Of a stretch of 64,000 nt of DNA, positions 1 through 64,000 are shown in pieces. A program made the position numbers and the translations under genes. The stretch spans positions 1,798,001 to 1,862,000 of the forward strand of contig BQFW01000013.1 of NCBI GenBank assembly GCA_020891255.1, in the 5' to 3' direction. How positions within the stretch are numbered: the first letter of the stretch is position 1; every line of letters starts with the position of its first letter. Under the pieces are notes generated by a model. That model made no database searches. It was not told the origin of the DNA and saw only the letters and a program-made list of their open reading frames with translations. This stretch comes from Entomortierella parvispora E1425. Its lineage: Eukaryota > Fungi > Mortierellomycota.

Positions 1-709
1 CAGGGGTACAACATTGCTCTGACGGGTTCAGTGCCTTTTAGGGATGAGCTGTCCTCATGCCACTCGGTGCAGTCCAATTAGGAAAGTGAAAACATGGGAG
101 GTTGGGCGTGTGAACAGGGATCCATCCGCTCTTGCCAATCGCCGAATTGGCACTGACACGCGCAAAAGTGATCTAATTCCAAAACGGAGGAGTCAGGTTC
201 ATTAGTTGCATATCTAAAAGACCGTGCACCCGTGCATACTTGGAAAGTACATGTCTATGCGAAACCTGGAAGACCACCACCAGACCACCACCAACTCCTC
301 ATCCTCCTACTCCAATGCGAAATGGAAATTAAAGACCCTCACTCCTCCTAATCTTTCTTCCGACTTTGATGCAGGGTCATCACCTTCTGTGCATGGAAAT
401 GATGAAGACCCTCTCTGACTGTCGAGGAGGATGCACCCATGATGCGGGCCCGAAGCCAAAAAAAAAAAAAAAAAAAAAAAAAACAACGCGCTCCATAAAA
501 CAAACGCAAGTACACTCGCATGGATTTTCAATGTTTATTATATTTTCTGGCCAGTTCTTATAATTTAGAAGCGTTGCGGGTATTATTTTTTCGTGAGGGA
601 GAAAGAGGGATTTGAGCAGGAATGAGAAGATACATTAGGACAAGCAGAAAAGACATTACTCGGTCATGGTGAAAGCGACTGTTGTTGATCTTGTCATTAT
701 TTTTTTTTC

Positions 710-3700
710 TTAGGGAGCAACAGTGGCGGTAGCGCTTGGGGCAGGCGCAGAAGGAGTGGCCGTAACGGGGTCTACTGCAGACGTAGTGGTAGGCTGAGGG
801 ACCACCGTGACCGATGGCGATGACGAAGGTACCACAGGAACCTGGGACGGAGATGGGGACAAAGTAGGGGGAGCGACAGGAGCAGGGCCGCGCAATTTAT
901 CAAGATATTGACGAATGACGCCAAAGTCTGCAGGCGCTCTGGCAGCAGTGGTGCACCCCGTTTGTGAGATGTCTGTAGGATCGGGATAGTAGCCAATGCA
1001 GGACCAATCTGTGTTCTGGGGCGTTGGATCTTGACCCATAGTAATCATGGGCATGATGTTGAAGACAGAACGGCAAGGGGTCGTAATGCAGTTCTGCACA
1101 AAGGTGGCCCAGAACTCATCTGGGTAATTAATGAAATTACTATTGGCGGTCATCATACCAATCTGTGCCTTCCAAGAAACGGTCTTTGAAGTGTCGTTGG
1201 GTGCAAAGACAACAGGCACGAATGCTGGATCGTATCCCCAGCTTGCAAAGTCAACTCGGCCTTCGCCCCTACCGGGTATAGGTTTGCCGCCCTGAATGCC
1301 TCCGAGCCAATAGTCTTGGGATCCAAAGTCGAACTTGCTCGGATCCACGTACAAGCTCTCAATCGAGACCCGAATGCCAGGGTAGGGGTGATGGAACAAA
1401 GCCGAGAACTCAAAAATACCGTCCACACCTGTGTTCGGAAGCATCTTCATGTCCCAAATAGGATCATACGGCGGGAGCGTACTGATAGCGCTGCCGGCGT
1501 AAATAACGGTCGAGGTCTGTACATTGATCAAGCCAGCTGCTAATGCAGGGTTCGAGCTCGATTCCGGATAACAGTAGAGATATACGGTCGTTGACGGAAT
1601 TGATGCGTTGTTGATATCAGCGGCAATGTCGCTTGCTCGCTTCCCGTAAAGTGAGGCTTGGAGCTGGAGACTCGCGACAATGTTGTTGGGGCCGGGGACA
1701 AGAGTCAAATATTTGATACTAGACTGGCCAACTAATCCTGTAGGGAGGTAGTCAATACCCGCCATCATGGACAAATTGCCGATCGTGAGCGTCAGTTGAC
1801 TGGGGTTGTGAATAATGACTTGAGACTGAACAATAATGTCGCCCCATGGACTCATGGCCAAAATCGACTTGAAGTCGATCTTCTTGAGACCTTGAAGACC
1901 CGCCAACTGCGTTGTGACATCAAGAGGAATTCCTTTGACCTCAATGTCTCCAAATGGAGGCAGGCTCAACTTGGACGAAGCCGTGCCTCTCAAGCCCAAA
2001 GTGTAGATATCGGCCGCTGTCAAATTACCGATAAAGGTTTCGTAGGTCTTTTGCGAGGCATCTGGGATAACCAGGGGAGCAGGTGGAGTCACAACCGTAA
2101 CCATATCTCCGACGGAGGTTGAATGGGCATAGTCCGTGTCCAAAGTACCAACAAGGTTACCCGCCGTATCAAGGATCTGGACGTTCTGGCTCAATTGCGT
2201 GATGGGAGCTCCGTTGCGGAAGGGCAATTTGGTCTGGGCCGTGATGGTTGAGGTAGCATTCGGTTTCCAAACGCACTCACCGCAAGTGAAATCCATCTCC
2301 ATGGCATCAATCTTGACAGAAACAATGGGGGAGTAGGGCAGAGGAGGCAAAGCCGTGTCGAAAGTCAAGGTCCGGATAGCTGCGTCCAGCCACGAGAGAC
2401 CGGGGGCACCCAACCCTTTAGCCTGCAGGGGTGTCGAAATGTTGCTGACGGCATTGTGGAAGATTCCCTCAAGCACGGGAACCAAGGCTGCAGGGTTAGA
2501 TCCAGCAGCAATAGTGGCGTTCAAGGCAAAGTTCGAGGGAGAGTGCGCAATCAGCTGCATGTTGGTAGCCACTGCTGGTCCGAGAACCGTTCCTTGGAAC
2601 AGCGTCTGGAAGTTGGAGACAGGGATGGTCATGCCGATGGTCGAGGGGTTCTGGACATACGCACCGATAGACAAATGCAAACCAGCATCATCATAGGACT
2701 CGATGATGTAGTCGAGCAACTGCAGGCCTGCAAGCTTGTTGAATCCATCCAGAGTCACAGTCTTGGTCATGGATACTCCGGGCATCGAGGCACCCATGGC
2801 GTTGACAACAATGCCAGTGGTCGAGATGGTCCAGTCAAACTTGGCGTTGTTCAAAGCAAAGGTCGTGAACTCGGTGTAAGCTGCAGCATCGGTGATGGTA
2901 AACTGCACACCCTTCAGGTCCAGATTGGCACCTTGATCAGCAACAGCATTGACTGTGGGCATGGTCATTGATCCGATCGCCTTTCCGTTATAAGAGACAA
3001 CGACAGGGCTGGGGAACACAATTTCGGCATCCAAGGGACCTGTCTTGGTGATCGCACCAACAATATCGGTCAAGAAACTGGTCTCCTGAGGAGCGTTGAT
3101 GGTGATGGCACTGAATGCAAGGAGAGATGCATCGACAATCGATTGCGCAATTGGCGTTCCGACAAGAGGGATCAACTTCAGGATCGAACTGTCCGTGGCA
3201 GTAGCGACGCCGGTCTGGGTATAAGGGATCGTGACCTGGTAATCACCGACCTTGACTGTTGTGGTCATGGTGATATCGACCACAAGACCGGCCATGGCCT
3301 TGATCGTAAAGTCGGCAACATTGAATCCAGCAAACAAGCTGGCTGGAGGGGTGCCGCCATGTTGGAGCGAGAGCAGTCCCTCAAAGGCATCTGTGTTCAT
3401 ACCGTTCTTCTTGGCCTGGGCCATGATCAAGGTGACCAGATCAGCGGGGTTAGTGTTCATGGCCAAGCTGGCAGTGATGGTGCCCTGACCAACACCGGGG
3501 ATCACGGGAGGGGTAGCAAAGGTCGAGACGACCGAGCCAACCAATGCACCATTGTAGGTGATCTTGGAATCGATGGACAAGATTGACATGGCAGGGACGA
3601 AGGGGTTGTTGACAGTGACAACAGTCTGAGCGAGACCATTGACAAGAGTGGTGTTAAGCACTTCCAGAGATGCACCAGCGAGCAGCTTGGACTGCAGACC

Positions 3701-5841
3701 AGGCATCTGAGTCTCGATGTTCAAAGCACCAAAGGCGAGGCTCAAGGAATCAACTGTCGTGCTGGTGGGAGTACCGGTAATACTGACAGAGGCACCTGCG
3801 CCGCTTGTGTAAAGACTCAAGAGCTCGAGACCCTCAGGAGACTTGGCGGGATCGATAGTGGAAGTTGTAGCAACAGTGTTGGCTCCAGGCACAATAGAGA
3901 GGTTGGGCATGGTCACAGTTCCGAGGTTGACTCCCTTGTACATCAGAGCGAGGACGACATCTCCAGCTGAGAGCGAGATGGACGATGGGTTCACAATGAT
4001 GACAGATATGTTCATGGTCAAACCAGTGGTGGTTCCTGAGACGACCTGGAGCGAGGTAATGGTAGGAGCAGGGTTGGCAAGGCTCTGGAGACCACTCAGC
4101 TGAGTAGAGGCGTTGAAGGGGATGTTGACCAGGTTGACAACACCAATAGAGGTGTTGGCAAAGACAGAGGCCTGGCCAGTGACCTGGAAGGGAAGATCAG
4201 CTCCGACAGTGAGGTCGCGGTTGAACTCTTGGAAGGCTGCATGGGATGCATCGGGAACCAAGAGGGGAGTGGCGAGAAGGTTAAAGGTCAAAGTACCAGC
4301 AGCCATGTTGGATGTCGAGGGGTTGTAGGTCGAGTTCAAGTTGGCAATCACCACACCTCCCCGAGTCAAGGCAAAGGAGTTGGAGACCTGCTGGAACTGG
4401 ATGTTGAACCCAAAGCCATCAGGAAGACTGTAGTTGGCAAGAACACCCGTCGACGTGGTCACAGGCTCGTAGGCAGTGGGGGGAGTGAAGACGAGTCCGA
4501 GGGCACCAAGGTTAAGTCCCTTGATGAGCTGGAGAGGAACAGGGCTCTGAAGAGGAACAGTGAGCTTCAAGTTCTTGACGGCGGCCGACAACCAGTCGAG
4601 CGAGTTGACACCATCAGGCTTGACATCCACACCAGTGGCCGTCGTGTTGGTCAACACATTGCCAACGTACCGAGACATCATCTCCGAGGTCACCGCAAGA
4701 CCCTCGGTTGTGTTTTGAGGAATCAAGAGTCCCTTCATGGACATAGTTTGTACTCCGCGCACCATGGTCAGGTTGCTGGAGGTGACATAGCCCATGAGAA
4801 CATCCTGGTATGAAATGGCCAAGGTCAAGCTTCCCATGTACATCTGAATGGCCGAGGGATTGTTGACAGTGGTGTCAATCTCGATGATGATGCCCTTGCC
4901 CGAAGGATCATCACCAGGAAGAGCAAACTTTTCAATTTTGATGCCATTCAGACCGTCGAATGCTGAAGAAGAGAGAGAGAAAAGAAGAGGAAGGAATTGA
5001 CATGAGAACACGGTACACTCAAGTATGCAGATGGTAGTGCTAACATTAACATACCATTGACAGTGATATCTTTGCTGAGATCAAGATTCTTGACAGTGTG
5101 CGAGAGAGCCTTGACGTTGAGTTTGCCCTGGAGATGCCAGACAAAGGACTGGGCATTAAGCATATAGGATGAGAACTCGGCGAAGGCAGTGGCGTTGGTC
5201 ACGGTGAATGTACTACCGAGATTCAACGAACCCTTGCCGCCGCTATTATGAAGAGAGAGGCGAGGGTGATGAGTACGAATGTAAGAGTGGTAGGCGTGGT
5301 GATCATATAAACCTGCGAGAGAGACGCCAAACAGACAAAAATCAACTTACGAGGCCTTGCTGGTGCCAGGGATGTCAGTGGTACCGAGCTCGATGCCATT
5401 CCAAGAGACATAGACAGTGCCAGGGAACGAGATCTCAGCGCTGAAGGGACCAGTGTTACGCATGTTTCCTTGCATGGTAATGTCCATGGATGTGGCTGTC
5501 GGATTGACAATGTTCTAGGAGCGAGATCAAGCGAGAGGGGTATTAATATCACGCACATTAGAGAGTGGATTAAGAAAAGAGAGACAGCTATGGCGATAGG
5601 CATTTACAATAGCGTCAAACTCAATGGTGGCCTTGTTCATCAAGCCCTGAGCGATCTTGGGCATGATCACATAGAGTCCAAGCATGACGGCGACGATCAG
5701 AGTAATGATGGCGTTGGGGATGCAAAAGTACCAAAACTTTCTACGGTGATAGAACTTTGGTGGCGGTTTGGTCTCCTGCACATCGTACTCGTCAAACTCG
5801 TCGTGATGGTCTTCATCCTCCTCGCGGATGTCGAAAGCCAT
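710..5841 (-). CDS. Large DUF3712/Tag1-like membrane-anchored protein (~1612 aa, 4 exons)
   Basis: Hand-spliced exons 5841-5608, 5514-5351, 5242-5055 and 4962-710 (GT-AG, phases consistent, 4839 nt). Acidic N-terminus, then one TM helix (FWYFCIPNAIITLIVAVMLGLYVIMPKIAQ), then repeated beta-rich units (TGPFSAEISFP, TGPLDAEIVFPSPV, I/VxNPSxI) that I recognise as the fungal DUF3712 family. Confidence 0.8.
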
Positions 5842-8054
5842 GATGGTTGAGTGGATGTAATGAAGGGTGCTGAAAGGCGCGAAGTTATGAAGGGCTTTGA
5901 GCAAAGAGGAAACAAGAGTGTTTGCGCAAAATGCGTAGGGTGGGGTGGAAGGGGGTGAAGGGAGGGTGAAGAGAGGGTGAAGGAAGGAGGTCAGTAAGAA
6001 GGAAGGGAGACCAGGGAAGGTGGGGTGAAAGAGACCTTGACGAGTAAGAAAAAAAAAGGGAAGAGACTGAAAGTCTGGAGGTTATATATGTTCTTGTCTT
6101 GGGCAGGTTGAATGGGCAGTAACCCTGTCGACCTGCGTGGAGCCGAAGACAATTAAGCCAACCTGCTCTCATGGGGCGAATGCTTTCGCCGTCTTCGCCC
6201 CGGAGATGGACAGGCGACAGCAGAGACAACGAACACAGACATCTGACAGCGATGGGGAGTGAGAGGCAGGAACAGGGGTTCTGTAGTCCTGAATTTCAGG
6301 CGTTTGGTCTCTGGCATGGTGAGAGCTCGTTTCCTCCTTCCCTCGCCCGCGTTGAGCGAATATCTTCTGTCTCTGTTACCCAGGTCCTCCTCTGCCTTTT
6401 TTTCATATTCCGGGGGCTGAGGGGTCAAAAAAAATCAATGTGGACACAAGAAGTGAATAGATTGTGGGCACAGTCTGCGGTGTGGGCGTCAGGTTCACTC
6501 TGCGTGTTTCCTTTCCCTCGGCGCGCCTTATGAAATGAGCAAGTCAGTTTTTTTTGCGGCTGTTGTTTGCTGTCGCCTTCCAGTTGTTTTATCTTCATGG
6601 TGTGGAAAACAGAGTGGCCACCACTTGGGGCAGAAAGAAGATCCTCAAGACATAGAGATGGCCATCGGAACGAGGGAGGTGCTGCTCGACAGTGATGAAC
6701 AGCTGTCGCAGTTCGGATCAGGGGCGCCCACGAAGAGGCCATTCTTCGCGCTGAACTGGTAATTTATGCTGGCGTTCGAACTTTAAAGTCCAGCCCTGGG
6801 TTTGCCTGTTGTTTTTTGCTGCAAACAACTGCTTTACCTGGATGTCCATTCGCCCTGCTTTGTACTTATTCTCCACATTTTCTCATGCTGGAGAGCAAAC
6901 TTACTCTAACGTACTCCTGCGCTACAGTCTGCTGAAGTGGTTGACACGAGCAAAACGAAGGTTAGACCAATGGCGTCGAGTTGTACACAACTTTACCAGC
7001 ATGGCATACCTGACGGCCTCTTGTCCTTTTGGATATCCCAGGATTACTCTTCCCCTCGACGGGTTGATCAAGGACAAGTAACCTGCTGTACTCGTCTACA
7101 GGAGTGGGGACAACTATGACCATGCTTCTGCGCTAGAAAGAGCACGAATGGGATTGATAGGGTGGCACATCTGGGAAGGTCAGACCATGTGAAGGAGCCT
7201 CCGCTCACCCCATCTTATTGTAAGTTTCAGAGTAACAAGAGTGAGCTCAATTAGGCGGACTATTGAATTTTTGATCTGAGATCACTTTCATTTCAGAGAT
7301 TCCCGCGCGGCACAACAGTGTAGAAGAGGACCAACCTGTGTCCGTTTCTCCTTTGTTCTCGGACAGCATGGTTCAAGGGTGCATCTGTCCGTCTTCCAGG
7401 GACCTGACTGTTCACTGCCTCGGCGTGCCTACGGCTGACTGCTCGAGAGGATAGAAAAAGAGGGCCAGGAGTGATCGATCGCTGCTCACTGCACGGCAGC
7501 ATAGCGTCGTGGCCAGCAGAGAGAGAGAGAGAGAGAGAGAGAGAAGGATGATGCAAGGAGAAGACCCAAGTGGAGCGAGGACAGGTCAGCGCAATTAAAG
7601 AGACAACAGAAGCGAACGGCCCAAGGCCCTTTGGGTAGATGGTGCATGGCTCTCGTCTTCTCGTCTCTGCAACAGTTCCAAGGGGGTTTGTTGTTTTACC
7701 TATGGTCTCTGACCCCCTTGCTTTGCATTGTGCTCGTGCACTTGGACCTATTGCCGCCCTTTTTTCCATGCCTTCTTTCATCTCTTTCCCTCCCTCCCTC
7801 TCTCTCTCTTTCGTTCTTGTTCCTCTCTTTTCTTTCCCTCTGCTCTCTCATTCATTCATTCACCTCCCTCCATTTACCTTCCTCCTTTCCGCCCATTTCA
7901 CTTTGCATGAACTCCACATCTGTGCACGCATACCTCGCTTTGTAGTTTTTTTTCCCCCGGTCAGTAACCCTGTGTACCCACCTCACCACCTCATAAAAGG
8001 GTCTGTAGAGACAATTGGAAATCCTCAGCTCGCTCCCAAGAAAGCCGTGCACCA

Positions 8055-11000
8055 ATGAATCTGGCTCAGGCAGTCGCATCCAATGACCTTGCTGTCGTCA
8101 GGGAGCTATGTCAAAATGGCCAGGACCCCAATCAGACTTTCGCTTGCAGTCCTCGCCAGTCTGCCTATGCAGTTCAGCCGATTATGGGGCATGCTCAGAA
8201 CTTTGAACCGGACGATGTCCTTTACGGTGCCACGCCTCTCAACCTCGCCGTCCTGAACGGGAACGAGGAGATTGTCAGAGTCTTGATAGATGCTGGTGCA
8301 GACCTGAACAAGAAGGATGGACGGGGAAGGTAAACAAGCAGACAAAGTGGTGCGATAGGGGAAGGTGGTCCTCTTACATCCACCCCCTCTCTTCTCCATT
8401 TTCTAACGTGCCTCTACAGAACCGCACTGCTCTGTGCTCTCTATGGACTAGATACCCTTACGATTACCCCTGCAAACCTGGCGTTGATCTCGCAAACGTC
8501 CCCTGCCCATCTTTCGATCCTGCGGCACTGCATCCTCCCTCACCCTTCCATCACCCTTTCAACCCTCAATGCGCCACAGGACGAGATCAAGGGCATCACC
8601 CCTCTCTGCCTGGCGAGTTATCTCGGCAAGGACGTTGTGGTTAAATGTCTCCTTGAGGCCGGCAAGGTGGATGTCGACGCCACAGATCGGAAGGGAGCGA
8701 CGGCCCTCATGTATGCAGGTAAAGTCCTTTCTTGTGCGCAATTGGGTGTTCGTGGTTGTCAGTTTGTATTTGAGTTGCAGTCGGGGAGTGTTTTCGAACC
8801 ACAACCACATCACACCGTTACTCCGTACTCAACTCACGAACTCTATACAAAAACCCAATAGCGCGAGATCGACACATGGCTGTGGTCAAGACCCTGTTGC
8901 GGCATGGCGCCTCGCCTGACCAGACAGATAGCAACGGCTGGTCCTCGATCCAGTATGGTCAAGCATACCCCGAGATTGTCCAGATGTTCGAGGAGACTCT
9001 GCGATGCAAAAGGCCCGAGGTTTTGGTATGGCGTTGGCTGCCTTCTTCTTTCATGCAAGCAGATGCACCCTGGGAGTTCTTACTGACATTTTTCCTCTCC
9101 CTCGCTCGTTCGCTCACTCGTTCTTGCATGTTCTTGCATGCAACACAGCATCTACTCACCCCTCCCGAATCCCCTCAACCTCGCCTTGCTGTTTCATCGT
9201 TGGACCGATCAGCCGATGGTTCGAATAACGCAGCGCTACCGTTTGCGCTCTCACAGAGTCTGGTGCGATACCCTCTTTACTACTCCAAGCTCTCGTCGTT
9301 GCTTTCATCCCTGCCTGTGGCACAAAGCATTGTGAGTACCTCCAACAGCAACAGGGATGGAACAAGTGCACTGACCCTCCAACTTTCTCCTGCAGGGGCT
9401 GTCAACAATGGTGTGAACAACAATGCTCTTGGGCCAGGGGGTCGAACAACTTCCTCAGAAGTTGTCACAGCGCAGCAGATTCAAAGGACAACACACGCGG
9501 CGCTCCTGGAGGCTATTAAACTAGGGGATTTTATGTCTCTCCAGTCCCTTTTGATGGCACCGCCCTCTCTGAACGATGGACAAGGGGGCAGTAGTAGTGG
9601 CAGTAGTAGTGGCAGCAATGGTGGCGGAGGAGGAAGTGGTGGTGGATCGGCCAACGTAGCACTTGTCAACCATCATGATCCCCAGACTGGTCTTACGCCA
9701 CTACACCATGCTCTCCGAACAAGACCATTACCTTCCATGGAGACGGTCAAGATTCTATACCAAGCGGGCGCAGACATGAATGCACAGAGTCACTATGGAC
9801 GTACTGCACTGCACCACCTTTGCAGATTCAGCCTCGAACATGCACTAGCCCCCATTGTCGATGACACTTCCGCCAACAACAATAATGCCTCGGCTTCCAC
9901 TACCACCACACAACAAGGATCATCTACAAATAGTATTGGGGGTGTCTCTGGTTCGACGACGACCGCTGTTGAAGATTTCAAACCCCATCGCAGAAAGCAC
10001 CGTCATCGAACTGACACGAATGGATCTGCAGGCTCAAATCACTTGACGCCCACAAACGGAAAGGAAGCCCCTGGTTCCTCGGCTGCCTCGACCACTTCTT
10101 CCAATGATCTCTCTACAGGACCTCGACACCCACATGGAACTCTAATGGACACAGGTGCAGTCAAAACGGCCTCCCCAGAGGAGATCCAACGAGCATCCCA
10201 ACACTTGGCGGATTGCTGTCGACTGCTGCTACGCTTGGGCTCATTGGTCAATATTGCAGACCGTCATGGAAACACACCTTTGCACTTTGCAGTCGAGTAC
10301 GGTGGTGTGCTAGAAGTCGTCGCCGTACTTGTTAAAGAAGGTGCAGATATCGAGCAACGAAACACTAAAGGCCTGAATCCTCTTGATGTTGTTCGAGGAG
10401 AGCAGTCTGAGGAGATGCGACGTATCCTTGGTAAGTTCAAGCTTCCACCTTTTCTATATTCTTGCAAGGAGAGAAGTGAGCTAATATCATGTTTTTTTTT
10501 CTTTCTTTCGGTCGACAGAGAGCGGTAGATCTAATGCTGCAGGAGAAAAAAAAGAGGACGGAACCCTAGTGTCCAACACCCTTGTTCCTGCGTACCAGAC
10601 TCGGGACAGCATCCTGAAACCTCTGAACTTGCCCGAGACGCTTCACGAAGTAGACTTCCAGTTCAATCAAGTATTGCAGAATCTGGAGCACTACCAAAAC
10701 CACACCTCGGTTTCCATTGAGACGTCCTTACAGTACATTACCGATCAAATCCTGCTGGGCTGGTCGCCCGAGAACCAAGGTGGAGGCACGAACGGATACG
10801 GTCAATCCCAGGAAGAATACAATGCCGACCTGGTGGCGTCCCTTGAGAATCTCAAATATGAACTCGAGAGTACTTATGAGCTCTTGATGATCACAGAAGA
10901 GCAGTATCGGGATGTGATTACTTTCTACGAAACAGAGCTGGACGAGATGACACGACAAAACTTGGCCGTTTTGACATCATACGATTCCGAAAAGTCCAAA

Positions 11001-14000
11001 GTCACTAGCCTCTACTCCATTTACACCCGACTCTTGGAGCAACTGGAGGAGCTTGAGGCTGAGAATGAGGGACTCAAGACCGAACTCGAAGAAAAGAAAC
11101 GACGAGGTCTGGTCAGTTTGGGCAGACTGGTCCATGGTGCAATTGGAGGACAATGGTCAGGCTCCAGGAACGGAACAGGTGTTTCATTGGCCAAACGCAA
11201 GGCGGCCTTGATCAAGAGAAACAACGAGGCCTTGATAGCAAGTACTTCATTAGACGAGGAGCAAGTCTCGAAGGATTCAGGCGGTGCACGCTTGGAGGGG
11301 TTACCTCGACCTTCCATGGTTCTAATGTCTCAGGACGCCCTCTCGGGCAACCACCCTTCGGCCGATCAAATCAGGCGCCAACAAGAACAAGATGAAGAAG
11401 AGGAGGAAAGGGCGCGAACTATCCCCAGGCCTCACTCCCCTTCGCTAACCGTCATGTCCTCGGAGAATGAGCCGGCCATGCATACCATCGCGGTCCTCTC
11501 TCAAAAAGTGTCCCTTTTGGAACAAGAGCTGGCTTCAAAGACATGCGACATCAAAGAGCGCGATCTCCTGGTCAGTGAGCTCTCGGATCTGATTGAGGAG
11601 CAGTCTCGCACCTTTGAGGATGAACTCAAGTCACGCGAGGAGAGAATCGACAGTATGGCCAAGGTTCTCGGACGGATCGACAAAGGAGAGTCGGCCCAAA
11701 CTCTGGTGGATGAGCTGGCTGTCAAAATGACGCTCCAGGAGGATAAGCAAAGAATGGATAGGGGGATCGTCTCTGCAAGTCTCTCGGCCTGCGGCGGTGA
11801 TGAGAGAAATGAACCCATCGATTGGACGGTCCTGTTGAAGGCAAGGAGAGGATCCGAGACTGTGAAAGGAAGAGGAGAGCAAGACATTGCAGCGGTTCTG
11901 AAAAGTGAGCTGGAATTGACAAAGGCCCAGACATCTCGATTGGAAATGGCCAATGAAGTCCTGAAAGAGCGGTGGATGCGTGCATTGAGCGACTTGGATG
12001 AGATCCAACAATCCGAGGCCGCCAACCCTGCCCTGGTCAATGGCAGTAATAGCGGTAGTCGACCGGGCAGCACCAATAGTAGCGGTCACATTGATGTTGG
12101 ACCTGGTCTGGATGGCACCGAATCTGTCATCTCCTTCTCTCAGAGCGTGGCGGGACCAAGAGTGACCCGTGTGTTTGTGGCCAAGAAACGACCTCAGAGC
12201 GATCAACAGGACGAACCCTTGATGTTGACCCTCGATGAGGGCGGCCAGCCCCTGCCGGATTCTCCAACACTGGAAGAGATCGAACTTGTCTTTGAGATCT
12301 TGATGGCTAACTTGGCCGAAATTTCAAGGGATTCAGAAGAAGCCGATCTCCGCCTTCAAGAGTGTACGCGCGCCAAGGAACAGATTTACAAGCGTTGCCT
12401 GTACCTTGACGGTCTACAGCGGAAATTGGACGAGAATGTGGAGAAGATTGTTTCGCAACCCTTCAAGGCCGACACTCAGCCACCGAACTTCATGCAGGAG
12501 CAGCTCAAGTTGCAGACACAATTGAATCAGTTGATGAGCCAGGCCGAGTCTGTCACGAAAATGAATCAAAAACTGAAGCAGGATTTGCAAGACTACAAAG
12601 AAGAAAAGCAGACGAGACTGAAGGAGTTGGATCAAGTCCGGGAGTTGATGCGTAAGATCGGACCTCAAGAGCTGCTGAGGGGTCTGCTAGTCAAACTTGA
12701 GATTGCCAATCCAGAAAATGGTGGAGCAATCAACGAGGCCCGGAGGGAGGCTATCGCGACGGCAGTCGCTCAGGGTATGGAACTAGCTGCAGAGTTGGCT
12801 GCAGAGGAAGAAGAGAATGGCGGTGGATCTCTCCTGGGAGGCGATCGGGTTGCTTCTCACCTGTGGCGGAACTCTTGCAGTGTCATTGACGAGGGTGACG
12901 GCCAGGATGCGATCGATTCCAGACTGGAGACAGCATCGATCGACTATTACACCCAGTCTTGCTCTATCAGTGATCACAAATTGTTTATTCAGTCCCTATG
13001 CTCGACCCTCTATGCTCTTCAAATGACAACCTCGCATCAAATTGTGAGTCTCAAGTCGTCCCTGGCCGAGTCTAGGGCATCGCTTGTCTTGGCCGATCAG
13101 GAGCTTTCCAACTTGAACGATCAGATCGCAGGACTCTATGATGAAGTGGGTACTCTCCGAAACCAGCTCCGGGGACTCCAACATGAACTGGACCGACTGA
13201 TTCAACATCGCAAGGCAGAAGTTGAAAAGGTCTGGGAAATTGTGGGCGAAGTCCGCCTAACCAACGGAGTGGCCAGCAGTGGCGGTGGTGGCAGCGATGG
13301 CGGCGCAGGAATGGACCATGACCAGGATGATGGAGGCTCAGTCTCGAGTGGAGATACCAATCGAAAGAGTGCCTCGATCCAGAGTCGTGCTCTAGCCACG
13401 TCTGTGAGACATTCCAACGCATTGGCCGCAGCTGGATCTTTGGCCGGCACTACAGTGGTGGCTGGCGGGAGCTCCACTGACAATGGAGGCCATTCAAGCA
13501 GCGTCGAGGGCGCCAGTGGGGATGCAGGAAGGTTTGCTGCTGCATCCGCTGCTGGAGGTGAAGGCGAAGGTAGAGATCGCGACTCTGCCGTGGCTCGGTC
13601 ACTTTCGATCTCGCGTGCAGAGCGCGCCTCGGTTCTCCGCCGAGTCTCGTCTCCCCCAGTTCTGTCCGAGAATGACGAAGAGACGATGAGCAATGGAGCG
13701 ATATCTCGTGTTAGCCATGAGTATTCTGATCGTGGCTCCACCGCCGGAGCATCTACTTCCGAACTGGATCGACATGCCCTCATCTCGGCCGAGATGGAGA
13801 AACTGAGAGGGGTTCACTTGCATCTTCTCTCGACCATCACCGAGTACAAGAAGCAGATCTCGGTTGTCAAGGATCGAAACTTGAAGCTGGTTGCCACTCT
13901 TTTGGACCGCGAAAGAGTTCGACTTTGGACAGCGGATGGTCAAGACGACTTTATCAACGCCATGATTACCGCCAACTCCTCTGCGAGTTCTTCAAACAGC

Positions 14001-14723
14001 AGTGGTCATGGTTACAACAACAGCAACAACACTGGAAGCTACGGTTACAGCGGCAGTTATAATGGCCATCGTACCGGCGGTAACGTGTCCACGTCCGTCG
14101 GAGCAATCCATCTAGGAGGGGAACCCACGACTATGGGTTCTTCGTCCCCTTCCAACAACTTACTCAACCCAGGCATTGCAGCAGGCACGAAGAAGCATCA
14201 TCATTTGAGTCTGACAGCGGCAGAAGACGGAATCAAGCTGTTGAGATGTCAATTGGAGAGAATCCGTCAGTCCGAGATGACTCGCTTCGCGGAGATGGGT
14301 GTTGGTTTGACCATGAATTACCCGGGACTGTATCCTCCCCCGTTTTCTGCCTCGGGCTCTGAATCGGGGACGCCATCGTCGCCCCTGTCCAGCCTAGGTA
14401 TTAACACGTCTGGAGGACGTGTCTTTGGTAATGGAGCCCTGAGCAGTAGCAAACCTCCTCTTCCAGGATCCCTTGGTTTCAGAAGCGGATTAGGCAAGAA
14501 GGCCACCAGCCCAGTCGTAGCCTCATCCTCCTCCACTGCTGATGGGGCGTCAAGCAATACTGGTGGGGCGTCAAACAGTACCGGTGGGGCGTCAAGCAGT
14601 ACCGGTGCCATTGAAAAACCAAACAACAAAAGCTCTACGAATACAGCTGGGGACTCCCAATTCGAGGCGGCTCTTTACTCGGATCTTGAGAACCGATACA
14701 GCGGCCAAGGAGGGTTCCGATAG
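8055..14723 (+). CDS. Ankyrin-repeat protein with long coiled-coil C-terminal region (~2070 aa, 5 exons)
   Basis: Exons 8055-8329, 8420-8718, 8862-9019, 9149-10430 and 10519-14723 (an alternative in-frame acceptor exists at 10543). Ankyrin motifs: GATPLNLAVLNG, GITPLCLASYLG, GATALMYA, GLTPLHHA, GRTALHHL, GNTPLHFA. E/L/Q-rich heptad segments follow in the 1384-aa ORF. Confidence 0.8.
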
Positions 14724-14823
14724 TTCATCTCACAAAGACTTTTCATCTGCATGTTCATAGCCAAGTATTAAATAATAAACATCTCAATAACGAAGAAAGA
14801 CGTGTGTGAATGGGCAACAATGT

Positions 14824-16751
14824 TTATTCGATATGCTCGAAAGGCTCGACTGACACGTTGAGCGTGTTGAATAGTGAACGTGCCCGATCCTCCAGGTGGT
14901 CGTCGTCCCTGAGAATCGTCACCACAGTTCCCTTCTGACCCATGCGACCAGTTCTTCCGGCCATGTGCAAGTAGCTCGATGGGGCAGATGGCAGACCCAC
15001 AATGTAGACATGCGACAATCCCGGGAGGTCCAATCCGCGTGCATTGGACTCGTGGGCCAGATAGATGCCCTTGAACCTATCCCCAGCTTTAGCGAGTGGC
15101 CGCGACCCCAAGGACCTGTGCTTCTGATCAAAGGCGCCGTCAATCTGCTTCACAGGTAGACCAAACTCAAATTCGAGTCGATTGGCAATCTCGCGCAGAC
15201 TGAACGGGGAGCAAAAAAAGACGCAGGCACTCTCGACTTTGTCCAGCATGCAGGCCATAGCAACACCTTCCAGCATCCGATCATCATCATCTCTGAACTT
15301 CTGGATGGCAGCTTCGCTCTCATCCAGATCCCCTTGTGGCACGCCAGGGATTTTCAGCGCCGAGATTTGCTTCTTTTTCCAATCCAGATCCTTGCCGTCG
15401 TTTTTCCATTCCTGATCCGTAGCCTGCCAATCGCTTTCAGCTCCCGAGCTCCCAGAACCGCGCGCGTTTCTCTCATTCCAGGGCACACTGGGTTCCTTTT
15501 TCATGTTGCGGACCGAATCTGGGCCCACTATCATGCAATGATGGCGAATTCCCTCGGGGAGAACCACGCTTTTAGTCGTGTCCACCCACTCTGCGTTCTG
15601 GATCCAATGATGAGATTCAAGCCAATAACGGATAGGTCGATTCATCGTAGCAGATGCCACCACAAACTGAATTCGATTCAAAGGCGCCGCCGTGCTAACG
15701 CCTTTGCTGTTGTCACTGTCTCCTTCTGGCGACACCTCTGCCTCGGCCAGTTCCTTGTATCGTCCTGCCGCCTTTGCAGAGCGCAAAATCTCACGAACAG
15801 CGAGTTCGGCAGAAGTTGGGTGAACGCTCCTGTTCGTGATCCTTTTCTGGCTGGCAAAGCGAGTCGGCAGCTGAATCAAATTGTCTACTTCATCCAGGAC
15901 CAAGGTCTCGATTCCACTCAGATCCAGGACTCCCTGTTGAATCAATGCCCAGAGTCGATTGGGTGTCGCCACAAGAACATGGGGCAATGCCTCCGAAAGA
16001 CGCTCCACTTGCTTTTCTTCTTCCAGGGCTCTCTTCTTTTGTAATACCCGTGATGAATCCGGGGGTGAGGAGGACGAAGGTGCGGAGGAAGGAACGACCA
16101 AGACCTGGATGAGTCTATTCAGTTGATCGGGATCGTCGGCAAGGGCTGGGAACAGATCCTTGGTCCAGGACACGAGCTGAAATGCCAGTTCCTGATTTGG
16201 TACGACGATTACAGAGGTGATTCCTGGACGACCGGCAGCATCCTTCACACGGGGCTTGTTGAGGAGAGAGAGCAGAACGCCAAATGTCTTTCCTGATCCA
16301 GTGGTATCGCGAATGAGGACGTCTTTGTGCTGAAGAATGGGTGGTATAAATGTTTGCTGAAGTAGTGTGGGTTCCTGGATCGACATTCGGTTCTTTAGAT
16401 TGGCTGCAAGTGGTGGAAAGACACCTATTGACTAGAAGCGATTGGTCAATCGACATGACATTAGAATGGATATTTTGTTCATATTGTTTCAAGTGACGTT
16501 CTCTCTTCCAGGATCATTGGATCTGATCAGAGCAGGATACTCACCTCAAACGATGGTTTTGCAGGCGATGACTTTGAAGATAGGTGCCTTTTATATCCTG
16601 CGAAAGGTCCTTGTAAACATGTGTGGGTAGGCGATCTAGGAAGAGGGACCAGTGAGGATGTGGAGGCACGAGGTAGGAGGAAGGAACGTGTGTGACGAGC
16701 AAGAGCGGCGCGAACACATGGCTGCAGCTGCCTTGCTGCGTGACTATTCAT
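14824..16751 (-). CDS. DEAD-box RNA helicase, probably mitochondrial (~604 aa, 2 exons)
   Basis: Exons 16751-16545 and 16431-14824. The N-terminus is R/S/L/A-rich like a presequence. Q motif (FESIG...PTLLQ) is completed across the intron. Motifs TGSGKT, LVVATP-like (VLVATPNRL), DEVD, SAT, ARGLD and HMAGRTGR. Confidence 0.85.
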
Positions 16752-17177
16752 GGAGACGAATGAATGCAGAATGCGGCCAAATGAGGGGTTTCGGAATGAA
16801 GGTGCGAATGGGGAGGACAAGAAACAATGAAGGAGGGAGGTCGAGGGGAAAGAAGCGAGAGTGAGAGTGAGGTCAAGGATAGGTGTGGAGAGAGAAGGAC
16901 TCGAAGGAGCAAACAAGAAAGGAAGAAAGAAGCAAGGGCAGTCACCGCTCGTACAAGCCACCGCAGGGTGGCGACAACACATCGCATCATCACAGACATC
17001 ATCGCCATTTCTCCCTCCGCGCCATCGACCACAAAAACTAAGGACCAAGGACCAGGACCAGGACCAGGACTAACTCTAGCCACAGCATATACACTCATAT
17101 ACACCGCAGTGACCAGCACAACCGTCCCCGACCACCACCAGAATACATATACACACACGCAACACGCGCCTGTAACA
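16752..17177. promoter_or_regulatory. Probable bidirectional promoter region (DEAD-box helicase / U1A-like gene)
   Basis: 426-bp head-to-head intergenic gap. Positional inference only. Confidence 0.4.
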
Positions 17178-18401
17178 ATGGAGGACGTAACCATGACCGA
17201 GCAAAGACCTGACCAGGACGAGACCATGGCCCAACCAGCCGTCGCTGTGGGTGAAGCCACAGCCGCCACCACAGAGATTGCGCCCGATGCCAGTCCTTCA
17301 TTATACATCAAAAACTTGAATGAAAAAATCAAGCTGGATGGTAACTTTTTACTTTTTATGGTGGTCACCGTTTTTCCTTGGACGTATTCAAGGACCGCAT
17401 CAGCTAACAGACACACCTCCTATTCTCCCCCCTCAATCTACTTCTTTGTTCTCCTTCTTCCTGGATCTGGACATTGACATAATTCAACAGTCCTCAAAAA
17501 GTCTCTGAGGGCTATCTTTGGACAATACGGCGAGGTTTTGGATATCGTGGCGCATTCAAACATCAGGATGCGTGGCCAAGCTTTCGTTATCTTTGAGGAC
17601 AGTGAAACAGCCACCAAAGCCATGTCAGAAGTTCAATCTTTTCCTCTTTACGGAAAGCCCATGGTACAGTGATCTGGCTCAAAACATTAGCTATCGACGA
17701 TCAGGCGTATACACCCAGCCGGATGAACGTGTTATTCATTGCCTCTCTGTTTGCTTCGTGAATAGGTGATCCAATACTCAAAAAACAAGTCTGATATTCA
17801 CGCCAAGAAGGACGGCACATTCGAGCAACATCACAGCGAGCGCCTGCTGAGGAAAGGTTCGTGGCACCGTACTATTTGAATAAGCTCTGATTAACGATTG
17901 GGGTATTGGTTGGACAGTGTTGGCTGACTGGTCTTTTATTTTTCTATAGAAAAATTCGCAAACGACTTCAAGCCAAAGAAGATTCAGGCAAGACTTCAGG
18001 CCAAGAAGCAGGCATTGGCATTGGAACAGCAAAAGTTGGCAGAACAACATCAGCAGCAATTACTTCAACAACAGCAAATGGCGATGCATGGAGGTCGTCT
18101 CCCTGCAGGTGCTGTACCGGGATCAGCAGGTGCGAATGTACCAATGGTTCCAGACGAGTACCTCCCTCGCAACAGCATTCTGTTCTTGCAAAACTTGCCC
18201 CACGACATTGCGGAAGCTCAATTGGTGTCGCTCTTCCAACAGTACCCTGGCTTCAAGGAGGTCCGTACAGTTCCTGGAAAGTCTGGGATTGCATTCGTGG
18301 AATACGACAATGAGTACTACTCTGCAGCGGCCAAGACAGCATTGGCAGATTACCAGATTGCGCCTGAGCACAAGATGAAGGTTACTTTTGCCAGGAAGTA
18401 A
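17178..18401 (+). CDS. U1A/U2B''-family snRNP protein, two RRMs (~292 aa, 4 exons)
   Basis: Exons 17178-17340, 17491-17663, 17766-17856 and 17950-18401. RRM1: SLYIKNLNEKIK...DIVAHSNIRMRGQAFVIF...YSKNKSD. RRM2: ILFLQNLP...FPGFKEVR-like YPGFKEVR...GIAFVEY...KVTFARK. Confidence 0.9.
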
Positions 18402-18761
18402 TGTGCTGCTTCTCGCACAAACAATAAAAACAACATACAAATCACTCAACGATCCCGCGTTTTCTTCACGCTTTGCTCGTTTGCTAAGCATGACAACCTT
18501 CAAAATTAAAAATTTGCTCGTTTTGGTTGCACAAAATCATTGCTGATGCTGAAGATCATGACAATGGCAGATCGTATTGAAGATCTCATAATGGCTACTA
18601 AGGGTCTTTTATTATAAATAAGTTATTGACAAACCCATTCACTGGTCTGCTTGGAGATTCTCTAAAGGCAACAAATACACAAAAACTTTTTTTTGGGAGA
18701 AGAGAAAGAGAAAGAAAAAAAATGCGAAGACAAAAAATGACTATACAAACAATCCTAGATT

Positions 18762-19242
18762 TCAGCGTGACAGCAATGGCTTGTCCAATCCCAGGAAATG
18801 ACTAACACTGGAGCGACGACGCTGGACCTCTGGGGCAGGGGGGATGGGCAATCCATCGACATTGGTGGCGATATTCTTCTTGGCCTGCTCAGCTCTCACT
18901 TTGGCCAAATGATCCTTTTGGGCCAACTTGACGTCCGCATACGGTCCAGCGGCGTCATATTCTTCATCGCCTTCCTCGAGCGAGTGACGCGACAGCGTGC
19001 GGGACAGGCGACGGGACAATGAAGGTGATCGGGAATGGGAGGCGTTACGGAGTTTGTCTGTCAAGATCGCAAGGGAGGAGCGACGACGACCACGTGTGCT
19101 AGCATCGGCAGCGCGAGCGGCGGCGGCGGCGGCGACGGCACTCTCAGAAGCAATGTGGATCTTATGGGGTGCGGCAGGATCAACAGAGGAGGTTGAAATG
19201 GATGCATTCTGCTGTTGATGCTGTGGCTGTTGTTGTTGTTGT

Positions 19243-19289
<47 letters not shown>

Positions 19290-19904
19290 GAGCATTGTAG
19301 CTTGGCGCTCAATTTGGATCATAGGTTGTCCAGCCTCCTCAGAGAAGGACACGGGTTGATGAACAGGGATAGGGTTAGGCGCAGCAGTAGCTGTGGGAAA
19401 TGCGGTCGCTGCAGGTACTGCGGCAGCCGTAGGCACTGGTGGATCAAAGGGTCCAACTGGAGGTCTCGATGCCGACGCGTGTTGGACCATGTCCATTGGA
19501 CCCCCCATGAAAGCATCCTGTCTAGGCTGCGAGGCTGGCATCAACTCGACCTGGGCTCCGGGCACACCCATGCCTCCTACAGAATAACCAAGAGATCCAT
19601 CTCCGACCGCGTTGGTGTTCAAGGGGACGTTGGTAGGAGGAGCCATCTGCTGCTGGCTGGCGATCGCGGTCACATACGACTCTGGCATGTCGGGCTGAGC
19701 GAAAAACGACTGCTGATATCTTTGGTCAAACTGCTGAGACGCTTGTTGAGGCTGATGATAATACTGTTGCTGTGGCTGTTGAGGATTCTGTTGCTGCACC
19801 TGTTCAAGGATGTGCTGCTCGGGCTGCATGTTCTCCAAGAGCTCCACTTGTGCGCCGCCGACATGAAAACTAGCATTGTTGTTAGATGGTGGTGGTGCGG
19901 CCAT
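18762..19904 (-). CDS. Q/P-rich low-complexity hypothetical protein (380 aa) with polyQ tract
   Basis: Single 380-codon ORF with an ATG. About 20 Q are encoded by a CAG/CAA run near 19215-19285. The basic C-terminus has several RRxS motifs. Confidence 0.7.
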
Positions 19905-20446
19905 TATCAGTTGAATAGTGTGGGGAGATTACTTTAAGTTGGAAAATGTTCAAGAGAGAAAGATGGGGGAGAAGTGGGGTATAGATCGCGAGTGACTTGA
20001 ACCCCAGAAACAAAGGAGAAAAAAAATTATCTCTTTCAGAGACACCAAAAAGAAGGCACGTGATGCGACTCCAAACGCGACGGGTTTTGCAACTTTTCAC
20101 CAGCTAAAAATACCCTTTCGAATGGTTGGTGCAGTTCGGCGCCATCGTCTTTATTAAATTGGAGCTTTTAGTTCCAGGGAGGTGCTCGAAAGAGGATGAC
20201 CATTGAGGAAAAGGAAGTAAAACCCTCGGATTTTGAGAAAGTAAAACTCATAAGGATTGACTTGATTACGAGAGGGGAAAAGAGAAGAACCTCGGAAAGA
20301 TAGTGGAGAGGGAAAATAATAAACCTCGGTAGAGAGTTGTGAGAATGGGAAAAAGGAGAAAAACCCAAGAGTCCTGGAAGGAAAGGGCGAGGAAAACGTT
20401 CAAACGACCAGGGTCGTAAGCGTACAAAACCTCGAAGCGGGATTCT

Positions 20447-20790
20447 TCAAACAAGAATTATTTGTTGGTGTTGCGTTGAGTCGAGGTCATGTTTGTCTGT
20501 GCGAAGATGACAGATTTCTCTTTCGCTGTCGGGACCAGCGCCAGATTTGGTGGCGGGCACGAGCTCGGGATTGGTTAGTTTGTAATTGTCTGTAATAGGA
20601 ATGATTTTCTTTGGGTTGAACGCAGACTCTGGAAACTCTTGATTGTGAGAGCTGTCGCAGTTTATCCATTCAACCATGTAAACCGTCTCCGCGGGGGCAA
20701 CATCACGGTGCCCAATGATCTTTTCGAGTTTATAACATAACTGTTTTTGTCTTATTCTTCATCATCGCGTAGGGCAAGCTTCGTTATATA
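20447..20790 (-). pseudogene. Degenerate chromodomain fragment, likely a transposable-element remnant
   Basis: Extending ORF 20447-20677 upstream gives YKLEKIIGHRDVAPAETVYMVEWINCDSSHNQEFPESAF, matching the chromodomain pattern YxVEKIxxHR...YxVxWxxxxxxxNxWxPExxx. Upstream LRDDEE* lies in another frame with a stop. Confidence 0.5.
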
Positions 20791-21249
20791 TGCGAAGATG
20801 GTGTAAAAGAAACAGCTTGATGACATTTGAAAGGAAGATAGAACGCCAGAAAGGTCAAGGAGATGCAGAAAAAATATCCGAGGGAGGGACTAATGAACAA
20901 AAGGATCTGTGTTAGTCTGAGAAAACACTGAAAAAAGTGAAGGACGAGGACAGAAAGGCAGGGAAGAGCAAGGGCAAAAGAAAGAATTGGGGAATTGACA
21001 GGGGCAAGAAACTCAAGGGTGGTAAAAATCAAAGATAGGCGATAATCAAAGGCATGCAAAAAAAGGGAGGCTAGGCAAGCAACATGTAAAGAAACAAATT
21101 GGTGAAAAAGGGGGGGACCCAAAAAAAAAAAAAAAAAAAAAAAAAAATCAAGGGCAGCAAAACGACCAAGGTCATTATCAATAGCTGGCCTGTAGTAGCC
21201 AAGCATTCATAACGACGTTGCTTTTTAAGAGGAAAGGAGATAATCAGCA

Positions 21250-21570
21250 GAGAACAAAAATGAGATTTTAAGGGAGGAAAGAACAGAATTGCGAGGGGTA
21301 GGGTCAACAAGAATTCAAGGATTCAGAGGAACAAGAAAAGATCGCAGGGGAGCAGGAGAAAGATTGTAGGAGAAAACGAGATTTCAGGAGAGAACAAAAA
21401 TGAGATTTCAGGGGAAGAAAGAACAGAATTGCGAAGGGTAGGGTCAACAAGAATTCAGAGGAGGAACAGGAAAAGATCGTAGGAGAAAGGAGAAAAATTG
21501 TAGGAGAAAAAGAGATTTCAGGAGAGAACAAAAATGAGATTGTAAGGGAAGAAAGAACAGAATTGCGGAA
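21250..21570. repeat. Three degenerate tandem copies of a ~135-140 bp purine-rich unit
   Basis: AGAACAAAAATGAGATT...GAAAGAACAGAATTGCG recurs at about 21251, 21391 and 21525. GGGTAGGGTCAACAAGAATTCA occurs twice. Confidence 0.75.
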
Positions 21571-21688
21571 TACGAAAACATCATAGGAGAGGAAGAAAAA
21601 TGACAGTTCTTTCTTCGAGGGATACCCGTGAGTCTCCAGCGTAATCCTGCATCTACTTCTCAAGTATTTAAAGATGTGCTTCCATCTC

Positions 21689-21724
<36 letters not shown>

Positions 21725-21929
21725 GCACTGGATTCCAAGACTCCTCGACCCTTTACTGGAAGAACCTATTTTATCTCTGGTAAACTATTCACAATATTGC
21801 TTGATTTTCCCTAAGAACCTCATGATTTATAAATCCATCGAATTTCAGAGTAATCTCTGTCTCGCAGGCGCAGAGTGTACTCATAGTTCACATCTTCACT
21901 CCCTCAATAGGAGATACCGCACGTATATC

Positions 21930-22442
21930 ATGTTGCGACATTATTTTCAAGCCCTCTTCTTCTGTCTATTTTTGCTGAGTCAGTCAGCTTCATCACCCTC
22001 AGACATCATATATCACCATCCCAACGGTCGCTACCCAGTACTTCCCATTCAGGAAGGATCAGACCATAAACTCTCAATGACATTACCTGATGGTGGGCAG
22101 TGCAAATTTACTGCCGAGCAGGTCCAAGCAACCACTGTGATCTTGCAGAAAATTGATCCCATTATTCCACGGAATATTGGAAAGGCAAGGTGCGTTGCTG
22201 GCTGCACAGGGTACATCATGTCAGACGGCGACAAGAATATCTGCAGGCAACACGCACCAAACCTGGAACTCTATGCCGATTGCTGGGATAAATTTTGCGA
22301 GGAAACCATTGCAGCACGCAGAACACTCTGTGTGATGGGGTGTGAATACAACTCCAGTGGTCAGGGTTGCAAAACAAATAGCTATGGTGCATGCTTAGGA
22401 TTTTGCGGTAGAGATCACGAAGGCTTCTATACATGTAAATAA
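21930..22442 (+). CDS. Small secreted cysteine-rich protein (170 aa, 12 Cys in the mature part)
   Basis: ATG at 21930. Signal-peptide-like start MLRHYFQALFFCLFLLSQSASS. Intronless ORF with CVAGC, CWDKFC, CVMGC and CLGFC motifs. Confidence 0.7.
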   Translation: MLRHYFQALFFCLFLLSQSASSPSDIIYHHPNGRYPVLPIQEGSDHKLSMTLPDGGQCKFTAEQVQATTVILQKIDPIIPRNIGKARCVAGCTGYIMSDGDKNICRQHAPNLELYADCWDKFCEETIAARRTLCVMGCEYNSSGQGCKTNSYGACLGFCGRDHEGFYTCK

Positions 22443-22885
22443 CCAATAGTGTAATAGAATAGACCTCATCAACCCCGCATCTCCCTTAAGGTGGCAATAC
22501 AATCATTTTGGTTATTACTCTATCCCACAACCGGATCCTGGGTATTTTCATCTCTGGCAGCTTTAGAGTCTTCCTAATATGGACTTTTCGCAAACACTCG
22601 TGTAAGAATGCGACTCTCCGCCACAGTAGCCAGTGAGAAATCATTAAGCTGCTGAGGTTGAAAACCCCAGAACTGTTCCACCAAGTCGACACTTTCAACA
22701 ATCGAAGTCGGCCCCTGATTCAAGACTTTGAAGTGCTCCAAATAAATCGTGGGGTCCATATTATCTAAATTGTGATAGTAAGGATATGTGAGAATGAGGG
22801 TAGTGTGCAATTAGGGCCAGGAAGAATACAATACTATCCCAGTGTTGTCCCTTGGAGTTGTCCCGTTCTTTTCCCTGCTCTTTCT

Positions 22886-23127
22886 TTTCTCTGCCCTTGC
22901 CTTTCTCTGCCCTTGCCTTTCTCTGCCCTTGCCTTTCTCTGCCCTTGCCTTTCTCTGCCCTTGCCTTTCTCTGCCCTTGCCTTTCTCTGCCCTTGCCTTT
23001 CTCTGCCCTTGCCTTCCATGCCCTTTCTTTTCTCTGTCCTTGCTTTTCTCTGCCCTTGCCTTTCTCTGCCCTTGCCTTTCTCTGCCCTTGCCTTTCTCTG
23101 CCCTTGCCTTTCTCTGCCCCTGCCCTG
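22886..23127. repeat. 16-bp minisatellite (CTCTGCCCTTGCCTTT)n, ~14 units with one interruption
   Basis: Directly visible tandem unit. It explains the spurious repetitive ORFs on both strands. Confidence 0.95.
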
Positions 23128-23551
23128 TATTTTAACACCCAACTTTTTATCAAGTTATTTGTTCCAGGACACTATTAATATGTCCCTCTCCTACAATTTT
23201 TTTCTTCAGTCCCTCTCTGACATGTCTTTCTTTTGATCTCCAATTGACTTTGTTTCTTCACTCCATCTATTTACTTTTTTTTCGCTGTTGCGTCCCCTCG
23301 ACTTTTTTCTCACTGATCGACCCCTCTGGCTTTTACTAGCTGCCCCATCTTTTTTTTTCTATCTATTCTTTCCCTCGACGTTTACTCTTCTATTCCATTT
23401 AGTATCTCCCACACATCCAGGTGCCAGCCCATCTATTGCACAACATAAAAGCACGCCTTTCCCCGTTCCGAGACTTGAAGTCCTGTACCATCAAAATCAG
23501 ATCTTCAATTCGCATTATACGTCCCCCTCCTGAAAAATTCAAATTTCTTCG

Positions 23552-23833
23552 ATGTCGCCAGTCCTTGCCACTTGTATGATCCTCATGCTAGTCTTTCTAG
23601 CAACACCTCAAGGCTTCCTCATTCGAAATGCAGCAGTGACGAATGCCGCTCCTATTCCAGTTGCTGACAATGACTCGAACTTTGGCGGCGGAACCAGTGC
23701 TCCCAATGACTATGGTATCGCGGCGGCTTCAACCTGTTTACAAGATCTTGAAGTGGTACCAGCTCTCGAAGCCTTGGTTGGTAGCACTATGAACTATTGC
23801 AGTAACGGGAATGTCGTTGATCACCGTGGTTAA
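23552..23833 (+). CDS. Putative small secreted protein (93 aa)
   Basis: ATG-initiated ORF with a hydrophobic N-terminus (VLATCMILMLVFLA) and an AAPIP motif. No recognisable domain. Confidence 0.35.
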   Translation: MSPVLATCMILMLVFLATPQGFLIRNAAVTNAAPIPVADNDSNFGGGTSAPNDYGIAAASTCLQDLEVVPALEALVGSTMNYCSNGNVVDHRG

Positions 23834-25878
23834 TAAACCATACTGCACGGCGTATAAGACAGTAGACTTTTAAAATGCAGATTAGGAGATAATTTTATGT
23901 TATGTTCAAGTTTCCAACCGCTTACAGCAGAACAGTTGATTAAAGACGCCCGCTATGGATATATCTTGCAACAGGAGCACTGGGAATGAAGTGGGGACAA
24001 GAAGTGCTATTTATTTAGGAACTAACTTATAATATATAGGCGTGGACCGAATTGAAGACAGGAACAGTCTGTTCCCCTCCTTGCACACACACTTAGCCCT
24101 TGTAGCCCCGCCCTTGTCGTTGACCTAGAAAGGTCATCTTGCCTTGCCCTCCTCCTGGTTCACAACACAGATTGTCACTCCCATAGCAGTGTGTCCCAGG
24201 GAACGTCCTCAAGGCCCCCACTCTCAAGGACAGACGGGCAGATGTATGTAAAACGTGTAACAAGGATGTACTCAAAAAGGTCAGTAGGCAAGTACTAGAC
24301 TATCTTTTAGAGCAATCAAAGACTGTTACCCTACATTTTTCTTGCTACCGACTTTCTCACGTTCACAAAATAAATTATATCGTGCATAGGCGATTGTTGC
24401 TGATGATAGGACCGTGTCAATCGACGACTGGTACCTAAGTAAAATAAAGGAATGTAAGTTGCGTAAAGCCCATTCCTGTGATAAGAAAAGTTCATTGCAT
24501 GATTGCCTACTGATCATTCCAATGCCTGACAATAAAATTTTTAAAACAACTCAAGGACTTTTGAAGTTCGGTTATTCTCTCGACAGATATCGCAAATAAA
24601 AATGCTAGGAAAATCCGTTCGAAAGCATTGGTGTATTACCAAGTCTGGCGTATCTCTGTGTGGACATCCTCTTGCTCTACCAAAGCACACCATGCAAATT
24701 AGAGAAGGTTTGGTTTTGGGGTGATGCGTGTTTCCACAAATAAGGTGTCGATTCCAGATATCCGCCTGACAGAATGATCATACTAGAGCTAAAGTCTCCC
24801 GCCTTCCACAGTGACATGCTCCTGAACGATGTGATCATCGGGGAAAGATAGCTGCCGTCGTCCTTCGATGTGTTTCACAATCCAACTGTCATACAAGATC
24901 CTTCCAAAAGCCTCAAGACAGACCACAAAGCTTTTCAAAAAAGAATTCGATCTTTGGAGGTTCAAACAAGGACATCCTTCAAGCACTGCTGCATACACTG
25001 CAGCTTTCACTTTGTATGCTTCCGGATGGGCAATCCTAAAATCAATGAACAGATTATTAGTACCAAATAATCACCCGAAAAAGTCTGCAAAAATATAAGC
25101 ACTCTCGGTATCTTGGAAGCACATTATCAGCGGCATTCAGTACAGTTTTTGAAGGGTCAAGAGATGTGAGGAGAGTCAGGAAATGTGACGAGAGAAAGTA
25201 GGCAGGGTCAAGAAATGTGAAGAGAGAAAGAAAAAGGAGAAAGAGATGCAAGGGCAAGAAATGTGAGAAGCGAAGGAGATGAAGAGTGGAGAAAGAGATT
25301 GGGAGTAGAGAAAAGAGGACGAAGAAATAATGGAGAGAAAGAGTTAATGAGAAAAGAGTTTTCAATCATTGGCTCCGTCTCCTTTGGGACAAGGGAATGG
25401 GGCGAGTCTCTTTTGGCAAAAGGAAAGGGTGCTCGTTTCGCGTTCCAGACAGGGGCGAGTGTCTTCTGGGAGTGCCCGTTTTGCGTTTATCTGTTTTCGG
25501 ACATTTCGGGTGAGGACATAGCCTCTACCCATCGTTTTCTCGAGGCAAACATAGTGGCAGCAGGGCAACAGTCTCCTTCTTCGCTGGACGACTTTTTGGT
25601 CACAGCGGGCCTTTTTTTTTTGGTAAATAACATGTGTACAACTCGCGAAGTTCTGATAACCCGAGGCTTTCGCGAAGCTCTGTAAGATCTAGCTCACTTA
25701 CTGCCAGATCAGCTACTCGATGAATGACACGATACAGCAACTCTGGGAATGGTGGTAGTAAGGAAAAGGGCAATGCAAGCACACCAACACGAGCTGACAA
25801 AAGGTGTATCAACCATCTCTTCCCCAAAGAGGCACCCTGTTGTTTTTATTTTTGGAATTGTGGACCAGGTCTCGTTTC

Positions 25879-28800
25879 TCATACACCTTCGATCGCAGCC
25901 TTCAGAAACTCTTCTGGGATCAGCTTCTCGCGCTCTGGTGCCAGGTTACGAAAACATCCTATCAGCGTGGCGCTCACCACACCGACGGCAGCCGCAACAT
26001 CCTTATGCTCTTTCTTGATCCACCCTTGGTCTTGATCCGCGCCGGGATGGCCACCGCCAGCTCCGGCACCGTAAATGACGGGAGTGGGATTGCTGCTGCC
26101 GTTGTGGACAGCCACAGAAGAAACACCATTCGCCTGGGCTAAACTTCCTTGCTGTTGTTGACCGGATCCAATAGTACTCTGAACTGGACAGCCCGGACAG
26201 CTGAATCTTTGACATCTGGCAAGTCGGCGCGCGTCATTCCATGAAGAGATGCAAAGGTAGATCGCAGCAGCTCCGACAGAGGATGGGCATTTGCCAGATG
26301 TCAAATTCATACTGTTGGCAAGACTAAAGACATGGACGGCCGCATGCCGAACCTGAGGTGGCAATGCGAGCGATTCACACCAACGGGTCTAGAAGGGAGT
26401 GAGAAGGAGGTCAGTTGAGACGGCACGTCTTCGTGATAAATACAAAATGGCGAAAATCGGATATCCCTCTTACCATGAATGCTTCCGCATCTGTATCGCG
26501 AGCGCTGGCGGTGGCGTTCTGAGTAGGCTCCAGGATCTTCAGCATCAGGCGATAGTACGTACCAATGTCGCCACGCTTCACTCCCGAAGCATTACAGATT
26601 TCAGAGAACGTCCGGGGCGAGTTTTGACTACGGCAGACAATGTAAAGGATGGCAGCTAAAATCGCATCTCGCTTGCGCACCGGCTGTCGATTTTTGAGCT
26701 CTTTGAGTCGCTTCACATTTTCGTAAGTCTTGAAGGTCTCTTCCTGTAAAAAGAGGACAAAAAAGAAAAGGATTAGTAGGGGAAATTGGGCACCTTATGA
26801 CCAGAGCAAAAAAAAAAATTCTGATTCCTACCCATGCAATTTCAGGCATGCCAAGGCGCTTCACCCAGTCTCGACCTTTGATCTGAATAGGATCTGAGGG
26901 ACTAATTGGCTGTTGTCCCTTTCCACCGCTCCCACCGATGGATTTTTTCCTTGACACAGCCTTGCCATCATCTTCTGATTTTGATGAGGACAGTCCTTGA
27001 CGAGTAGGAAGACCTTTGAGCGTGGACGAAGGAGAAGCTCCTTCTGGAAGACCTTCGTCCATGTTCTCGCTCTCGTCATCATTCTCATCAACATCATCCT
27101 CATCTCGATCATCATCGGCCTCATCCTCGTCGTTTTCTGAATCCTCGATCCCAAAGAGGTGAGGGCAGCTAATGTCGTCCTCCATCGGGAGATAGTCCAT
27201 CATCTCACCCTCCTCTTCTTCTTCCTTCTTTTTGATCTTTGCAGAGGAGATACCAGTATCGTCTGCTGCCGGCTCGATATCCATGTCATTGTCCTGAGTC
27301 TTTAACGTTGATGGCGAACTTGGCGAATTGACAGAAGAGGCAAGCAAACTAGCAGATGTATCATCTTTGGTGGACATGTCTTTGCTCTTCTTGAACTGAT
27401 TCGCCCCAACCAAGTTGGAGTTGGACTTGCGTTTCATGATCTTCAATCGGTTAATCACCGAAGCTGTTTCCAACTGCGGGTCCTCTGACTTGATGGCAGC
27501 CTCGCGACCAGTGTCGTCAGTATCGCTCAAGTCTTCTCCAGCGGGGAAGGAAACTGTGCTAGAGGGGACAGAGGCTGACAATGAGCGCCTTCCAGCGCCA
27601 CTGTCATTATTCCCCTGTTTGCCCTTCTGACTACCGTTGGAACTGTTGCTTCCTCCTTGAACGCTTTTTCTACTGGATCCATTGTCCATGGAAGTCTGAT
27701 GGCTACTTCGGGATGTCGCACTGGTTCCCCCTCCTCCACCGCCACCATTACTTTTGTCATCGTCATTCTCCTTTTCATGGCTGTTGTGATCGTTGTCGCG
27801 CCTATAGCTTCCAGACTCATGAAAACTACGGACTGAATTGACGTCATCCCTGTCCACCCCGCTGCCTTCATCTTCAGTGCCGTCAAAGTCTTCATGCTGA
27901 ATGGCGCTCTCAGGCTGAGTGACGTCTGATGGATGCTCATCCAGCTTTTTTTGTGGCTGTTGTCCAGTCGATTCAGGATCGGTCACCGAAGACAACGAGC
28001 GCTGAAGCTGCTGTCGCAAGTCGATATCATCAATTCGTAGCCTCTTTGGCTTGACTTTGACCCGACGCTTGCTGGCGTCTGTTTCCGACACCACGGATGT
28101 ATTTGGCGCCGCGCTGGTCGTTGGAGAGCCCAGTTGCATCCAAGCGGGTCCTTCTGTCGATCTGGTGATTTGATTGCTTCTCTCGATATCTGCATCCGTG
28201 CTCCCAGAGACCACAACCTTGCGGCTTCGAATGTTGATCCTGCTGGTGGAGTGCGAAGCATTGTCCTGGACTGAATGTTCCTGTTGGACGTCACCTTCTT
28301 GTTTCTGCTGCGGATCAGCGCTGAGATTATGGATATCATGCGTACCGCCGGCCCGCAGCTTCTTCAAGGAGAGGACAGTCGAGGAGACCGTGGTCGTTTC
28401 CGCGCCTGCTTGTCCAGAAGTTTCGTCCGCCGGACCTTTTGGGGTGTAACCCAATGCCGCCCTAGTCTTCTCTGAAAGATACTTGGCAGGTGGAAAGTTC
28501 ACCAGGGTTTTTTCTCCCATCTCGTCATCAGGATCAGAATTGTCTCCAGGCAGTTTGTCGACAAGAATCACACCAGAGCCAAAGAGCATGCTCTTGGGTC
28601 GTGATATCTTGACACTTTCCTGGTTAATAGGATCGGTACTAGGAGACGAGAGTATATTGCTTTGGGAGCTTGCCTCTCCAGTCACGGTTCTCGAGCGGAC
28701 AGTGTCCCCTCCGCTCTGCTGAGCAGATGCATCCATAGATGTTGATTCGAAGGTTTCGGCGGACAACTGTTCCTGCGACAGAGTTTTGGTGCGAACATTC

Positions 28801-31800
28801 TTCTTTCGTCCTGGCTTGGCAATTGACGACTTATCGTCCGCAGTTGTCGCTGGCTGCACCATTCCTCCTACAGAGCGAGCTGTCTCCCGATTAAAGAGTT
28901 GAGAGTCTAATTGGCAAACACAAGAAATGTTCCGATGAGTAAACAGGGAGGTCCACCATGGTGCACCAACTACGCCCTTAGACGTATAATATAATGAATA
29001 CCTTGGTTTGAGACAGCTTCTCCGGGCTGTTGACCTTTGGTGGCTTTCAAAGCCTTGCCTCGACCCTTGACTTTACCTTTTCCAGTAGGGGTAGTGGGAG
29101 TTGTCATTTGTGAGCCGGCATTGCCAGTTGTCGCTGCCGATTGGTTCAATGGCTGCTGGTTCTCTGGCGCCGTTACTCTTGAAGACAGGGCTCTGCTCAG
29201 ATCCATGTCACGCAGTGACTTCCCAGGGTGTTGGTAGTGCTGCTGACTGGTATAAGGGTGCTGCGAATGAGGGTCTTGAGTCTGGCGTGCATCTTCAAGC
29301 CAACGCTGTCGTGCCTTTTCTTCCAAAGAGACTTGCTGCTGATCATGAATATGAGGGTGTTGGAATGGAGGACGCCGTTCCTGCTGTTGCATTTGCGAGC
29401 TGTATTGCTGTGGCGAAGGTGCATATTGGTGGTGTGGAGGGCGAGGCTCAGAAGATTGTTGGGTCTGCTGGTGACGCCCTGGGTGCAACTGTGGCTCCTG
29501 CGGATGAGGATTGTGCACTCCGTGGCTTGAAGGGTCCACAATCGGACCTCGTCCGTGAGGAAGACTGGATCCCATGGGGCCATCCATCAACTGGTCTTCA
29601 TGGTTGAACGATGATCCCTGTTCATTATCATAAGACCGATGACTGCGTGTCTCGCGCTCTTGAAGCTCTATTTAGATGGAAGGGTGCAATAACGTATTAA
29701 ATGATAGTCGGTATATAGCGATTGATTGTGCTGCGAGACTCACCTTCTGCATAACCTTGCGTCATGTGCCCTTGAGCGTCCAAGGGTTGTGAGTTTGGAT
29801 GTCTCTGGAGCTGATGTGACATCCCAGGATGGCCAACTACGGACTCTGGACCATGTAGATATGACTGATGAGCCTCCGCCTCCATAGCAGGTTGACATGG
29901 ATCTACCTCTGAAGGAACGATCCCAAGTCCCGCACTGAAGCCTGTTGGAGGGGGACCGTACTGGCTTTTGTTGTGCATGTGCTGTCTCTGCTCCTCCATG
30001 CTGTCAACATGATTGGGGTGTACTAGGTCAACATCCATTCCTTCACTAACCGGGTATTGTTGGGGGTGTCCCATTGTGCCCCGTGGCGGTTCGTTACGAC
30101 CCAGATGGCTATCGACTCGATGGGGTGGCGGTGACCTTGCAGTCACCACATTCAAGTCAGGACCACTGTAACTGCGAGCATGGTGTGGATGTGACCCATC
30201 TTGTTCCATCATGTATGTCTCTTGCTGAGCTCGATCATTCATCATGTCCTGCAAGATACGAGCAGTCTCTTGCTCCTCTGGCGCCCAATCTGGGCGAGTC
30301 GCAGCCAAAGGACCAGGCTGCGGGGTCGGGTGTCCTCGAGGGAGTGAAGACGACCCACTCACTTCACGCAACTGCACTTGATCATAGGTATTCTGCCGAC
30401 CCGTAGGATCCACTGGGCGCATGGCAGTCTCCAGGGAAACTCTTCTGGCACTAGCGTCTCTAGCTCTGATGGCAGTACTTGAATCAAAGTCAGAAGGATG
30501 CGGACTTTGAGGTGGGGGTTGCTGCGGATGCATTTGTCCTTGCAAAGGTCGATGCTGATGTGGCGACTGCTGGTGTTGGTGCTGAAAGGTAATCAAAGCA
30601 TCTGCTACATCCGCTTCCAAATGGCCTGCCTCGATTTGAGCAGCTCCGGTAGACGAGGCAAGGGGCTCTGGAGGGTGGATGCCACTCTTTGAAGCACTTG
30701 GAGGCGGGTATGATGAATTTAAAGACCGATCTTGCAACTGCCGCTCATCGTCCTGCGATTGTCGAACAAACGACGCCTGTTGAGTTTCGACTTGTTCATT
30801 TTGCAAGTGCTGCTGTTGTTGATGTTGTTGATGTTGTTGTTGCCGCTCAAGGTGCTCCTGGCGTCGTAACTGCTCCTGATGTTGCCTTTGCTGAAACTCA
30901 AGTTCCTCGGCAGATTCAAAAGTACCACGGCTCGCAGGGGCATGTCCAACATCGTGAGGACGGAGGTTGGCTGGGGTTGCTGGAAACGGATGGTGTTGCT
31001 GCTCCATGGGGTACGCTCTTTGATGCTGCTGCGGTTGAATCTGATGTCCAGACTGTCGCCTTTCATATTCCACCGGCACGTGAGGGCCAGAGCCTTGTTG
31101 CACGGGGAAACCTCTATCACCCACCGGCGCTGACTCTCTTGGGTCATACCGTTGTCCCCTAAAGTCTTGCCTTGAGGCGTCCTGATCAACCTGAGGACCC
31201 CCTGGGGCCCTCTCCATCTTGCCCTGCACTGGTGTCACGTCTGTAGGCTGTGGCGGATGCGCAGGGGTGTCTCCGTTACCAATTGATTTGCGGTGGCTTG
31301 CAGGCGTAATGACGCTCCAAGGTTTGAGAAGCGCTACTTTCCATTCAACGTCTCGATTCTCAGTTGTCTTCATCTTGCGTGTTTGCTTCATGGATGTGGG
31401 CGATTGATCTTCCATCACTATGGTCAACTCATGTTGGTTCCCTGAAAACGAAGCTGGTGCGGACCTTGGTGATTGTTCGGAAGACTGGTGTGGCATAGTA
31501 GAATCACGCTGCATATCCACTCCAGCACGAGCCTTGAACTTTTTTCCTTTCTTCTTTCCAGCAGCCATAGAATGAGTGGAAGCAGACTCTGGGGACCGAG
31601 ACCGTGTCGAGCCTGGAGGCGATTTCCTTGGTACACCGACCGTCTGCATTGGGTATCCTGTTCTGTAAGTTGCATCAGGGCCCTGATGTGAAGAAGGGGA
31701 GAGTAGCGCTGACGGGACTGTGTTCATCAAGGACGGACGCTCGGCCCCTACAGGGTTTGAAGGACCGTCATGTCTCGATTCATTCGCTCTCCTTGCATCC

Positions 31801-34800
31801 TGCTCTTGCATGCGATACGTTGGATCTGTATCCAAATGCTCCCACTGATCTCGCTGCGATCTTTCGTTTTGCCAGCCAGAAGGAGGAGGTGGGGGACATG
31901 AGAATGAACTCTGCTCTGATGGGTGTGGCTGCCGGAGATGTGGGTCTTCAGGTCGAATTCCTGATCCATTGTGAGGGGCGATGTGATTGTTTGGGTATTG
32001 TCGCTCCTCATACACTTGAGGATTTCGGTCTTTGGGGTCATTGAAAGGAATTGCCTGGCCCGAATGTGCCATCTTATCGTTGCTTTGGGGATCAAACAGT
32101 CGTCGATCAGCTGGAGACATAAAGGGCGGTGAAGACGGGGGAGCTCGCTGTTGATGAGGATCATGCTGGGAATATGACAGGGGGCGAGTGCTCTTTGGGA
32201 CCGCATCAAATGGTGGCCCCTGTGGACGCTGTGGACGCTGTTCAGGTGGTCCTGCATTACGTCCAATGTGACCCTGATATTCACCGGAGCGTGTAGAGTC
32301 GGCTTTTTCAAGTTCCTGTCGAGCGCCATAAGCAGTGCGGGGATCACGCTCCACTACGGCTGGTGCAGAAGCGGGGCCTGAATTGTCAGACTGCCGTAAC
32401 CGGCTCTGATTCGAATCTGTGAGGCTCGACGTTCGTGTTACCATAATCCTAGGATCTGCTCTTTCCTGGTGCTCGTAGGTTGACATACTTTGTCGCTGAG
32501 ACCGTTCGTCCTATTCGAGTGTGGATATTAAAAGTAAGTTACGACGCCATGCAACAAGCCGACAACTTCAAATTGCATTTCCTTACAGGGTGACCATAGC
32601 CATCAGCATTCTGAGGCAACCCATGGTCTGTGATAAAGCGTGAACCAGCAGGAAGACGGGCATTGGCTGAATGCCCTGTTTCGCCTATATGAATCTCATT
32701 CAAGGGTGGCGCTGCAATTCTTGATAGCGAGTGCTGGGGAGAATGCTGGGGCTGGAACGACCTCGCTTGTTCATCTTGAACTGTCTGCATTCGAATCTGC
32801 TGCTGTTGTTGCTGTTCGATATACTGCTGTTCATGGTGCTGTCTATGATGTGGATGCACTGGAGTTAATGGCCTTTGGCGGACAGGGCCATCGTACATTG
32901 CTGGTGGAGGGCCTGCATGATGCTCGCGCTCTTGATCCCGAGCGACCTTTGGTGGGAATTGGTCTGGTAGCTGCGCCGCAGTGTCTATTCTAGTCTGGCC
33001 AAACCGAGAGCCGCTGGTGTGAACATCTGCATGCTAGGTTATGAGAAATGTGTGATTAGTCAGATCGGCATTTTCGATAACAATTGACATTTGTCCGTAT
33101 ATCTTTCGCCACATACCTGAGGGAACCCCTCAGACTCGCGTGGGGTATACGGACTCTGGTCTTCTCTTTGCATAAAAGCCTGGCCATTGAGTGGCTGTTG
33201 GGTATTCAGAGCCGAAGGAACAAAGCGTTCATGGCTATGACTGTGTCGGTGGTGTAGTTGAGGCTGGGATTCTGGCCCTGGACCAAAAGCTTCACCAGGG
33301 TGTCTAGGGTCTTGCCCTGGTTGTGTTTGAGCAGCGCGATAATAGGCAGCATGTTGGGCGCTATGGATGCTATTTGGCTCCTCGGCATTACGCGCACCAG
33401 AAATAGCATGTGAGGGCTGTGGAGGGCCTTGCATTCCTCTTTGTCTACGATAATCATCCTCCAGGCCATGTATCCTCTCATCTTGAGCAGGGCCAGAACG
33501 GCTCCCCTCCACAAGAGCCCCAGGAATCTCTCTTGAGGAATCCTGTCGAGCCAAATACTGCTCTCGGATGACTTGGTCTCTTTGTTCTTGCGACATACCG
33601 TCTCGGCCAAAACTGCCATCGCCGCTGTTGCGTGCAAATGAACGATGAGCACTGGACTGCGTGAGAGGCTCATCAGATGGAAATTGAGCCGATCGACCGA
33701 TCGGTGTATGCCGCCCGTCTGGTCCGTGCTCGTGCGCTGGAGCACCCGAGGAGCTGGACGAAGCAGCCTTTGACTGAACATGGTGTGGAAGCTGCTCCTG
33801 TGGACGGTAGTGATCCTGTTGATTGTAATGGTTTTTCTGTGGCCAATGACGATCAGGGTGCTGCTGTGCTGGATGGCTAGGGGTATGAGAGGGTTGAGGA
33901 GCATACTTTGGTTCAGGCGTTTGACCAGGCAGCTGCTGCTGGTGATGATGCGATGACTGCAGGTCTACTCTGGAGGGGTGTTGCATAGCATGCGACGGAG
34001 TGGTCGGTCTGAAAGGGGGCGAGCCATAGGGCGAGGACCGACTGGCGTGGTCAGCAGGCGCGTGGATCGAGGGACGCGACATGGGGGGCTGCATGGCCTG
34101 TCCCGAGGGGTTCTGTCCGGCCTCAGATTCGCCATATGGCCGCTCTGCGCCAGCACCGCCGATGACGCCCGAGTAAGGCGTCCTTTGTGCAGCATGCGGG
34201 TGCTGCTCTTGCGGAGAAGAAGGCGGAAGCTGGTGAGGACGCGCCTGAAGAGGGGGGTACGCGTGCGGGTGGTGCGTGAAATACGAATCATTGGAGTCGT
34301 ATGGCTTGCGCGCGGTTGCGACTCCGGGAGGACCACCACCGAGGTTCACCGAGGAGAGCGACTCGTGTTTGCGTGCCCTGGCACCGGGAACCCCTGGGCT
34401 AGGGATGCGGTCTGAAGGCGTGCGTGGGTGCGATGGAGGCGAGAGGAGGCCAGGGGTTGTAGTGTACAGGGGTGGGGTGATAACGGCCGGATTGTACCCT
34501 AGAGCACTGTTACGCTGCTGGGGGCTGGCACTGTGGTGCGGCTGCGAATGCTGGTGGTGGTGCTGGTGCTGGAGCTGGTGTTGCCGGTGCTGGTGCTGGA
34601 GCTGCAACTGCTGTTGTTGCTGTTGCTGCTGCTGCTGTTGCTGTTGAAGGTGTGCATTCTGACCATAGGCATAGTTGTATTCAGAGTGCTGATTGTCCAT
34701 TGCACCGTTGTGGACCTGAGGCGAGCGATGTCCGAAGAACTGCTGCTGGTGCAGCTGTTGAGAAGGTTGCTGTGGATGCTGGTGAGGATGCTGGTGGGGA

Positions 34801-34865
34801 TGTTGAGGCTCGTTCATGAAACTGGCCGCGGGAGGCATGGAAAAGCCAGGTTTAGACGAGGACAT
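25879..34865 (-). CDS. Very large Q/H/P/S-rich disordered protein with C-terminal TFIIB-like tandem cyclin folds (~2822 aa, 7 exons)
   Basis: Exons 34865-33117, 33033-32587, 32495-29744, 29667-29002, 28906-26832, 26743-26474 and 26388-25879 (all GT-AG, phases consistent, 8469 nt). The C-terminus DAILAAILYIVCRSQNSPRTFSEIC...FMTRWCESLALPPQVRHAA...GKCPSSVGAAAIYL...DVAAAVGV...LIPEEF aligns by eye with the TFIIB core. Confidence 0.8.
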
Positions 34866-36826
34866 GGTGCGCTCTGCCTGGTCCGAGTCAGGGGTGGTGG
34901 CTATCAAGGAAAACGGAGAGCCAGATTCAAAGGTGAATCAATGGCAAATGGACGCAGGACGATGGGGGTCGAAGAAGAAGAAGAAAAAAAAATAAAAATA
35001 AAAAAACAACAGCAGCAGACAGAAAACGAATGAAACGAATGAATGAATGGATGGATGGATGAATGGATAAATGAATGAAAAGAATAAAGGACGCAAAGGA
35101 AGCGGGAGAGGAACGAGCAAGTGAAGGAACGAAACGAGCGGGTGGAGACAAGAAAAACATCGACCGACGGACAGCCATGCTCCTGCCAACCCTTGTTCAT
35201 GCTGCCCGTCCCTCTGCGCGCGCGCGCGTGCGTGCTCGCTCACTTGCTTGCCTGCTTGCTTGAACAGATGGACACGGACATGCCCTGACAGACAGGCAAG
35301 ATACATAGACACATTGGCCGACTGTCAGCCATCTTTGACCAAGGTTCAATTCAGTTGTACTCTGTTTCTTTTTTTCCTTTTTTTTTTTTTTTGCTGGCGC
35401 TGTTTGCTCCTGGTGCTCCTGATGTGGTCTTTGCTTGTTCCGAGTCTTGTTCAGACAAGACCGCCCTCCGAACCAGAAGAGGCACCAGCAAGGTTCCTTC
35501 CCCTCACCACTCACTCGCACGCGTTCCAGGCAAGCATGGCGCCAGACCCAACCTGATCAGCCCACAGGAACCCCCCACCCCTGTTTTGTGCGCGTTTAGA
35601 CACAAAAGAACTCCAAAGAAGTAATGGGCACTGGGATATCTCCAGGGGGGTAGTTGACAAGGAGCATGGGTCCAGAGGATGTTCTATTCTGATTTGAGGC
35701 AGGGTGCAGCGTGTCGTAGCTTTTATATCTTTTTCCCTGTGCTATTCTATCCTTGCAGCTCAATTGAGTCAGCAACTCTGATGTGAACTTGGCCCAATGG
35801 TTTTTATTATTTTTTTTTTTTGCATTTCCAAGGGGGTTCGATTGTGAATGATTTCCTTTGTTGGTTGTGACAACGAGGTTGTCCTGCACCCGTTGTGCTT
35901 CCAAGCATGTTTCCAAGGTTCGTGCGGTGAGCAAACAGGGACGACCACTGTCGTCTTCAATTGAACAAGCAGCTGGGAATGAATAATCTGCTGAACGCAG
36001 CCCCCCCACGGCGGGAAGAAGCACCCTCAATACATGGAAACAAACTTTGAACGCAAAGCGCCACCAACCCACTCGTTGTTTTGTACTTTGCACCTCCTCT
36101 GGGACAGCAAGTTTGCTTCCTTCTGCACATGCACGTAATTGACTGCCATGCTGTGTGTCCATCGGTTCATGACCCACAAACTCTCTTGCCCTGCGGGAAA
36201 GTGCATCTAACTGGTTTTTTTTTCCTCTTTTTCTTTTTTTTGCTTTTCACCTCCCCAACAATAAACCTCCCAAACGCTCTCTTTCGTTCTCTATTTTCTT
36301 TTTCTTTCCTCGCTTCACACTGCACTCAATGTTTTCATGGACGTGATGACAGGTAAAGTTCACTCAGCAATTAATAATACAAGGTGCAACAGAGTGCAAC
36401 AATGAACGTCAAGAGTCGCGCTCTTTTTTTTTCTTTGCTTCTTTTAACCTCCCCCAGCAGAAGAAAACGTGGATATATTCGTTTTATTGCTCCAACAAGA
36501 CAAAGAAACAGAAACCCGATGGAGAATTATTGGGATTATGAAAAAATTCGCCTTTTGGCCTCTTTCCTTTTTCTGCCACTTTGTGCTCAATGCTCCACCC
36601 CCTTTGTTGTATTTGTTGCGGGTTCTATTTCTTGTTCAGTTGCGAGTCTTTTGTTTATCGGTATTCAAATCTCTTTGAAATCGGCCGAGGGCTCTCTTGT
36701 TGTGGTGTGGGCCAAGTCAGAAAGGAAAAATAATCTCCTTTATGGCAAACAAACAATGAAGTTCGCATGGGAAGAAAATCTACCGAAAATCGAACTCAAC
36801 GAGGGCGCGTGTGATTTGCTGGAAGT

Positions 36827-39800
36827 CTACTCTTCCCAAAGGGGGTCCGAGAGTTCTTTTGATTTAGCCTTCAGTGGCAACGAGCTCTCGTCTGTCCCTT
36901 CAGCAGGCGCATGCTGGTCCTCAACCTTGACCCTGTGGCGCCTGGGCCATTCTTTCAGCCAGGACCACAGCCCCTGGACCTTTAATGAGGCGGATCTTGA
37001 CCGCTCACTCCATTTCGAGCTCGTCGTCCCTGAAGAGGTCATGGTCACATTGGATACCGTTGCACGGCGCGTTCTTGACATTATTCGCGAAGAAATGGAT
37101 GAGGCAGCTTTTCGAGGCTGGTCCTCGTCAGCAGAAAACGTCTCTGGTGGTGGGGGTGCTGTTCCTGGAGTACTACTGGAGAACCAGCTCGATATCGTAG
37201 CTCGCCTTTTTTTCTTACCCCTCGACGAGTTGCCAGAGCCTGCTCTGACACTCTCCACGGTATTAACTGTGCTGTAATCCCTGGATGTGCTGACCAAACC
37301 CGTCAACGAAGATGGAGGAGAGGGTCTCAGTGCCTCAATGCCTGAAGTGGAATGTTGTCCCGACGAGGTCGCTTGTGAATGCAAAGATGGTGGCGAAGAG
37401 AGCAATGGTGCCAGATCGTCTAAAAATGCTTGTTCGGGACACTCTGTTTCCGACAAAACTTCCAAAGGCTGAATTTCCACACCCGACTGAGTTTCAACTG
37501 TGCTTAATGCTGATGTCGTTGTCGCTATGGACAGGGAAGAGATATAAACATCCTGGATAGACTCGCTCTCCTCACTCTGCTCACTAACGGACTTGTCGGT
37601 CACAGAGTCTTCGCTATCGTCGAGTTGCTCCTCCAGTTGATTCTCCACTATTGTTGCGAGTGATGGCGACCTGGAATGTCGAAAGGTAATGTACCCAGCT
37701 CTGTCACACAACAGTGCTTGCTTTACAACTGGATGACTGATCCGTTGGTGCTTCCAGTCCGAAACTACAAATAACAACATATTCAGGTTAGCTACAGCTC
37801 AGTGCCATGTCATGTTCTAACCCCCCACTCAAACTCTTGTAAACATGTCCATGCCAAAACAGGTCGTGGAGGGAGGAAACAGTATCTCACCTGGCCGAGA
37901 CATGTCTACGTCAGTCGGAGAGATTGGCAGTCCGGACTCGTCAAAGAAACTGGACTCGTCGTAAAGTGAGTCTATACGGGGTCGAACCATGGGGATAAGC
38001 CAGCGCTCTTCCTCGAGCTTAAAGTCGTTGACCATGTGCGACGCTTTGGATGGCGACAGAGTTAAGGAACCACTAGTCGGCTCCGGGGCCAATAGAGATT
38101 GGCTATCCAAAGAGATAGTTGCGCACTGGTCCACAAACTCCATCATTCGCCGGATGCGCATTAATAAGTCCGTGCTTTGTTGAGCTCCATGTTTTTCGAT
38201 GAATGGGTCCTATAAAGCAATATATTCTTCATGTTGTTAGGATGGCAAAAAGTAGGTTGAAGTTGTCGGTTGATCCGAATGAAATACCTTTAGCAGCTCC
38301 TTCACAGTTGGTCGAGCCTCTGGCTCTGGTGTTAGACATCTCGAGATGAAGCACCACATCTCCTCTGACATCCCCATGCCGACTGGTCCGTAAGCGTCGC
38401 CGCCCAAGATATTGGAGACACCGCCTATCATCCTTTGACCATAGTTGCTCCAGGAAATACCCTGTGACAGACTGTTCATGTCTGAGCTGGCACTCTGGCT
38501 TTGACTGTACAAATTGGTGTTGGTGAACTGAGGCTTGCCTTTGTTGGCGCCAAAGGAGGCCAAAATGGGGGTATCTGGACCTGGGGCACGACCCTGCGAT
38601 AGTTCGATACAAGCCACGCCCAAAGCCCATATATCAGTTTCTGCGCTGGCTTCTGGGACCGCTCTCTCACCGTCATTAATAGATGACATAGATAAGGATC
38701 TTGTCATCGGCGCTGTTCCTTGGGAGATGAATGAGACCTCTCCCGTCGGTGTAACTGGGGATGATGGATTAGAGATAACAGATTCGGGAGCGAGCCAACT
38801 AGCTGGAAACTCGGTCATGGTCATGGAGCGCCGACGTCGCTTCCGTTCTCCGGCCCCCTCTTTGTGATTCATAATCGAGCCGGACCCGCCGAGCTTGACA
38901 TTTCCTTCTGGAGTTAGAAGAATGTTTCTAGTTTGAAGAATAGTGGAAGTGTAAGTAAAAAATGAAGGCTAACCACAAGTCCATGACGTACCATATTTTT
39001 TTTTGTCCTACCCCGCTTTGATATCCCCATGGACATGATCTTTGCTGTGAAGATAGGCGAGACCAAAGAGGATTTGACTCATCATCCAGCCGATTTCGGC
39101 TTCTGTCAGGGGTCCATCGGAAAGCCGTATGAGATCTGCAACAGAGCCAGCACCACAAAACTCAAGTGACAACTTGTTGAAAAAATGGTGTGGAAAGTAA
39201 GTTGCATTTTCCCACGCATATGTATCACCTGACCTGGAGACTATGTGAAAGCCGAGTGCAGATGCTTACCCAGAGCTCAGACTCGGTGCGATGACATCCT
39301 AGACACTTTACAATTTGGTCGAGTCCATTGAGCTTCAAAGACGCGTCTTCCGTTTGTGCCCATCGCCTAACGGTCGTTGTTGTAGGAACATTTTGCGTGA
39401 CCATAGGATTTGTAGCCAAACAATGTCTCTGCGCGTCATCTTGCTCGAACTCAGTCTCAGCCAAAACTCCAGAATGAATAAGAGGGTGTGGGGGTTGCTG
39501 CCGCTCATATATCGCTTCATGGCCAAGACCTGAGTATCCTGTCTTTTGTCCCATTCGATCATCCTCGCAGCAATGATCTACAATCCAGCTGACAAAATAA
39601 TCGACATGGTCATCCAGCGGCTGCCTATCTTTGCCTGAACTATTGACGTCATTGGCAATCCTGCTCCCGAATCCAAGCTGCCCGCCAAAAAATAGTCGAT
39701 TGCTCCCGCCCCCGCTCCCAGGAAGAGTTGAATCAATAACATCGGCCAGGGTGGATAATGGAATCTTTTTTATGACCACGGTCTTGTTTCCATCGAGCTT

Positions 39801-40090
39801 GTCCAAGGCTTTGTAGACTGACGAGCCACTCGAGCTAAAGGAAGTAAGCAAGAAAAGTGCACCAGAGTTAGAGAGGTTGACGAGTGGAACTCGCACCTAT
39901 CAGTTGCGGGGCCAGCAAGATTCAAAGACAACAGAGCCTGGGAACAAGGGGGTTGTGCCAGAGTGTTTTGTATTCTCTCCTTGTCTGGTGTGCGATGGAA
40001 GAGAAGTATCGACCGCGTGGCGTACGCGCTGGGACGGGGGGGAAGACAAGAAAAAAAAATTGAGCACCTTCAGGACAGAACGGAGCGCGC

Positions 40091-40125
<35 letters not shown>

Positions 40126-41274
40126 GTGGCGCCTCCTCGGTCAAGACACGGACACAATATGCCCAATATGCCCGCACGACGTCAGTGCGCTTCCCTGGGC
40201 CTGCGGGAAGACCGGTGGTCTTCTGCTCCGCCCCGCCGGCCATCCTGCATGTTTTTCCCTCGTCCAGCTCGCCACATCCGCCCTCTCTTCAAACAGGAGA
40301 ACCCCCCCCCCCCCCTCATCAACCCAGTGAACCACTTACCCAAAGCCCAACTTTTCCAGGATGTCGAATCGCTCGGAAGGATGCACTGCCTTGTCTCCTT
40401 TCCCAGATACCAACGGCGACGACTCTGTCCCGTCTCTGGTGTTGGCCCAGGAAGAAGATGGCATTGTTGATTCCGAATCGAATGTCCTCCCATGATCTGC
40501 TTCATTCCGCAAATCGCTGGCATCCATGAACTCTGGAGAGCAATCGACAGCAAGAGCTCTCTCCCCTCGCCGTTGTCCAATGTCCTGACCTGGTGATGGC
40601 GACGGCTGTAACTGATGCTCCTCCCGTTGTCGTTCTGTAAGCTGAGGGCTAAGGTGCGGCAGTTGCTGCAGCTTTTGCGGTTGAACCTGCAACGTCTGTG
40701 CCTGCGATTGCATGGCGGTACAACTGACTTTCATGCTTGGTGTTGTTGCTGTTGCTGTTGCGGTTGCGGTTGCGGTTGCTGCAGTTGTTGTGGTTGCACC
40801 ATCTTCGTTGTACACCTCAGGAATCGTGGGCACGGGTGCACAGTCACTGGGAGCCTCGCTAGCTGCCTTGATCCTGCTCTCCATCTCCACAATTGAGCTC
40901 TGCAAGGTAGGCTCGGGAAACGCGCTAGATGTGATCTCGTGGTCCAAAAAGAGCGTCCGACCGACATCTCTTTGATCCCTCTCCTCCAATGAGAGGATGG
41001 TCTTTGCATGTGTTGTACTGTTAGGATCAAAGGCGGGTGAACTTGATGCAGGCGACGAGGATCGACTCGTGCTCGAAACCACCGAGTTTTCATGCTCCTT
41101 GACATCCACCTGATGGGTCGACGCGGACAGTGACGCGGTCGAGATGTCTATGAGAGATGGTTCCCGATGATTCGATGACCCCGACCCAGTTCGCGAAACA
41201 GAGGACGATGAATCTCCAGACAGGCTTGGGAGGTGGGCGTCTTGGTGAAGGGCGGCATTTGGTTGACCAGGCAT
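36827..41274 (-). CDS. STE20-family kinase-like protein, probable pseudokinase (~1185 aa, 6 exons)
   Basis: Exons 41274-40340, 39834-39270, 39172-39012, 38927-38288, 38209-37891 and 37764-36827. Motifs RFDILEKLGFGSSGSSVYKA, VVIKKI, LSLEFCGAGSVADLI, HGDIKAGNILL, KLGGSG (at the DFG position), WLAPE, TDIWALG, RPTVKELL. Confidence 0.8.
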
Positions 41275-43052
41275 TTTGAACAACAAATAAAGGGGTCCTG
41301 AATCGCGGGAAAGGAGAAGAGGAGATTCTCAGTCGATCTTGGTCAAAGGGGATAGAAGGCAGGGCAAGAAAGAGAAATACAAAAAAGAAACCTTTCAGAG
41401 AAGAGGCATGAGAAAAGTGATTTCCATGAGTCGCGCAGGATGCAATGAATGCAAAAAAAAAATAAAAGACGAATGAGTGAATCTGCGAGATGAGTGAGAA
41501 AGAAAGCGAGTGGAAAAACAGCACAGAGCTGAAAATAACGCGCGCGGGTTTCGGGGGTGAGCTGAGCAAAGGGAATTAAGGCCTGTGCGGAGCAACAAGC
41601 GATGAGGGGAACACAAGGACGCCAAAGAGGGATTCGGGTATATAAAAAGAAACGTGCGAAGGCGGGAACAGTAGGGGATTAGGGGGGATGAAGAAAATGG
41701 CGAGGATGAAGATGACGGCAGGTGGGGGCGGTGACGGAGACAAAAGAAAGGACGAAGAAAACTGTCCACGCGCATTTATATTTGCATGGCAGGAGGGGTT
41801 GAATTGCGTTGCGCGGGTGCGCGTGCATTGGCCATGAAGGCACAGAGCAGAGTTGGCAGCTAGGGGTCCAGTCCACGGCATCGAGGACCACATCCATGTT
41901 TGCTTCGGTCCTCAATTACCCTGCCTTTGCTTTCTTCCAGCTGCCTTCCCGGGACCAAGGATGACCAAAGGGGCGATGGTTTGAGCACAAAGGAATTTTC
42001 ATTGCCTTTTAATGATGCACTGAAGTACGCAAAATTATACCTTCCAGGCTCGAATGGACTTGACTTGAACAAGGGTCACCGAGGAGAACGGCCACGGGTA
42101 CTCGCGGCATTCGCCCGCCCTCACATTTTCTTTTTCAGTGGAATATCGCATCACATGGCCCGAGGCCTCGGCACTTCCATGAAGAAGACCACCTCCACCC
42201 CTTTCAGCTCCTCAGCTGTGCTATGTAGGCTTTTGTCAAGAACCACCACCACCTTTCTCCACCTTCATTACACACACACGACCCCATTCATGCTCAGTCT
42301 TTCACTATTTGGAATTGTGTGCCCAAAGTGGAAAGTGTGTGGTCAAAAAAAAAAAAAAAATACACACTCGAGGTGGACAATTGTCAAGGACCGGAATCGA
42401 TAGCCCCTCAACGCTGATACCCTTAGCATTTCCAAAGAAAGACAGAGAGCGAAAGAGAAGAGAGGAAGAAAATGGAGGACTGGTCGCGGATAATTGCTGC
42501 GTCACTCTCGCCCACTGGCAACCCAACTTCTGCTCGCATCCATTCCCCCCTAGTCTTCTTTCCTTGCCTGCATGCAATTTCTTTCCCTATCCCGAACCAC
42601 ATCCCAATGAACTGGTAGATCGAAGCTCGGATTTTGCCCGTCTCTTCGTTTTGACTTTTTGGCCAGATCAGGGGCTCAGGTCTCCTCAAGTTATCCACAG
42701 TGAAACGAAGATGCAGCAAGTCTCTTGAAAGGTCACTTGGCCAAGGTTGTAAGAATAAGGGCGAGGCAAGCGGTGTGGCTTGGTTGCGGGACAGGAAATG
42801 GTCACTGAGGAGGCGATAGACATAGGCACAGCGGGCAGGATACGCGCTTTGGAACACAATTGTAGGCAAGGTTAATGAGGAATGCAAGGATAGAATGGCA
42901 ATGTAATGGGACGCCCATGCAAGGTGGAAGGAATAGTTGGAAGGGCGAAAGAAGAGGAGCTGGGAAAAGGCTCTCAGCATGGAAGCATTGTGTGGTGGAT
43001 ATGGCCCAAAAATCCCCTAAGCCACCGACATATATGGGCAGAGTTTGGACGC

Positions 43053-43662
43053 GGTTGGAGACAGAGGTGTCGGTGGGTGAACCCAACGAGTTGAAGCTAA
43101 GGCGCCAGTCTTGGTTTACATATGTTAAAGTTTCCAGTGAGCAGTGCTGTGGGATCGTCTGTGTTCGACCCCTGCTTGGTGCAATCCTCACTTTGCGATA
43201 GCCTCTCGAACTGGAGGCAATGGTGTTGTACCACCATTTACACAAAGTAGTGATGTTCATTGAGCAACAAGAGCGATTTCTTGGGCCAATTACAGGACAC
43301 CACCAGCGGGCACGAGTCAAGTGCTAAGAGTGCAACAAGGACAACAAGTAATCCAACAAGAAATTCATGTGCTATGTACGGACTGTCGGAGAATCAAGCA
43401 AGGACACATTCAGTACTGGACCACCTCCCAGCCACTGTGTAGTCGAAGTAGGAAGAAAAAGTGGTTGGCAGGCGGTCTAGTACCATCGTCGCGAGGCGAC
43501 TTAGACCTCGGGTTCTCCTCCAACAAGGATGAGAGCGACGCAACGGTCGCGTACGGCCCTGGATGCAGAGGCATGCGATTGAAACAGTGGCTTAGGTCAC
43601 ATTTCTATAGGCCCATTGTCAATAAAAAAAAAAAAAAAAAAAAGGTTGGAGACAGAGGTGTC
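43053..43662 (+). mobile_element. Probable retroposed insertion (~570 bp) with polyA tail and 19-bp target-site duplication
   Basis: GGTTGGAGACAGAGGTGTC occurs at 43053-43071 and 43644-43662. The second copy directly follows AATAAA and a 20-nt A run (43624-43643). Confidence 0.6.
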
Positions 43663-43789
43663 TTCTTCCTCTCTTTCTGCGTCGTTGCTGCTCGTTTGGA
43701 TATTTGGCTCCTCCGAGAAGGGCACGAGAATAAGAGAGACTTTTTGCACTCAACCAGAGAAACAAACACCCAAACTCAATGGCGAGCGA

Positions 43790-44340
43790 CGGAGGTGGAA
43801 ATTCCTCAGGTTTCCCTTTATCACCGAGGTCAGACTGGTCGTGACATCAAATGAACAAAGGAATGGGAGCCCCAGCCTTGTAACCGAGGCAAAGCTCATG
43901 TTCCAATGCTAAAACGAACGCGGACTTTCCTGTATCTGCTTCAACATAAATCAACAAGACGGCAGCTTTGCTCCGGAGGAAATCTTGGACACGCAGACGG
44001 AGAGGCATTAGGCTGTCCTTGTCGTCTGAAAGACGGAGACTTCTTTTGCATAACAGCTCGATAGAGTCGGAGGGCTGCTCGTAGTTATGGATGCGAAGAC
44101 GTCGAAGGCGGTCTATCATAAGCTCCAGATCCAATTTATCGTCCACTTTTTTCAAAAGGATTGGGGGATTTCGGCAGCTCCCATCTGGCTTCGCAATGGG
44201 GTATGGGAAAAAAGGGCCGTGTTTCCATCTGACTTTAGGACAAAGGATAGCAGTGCTCCTTGGTGATCGTCTCGGCTTCTCGGCTCATGTAGGTCTTGAA
44301 GACTGAGTGTCTAGCGCATGAACGAATGCCAATCAGAGGC
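43790..44340 (-). pseudogene. Degenerate NACHT (NLR-like) gene fragment of the Mortierella type
   Basis: ORF 43847-44155 reads DRLRRLRIHNYEQ...KRSLRLSDD...VQDFLRSKAAVLLIYVEADTGKSAFVLALEHELCLGYKAGAPIPLFI*. This resembles the pre-NACHT/Walker A region (VxxFL...LILGDSGAGKSTF..LEHELW...IPLFINL) of Mortierella NLRs as I recall them. The Walker A is eroded and there are flanking stops and frameshifts. Confidence 0.6.
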
Positions 44341-45506
44341 ACGTGCCAAAGATAATGATAACTCCATCCCTTCGTTTGGCGGATAACAAACTTGCATTCT
44401 GTGCTGTGCGGACGTACCCTTGATATCAAAATTTGGATTGGCCAGTGGTTTGTTGTTTATGATCAGTCGAACAGAACACCGAAGGGATAAGATGACAATG
44501 GCAATGGAATGGTAATGGCATTGGCAATGGCAGATGTGTGAAAATGGATGAAGAGATGAGGGGGGTCGACTTGAATGGCAGAGGACGAGAAGCAACCCAT
44601 CTCGCAGCTGTGGCTTCGGGAAGGGGACACTCTGCCTTTTCATCTGGGTAGCACAAGATGCTGGAGAAGAAAAGTTTTCGTGGAAGAGTTGTTAGGATGG
44701 CCGTGCCTTGGTGGAGTGCCTTGGTGGAGAGACTTGCAGTAGGGACCCACACTGTTGGCCCTTTGTTGCCACAATGCAATCTACTGTTCGTATCGACTGG
44801 GCACAGGAGAGCGTGCGCGCTTGTCTTTGCCTTTCTTTTCTCATCTGTGGGCAGGACAACAGCCTGTGCATGGTAGATCTTTTTTTTTCTTTCGTTTTCT
44901 ACTCATTCATCCTTTCTTCGACATCCGATCCTTTCTTCGACATCCCCCTTTCTTCTCTCCTTCCTTCCATCCCACTAGATATGTCCTTGAGAACCAATCT
45001 CATCGATCAAAAATTGGTGACCGCATGGACAGCTGGGAGGGTTGTTGTCCATGATCGCATCGCGTCCAAAAAAACGCGTCTTTGACCTTTTCTGCAGTTA
45101 TTTGACGCACGTCCCACAAGAATCCGAAAAAAAAAAAAAAAAAAACTCGATTTGGATTAATTGTTGTTCGCAAGCACAGTTTCGCTGCTTTATGTATTTC
45201 TGGCTGTATTGTCGTGTAACTGAGGGTATCGTTATATTCTTGCGATGGAAACCTTGGTTACGATTGAAACAAATCCTGAGGCTTAAGCCACGGTGGAGGA
45301 AGCTGTGATCAAAGGATTTCGTCTTGGGGAGGTTGCTGACAAGCCGCCTTGAACAGATACAAAATGGAACAACTCAGTGAACTCGGTATATACAACGTAA
45401 CTGACGTTGAAAGATGCCTTCACTACAAAAAAAAAAAAAAAAAAAAAAACAGAAAAAAAAAAGAAAATGGCGAAAACCTACAGTCCAGATACTGATTCGG
45501 CCCAAC

Positions 45507-48500
45507 CTATTTTTTGCTGGAAAATTGATTGACCCGTCAGGAAGAAAGGAATAAGGTCATCGTGTGAGTTACAATCTTGCAATTGTCATGTCTTCGTCGT
45601 TATGAGCAATTAGTAGGCTTGTCTTACTAGCTGATTGAGAAAACCAAATACGCCGGGTAGAAACATAGGTGTCCATTTTAGTTCCAATTTTGTCATGTGG
45701 TCGTCCTCACCAACAATCAGCTGGTTTGCCTTACCAGCTGATTGAGAAAAACAGAAGCGCCAGGGAGAAATACAGGCGGCGTTGTTAGTTACAATCTTGT
45801 AATTGATATGACTTCGTCGTTATGAGCAATTAGCGAGCTTGACGTACCGCCTGATTGAGAATAACAGAAGCGCCAGGGAGAAATACAGGTGGCCGTGTTA
45901 GCTCCAATGTTACAATTGCTATGACTTCGTCGTTATAAGCAATTACGAGTTTGACGTACTCGCTGATTGAGAAAAACAGAAGCACCAGGGAGAAATACAG
46001 GTGGCCAAGTTAGTTCAAACTTGCAATTGCGATGTCTTCGTCGTTATGAGCAATTAGCGAGTTTGACTTACCCGCTGATCGAGAAGAACAGAAACGCCAG
46101 GTAGAAATACAGGTGGCCATGTTAGTTCCAATGTTACAGTTGATATATCTTCGTCGCTATGAGCAATAAGTAGGCAGTAGGCTTGTCTTACTAGCTGATT
46201 GAGAAAAACAAACACGCCGGGTAGAAACATAGGTGGCCATTTTAGTTCCAATCTTGCGATTTTCATGTCTTCGTCGTTATGAGCAATTAGTAGGCTTGTC
46301 TTACTGGCTGATTGAGAAAACCAAACGCGCCGGGTAGAAACATAGGTAGCCATTTTAGTTCCAATTTATCAGCTGTCATGTGGTCGTCCTCACCAACAAT
46401 GAACTGGTTTGCCTTACCAGCTGATTGAGAAAAACAGAAAAGCCAGGGAGAAATACAGGCGGCAGTGTTAGTTACAATTTTGTAATTGTCATGTCTTCGT
46501 CGTTCTGAGCAATTAGTTGGCGTGTCTTACGGGCTAATAAAAAACAGAAGTGCCAAGTAGAAATACAGGTAGCCATGTCAGTTACAATCTTGAAATTGCT
46601 CTGTCTTCGTCGTTATGAAAAATTAGTTGGCGTGTCTTACGGGCTAATGAAGAACAGAAACACCAGGAAGAAATATAGGCGGCCATGTTAGTTCCGATGT
46701 TACAACTGTTACGTCTTCGTCGTTATGAGCGATTAGGGAATTTGACGTACTCGCTGATCGAGAAAAAGAGAAACGCCAGGGAGAAATACAGGTGGCCATG
46801 TTAGTTCAATCTTGCAATTTCTATGTTTTCGTCGTTATGAGCAATTAGCGAGTTTGATGTACCGGCTGATCGAGAAGAACAGAAACGCCAGGGAGAAATT
46901 CAGGTGGCCGTGTTAGCTCAATCTTGCAATTGCTATGTCTTTGTCGTTATGAGCAATTAGTTGGCTTGTCTTACGGGCTAATTAAGAACAGAAACGCCAG
47001 GTAGAAATACAGGTGGCCATGTTAGTTCAATCTTTCAACTGCTATGTCTTCATCGTCATGAGCAATTAGTGGGCATGTCTTACGGGCTAATTAAGAACAG
47101 AAACGCCAGGTAGAAATACAGGTGGCCGTGTTAGTTCCTATCTTGCAATTTTCATGCAGTCGTCCTCACCAACAATGAATTGGTTTGCCTTACGTGCTGA
47201 TCGAGAAAACAGAAGTGCCAGGGAGAAATACAGGTGGCCGTGTTAGTTCCAATTTTACAATTTGCTATGCCTTTGTCGTTATGAGCAATTAACGAGTTTG
47301 ACGTACTTGCTGATTGAGAAAAACAGAAATTCCAGGAAGAAATGCAGGTGGCCATGTTAGTTCCAATGTTACAACTGAAAACTGCTATGTCTTCGTCGTT
47401 ATGAGCAATTAGCGAGTTTGACGTACTCGCTGATCGGGAGAAACAGAAATGCCAGTGAGAAATACAAGTGGCCGTGTTAGTCCAATCTTGCAACTGCTAT
47501 GTCTTCGTCGTTATGAGCAATTAGTGGGCATGTCTTACGGGCTAATAAAAAACAGAAACGCCAGGTAGAAATACAGGTGGCGATGTTAGTTACAATCTTG
47601 AAACTGCTCTGTCTTCGTTCACTATGAGAAATTAGTTGGCGTGTCTTACGGGCTAATTAAGAACAGAAACGCCAGGTAGAAATACAGCTGGCCATGTTAG
47701 TTCAATCTTTCAACTGCTATGTCTTCATCGTCATGAGCAATTAGTGGGCATGTCTTACGGGCTAATAAAAAACAGAAACGCCAGGTAGAAATACAGGTGG
47801 CCATGTTAGTTCAATCTTGCAACTGCTATGTCTTCGTCGTTATGAGCAATTAGTGGGCATGTCTTACGGGCTAATAAAAAACAGAAACGCCAGGTAGAAA
47901 TACAGGTGGCCAAGTTAGTTACAATCTTGAAATTGCTCTTTCTTCGTCATTATGAGAAATTAGTTGGCGTGTCTTACGGTCTGATTAAGAACAGAAACGC
48001 CAGAGAGAAATACGGGTGGCCATGTTAGTTCAATGTTACAATTGCTGTGTCTTCGTCGTTATGAGCAATAAGTGAGTTTGCTTTACGTCCTGATTGAGAA
48101 AAACAGAAACATCAGGGAGAAATACAGGTAGCCATGTTAGTTCAATCTTGCAATTGCTGCCTTGGTCATTATGAGCAGTTAACAATCTTCACGTACTTGC
48201 TGCTCGAGAAAACAGAAACGTCAGGGAGAAATACAGGTGGCCATGTTAGCTCTTAGCTCCAATTTATCAGCTGTCATGTGGTCGTCCTCACCAACAATGA
48301 ACTGATTTGCCTTACCAGCTGGTTGAGAAAAACAGAAGCGCCAGGTAGAAATACAGGTGGCCGTGTTAGTTCCAATGTTACAATTGCTAAGTCTTCGTCG
48401 TTATGAGCAATTGGCGAGTTTGACGTACCGGCTGATCGAGAAGAACAGGAGCGCCAGGGAGAAATACAGGTAGCCTTGTTAGTTCCATTGTTACAATGGC

Positions 48501-51129
48501 TATGTCTTGGTCGTTATGAGCAATTGGCGAGTTTGACGTACTCGCTGATCGAGAAAAACAGAAACGTCAGGGAGAGATGCAGGTGGCCGTGTTAGTTCCA
48601 ATGTTACAATTGCTATGTCTTCGTCGTTATGAGTAATTGGCGAGTTTGACGTACTCGCTGATCGGGAAAAACAGAAATGTCAGGAAGAAATACAGGTGGC
48701 CATGTTAGTTCCAATTTTACAATTGCCATGTTTTCGTCGTTATAAGCAATTAGCGAGTTTGACGTACCCGCTGATCGAGAAGAACGGAAACGCCAGGGAG
48801 AAATTCAGGTGGCCATGTTAGCTCAATCTTGCAATTGTTATGTCTTCGTTGTCATGAGCAACTAGTAGGCTTGGCTTACGGGCTAATTAAGAACAGAAAC
48901 GCCAGGTAGAAATACAGGTGGCCATATTAGTTGAATCTTGTAATTGTTATGTCTTCGTCGTTATGAGCAATTAGTAGGCTTGTCTTACTAGCTGATTCAG
49001 GAAACCAAACACGCCGGGTAGAAACATAGGTGGCCATTTTAGTTTCAATTTTGCAATTTTCATGTAGTCGTCCTCACCAACAATGAATTGGTTTGCCTTA
49101 CGTGCTGATTGAGAATAACAGAAACATCAGGGAGAAATACGAATGGCCATGTTAGTTCAACCTTTCAACTGCTACGTCCTCATCATCATGAGCAACTAGT
49201 AGGCTTGTCTTACGGGCTAATTAAGAACAGAAACGCCGGGTAGAAATACAGGTGGCCATGTTAGTTACAACAACCTTGTAGTTGCTACATATGTCTTCGT
49301 CGTTATGAGCAATTAAAAGGCTTGTCTTACTAGCTGATTGAGGAAACCAAACACGCCGGGTAGAAACATAGGTGGCCATTTTAGTCCCAATTTATCAACT
49401 GTCATGTGGTTGTCCTCACCAACAATGAACTGGTTTGCCTTACCAGCTGGTTGAGAAAAACAGAAGCGCCAGGTAGAAATACAGGTGGCCGTGTTAGTTC
49501 CAATGTTACAATTGCTAAGTCTTCGTCGTTATGAGCAATTGGCGAGTTTGACGTACCGGCTGATCGAGAAGAACAGGAGCGCCAGGGAGAAATACAGGTA
49601 GCCTTGTTAGTTCCATTGTTACAATGGCTATGTCTTGGTCGTTATGAGCAATTGGCGAGTTTGACGTACTCGCTGATCGAGAAAAACAGAAACGTCAGGG
49701 AGAGATGCAGGTGGCCGTGTTAGTTCCAATGTTACAATTGCTATGTCTTCGTCGTTATGAGTAATTGGCGAGTTTGACGTACTCGCTGATCGGGAAAAAC
49801 AGAAATGTCAGGAAGAAATACAGGTGGCCATGTTAGTTCCAATTTTACAATTGCCATGTTTTCGTCGTTATAAGCAATTAGCGAGTTTGACGTACCCGCT
49901 GATCGAGAAGAACGGAAACGCCAGGGAGAAATTCAGGTGGCCATGTTTGCTCAATCTTGCAATTGTTATGTCTTCGTTGTCATGAGCAACTAGTAGGCTT
50001 GGCTTACGGGCTAATTAAGAACAGAAACGCCAGGTAGAAATACAGGTGGCCATATTAGTTGAATCTTGTAATTGTTATGTCTTCGTCGTTATGAGCAATT
50101 AGTAGGCTTGTCTTACTAGCTGATTCAGGAAACCAAACACGCCGGGTAGAAACATAGGTGGCCATTTTAGTTTCAATTTTGCAATTTTCATGTAGTCGTC
50201 CTCACCAACAATGAATTGGTTTGCCTTACGTGCTGATTGAGAATAACAGAAACATCAGGGAGAAATACGAATGGCCATGTTAGTTCAACCTTTCAACTGC
50301 TACGTCCTCATCATCATGAGCAACTAGTAGGCTTGTCTTACGGGCTAATTAAGAACAGAAACGCCGGGTAGAAATACAGGTGGCCATGTTAGTTACAACA
50401 ACCTTGTAGTTGCTACATATGTCTTCGTCGTTATGAGCAATTAAAAGGCTTGTCTTACTAGCTGATTGAGGAAACCAAACACGCCGGGTAGAAACATAGG
50501 TGGCCATTTTAGTCCCAATTTATCAACTGTCATGTGGTTGTCCTCACCAACAATGAACTGGTTTGCCTTACCAGCTGATTGTGAAAAACAGAAGGGCCAG
50601 GGAGAAATACAGGTGGCCGTGTTAGTTCCAATGTTACAATTGCTATGTCTTTGTCGTTATGAGCAATTAGCGATTTTGACGTACTCGCTGATCGAGAAAA
50701 ACAGAAGCACCAGGGAGAAGTACAGGTGACCATGTTAGTTCCAATGTCACAATTGCCATGTTTTCGTCGTTATGAGCAATTAGCGAGTTTGACGTACCCG
50801 CTGATCGAGAAAAACAGAAACGCCAGGGAGAAATTCAGGTGGCCATGTTAGTTACAATCTTTAAATTGCTATGCTTTCGTCGTAGAGAAATTAGTAGGCT
50901 TGTCTTACGGACTGATTAAGAACAGAAACACCAAGGAAAGTGTTAGTTCCAATCTTGCCATGGTTATGTTTTCGTCGATACTGATAATAGGACGGGTTGT
51001 CGTAATCGACAGCCAGTGTTGATCCAGAGGCGCCCGTAGTCTTGCGCTTTTCTTCTGTTCAACTTACACGGGAGCAGCGATAGTGAGACCTAGAAAGGCA
51101 ACAAGGACAAGAAGGAATTCGATTTTCAT
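45507..51129 (-). CDS. Micro-exon gene encoding a 71-aa secreted Pro/Cys/Tyr/Asp-rich peptide: 50 exons, 48 of them 3 nt
   Basis: Exon 1 is 51129-51068 (ATG...GCT CCC GT|GTAAGT). Micro-exons in transcript order (lowest coordinate, minus-strand triplet): 50909 TCC, 50798 CGG, 50685 CGA, 50572 CTG, 50459 CTA, 50342 CCC, 50230 CAC, 50117 CTA, 50008 CCC, 49896 CGG, 49783 CGA, 49670 CGA, 49557 CCG, 49444 CTG, 49331 CTA, 49214 CCC, 49102 CAC, 48989 CTA, 48880 CCC, 48768 CGG, 48655 CGA, 48542 CGA, 48429 CCG, 48316 CTG, 48197 CAA, 48087 GAC, 47978 ACC, 47868 CCC, 47759 CCC, 47650 CCC, 47539 CCC, 47427 CGA, 47307 CAA, 47194 CAC, 47084 CCC, 46975 CCC, 46863 CCG, 46751 CGA, 46641 CCC, 46531 CCC, 46418 CTG, 46305 CCA, 46192 CTA, 46072 CGG, 45960 CGA, 45848 GCG, 45735 CTG, 45628 CTA. 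The last exon is 45516-45507 (TTTCCAG|C AAA AAA TAG). CDS length 62+144+10 = 216 nt. Confidence 0.8.
45517..50965 (-). repeat. Tandem array of ~107-120 bp units, each one intron plus one 3-nt exon
   Basis: Minus-strand consensus: GTA(A/C)G..aaactcgctaattgctcataacgacgaagacatagcaattgtaacattggaaCTAACatggccacctgtatttctccctggcgtttctgtttttctcgatCAG-NNN. There are 48 AG-NNN-GT junctions. Confidence 0.95.
48316..50574 (-). repeat. Higher-order 1128-bp (10-unit) tandem duplication inside the micro-exon array
   Basis: Eleven consecutive micro-exon positions are offset by exactly 1128 bp with identical triplets (e.g. 50572/49444/48316 CTG; 50342/49214 CCC). The unit encodes CYPTYPGDDR. Confidence 0.9.
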
Positions 51130-52248
51130 TGTAAGGCCGATTGGAGTTGTGTGAAGTAGTTGAGCAAGGTCAGGATGAAGAGAAAGGTGTGGATCAAGCG
51201 ACGGTCATTACACAAAGTAAACAGCGGTATTTAAAGGAGTCAGAGCAAAGAAAATATCTAGGCCTTAGTTCAAACTGGCATTGTTTTTTCAGATCATTAA
51301 AGGGGCACCACTCACCTTGCACTTACTTTCTGGATGGAGACACTCAATATCAGATTACAGTCATTCACATTTACTGACATTGCGAATTTCAGATCGCGGC
51401 AGTATGTTTTTTTTTTTTTGTTTGTCAGAAATTGGTTGACGACAACTGGTGGCCGTGGAAAGCAAGAGCACTGCGTTAGATTGCGCACCTGAATCACTGG
51501 AAACAGCTGGCAAGAGTGCGTTTTGTGTTTCTGTGAGTCTTCATTAAGCCTTGCCAAGATTGGGCCGGCATCCGCTCGAACCACGCGTGCCCTGGCAACA
51601 CATCCTTTTTTCAAACAAAAACAAAAAAAAAGAAAGGGCGTTAGTCTGGTCGGGCATCGTTTTCCTTCAGACCCTGCAAGCGAGGGAATGGAGAGTGGTG
51701 CACAGGTCTGTTGTTGACATAAGTAGAAGGTCAAAGAGTGGGCTGAGACGCTCTACATGCCGATTGAGTAGAGTCGGATATACCAAAAAAAGATAGGGCA
51801 GGACACCAACCACAGGAGGGACTCAGGGTAACAGGCATCCTAAGTTTTCATCCGCCACCCATTCCCTCAGCCCTGCTGCAATTTTCTTTGTGCGACCAGC
51901 CCAGGGTCATTATAACAAAATCATGGCAAATTAAGAGGCAACGCAAAAGCAAAGTCAACCTTCTGACATTACCTGTGAATCGACCACTTTTTTTTGTAGA
52001 TCTCGACTACATGTTCAATTGCAGGACCTGCGAAATCTATTTTTGTTCACCAGTCAAGCATCGCAAGGGTTCTCTGCTTGTCAATTCGACACCAGCAGTC
52101 TAGGTACGCTTAATTTGTTCCTACATCCTTTCTGCCTCGTTGAGCCTGCAGTGCCCAAGGCAAAGAGGCCTCTCTGTCTCCCCCCTCCTCCATGGTGCGC
52201 CACCAATCTATGCCAATTTTTTATTTTATTTTTTATTTTTTTCTACTC

Positions 52249-53538
52249 TCACGAAATGGTTCGGGAGGCAGCTTTGCGAAGTCGATTCATGACCGCAAGA
52301 CCTTCATCGTCTTCGCTGATACCCTCCACAAAAATGCAGTCGACTTTCTGGCCATCCAAGTAACGGAGACCCTTGAACAGCTCCCTAGCAACATCTTCTG
52401 GTTTGGATCCCTGCCCCAATGGAAATTCAATCACTTCCCTTGGCTGTGACTCTGGCAATGACGAGGACGACTCGCGGCTAATCAGAGGGGCAGTCAGACT
52501 GAAGGATGTGCGCAGAATACCGAACCGGCGTTTGCCCTCTTTCTTTAGCCTGTCGATTTCCTTCAGGATAACACTGTACTGAGCCGTCGTGGCATCCGAC
52601 GTCTTTGATCCAACATCGGACGAGGCCCCATACTCGACCAAAACGACCTCAGCTTCTGGAGAATAATGGCGATACTTCATTCCAGGTGTAGTAGGTGTCT
52701 GCTCCATGGCCACATCCGTGAAATGCTTCTTGTAGACTTGAACGCCCTCCATTCCTTTCACCATCCGGATCTGTTCGTATGTAACTCCTCCGGGCCTCAA
52801 GATCGCAGGTGGAACGCGGAGACCATCCACGACCGTCGATTCAATTCCAAAGCTGCATTGGCCACCGTCGATTATCATGGGGATCTTGCCTGCAAGATCA
52901 TCCATCACATGTGATGCGAGAGTTGGGGATGGCTTTCCAGATGAGTTGGCGGAAGGTGCAGCAAGCGGCAGTTCACAGGCTGTGATCAGAGCTCTTGTAA
53001 TTGGATGGGAAGGGAAACGGACAGCGACGGTGGGCTGAGCACATGTAATCTCGTTTGGGATCAAAGCAGACCTTGGGAAGAGTAGGGTCAATGCTCCTGG
53101 CCAGTAAGCCTTGATAAGTTCTGTATACACTTCTGGGATAGTATTGTCCTTGAGCATGGATCGAAGCATCTTGAGAGATGAGACGTGAACGATCAACGGG
53201 TTATCTTGGGGTCGGTTCTTTGCTTCAAAGATGCGTTTAGCAGCTACAGAGTCGAGGGCATTCGCCGCAAGTCCATAAACGGTCTCAGTGGGCATACCGA
53301 CGACTTGTCCCGCTCGCAGGAGCTTTGCAGCACTTTCGAGAACTTGGCGAGTGTGTGGATCAGAGATAATAGGTACAGGGTCCTCGAGATCGGAGGTGGA
53401 GGTATAAGTGATCGAGGCAGGGTCGATCTTCTCGAGAAGGGTTGTGAACAAGGGAGCAACTGAGGACGGCTGAGGAAGCGATGCAGAGGAAGAAGCCGCT
53501 GCGCCCGAGTTGGTGGCGGCAGGACTGAGGTAGGTCAT
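52249..53538 (-). CDS. SUA5: Threonylcarbamoyl-AMP synthase Sua5 (t6A tRNA modification, ~429 aa)
   Basis: Intronless. Motifs VGMPTETVYGLAANAL, AKNRPQDNPLIVHV, WPGALTLL, PLAAPSANSSGKPSPT, GIESTVVD, ILRPGG, PGMKYRHYSP, C-terminal AVMNRLRKAA. Confidence 0.95.
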   Translation of the reverse strand: MTYLSPAATNSGAAASSSASLPQPSSVAPLFTTLLEKIDPASITYTSTSDLEDPVPIISDPHTRQVLESAAKLLRAGQVVGMPTETVYGLAANALDSVAAKRIFEAKNRPQDNPLIVHVSSLKMLRSMLKDNTIPEVYTELIKAYWPGALTLLFPRSALIPNEITCAQPTVAVRFPSHPITRALITACELPLAAPSANSSGKPSPTLASHVMDDLAGKIPMIIDGGQCSFGIESTVVDGLRVPPAILRPGGVTYEQIRMVKGMEGVQVYKKHFTDVAMEQTPTTPGMKYRHYSPEAEVVLVEYGASSDVGSKTSDATTAQYSVILKEIDRLKKEGKRRFGILRTSFSLTAPLISRESSSSLPESQPREVIEFPLGQGSKPEDVARELFKGLRYLDGQKVDCIFVEGISEDDEGLAVMNRLRKAASRTIS

Positions 53539-53984
53539 AGTGCGAGATCTGGACAAGAGGTGAAGAGAGAGTAAAGATGGGAATGGCGAGCGAAGGATCC
53601 TTTGAGCAAACATGCACCGCAGCTGGCAGAAGAAGAGGAGGGGATGGTGCGGGCGCAATGATGCGGTGGATTCACTTGGACAGTCGAGTTGGCGATGAGG
53701 TGAATGAGGTGAATGAGGTGAATGAGGTGAATGAGTCAACCGCAGCGAACGCCTCCAAGGGAACAAAGGCAGAAAAAAAAAAAAAAAAAAGAAAAAGACA
53801 ACCAAAAAAGAACAAAGTGCAGCAGTCACACCACGTGACCCCTTCGCCCATGGGCTAGCGCAGCGAGGGGGGAGAGGCCGCGTTGCGCGTCTTTTTCTTT
53901 TCTTTTTTGCCACCATCTTGCGCAGACACCCCCATTCCATTCCATTCATACCACCCTCTCTCTGTTCTGCTTTTCGAATCCGAC
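53539..53984. promoter_or_regulatory. Probable bidirectional promoter region (SUA5 / HECT ligase), includes a (GAGGTGAAT)x4 repeat
   Basis: 446-bp head-to-head gap with a 9-bp tandem repeat at about 53696-53735. Positional inference only. Confidence 0.4.
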
Positions 53985-56900
53985 ATGTTCGACGGCAGCT
54001 TCAAGGCCAGAAGGACCATCAACCTCGGTGGAAATAAACAGCAGGTCGATAAGCAGAGGCTACTACGTCAGGCCCAGGAGGAGAGGCGTCTTCGAGAGGC
54101 AGAGAGGCTTCGACAGAAATCGGCTGAACGCATCCAGGTAATGGCAACGGCAATGGACATGTCAATGCCACTAGCATGTCTTTAGCACCGACTTCTTTTC
54201 CGTTTCATGAAGCTCACCAGCACAGTGCCCTTCTCTAATAGGCCTGGTATCGTGGAAGAACAGTTGCGAGAACAGTGCGACAGGATCTGCGGCAGGCATG
54301 GGATCAGGAAACCCTTGCCCTTGAAACTTCCATTCGTTCAGGCGATACGTCACTGGTACAGGAATGTGATGGAGCTCATGCTTCTGTCAGGACTTTTTTG
54401 ATATTTTTTCGACCCGCAGTCGATCACAAGCGCCTTGTCCGTTTGTGCTCGTTGCTGGTTATGCCATCAGGCTCGAAAAAGATTACGCTTTTCGCCAAAC
54501 CTTTTCAACTTGAGCAGGATAAACCATCATCCTGGATATTACTTTTGAAACGTGCGATACCAAAGATCTCTGAATATCTGGGTACACATGCCAACTGGTA
54601 AGAACTTGGCTTTATGAGACGGTACCGAGGAATTCACGCCATTAACTGACTCGACTGTTTCTTAGGGAGGAGAATGAGGCGGATCAGGTTGTGACATTTC
54701 TGGACACAATATCATCTTCAGAGTCTTTCTTGACAGCAGTGGAGGCTGCTCCGGCTACAGAACTTTCTCAGGCCTTTGTGGACTCGAGAATTATCCCCGA
54801 CATTTCTCTATTCGTGAACCGCACTGTAAGGATGCACACTGGAGTATGACAGCTGTGCTCAGCACTCACTTATCCATTTGAAACTAATGTCGTTGGGACT
54901 CTTTGATAGCCCGTAGAGGACAAGGACCGGCCATCGGTTGCCAGAGCCCTTCTATTATCAACACGGATATGTCGATCATCATATACAAAGGACGGGAACG
55001 CCGGCGCTCTGGATCAGTTTGTGACCAGAATCCTAACGCTACCTCTCCTACCGAACCGAGTGTCCCTTGCAACCCTAACAGCGTTCACGACTCGGCTCCC
55101 ACTGGACGCCATTCTTCAGCATCTTGCATCCACCGCATGTTCCAGCGTCGCTCAACTGCCTCAAAACAAGGTCATTCCATTGATGGCGAATATTTTGGCG
55201 TTCGGTTACCAACGCGTAGCAAAGATGAGCACCGCGGTATCCAATGCGTACTTGCAAGTGCTCACCTGCTTACTAGGCTTGATTCCCGTGGACTCTATTG
55301 AAGCTCCCGCGAAACCCCAGAGGGACGAGGACAATGATGACTTGGATGATCTGGAGTGGCGTACGGAAGAGCTTCCAGGATCCCCTTCAAAATCTCCCAG
55401 GAATACCTCATCAAACACAGCCTTGGATTCAAGGGTTATGAAATGGCTATCACTTGCCCACGACAACAGCCATTTGAACGATATCCTGGGATCCATAGTC
55501 CCTGCATCTTCGACTAAGGATGATCCCTCTGACATTTTGTCGACTGCAGCGATTGGTGACATTACGCTATTCCTGTTGAATCTCATCACACTTTTCCCAT
55601 CCCACAAAATCAATATTCTCAGCAACTTGATGTACTTTAAGTTTGGGTCGACTGGAAGGAAGTCTTCAGCGTCAACTCAGAGTGGAGGCAAGTTTTTCGG
55701 CATTTCAATCATCAAAATATTTTTGGATGCATTCATGTCGACGCAACTTTACCAGCAGTTGCTTCAGTCAATGCAACAAGATACCCCGTTGAGCGTTCAG
55801 CTAGTGCTTGATCCTGGACATGCGAAAGCCTGGAATCTGCTGGCGTTTGTTTCTGAACTTTATTGCCAGATTCTCGTGACGATGGGCGATGACGAGTTTC
55901 ACGACGACTCCAAGAACCCGATCAGTTTATCAAGTGTGATCACATTATCGTCGATTGTGCGGGTAAGCGCCGATAACCAGTACTGATATATATTGCTTTG
56001 GAACGGATGACTGTGGCCAAACTAATGAAATTTGTATGCTTTGATAGGATATTGCATTTCTTCTGTGGTGGAACGACAATGCGTTGAATATGGATTCAAA
56101 TATTGGGGGCTCAAAAAATCTCAAAGTCGGATACTTGCGCGACATTGTCACCAAGCTGACTCGTCAACTACATGCCCGAGAGTAAGAGTTGATTACGACT
56201 GCTATGTTTGTGCTGGTTATGTCTGTATGTCTGTAATAACCTGTCAAATTCCTTTGCATTCTAGCTCTCGACGCCCTTACTGCCCTAAGGATCACTGGCT
56301 ACTGTCGATGCCGTTGGATATGATGGCCTTCCAGCAGGCTGTCATTCAAGATGAACAGAATCTTAGTCAGGACCAAGATCAAGACGACAACGAGCAAGAT
56401 GGAGATTCGCTTATGGGTGGGCTTGGAGAAGTTAGGATGCGACGAAATACTAATCGACGACAACGAAGCTCTCAGCTAGCGCGACTCAGCCCTCGCCTAG
56501 GTGTGCTCAACAATATCCCGTTCGTCATACGATTCGAGGACAGGGTCACTATTTTCAGATCGTTTGTGGAATCTGATCGCAAGCGGACTACTGGAGTGAC
56601 AGGCTATCACCCTCAGGCCGTTGGAGTTGCCAACATCCAACGTGGCTCCGTCTTTGAGGATGGCTTTGAACAGCTGAATCATTTGGGGTCAAAACTGAAG
56701 GGCAGGATCGCAATCAGTTTTATTGATCAGTATGGAATTCCGGAGGCCGGTATCGATGGAGGTGGTGTGTTCAAGGAGTTTCTGACTTCTTTGGTTCTTC
56801 AGGCCTTTGACACGAACTATGGCCTTTTTATGAACACATCGGAGCAGCTTCTTTATCCAAACCCTCATGGATTTGCTCAGGAGAAAACTCAGCTGAGACA

Positions 56901-57792
56901 CTACGAGTTTTTGGGGCGAATCCTGGGCAAGGCGCTATATGAGGGCATTTTGATTGACGCTGCATTTGCTGGATTCTTTTTGAGCAAATGTTTGGGACAA
57001 GTCAACTATCTGGACGACCTTCCTTCGCTGGACCCTGAGCTATACAAGGGACTGATGTTTTTAAAGAACTATGAGGGCAATGTCGAAGACCTTTCTTTGT
57101 ACTTTACTGTTGACGATGAAGGTAATGCCTTACTTTTGCAGGAGTCTCTTCGCGGGCTTGGCTGCTCTTCCACGCTCTTTCTTTCTAATCCATGCGCCTA
57201 TTTTACCTGGACTTTGATAGAGATGGGCACCACCCTTACACGCGAGCTTGTCCCCAATGGAAGTAATACTCTGGTAACAAAACAGAATCGCATTCGATAC
57301 ATTTATCTCACGGCCCACTACCGGCTTAACACACAGATCGACCGACAGTGCAGAGCGTTCTTCCGAGGTCTGTCAGATCTGATTGACCCAAAATGGCTCT
57401 GGATGTTTAACCAGCATGAGCTGCAGGTGATGCTTGGGGGTGCTCAAACAGGCATCTCGCTGACCGATCTGGCCAAGAACGTAGTATATAGCAATTTTGT
57501 AGAAACGGACCCCACCATTCAATACTTTTGGTCTGTCGTGCAGGAGATGACCGAGGAGGACCGACGGTTACTGATCAAGTTTATAACCTCATGTGCAAGA
57601 CCCCCGCTGCTTGGGTTCAAAGAACTGAACCCGAAGCTTTGTATCCGAAATGCGGGCCAGGAGGAGGACCGACTTCCAACGAGTAGTACGTGCATGAACC
57701 TGCTCAAGCTGCCTGCGTTCACAAGCCGACAGCGACTGAAGGACAAGTTGATGTATGCGATCCATTCTGAGGCCGGGTTCGACCTGTCGTAG
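53985..57792 (+). CDS. HUL5: HECT E3 ubiquitin ligase, UBE3C/Hul5 type (multi-exon)
   Basis: N-terminus MFDGSFKARRTINLGG, with an IQ motif formed across intron 1 (RIQ|AWYRGR). C-terminal HECT: EAGIDGGGVFKEFL, LYPNP, FLGRILGKALYEGIL, RLPTSSTCMNLLKLP...GFDLS*. Internal exon boundaries were only partly resolved. Confidence 0.88.
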
Positions 57793-58177
57793 AAAAGTAA
57801 AAAAAAAAACTCAAATGAAGAGGCAAACAGAGTCAGAATGAGAGAGATTGAAAAGGCAGTCACTCGACTAGCTTCCCCACGCGATTCGTTCCTGTCGATG
57901 TGTTATCTCGAGAACGGCGCACGCACATGGGAAACGAAGATAAAAAGTGGCCTCGGAGACCAACCGGCCCCTGTTGGCTTTCCTACTTTTGTTCTTCGCT
58001 CTTTCTCTCTCTCTCTCACACTCTTTCTTCTTCACCCCTCCCTTCCTTTCTCATTCTTCCTCTCCTCTCTGTTTTCATTCATTTCTTTTCGTTTCATTCA
58101 TCCATCCCCCTCGTCTCCCGCCCCGCTCTTGTTCTGTGCCACCTTCTCCACTCCCTTCACACTTTATATCAACAACC

Positions 58178-61182
<3,005 letters not shown>

Positions 61183-61292
61183 ACATAATACCTCAACACA
61201 CATGCACCCACCACCATTTAGAGACTCTTTTTTTGCATCTTTTTTTTTTTTTTTATTAAAAAAAAAAACTTTCTGTATCGTATGTCTATGAA

Positions 61293-62726
61293 TTACGCCT
61301 TGGACTCCTCCAGTCCATAGGTCTTGTCCTCCTCGACCTGCACAGCTGTAGATTGGTCGTAAGCGAGCTGATCGTTGGCACGCGACTGCTTCTCGTACTC
61401 CATGCGTTTGTAGGGGGAGTTGATCATGAACACGGGGATGACAACAAGGACGCACCAGACGGCCATGAAGATGAGCGGAGGGTTGATGTTCTTGGTCGCT
61501 GACAGGTGGTCGTCCTGAAGCTTTCCAAGAATCAACAAGAAAATGACACCCATCAATTGTCCAAAAGCCCAGAGAATCGAGGCAGAGGAGGCGGGCGTAA
61601 CCGGGTAGGTCATCTCGACCGCCATCTCCAAAGCCGCAGGCAGGACGGCGAACGCCGACAAGCCCATGATGACCGAAACTGCCATGATACCACCCATGTC
61701 ACCCCTGCGCACCGCAAAGACAAAGGCCACGATCGACAAGGCCGTGATGGGGACCAGGGTCTTGATCAGGGACTTGTACTGCTTGGTCTTGTCTATCACA
61801 GGTCCCGCAATGCCAGCACCGATCAATCCAGCCACGACCATGGCCGCCCCCATGTAACCCGCTTCATCGGTCGAATAACCAAAAGGTTCCGTAAACTGAG
61901 AGATCAAGGACGTCACAGAGTTGAAGACGGCCACGAACGAACCAAAGACGATCATCAGCATCAAGAACTGTGTGTTGACCAGAACCTTCTTCAACAGGAC
62001 CCAGAAAGGCTCCTCGATGGTCTCCTTCAGAGCCTCCTCAGCCGAAGCCGAAGGGGGTGTTGGGGGTCTCTCTTGGATAAAGAATGCAGGGATAATGGCG
62101 ACGGTGGACAGGATAGCACAGACCAGGACAGTAGTACTCATGGTATCGCCTGAGGTCGTGATCACTGGGATGATGAGCTGCGCCAGCGCGGCTGCAAACG
62201 CGTTCGAGACCGATCCCAACATGGTGGCCGTCGTCCTTCCGTTTTCCGAGAACCAGACGGCAGCATACTTGGGGACCACGCCCAAAAAGTAAGGCTGGGC
62301 ACCCGAAGCAATGACCTGACCGACCAGCGTCAGTGCGATGCGACGGCCGCCATGACCAGGGCTCGAATCGATAAAGTCCGCAAAGTACCTCAACCAGGAC
62401 CCAATCACCTGGATCACACCTCCAAAGATCAGGGACTTTTTGATGCCGTATTTCTCAAACATCCAGCCAGAGACGGGGGCCATGAGGACGTAACAAATAA
62501 AGTAGATGATCGACGTCATGTTCACAGTGTCGGACCCACAGTTCAGGTAGTCTTCTGCATAGGTTGCTACGGACGAGTAGGACAACCAGACAAAGCCTGT
62601 AGCAATGTTGAGGAGGACGATGGAGAAGAGTCCAAAGTAGCGGATCTTGTAGGTCTTGTAGACCTTGACGCCACGGTGTGGATCGGCCTCACCAGAGTCG
62701 GCCGCGGCAATAGGCTCTGCGGACAT
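61293..62726 (-). CDS. MFS transporter, FLVCR/SLC49-like (477 aa)
   Basis: Intronless, about 12 hydrophobic segments. YKVYKTYKIRYFGL-type start, GQVIASGAQPYFL...AAVWFSENGRTTAT, PPTPPSASA loop, E-MTYPV motif. Confidence 0.88.
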   Translation of the reverse strand: MSAEPIAAADSGEADPHRGVKVYKTYKIRYFGLFSIVLLNIATGFVWLSYSSVATYAEDYLNCGSDTVNMTSIIYFICYVLMAPVSGWMFEKYGIKKSLIFGGVIQVIGSWLRYFADFIDSSPGHGGRRIALTLVGQVIASGAQPYFLGVVPKYAAVWFSENGRTTATMLGSVSNAFAAALAQLIIPVITTSGDTMSTTVLVCAILSTVAIIPAFFIQERPPTPPSASAEEALKETIEEPFWVLLKKVLVNTQFLMLMIVFGSFVAVFNSVTSLISQFTEPFGYSTDEAGYMGAAMVVAGLIGAGIAGPVIDKTKQYKSLIKTLVPITALSIVAFVFAVRRGDMGGIMAVSVIMGLSAFAVLPAALEMAVEMTYPVTPASSASILWAFGQLMGVIFLLILGKLQDDHLSATKNINPPLIFMAVWCVLVVIPVFMINSPYKRMEYEKQSRANDQLAYDQSTAVQVEEDKTYGLEESKA

Positions 62727-64000
62727 TGTGAGAGAAAAGAGGAATAAGGATTGGAAGTCCGAGAGCGATTGAAACGGATTGTGGCACCAGAAAGGAAAGA
62801 AGGTGGGAGGAGGACAGGGCGAGAGGAGAGGCGGTGGGAAAGGTAAAGAATGAGAGAAAGAATGAAGGGAAGAAAGAGAAATGGACAGCTAAAGAGGAAT
62901 GACTGAAACGATGCAGTCAGTCTAGACCATGAGGCAAGCTGGAAGTGAATGGCCGGGAGGATGGAGGTCGGGGGTTGAAGGCAGGGGGGATGGAGGCAGG
63001 GGAGGAGGACCACAGGGTGGAGAAGGGAAAAGAAAAAGACAAAAGAAAAAAAAAAAAAAAAAAGAAAAAGAGAGCCGAGTTTTCATGAAAGAGGGACAGA
63101 CACAGACCCGAGAGCGGTGAGCACGCGGTCGCGGTCGGGTGTCTTTGCTTTCTCCATTCATTTTTCCTTGGGTTGTCTGCCTGTCTGTCTCCTTGCTACC
63201 TTTTTTTTTTTTTTGAGTTGCTTGCTGCTTGGTTGGAAGGCGCTTGTCCATCGGGGACAGTGTTGTGTTGTGTGTCTTTGCTTGTTGTTTGTGTCTGTGA
63301 GGTCAAGCCCTGTCGGTCTGCTCGCCTATCTGTCCGTCTATTCGTCTGTGCCAACGGACCCCCTCTTCGTCTTCACTTTGTCATAATTTGTGCGGTGGTC
63401 TCCTCCTTCTCTTTCCTTCCTGCACATTGCCACTGCTCCGCTGTTGGTCCTTCTTAGTCGTCTTCATTTAAAGTCACCTGTCGTCTGTCTGCGGGCTCTC
63501 CGTAGTAGTAGTGGGCACCACTACCGCTCCAGCCGTTGTCGTCGTCGTTTGCCTTTTGGCATCCCGCTCATGCCCGCCATGCCCAGCGATGCACACCATA
63601 TCATCATACAAGTACCCACCTGTCGACAGTATGTGGGTCTCCTCTCTTCGTCCTCCGATAGTTTTTTCATATTATGCTCTTGGGGGTGCAAAGTTTAGTG
63701 TATGAAGACCTTTGGTCTTCCTCAATTGCAAGGTTGCACAAGACATCGCGTTGTGCTCGGTTGGGGGGGATAGAGCAAAAATAATCCATCTTGAAAGTGA
63801 CCCCACCAAATGACAAAAACAACAAACAAACCAAACGCAAACTTATGGGTAATTTCTTGATAAGTTCTTCTCTCCCCCTTTCCGTCCTTGGACAAGCAAA
63901 TCAAAACGCAGGCACAACATGTGTTCATCCAGTAGGATTTAGGTCTTTGTTTTTTTTTTTGGAAGAAATATGAAAAGGAATGTAAGCAGAACAAAAAAAA

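Follow-up and report, generated by a model that had tools for sequence, protein, structure and literature searches.

A 5.4-kb "satellite" in Entomortierella parvispora is a candidate gene with 48 predicted exons of three nucleotides

The genome of the soil fungus Entomortierella parvispora E1425 (Mortierellomycotina) carries a "satellite" of 5.4 kb at a locus where the public annotation has no gene, and this array is a candidate unannotated gene on the minus strand. The splice signals of its repeat units are selectively maintained. Judged from its sequence, the locus is probably a real, spliced, protein-coding gene, in which a signal-peptide exon would be followed by 48 micro-exons of 3 nt and a short terminal exon. 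Its transcription, the order and completeness of its splicing, and the secretion and biological role of its product are what we infer from this arrangement. All positions are those of the window, i.e., the whole 64-kb stretch of DNA that was analyzed.

Structure of the locus

Tandem Repeats Finder reported one array, at 45563-50922, with a period of 113, 47.7 copies and 77% matches. On the minus strand, a scan with the regular expression YAG-NNN-GTA matched 48/48 units, which are spaced at 107-120 bp. The gap between AG and GT is exactly 3 nt in every unit, despite indels elsewhere, and the units show seven donor hexamers and 13 values of the enclosed triplet. The first-pass annotation, made from the letters alone, had described the motif with its exact gap, the unit lengths and the hexamers and triplets in just this way, and the scan reproduced them all. 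The whole window contains 52 matches to the pattern YAGNNNGTAMR, a sevenfold enrichment over dinucleotide shuffles (7.1 +/- 2.7), and 48 of the 52 lie within the array, all on the minus strand. With all 48 units as blastn queries, no copy was found outside the array in the 64-kb window. Introner-like elements, which would be near-identical introns scattered over unrelated genes, were also considered, and dispersal of this kind was not found within the 64-kb window. The parts of the predicted gene and its surroundings are as follows.

51228..51235, minus strand: TATA-like TTTAAATA, a putative core promoter ~100 nt 5' of the ATG, followed by a pyrimidine-rich leader
51068..51129, minus strand: predicted exon 1, with ATG (A at -3), 20 codons plus 2 nt, and the donor GT/GTAAGT
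50912..51067, minus strand: intron 1, 156 nt, its 5' half unique and its 3' half homologous to the repeat unit
45628..50911, minus strand: 48 predicted micro-exons of 3 nt and 47 introns of 104-117 nt, the introns all of one sequence family
48271..50577, minus strand: two copies of a 10-unit block, 1128 bp each
49948..49948, minus strand: branch-motif difference between the block copies, CTAAC to CAAAC
48200..48205, minus strand: tandem acceptor GAG-CAG closing the intron that follows micro-exon 24
45517..45627, minus strand: last intron, 111 nt, its 5' half homologous to the unit and its 3' half unique, with pyrimidine tract and CAG
45507..45516, minus strand: coding part of the predicted terminal exon, C AAA AAA TAG, which finishes a Tyr codon and continues with Lys-Lys-stop
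45427..45467, minus strand: long T-rich tract (plus-strand A-run) that follows the stop at ~40 nt and probably belongs to the 3' UTR or the termination region

Exon 1, which ends in phase 2, encodes a hydrophobic N-terminus resembling a signal peptide. Intron 1 has a CTAAC 31 nt before its CAG with no AG between them. The micro-exons run from 50911-50909 to 45630-45628, and the last intron leads into CAAAAAATAG (45516-45507). Both ends had been proposed before, namely an upstream signal-peptide exon with the donor GT/GTAAGT (found at 51129-51068) and a final 111-nt intron in front of C AAA AAA TAG. When the pieces were joined by script, a 216-nt reading frame and a 71-residue peptide resulted, the length and the peptide being the same as in the first-pass annotation. 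Its phrase "one codon per exon" holds insofar as each micro-exon is 3 nt long; because exon 1 ends in phase 2, however, each codon straddles two micro-exons, with two bases from the end of one and a single base from the start of the next.

The first base of the micro-exon is C in 44 of the 48. Since third-position C amounts to only 30% in the genes of the window, this near-constant C is not explained by ordinary codon bias. The openness of the frame counts for little, because the joined triplets are C/G-rich and are stop-free also when read as plain codons. The predicted mature peptide has 50 residues and is rich in Pro, Tyr, Asp and Cys. Its cysteines number five, an odd count that speaks against the gene model. 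A precursor of repeats processed by Kex2, or a fungal RiPP precursor, in which dibasic KR or RR sites would separate repeated core peptides, does not fit this product, in which there is no KR or RR and only a C-terminal KK.

One block of 1128 bp (10 units) is present twice, and thus the decapeptide CYPTYPGDDR is duplicated in the predicted product. The two copies differ at 3 positions over ~1180 bp. One of these differences (49948) changes the branch motif of the intron after micro-exon 9; damage to a branch motif in one of only three recent block-copy differences is a point against the gene model.

The genes for Sua5 and a HECT protein neighbor the array, the HECT gene being adjacent. For Sua5, the annotated start is internal to a 566-residue reading frame. 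Among the reading frames neighboring the array, none has a NACHT or ankyrin domain, and none has a DUF3328, tyrosinase or similar domain. The published annotation of strain E1425 was made by AUGUSTUS with HISAT2 read mappings as hints, and the strain has its own stranded RNA-seq (DRA013164; 2 x 150 bp, RF; PMC8759367). In our judgment HISAT2 is unable to place 3-nt exons, so that the absence of a gene model here is expected rather than contrary evidence.

Splice signals and their conservation

Introns of the array start invariably with GTA and have G at +5 in 46/48 units, and their donors fit the U2-type GTRNGN. An ACTAAC-like branch site lies ~44-47 nt before the acceptor, followed by a pyrimidine-rich stretch free of AG and an end in YAG, which is always CAG or TAG in the 48 units. 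Branch motifs like CTAAC had been claimed for most introns; indeed, CTAAC, CTAAA or CTAAT is found in 35 of the 37 non-redundant units, and the other two have CAAAC in one case and CTGAC in the other. Across the 48 units, AG dinucleotides occur 140 times in the 5' parts and once in the ~36-nt zone before the acceptor. Counted as new AGs in this zone, the comparison is 1 observed to 3.1 expected, a test of low power. The single AG is the GAG of the tandem acceptor GAG-CAG (48200..48205), and its use would add one in-frame codon. GT and AG are intact in all 49 introns. Half of the first and half of the last intron are unique sequence, and yet both keep proper splice signals.

Similar signals are seen in genuine introns nearby. 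Four introns of the HECT gene, a small sample read by eye, have GTAAGN or GTAATG donors, a CTAAY branch and YAG acceptors, and in these types the signals of the repeat units match them. These four introns are 68-105 nt long, and their distance from branch to acceptor is ~17-27 nt as against 44-47 nt in the array. The longer distance in the array is an observation against the gene model.

For an estimate of constraint, a tree of the 37 non-redundant units was computed with the signal columns left out. These columns, ten in number (GTA, the G at +5, the CTAA of the branch and AG), show 4 parsimony changes on this tree, whereas ~27.5 are expected (permutation P ~1.5e-5). When the geometry of the signals was shifted circularly through the 113 positions, the next-lowest count was 14 changes. 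Invariant columns make up 19 of 113 in the 37 units, and those of GTA and AG are all among them. At position -3 of the acceptor only C or T is found (27 C, 10 T; 37 units), with 6 inferred changes. No other two adjacent positions of the unit vary as much as positions 2 and 3 of the triplet, which have 17 changes, whereas the second-ranking pair has 13. The pattern of a neutral satellite is not fitted by so few changes in the signal columns next to a variable triplet, and the earlier remark that AG and GT are conserved while the triplet varies is borne out by these counts.

Database and literature searches

A search for RNA runs returned none, either with the exon-1 region or with 10 kb of neighboring genes. 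In a search of 5.8 billion proteins, nothing matched the predicted peptide. In that collection the strain's own Sua5 protein is a one-member cluster, so the runs of this strain seem to be absent from it and the missing match weighs little. A spurious reading frame through the array was compared with 1.84 billion cluster representatives and gave two weak, unrelated hits, which are 183-bp and 100-bp satellites in metagenome contigs. A scan of metagenomes with the conserved core of the intron hit a single contig, which is unrelated and matches by chance. The first-pass annotation had suggested related genomes as places to look for such arrays. In the relatives compared at the Sua5 locus, with Sua5 identities of 82% (L002, L003) and 91% (L007), neither an array nor a homolog of exon 1 is present downstream of Sua5, which suggests that the gene is young. 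Tandem intron-hosted snoRNAs of the SNORD115/116 type were also considered. No Rfam match was found at E <= 1, and in folding the introns do not surpass their shuffled versions (z +0.6 to +2.2); a structured-RNA reading is thus unlikely. Literature searches on micro-exons in Mortierella or Mucoromycota, and on tandem introns with 3-bp exons, returned nothing relevant beyond citations of work on Tuber.

Alternative explanations

The array might be an intron-derived satellite, amplified in tandem from one intron and its flanking bases, i.e., a silent or recently dead gene whose splice motifs were inherited from a founder unit. Such a relic would suit the lack of an annotated gene and of a transcript or protein record at the locus, the lineage-specific occurrence of the array, and the loss of one branch motif after the latest duplication. 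It is nevertheless unlikely, since the units have become ~23% different and the signal columns still show only 4 changes instead of ~27.5, with GT or AG lost in 0/49 introns. Decay or gene conversion alone would not spare exactly the signal columns, and correct signals are present also where the first and last introns consist of unique sequence. An ordinary non-coding satellite, with AG-NNN-GT in its consensus by accident, is very unlikely. By rough arithmetic AG-NNN-GT is not rare by chance in a 113-bp consensus, taking either strand, but the units have the full ordered set of GTAAG or GTACG, ACTAAC, AG-free pyrimidine tract and YAG. This set lies on the same strand as the upstream ATG and signal-peptide exon with its matching donor, and besides the selective conservation of its columns, the pattern is enriched and exclusive to that strand.

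The locus could also be transcribed into an RNA that is spliced erratically or from which the array is mostly excised in a single block, and no defined 50-residue peptide would arise; the product would then be a signal peptide with three residues or a non-coding RNA. Exons of 3 nt are sterically awkward for simultaneous recognition of neighboring sites, and exon 1 has a good donor, just as the last intron has a good acceptor. Yet internal sites that are not used would be under no selection to be kept, and the product with all micro-exons skipped is a 23-residue signal peptide stub. Moreover, as the genes of Tuber show, inclusion of whole runs of 3-bp exons is feasible. Removal as a block or erratic splicing is, on this evidence, quite unlikely.

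Proposed expression and growth of the gene

Under the preferred reading, that of a spliced protein-coding gene, transcription would start ~50-100 nt 5' of the start codon at 51129. The 49 introns would be recognized individually by intron definition and then removed, probably in order from the 5' end, so that every splice adds 3 nt to the upstream exon before use of the next donor. Stepwise removal of this kind would resemble recursive splicing with a payload of 3 nt per step. The 216-nt frame of the mRNA would be translated into the 71-residue precursor, composed of a signal peptide of ~20 residues and a secreted 50-residue peptide with the duplicated decapeptide.

The gene may have grown by tandem duplication of cassettes, each with a single micro-exon between a 3' half-intron and a 5' half-intron. 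Homology of the introns would allow unequal crossing-over, by which single residues are inserted, deleted or reshuffled at the DNA level, always in frame. It is a more tentative idea, which we hold to be rather doubtful, that E. parvispora has a family of such "codon-cassette" genes, whose secreted peptides are encoded one residue per intron-flanked 3-nt exon. Because exon 1 ends in phase 2 and 44/48 micro-exons start with C, skipping of almost any subset would delete residues without a frameshift or a substitution at the junction. With such clean skipping, one locus could secrete a combinatorial peptide set.

Comparison with known systems

The closest known case is that of the NACHT-ankyrin (nank) genes of Tuber melanosporum, which the first-pass annotation had named. 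The precedent is real: dozens of 3-bp mini-exons, alternatively spliced so that the product is diversified, are ascribed to these genes by three papers that cite Iotti et al. 2012 (PMC4986451, PMC9815663, PMC13449251). By these accounts, both cases are fungal and have tens of consecutive 3-nt exons, short introns and frame neutrality. Exons of exactly 3 nt follow one another in E. parvispora too (48 predicted), in a different kind of gene. Tuber belongs to the Ascomycota and its genes encode intracellular NLRs, whereas the gene of E. parvispora, a member of the Mortierellomycotina, is predicted to encode a small secreted peptide without a NACHT or ankyrin part. Its whole mature product would come from micro-exons; in Tuber, by the same accounts, only one segment of a large protein does.

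In schistosomes, micro-exon genes (MEGs) reportedly have exons of 6-36 nt and long, unrelated introns. They share with the predicted E. parvispora gene a signal-peptide exon, a symmetric chain of micro-exons, a terminal exon, a small secreted product and exon skipping that keeps the frame. The array differs in that its predicted exons have 3 nt, its introns all belong, as tandem copies, to one 110-nt family and its host is a fungus rather than an animal. This likeness is one of architecture only, with no sequence homology. Introns are also said to be gained by tandem duplication across AG/GT, in single events that leave the protein unchanged. As in those events, the duplicated segment supplies a fresh donor-acceptor pair, and the 1128-bp block added ten introns and ten codons; in E. 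parvispora, in contrast, the process would have been iterated ~48 times, with one residue added per round. Ratchet points of recursive splicing, in long introns of Drosophila and vertebrates, allow stepwise removal through juxtaposed acceptor and donor sites and leave zero nucleotides. The proposed steps in E. parvispora would instead leave 3 nt each, which together form the coding sequence.

Significance

The question can be tested directly with the existing RNA-seq data (DRA013164). If splicing is confirmed, no gene with a longer run of minimal exons would be known to us, and the mature protein would be the first to be built entirely from 3-nt exons. It would mean that intron-defined splicing copes with dozens of adjacent 3-nt exons outside one truffle gene family, and it would give a concrete case of a protein that grows by one residue per tandem intron duplication. 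Such a gene would also represent a class of secreted-peptide genes that is invisible to standard pipelines, since exons of 3 nt give read aligners no anchor and are disallowed by gene finders. Re-examination might then be worthwhile for many "satellites" of fungal genomes.

Architecture of the predicted gene

The analysis covered the entire minus strand of 45300-51400. Tandem Repeats Finder reported a single array with a period of 113 (47.7 copies, 77% matches, 3% indels). By a scripted scan of this strand, YAG-NNN-GTA was found in 48 of 48 units, with a unit-to-unit spacing of 107-120 bp and an AG-to-GT gap of exactly 3 nt throughout. The donor hexamers are GTAAGA, GTACGT, GTAAGG, GTAAGT, GTAAGC, GTAAAG and GTACAT, and the enclosed triplets take 13 different values. 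The first-pass annotation had claimed 48 such units with this exact gap, the same donors and the same number of triplet values, and the scan bears out all of this. The 64-kb window has 52 matches to YAGNNNGTAMR versus 7.1 +/- 2.7 in shuffles, and 48 of the 52 lie inside the array, all on the minus strand.

Features of the predicted gene
51129 (ATG), minus strand: exon 1, 62 nt, encoding a hydrophobic signal-like peptide, with a phase 2 end at GT/GTAAGT
45563-50922: tandem array
48200-48205, minus strand: tandem acceptor GAG-CAG, in which GAG abuts CAG; the only AG in the AG-free zone of any unit
Downstream of the array, minus strand: final intron, 111 nt, ending in CAG and followed by CAAAAAATAG

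Joining of the 50 pieces by script gives a 216-nt reading frame and a 71-residue predicted peptide, exactly the frame and peptide first proposed; the signal-peptide exon ending at GT/GTAAGT and the final 111-nt intron before the stop exon were likewise recovered in the sequence. About 40 nt past the predicted stop there is a 41-nt homopolymer-like run (45427-45467; A on the plus strand, T on the gene strand). An extra CAG-AAA-GTAAGT at 51322-51332 (minus), ~200 nt upstream of the ATG and outside the array, is within chance expectation; it could mark a 5' UTR feature.

The first base of a micro-exon would take the wobble position of the codon before it, and in 44 of the 48 proposed micro-exons that base is C. 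Since third-position C is only 30% in the ordinary genes of the window, this is not ordinary codon bias. Whatever its cause, this C lets the joining of any micro-exon to almost any later one delete residues cleanly.

Constraint on splice signals

The 48 cassettes, each a triplet with its downstream intron, were aligned; removal of the last unit, which is atypical, and of the ten units belonging to a recent block duplication left 37. Among these 37, 19 of 113 core columns are invariant, with donor GTA and acceptor AG all included. Acceptor position -3 is only C or T (27 C, 10 T), and the branch columns C-T-A-A are conserved in 37, 36, 36 and 37 units, respectively. Parsimony changes were counted per column (mean 2.76) on a tree built from intron columns, with triplet and signal columns excluded. 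The ten canonical signal columns (donor +1, +2, +3 and +5; branch CTAA; acceptor AG) show 4 changes on this tree against ~27.5 expected, and a fraction of 1.5e-5 of randomly drawn ten-column sets score this low. With the signal geometry slid round the unit, the next-lowest total was 14 changes. No adjacent pair of columns in the unit varies as much as the last two triplet bases, which have 9 and 8 changes (17 together, versus 13 for the next pair). Thus, the spot that varies most is enclosed by invariant splice dinucleotides, a pattern predicted by the micro-exon model and not by a neutral satellite.

In the alignment of all 48 cassettes, each triplet type is flanked by intron ends of a characteristic sequence. 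CCC triplets have ...TTAG before and GTAAGAC after, and CGA and CGG triplets have ...CGATCAG before and GTACGTCAAACTCG after, a linkage that fits growth by cassette duplication with mid-intron breakpoints. The array contains two copies of a 1128-bp ten-unit block; over ~1180 bp they differ at three positions, and the duplication doubles a decapeptide in the predicted product. At one of these positions, 49948 (minus), one copy reads CAAAC in place of the CTAAC branch motif that the other retains. This weighs slightly against strict constraint, although filamentous fungi have degenerate branch motifs.

For comparison with genuine introns, four were taken from the adjacent HECT gene by following its frame breaks. 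They are 68-105 nt long, with donors GTAATG, GTAAGA, GTAAGG and GTAAGC, CTAAY-type branch sites and TAG acceptors (n = 4). The array introns (104-117 nt) share these donor types and carry ACTAAC as branch motif; the clearest difference is their branch-to-acceptor distance, 44-47 nt versus ~17-27 nt in the four HECT introns. This stretch is pyrimidine-rich and holds one AG in 48 units, versus 140 in the 5' parts. Use of the GAG in that single tandem acceptor would give a 6-nt exon, adding one in-frame codon. Newly arising AGs before the acceptor number 1 observed versus 3.1 expected, in a selection test with too little power.

Homologues, annotation and neighbourhood

A search of 5.8 billion clustered proteins found no relative of the predicted peptide. 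In that collection Sua5 of this strain forms a one-member cluster, so the strain's sequencing runs seem to be absent from it and the negative result carries little weight. Neither the array nor an exon-1 homologue lies downstream of Sua5 in relatives whose Sua5 is 82% or 91% identical, and the array locus looks young. Downstream of Sua5, E. parvispora and the 82% relative on metagenome contig L002 show no conservation; on L002, three ~295-residue frames, one with a faint protein-kinase match, follow Sua5 in tandem (12772-16008). A kinase-like fragment is also found in the window at 38237-38872. A spurious reading frame through the array (protein search) and the intron core (metagenome scan) returned only unrelated sequences. 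One unrelated JGI metagenome contig (L004, 1-11437) consists almost wholly of two satellites, of 183 bp (45 copies, 97% matches) and 179/357 bp, which a gene caller read as long proteins; it surfaced only via low-complexity similarity.

The neighbouring reading frame is Sua5/threonylcarbamoyl-AMP synthase, with its closest named relatives in Mortierellaceae; its annotated copy, P0001, is on contig BQFW01000013.1 of assembly GCA_020891255.1. Counted from an upstream ATG, the frame at 52252-53949 (minus) has 566 open codons; the annotation starts at an internal ATG (429 residues). The shorter form is probably right, since in the longer one the Pfam domains start only at residue 210 and homologues cover only ~76% of the sequence.

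The public record calls no gene between Sua5 and a 90-residue gene beyond the array, leaving the whole 5.6-kb locus unannotated. The E1425 annotation used HISAT2 read mappings as AUGUSTUS hints, and stranded RNA-seq of this strain exists as DRA013164 (genome announcement, PMC8759367). In our judgement HISAT2 is unable to anchor 3-nt exons, so a missing gene model is expected even if the gene is expressed.

Relation to known systems

Dozens of alternatively spliced 3-bp mini-exons are described in NACHT-ankyrin genes of Tuber melanosporum (Iotti et al., 2012, as cited in PMC4986451, PMC9815663 and PMC13449251). Runs of codon-sized exons are thus an established, if rare, fungal phenomenon with which the splicing machinery copes. 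The Entomortierella array differs in belonging to another phylum and in being a small predicted secreted-peptide gene instead of an NLR gene. Its entire predicted mature product would come from micro-exons, and its introns belong to one tandem family of 113 bp. The logic of a signal peptide, micro-exons and a secreted product recurs in schistosome micro-exon genes, but their exons are longer and their introns unrelated. A literature search for such genes in Mortierella or Mucoromycota found nothing.

Alternative readings

A snoRNA-host or structured-RNA array is unlikely, because the region has no Rfam match at E <= 1 and the folding of four representative introns is no better than that of their shuffles. 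The lack of a unit copy elsewhere in the 64-kb window argues, within that scope, against a dispersed introner. A Kex2-repeat or RiPP precursor is unsupported, with no peptide-tailoring enzymes in the neighbouring frames and no KR or RR sites in the predicted product.

The sequence gives strong and internally consistent evidence that these units act as functional introns on either side of 3-nt exons. Very little weight is left for an array that arose by chance. A locus that is dead or non-productively spliced is a lesser possibility, to which we give roughly a quarter of our belief, and on the sequence we think it likely that the array is a real spliced gene. Its architecture would be extreme and invisible to standard annotation, and it is directly testable from existing data.

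Follow-up and report, generated by a model that had tools for sequence, protein, structure and literature searches.

Organization of the locus

[quoted passage not shown] On its minus strand, with Sua5 as the neighbouring gene, lies a gene-like array that consists of a first exon, 48 micro-exons of three bases each and a last exon with a prompt stop (Table 1). A TATA-like box and a short leader are found upstream of the ATG at 51129. The hydrophobic leader of 20 residues encoded by exon 1 was called signal-peptide-like by eye, and the exon ends in ...CCCGT, followed at once by the perfect consensus donor GTAAGT. The repeat unit already makes up the 3' half of intron 1, where a CTAAC branch motif stands 31 nt from the acceptor. 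At the far end of the array, the last exon supplies the final wobble C, two Lys codons and a TAG at 45509-45507, the stop being reached after 10 bases. A long T-rich tract on the minus strand lies 3' of this stop.

Scanning the minus strand with the regular expression YAG-NNN-GTRNGN returns exactly 48 sites, from 50911 to 45628. Successive sites are always 104-117 nt apart, which leaves no gap for a lost or decayed unit. According to TRF there is a single array with a period of 113, 47.7 copies and 77% matches. The E1425 assembly is Nanopore-based with 409x coverage (PMC8759367), and individual reads of this kind probably ran across the whole array. The public annotation places no gene in the array region (45628-50911), although its authors used RNA-seq.

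Table 1. Features of the array and of the segment that contains it; positions are those of the 64,000-nt window.
Feature	Position	Strand	Description
Segment without counterpart in three relatives	42760..52200		~9.4 kb, whole array gene inside
Exon 1, coding part	51068..51129	-	20-residue leader MKIEFLLVLVAFLGLTIAAP plus GT, the first two bases of the next codon
Intron 1	50912..51067	-	156 nt
Array	45628..50911	-	48 three-base micro-exons and 47 intron-like units of 104-117 nt
Recurrent micro-exon types			CCC x12, CGA x8, CTA x6, CTG x5, CGG x4, CAC x3, CCG x3, CAA x2
Micro-exon types found once			CCA, TCC, GAC, ACC, GCG
Micro-exon 1, TCC	50909..50911	-	Sole T-initial exon; GT+T = Val, synonymous
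Micro-exon 26, GAC	48087..48089	-	G-initial; AA+G = Lys
Micro-exon 27, ACC	47978..47980	-	A-initial; AC+A = Thr, synonymous
Micro-exon 46, GCG	45848..45850	-	G-initial; GA+G = Glu
Two tandem copies of a ~1.14 kb block	48306..50577	-	Offset 1128 bp = 10 cassettes
Last intron	45517..45627	-	111 nt; donor GTAAGA, acceptor TTCCAG
Last exon, coding start	45507..45516	-	C + AAA AAA TAG

The repeat units as candidate introns

Are the repeated units introns? All 49 of them begin with a GTA donor and end with a YAG acceptor, and in 48 of 48 cases 3 nt separate an acceptor from the next donor. Along the array the donors hardly differ from one another, and neither do the acceptors; the weakest donor is the GTAAAG at micro-exon 26. 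Of the 49 introns, 44 carry a CTRAY branch motif; CTAAA takes its place in five to seven, those upstream of CTA exons. The acceptor is the first AG after the branch motif in 38 of the 44, as opposed to 42% in shuffled tails. These are the features of ordinary U2-type spliceosomal introns. An alternative partition with a 42-nt mini-intron, suggested by a TACTAAT-like motif near each donor, was dropped by eye, its next donor being GTAACA.

The 48 cassettes, each taken as one intron and three exon bases, were then compared with one another. They were aligned, a tree was built from the intron columns only, and parsimony changes were counted for each column. On this tree the AG and GTA columns show 0 changes, where intron columns average 2.7, a pattern that supports units having been kept spliceable. 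It also bears on a quite different account of the locus, in which there is no working gene and an intron-derived satellite, its intron-like signals surviving only because of its youth, sits behind a leftover signal-peptide exon. Against this account, the units are no more than 77% alike, yet across 48 of them AG and GTA have accumulated none of the about 13 changes expected. Furthermore, the micro-exons never vary in length while the introns between them do (104-117 nt), and the chain is bounded on one side by a start codon, a leader and a consensus donor, and on the other by an acceptor with a stop soon after it.

Reading frame and predicted product

The first-pass annotation of this DNA had assigned phase 2 to every intron, and the sequence bears this out: exon 1 ends two bases into a codon before GTAAGT. 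Joining in phase 2 yields a predicted CDS of 216 nt, stop included, and from it a precursor of 71 residues with a mature part of ~51. The mature peptide would be rich in Pro, Tyr, Gly and Asp, would contain a run of prolines and, in duplicate, the stretch ...CYPTYPGDDR..., and would have five Cys, an odd number that counts against the gene reading favoured below. Once joined, the micro-exon chain has a C at every third base and is therefore open in all three frames. Openness therefore gives no clue to the frame used, and the assignment of phase 2 rests on the exon-1 donor instead. The second reading proposed by the first-pass annotation, in phase 0 from the weak donor GTGTAA, is likewise open and ends in ...SVSGL before its stop. 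By the same token, openness of the frame proves nothing about the locus being a gene, a point on the side of the satellite. We also note that in phase 2 the variable exon bases fall on codon positions 1 and 2, which favours this phase as well.

No match to the predicted 71-aa precursor was found among 5.8 billion proteins. A 113-aa ORF translated across the array likewise drew no match in a word-index search. An exhaustive search with the same ORF returned two satellites (P0121/L007 and P0122/L008), both unrelated and both free of the AG-NNN-GT pattern.

Diversification and growth of the array

The three exon bases differ in how fast they have changed. On the cassette tree, the second exon base changed 10 times and the third 7 times, so that they rank within the top 1% and the top 10% of all columns, respectively; on trees built from the flanks only, the counts are 11-12 and 8-9. 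Such speed fits a coding role for these positions under diversifying or relaxed selection. The fastest-changing columns are exactly the two that would specify amino acids, and a peptide code that diverges faster than the intron around it argues against a plain satellite.

Growth of the array can be read from its duplications. The two copies of the ~1.14 kb block (Table 1) differ at one base, 48820 versus 49948. As judged from this near-identity, the duplication is very recent, and it repeats a 10-residue stretch of the predicted peptide. Very recent duplications of this kind are also what can be cited for a satellite.

Relatives, age and transcripts

How old is the array? We compared the Sua5 site with that of three relatives: L004 (91% identical), L001/L002 (82%) and L003, which is Gryganskiella cystojenkinii. 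In all three, the homologue of window position ~42750 follows within about 300 nt of the Sua5 stop. Although synteny is clear, there is no tandem array at the Sua5 site of L004, L001/L002 or L003. From this gap it follows that the ~9.4 kb, with the whole array gene inside, is specific to the E1425 lineage. Exon 1 and the 5' region are matched by several contigs in two other strains (paralogues), and one cassette of a relative reads TTT where the E1425 array has CTA. A metagenome scan for related arrays using the branch/pyrimidine motif gave a single chance match, L005.

Transcript evidence was sought in public runs. With exon 1 as the query, the search for RNA runs returned none, and with neighbouring genes as queries it returned DNA runs or runs of unknown kind alone. 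The spliced form of the array gene was absent from four runs, one of DNA from a relative and three of unknown kind. Stranded RNA-seq of strain E1425, from mycelium grown on half-strength CMMY medium, exists (DRA013164; PMC8759367).

The transcript and protein searches without a match, the missing annotation despite the annotators' RNA-seq and the absence from the syntenic site of the three relatives all count in favour of a satellite, while paralogues with the same 5' end in other strains count against it, as do the unchanged splice-site columns, the constant exon length and the pace of the amino-acid-specifying bases. We regard a satellite without a working gene as a rather unlikely explanation of the locus, and lean towards a young codon-exon gene.

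Origin of the first-base C

Why do the micro-exons begin with C? The regular-expression scan returns the count given by the first-pass annotation, with 44 of 48 C-initial, and finds the four exceptions (TCC, GAC, ACC and GCG) at the positions it had listed. The annotation went further and treated the C-first layout as a design. Codon bias is ruled out as the cause: 45 of the 49 junction codons end in C, and local codon usage predicts 18.3 (the reference being 12 long neighbouring ORFs in the window, in which C makes up 30% of third positions). The excess is nevertheless not above the level given by shared ancestry of the cassettes. Micro-exon type tracks the intron-based clades, and since cassettes have been duplicated, in one case as a near-exact copy of ten, the count of 44/48 is heavily pseudo-replicated.

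The cassette tree allows independent changes to be counted instead. Exon position 1 has undergone four, all of them singletons and three of the four to purines. Among intron columns, 30 of 107 have at least four changes. When the tree was built from one flank and the columns of the other flank served as the control, 25-55% of control columns had at least four. The four changes of the C column thus lie within the range for neutral columns and not above it, and they are compatible with mild constraint; cassette genealogies are themselves blurred by unequal crossing-over and gene conversion. Purifying selection holding the first base as a pyrimidine beyond the cassette background was not found. 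The C column changes like ordinary intron columns, and its changes are mostly purines, which speaks against the idea of a design. Because it changes in this way, the C is explained by descent from a founder cassette. On the cassette tree it is best read as a founder base copied by cassette duplication, for which descent would be sufficient.

Could the C instead be a splicing requirement of three-base exons? The first base of such an exon is at once acceptor +1 and donor -3, the latter pairing with U1 snRNA (CAG/GURAGU), and in many eukaryotes donor -3 prefers C or A. On this view the C would be retained because variation is free at the remaining two exon bases. T is absent from exon position 3 (donor -1) in all micro-exons, so some splice-related constraint does act on exon bases. 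For the first base, however, T-, G- and A-initial exons persist, and the C column changes as often as the intron columns. Neither donor -3 (6/30) nor acceptor +1 (9/30) shows a preference for C in a small and noisy set of ordinary intron candidates, picked heuristically from the window. A splicing requirement as the source of the C is in our view very improbable.

Stop-safety and exon skipping

The first-pass annotation proposed that the phase-2, C-first layout makes skipping frame-safe, and the corresponding hypothesis is that the layout was selected: regulated or stochastic skipping would then let one locus yield many versions of a secreted peptide, differing by deletion and by substitution, all in frame and free of stops. 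Several of the component claims stand. A C-initial exon never completes a stop, and with C at every third base no frame contains a stop, whichever C-initial exons are joined. All 11 exons that end in TA or TG precede a C-initial exon, and the G-initial exons do swap the residue before them (AA+G = Lys, GA+G = Glu). Every one of the 48 single-exon skips stays open, and together they give 40 distinct peptides. Stop-making donor-acceptor pairings number 16 of 1225; in 5000 trials with wobble bases sampled according to local codon usage, the mean was 60 and the minimum 18. The near-identical splice sites add to this, the sequence not forbidding a donor from pairing with a later acceptor. Precedents can also be named in the 3-bp mini-exons of truffle NACHT-ANK genes, as far as the available text on them goes, and in the micro-exon genes of schistosomes.

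The stop-safe logic of the annotation is thus correct, and skipping does keep the frame, but it does so through the 3-nt length of the exons, from which frame safety follows alone, and not through phase or C. The C column shows no greater conservation than intron columns at large, and three of the four changes in it are to purines, which break skip-safety and account for all 16 stop-making pairings. The C excess that might speak for selection is pseudo-replicated by duplication, including the ten-cassette copy. Exon skipping is, moreover, the rarer kind of alternative splicing in short-intron fungi, and no isoform appeared in the four runs that were searched. We consider selection of the layout for skipping distinctly improbable. 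Stop-safety is a real property and, on this evidence, an incidental by-product, one that may well have made growth of the array and occasional mis-splicing cheap.

A proposed young codon-exon gene

The explanation that we favour, with somewhat better than even confidence, is that of a young, lineage-specific codon-exon gene with a founder C, a peptide diversified mainly at the DNA level and stepwise splicing. The array would belong to a family of Entomortierella genes whose codon-sized exons, one after another, spell out a small secreted peptide. Its cassette would be one ordinary U2-type intron with three exon bases, and the array would have grown by tandem duplication, each new cassette adding one residue because its intron is removed from the transcript. 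The C at the start of the exons would be a frozen base of the founder cassette and not a position selected for skipping. Diversification of the peptide would take place mainly in DNA, where the amino-acid-specifying bases change fast and blocks of cassettes are duplicated.

How would such a transcript be spliced? Three nucleotides leave no room for a U1-bound donor and a 3' splice-site complex at the same time, so we infer that splicing would be stepwise, most likely from 5' to 3', with each step regenerating the next donor as in recursive splicing. In recursive (ratchet-point) splicing, known from long introns in Drosophila and vertebrates, a donor stands close behind the acceptor and the 5' splice site is regenerated. 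Classical ratchet points leave 0 nt and serve the removal of one long intron, whereas the E1425 array always has 3 nt between AG and GT and would proceed through 48 steps. The likeness is one of mechanism only.

Comparison with known systems

The closest precedent is found in truffles, where NACHT-ANK (nank) genes contain dozens of 3-bp mini-exons and undergo extensive alternative splicing (Iotti et al. 2012, Fungal Biol 116:261, as cited in PMC9815663, PMC4986451 and PMC13449251). Like the E1425 array, nank genes have dozens of consecutive 3-bp exons flanked by canonical introns. According to the citing papers, alternative use of these mini-exons in splicing is a means of diversifying the protein, and this is the idea that the first-pass annotation put forward for the E1425 array. 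In view of this precedent the idea of a diversifier is plausible and testable, but not new in kind. The truffle genes, as described there, encode large intracellular NLR-type receptors of an ascomycete, with mini-exons that diversify a recognition domain. The E1425 array, in contrast, would encode a predicted secreted peptide of ~51 residues in a mortierellomycete, is made up almost entirely of micro-exons and has tandemly duplicated introns. A NACHT-ANK (NLR) context is not what we find, the predicted product being a signal peptide and ~51 residues. ORFs in the flanks of the array have no Pfam NACHT or ANK matches, and a NACHT-like reading of a 90-aa ORF at 43847-44119 is without Pfam support.

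The micro-exon genes (MEGs) of Schistosoma offer a second comparison, with 35 genes giving rise to at least 87 proteins through alternative splicing. Like the E1425 array, MEGs have a signal-peptide exon followed by very short symmetric exons (multiples of 3); their products are secreted and lineage-specific. They differ in that their exons are mostly 6-81 bp, their introns measure 0.1-5 kb and are not tandem copies, and their hosts are flatworms, whereas the E1425 array has 3-bp exons, ~110-nt introns that are tandem copies and no protein homologue that we could find. Isolated 3-nt exons are known as well, two of them in the lipS genes of Dactylellina haptotyla (PMC5639578), and ultra-short microexons occur in plants (PMC8831610). 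As far as the accessible text of these reports goes, they establish that the spliceosome can handle a 3-nt exon, and the exons in question sit in otherwise normal genes and not in a tandem chain that forms the whole mature product. From these systems the E1425 array differs in its predicted product (a tiny secreted peptide), in its lineage (Mortierellomycota) and in its construction, a single intron having been copied in tandem.

Significance

What would such a gene mean for the fungus? A working splicing-based diversifier, in which one-codon exons, 48 in all, are skipped at random or under regulation to give a population of related secreted Pro/Tyr/Cys-rich peptides, seems to us unlikely. If it did exist, fungi would have come upon the mini-exon trick of truffles a second time and independently, here for an extracellular product and in a species that has endobacteria and lives close to plant roots. 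Tolerance of mis-splicing can arise as a by-product and allow an array to expand, and it is not necessarily evidence of a generator of diversity. If the array is spliced as predicted by the codon-exon reading that we favour, its 48 successive one-codon exons would make an extreme gene structure, of a kind that standard annotation and read aligners miss entirely, and one in which a peptide would grow one residue at a time through the duplication of an intron.

Genomic setting of the array gene

Where does the array gene reside relative to its conserved neighbors? The minus-strand chain of 48 three-base micro-exons lies inside a lineage-specific segment of approximately 9.4 kb (window 42760-52200) between Sua5, the neighbor of the array, and the next conserved gene. 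This segment is missing from three relatives, in which the Sua5-side and far-side flanks are only ~300 nt apart. Neither terminal repeats nor transposon domains were detected in the flanks. Long homopolymer tracts lie on both sides of the gene. The single public gene call in the segment, a 90-aa ORF, contains a Walker-A-like motif (...DTGKS...) as judged by eye; a Pfam search of this ORF returned zero matches at E-values up to 0.1.

The region comprising exon 1, the 5' UTR, and the promoter (window 51053-51258) is matched by four contigs of a related strain (sequencing run X3). In a more distant strain (X9), the similarity of at least four contigs to the 5' region of the array gene is confined to the signal-peptide part. 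These sequence matches indicate a multigene family with a common 5' module.

Features of the array gene and its surroundings
Feature	Window position	Strand	Remark
T-rich run (coding strand)	45427-45467		directly 3' of stop
A-run	51406-51420		~280 nt upstream of ATG
90-aa ORF	43847-44119	-	sole public gene call within inserted segment 42760-52200
Micro-exon 26 (GAC), then donor GTAAAG	48081-48089	-	
Second branch-like motif	~+14 to +22 past donor of each unit	-	close to donor
CTAAA-type introns, examples	50462-50571, 50120-50229, 45631-45734		upstream of CTA micro-exons

Branch motifs, donor sites, and exon-base composition

In most units of the array (45628-50911, minus strand), each an intron-like stretch plus three exon bases, a TACTAAT or CGCTAAT sequence near the donor forms a second branch-like motif. 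Its distance to the acceptor (~90 nt) is too great for it to serve its own intron, and it could be a relic of cassette origin. The introns 5' of CTA micro-exons form a cassette subtype in which CTAAA replaces the CTAAC branch motif and the tract is richer in G (..GTGTTTGGTTTCC..); these introns may be spliced with lower efficiency. The donor following micro-exon 26 is the only one in the array without G at +5, and this is the likeliest place for exon skipping or intron retention, if any occurs.

The third micro-exon base, which is donor position -1, is C in 18 cases, A in 17, and G in 13, while T is never used. This absence possibly reflects a splice-site constraint on exon bases; such a constraint would narrow the choice of residues that the exons can spell.
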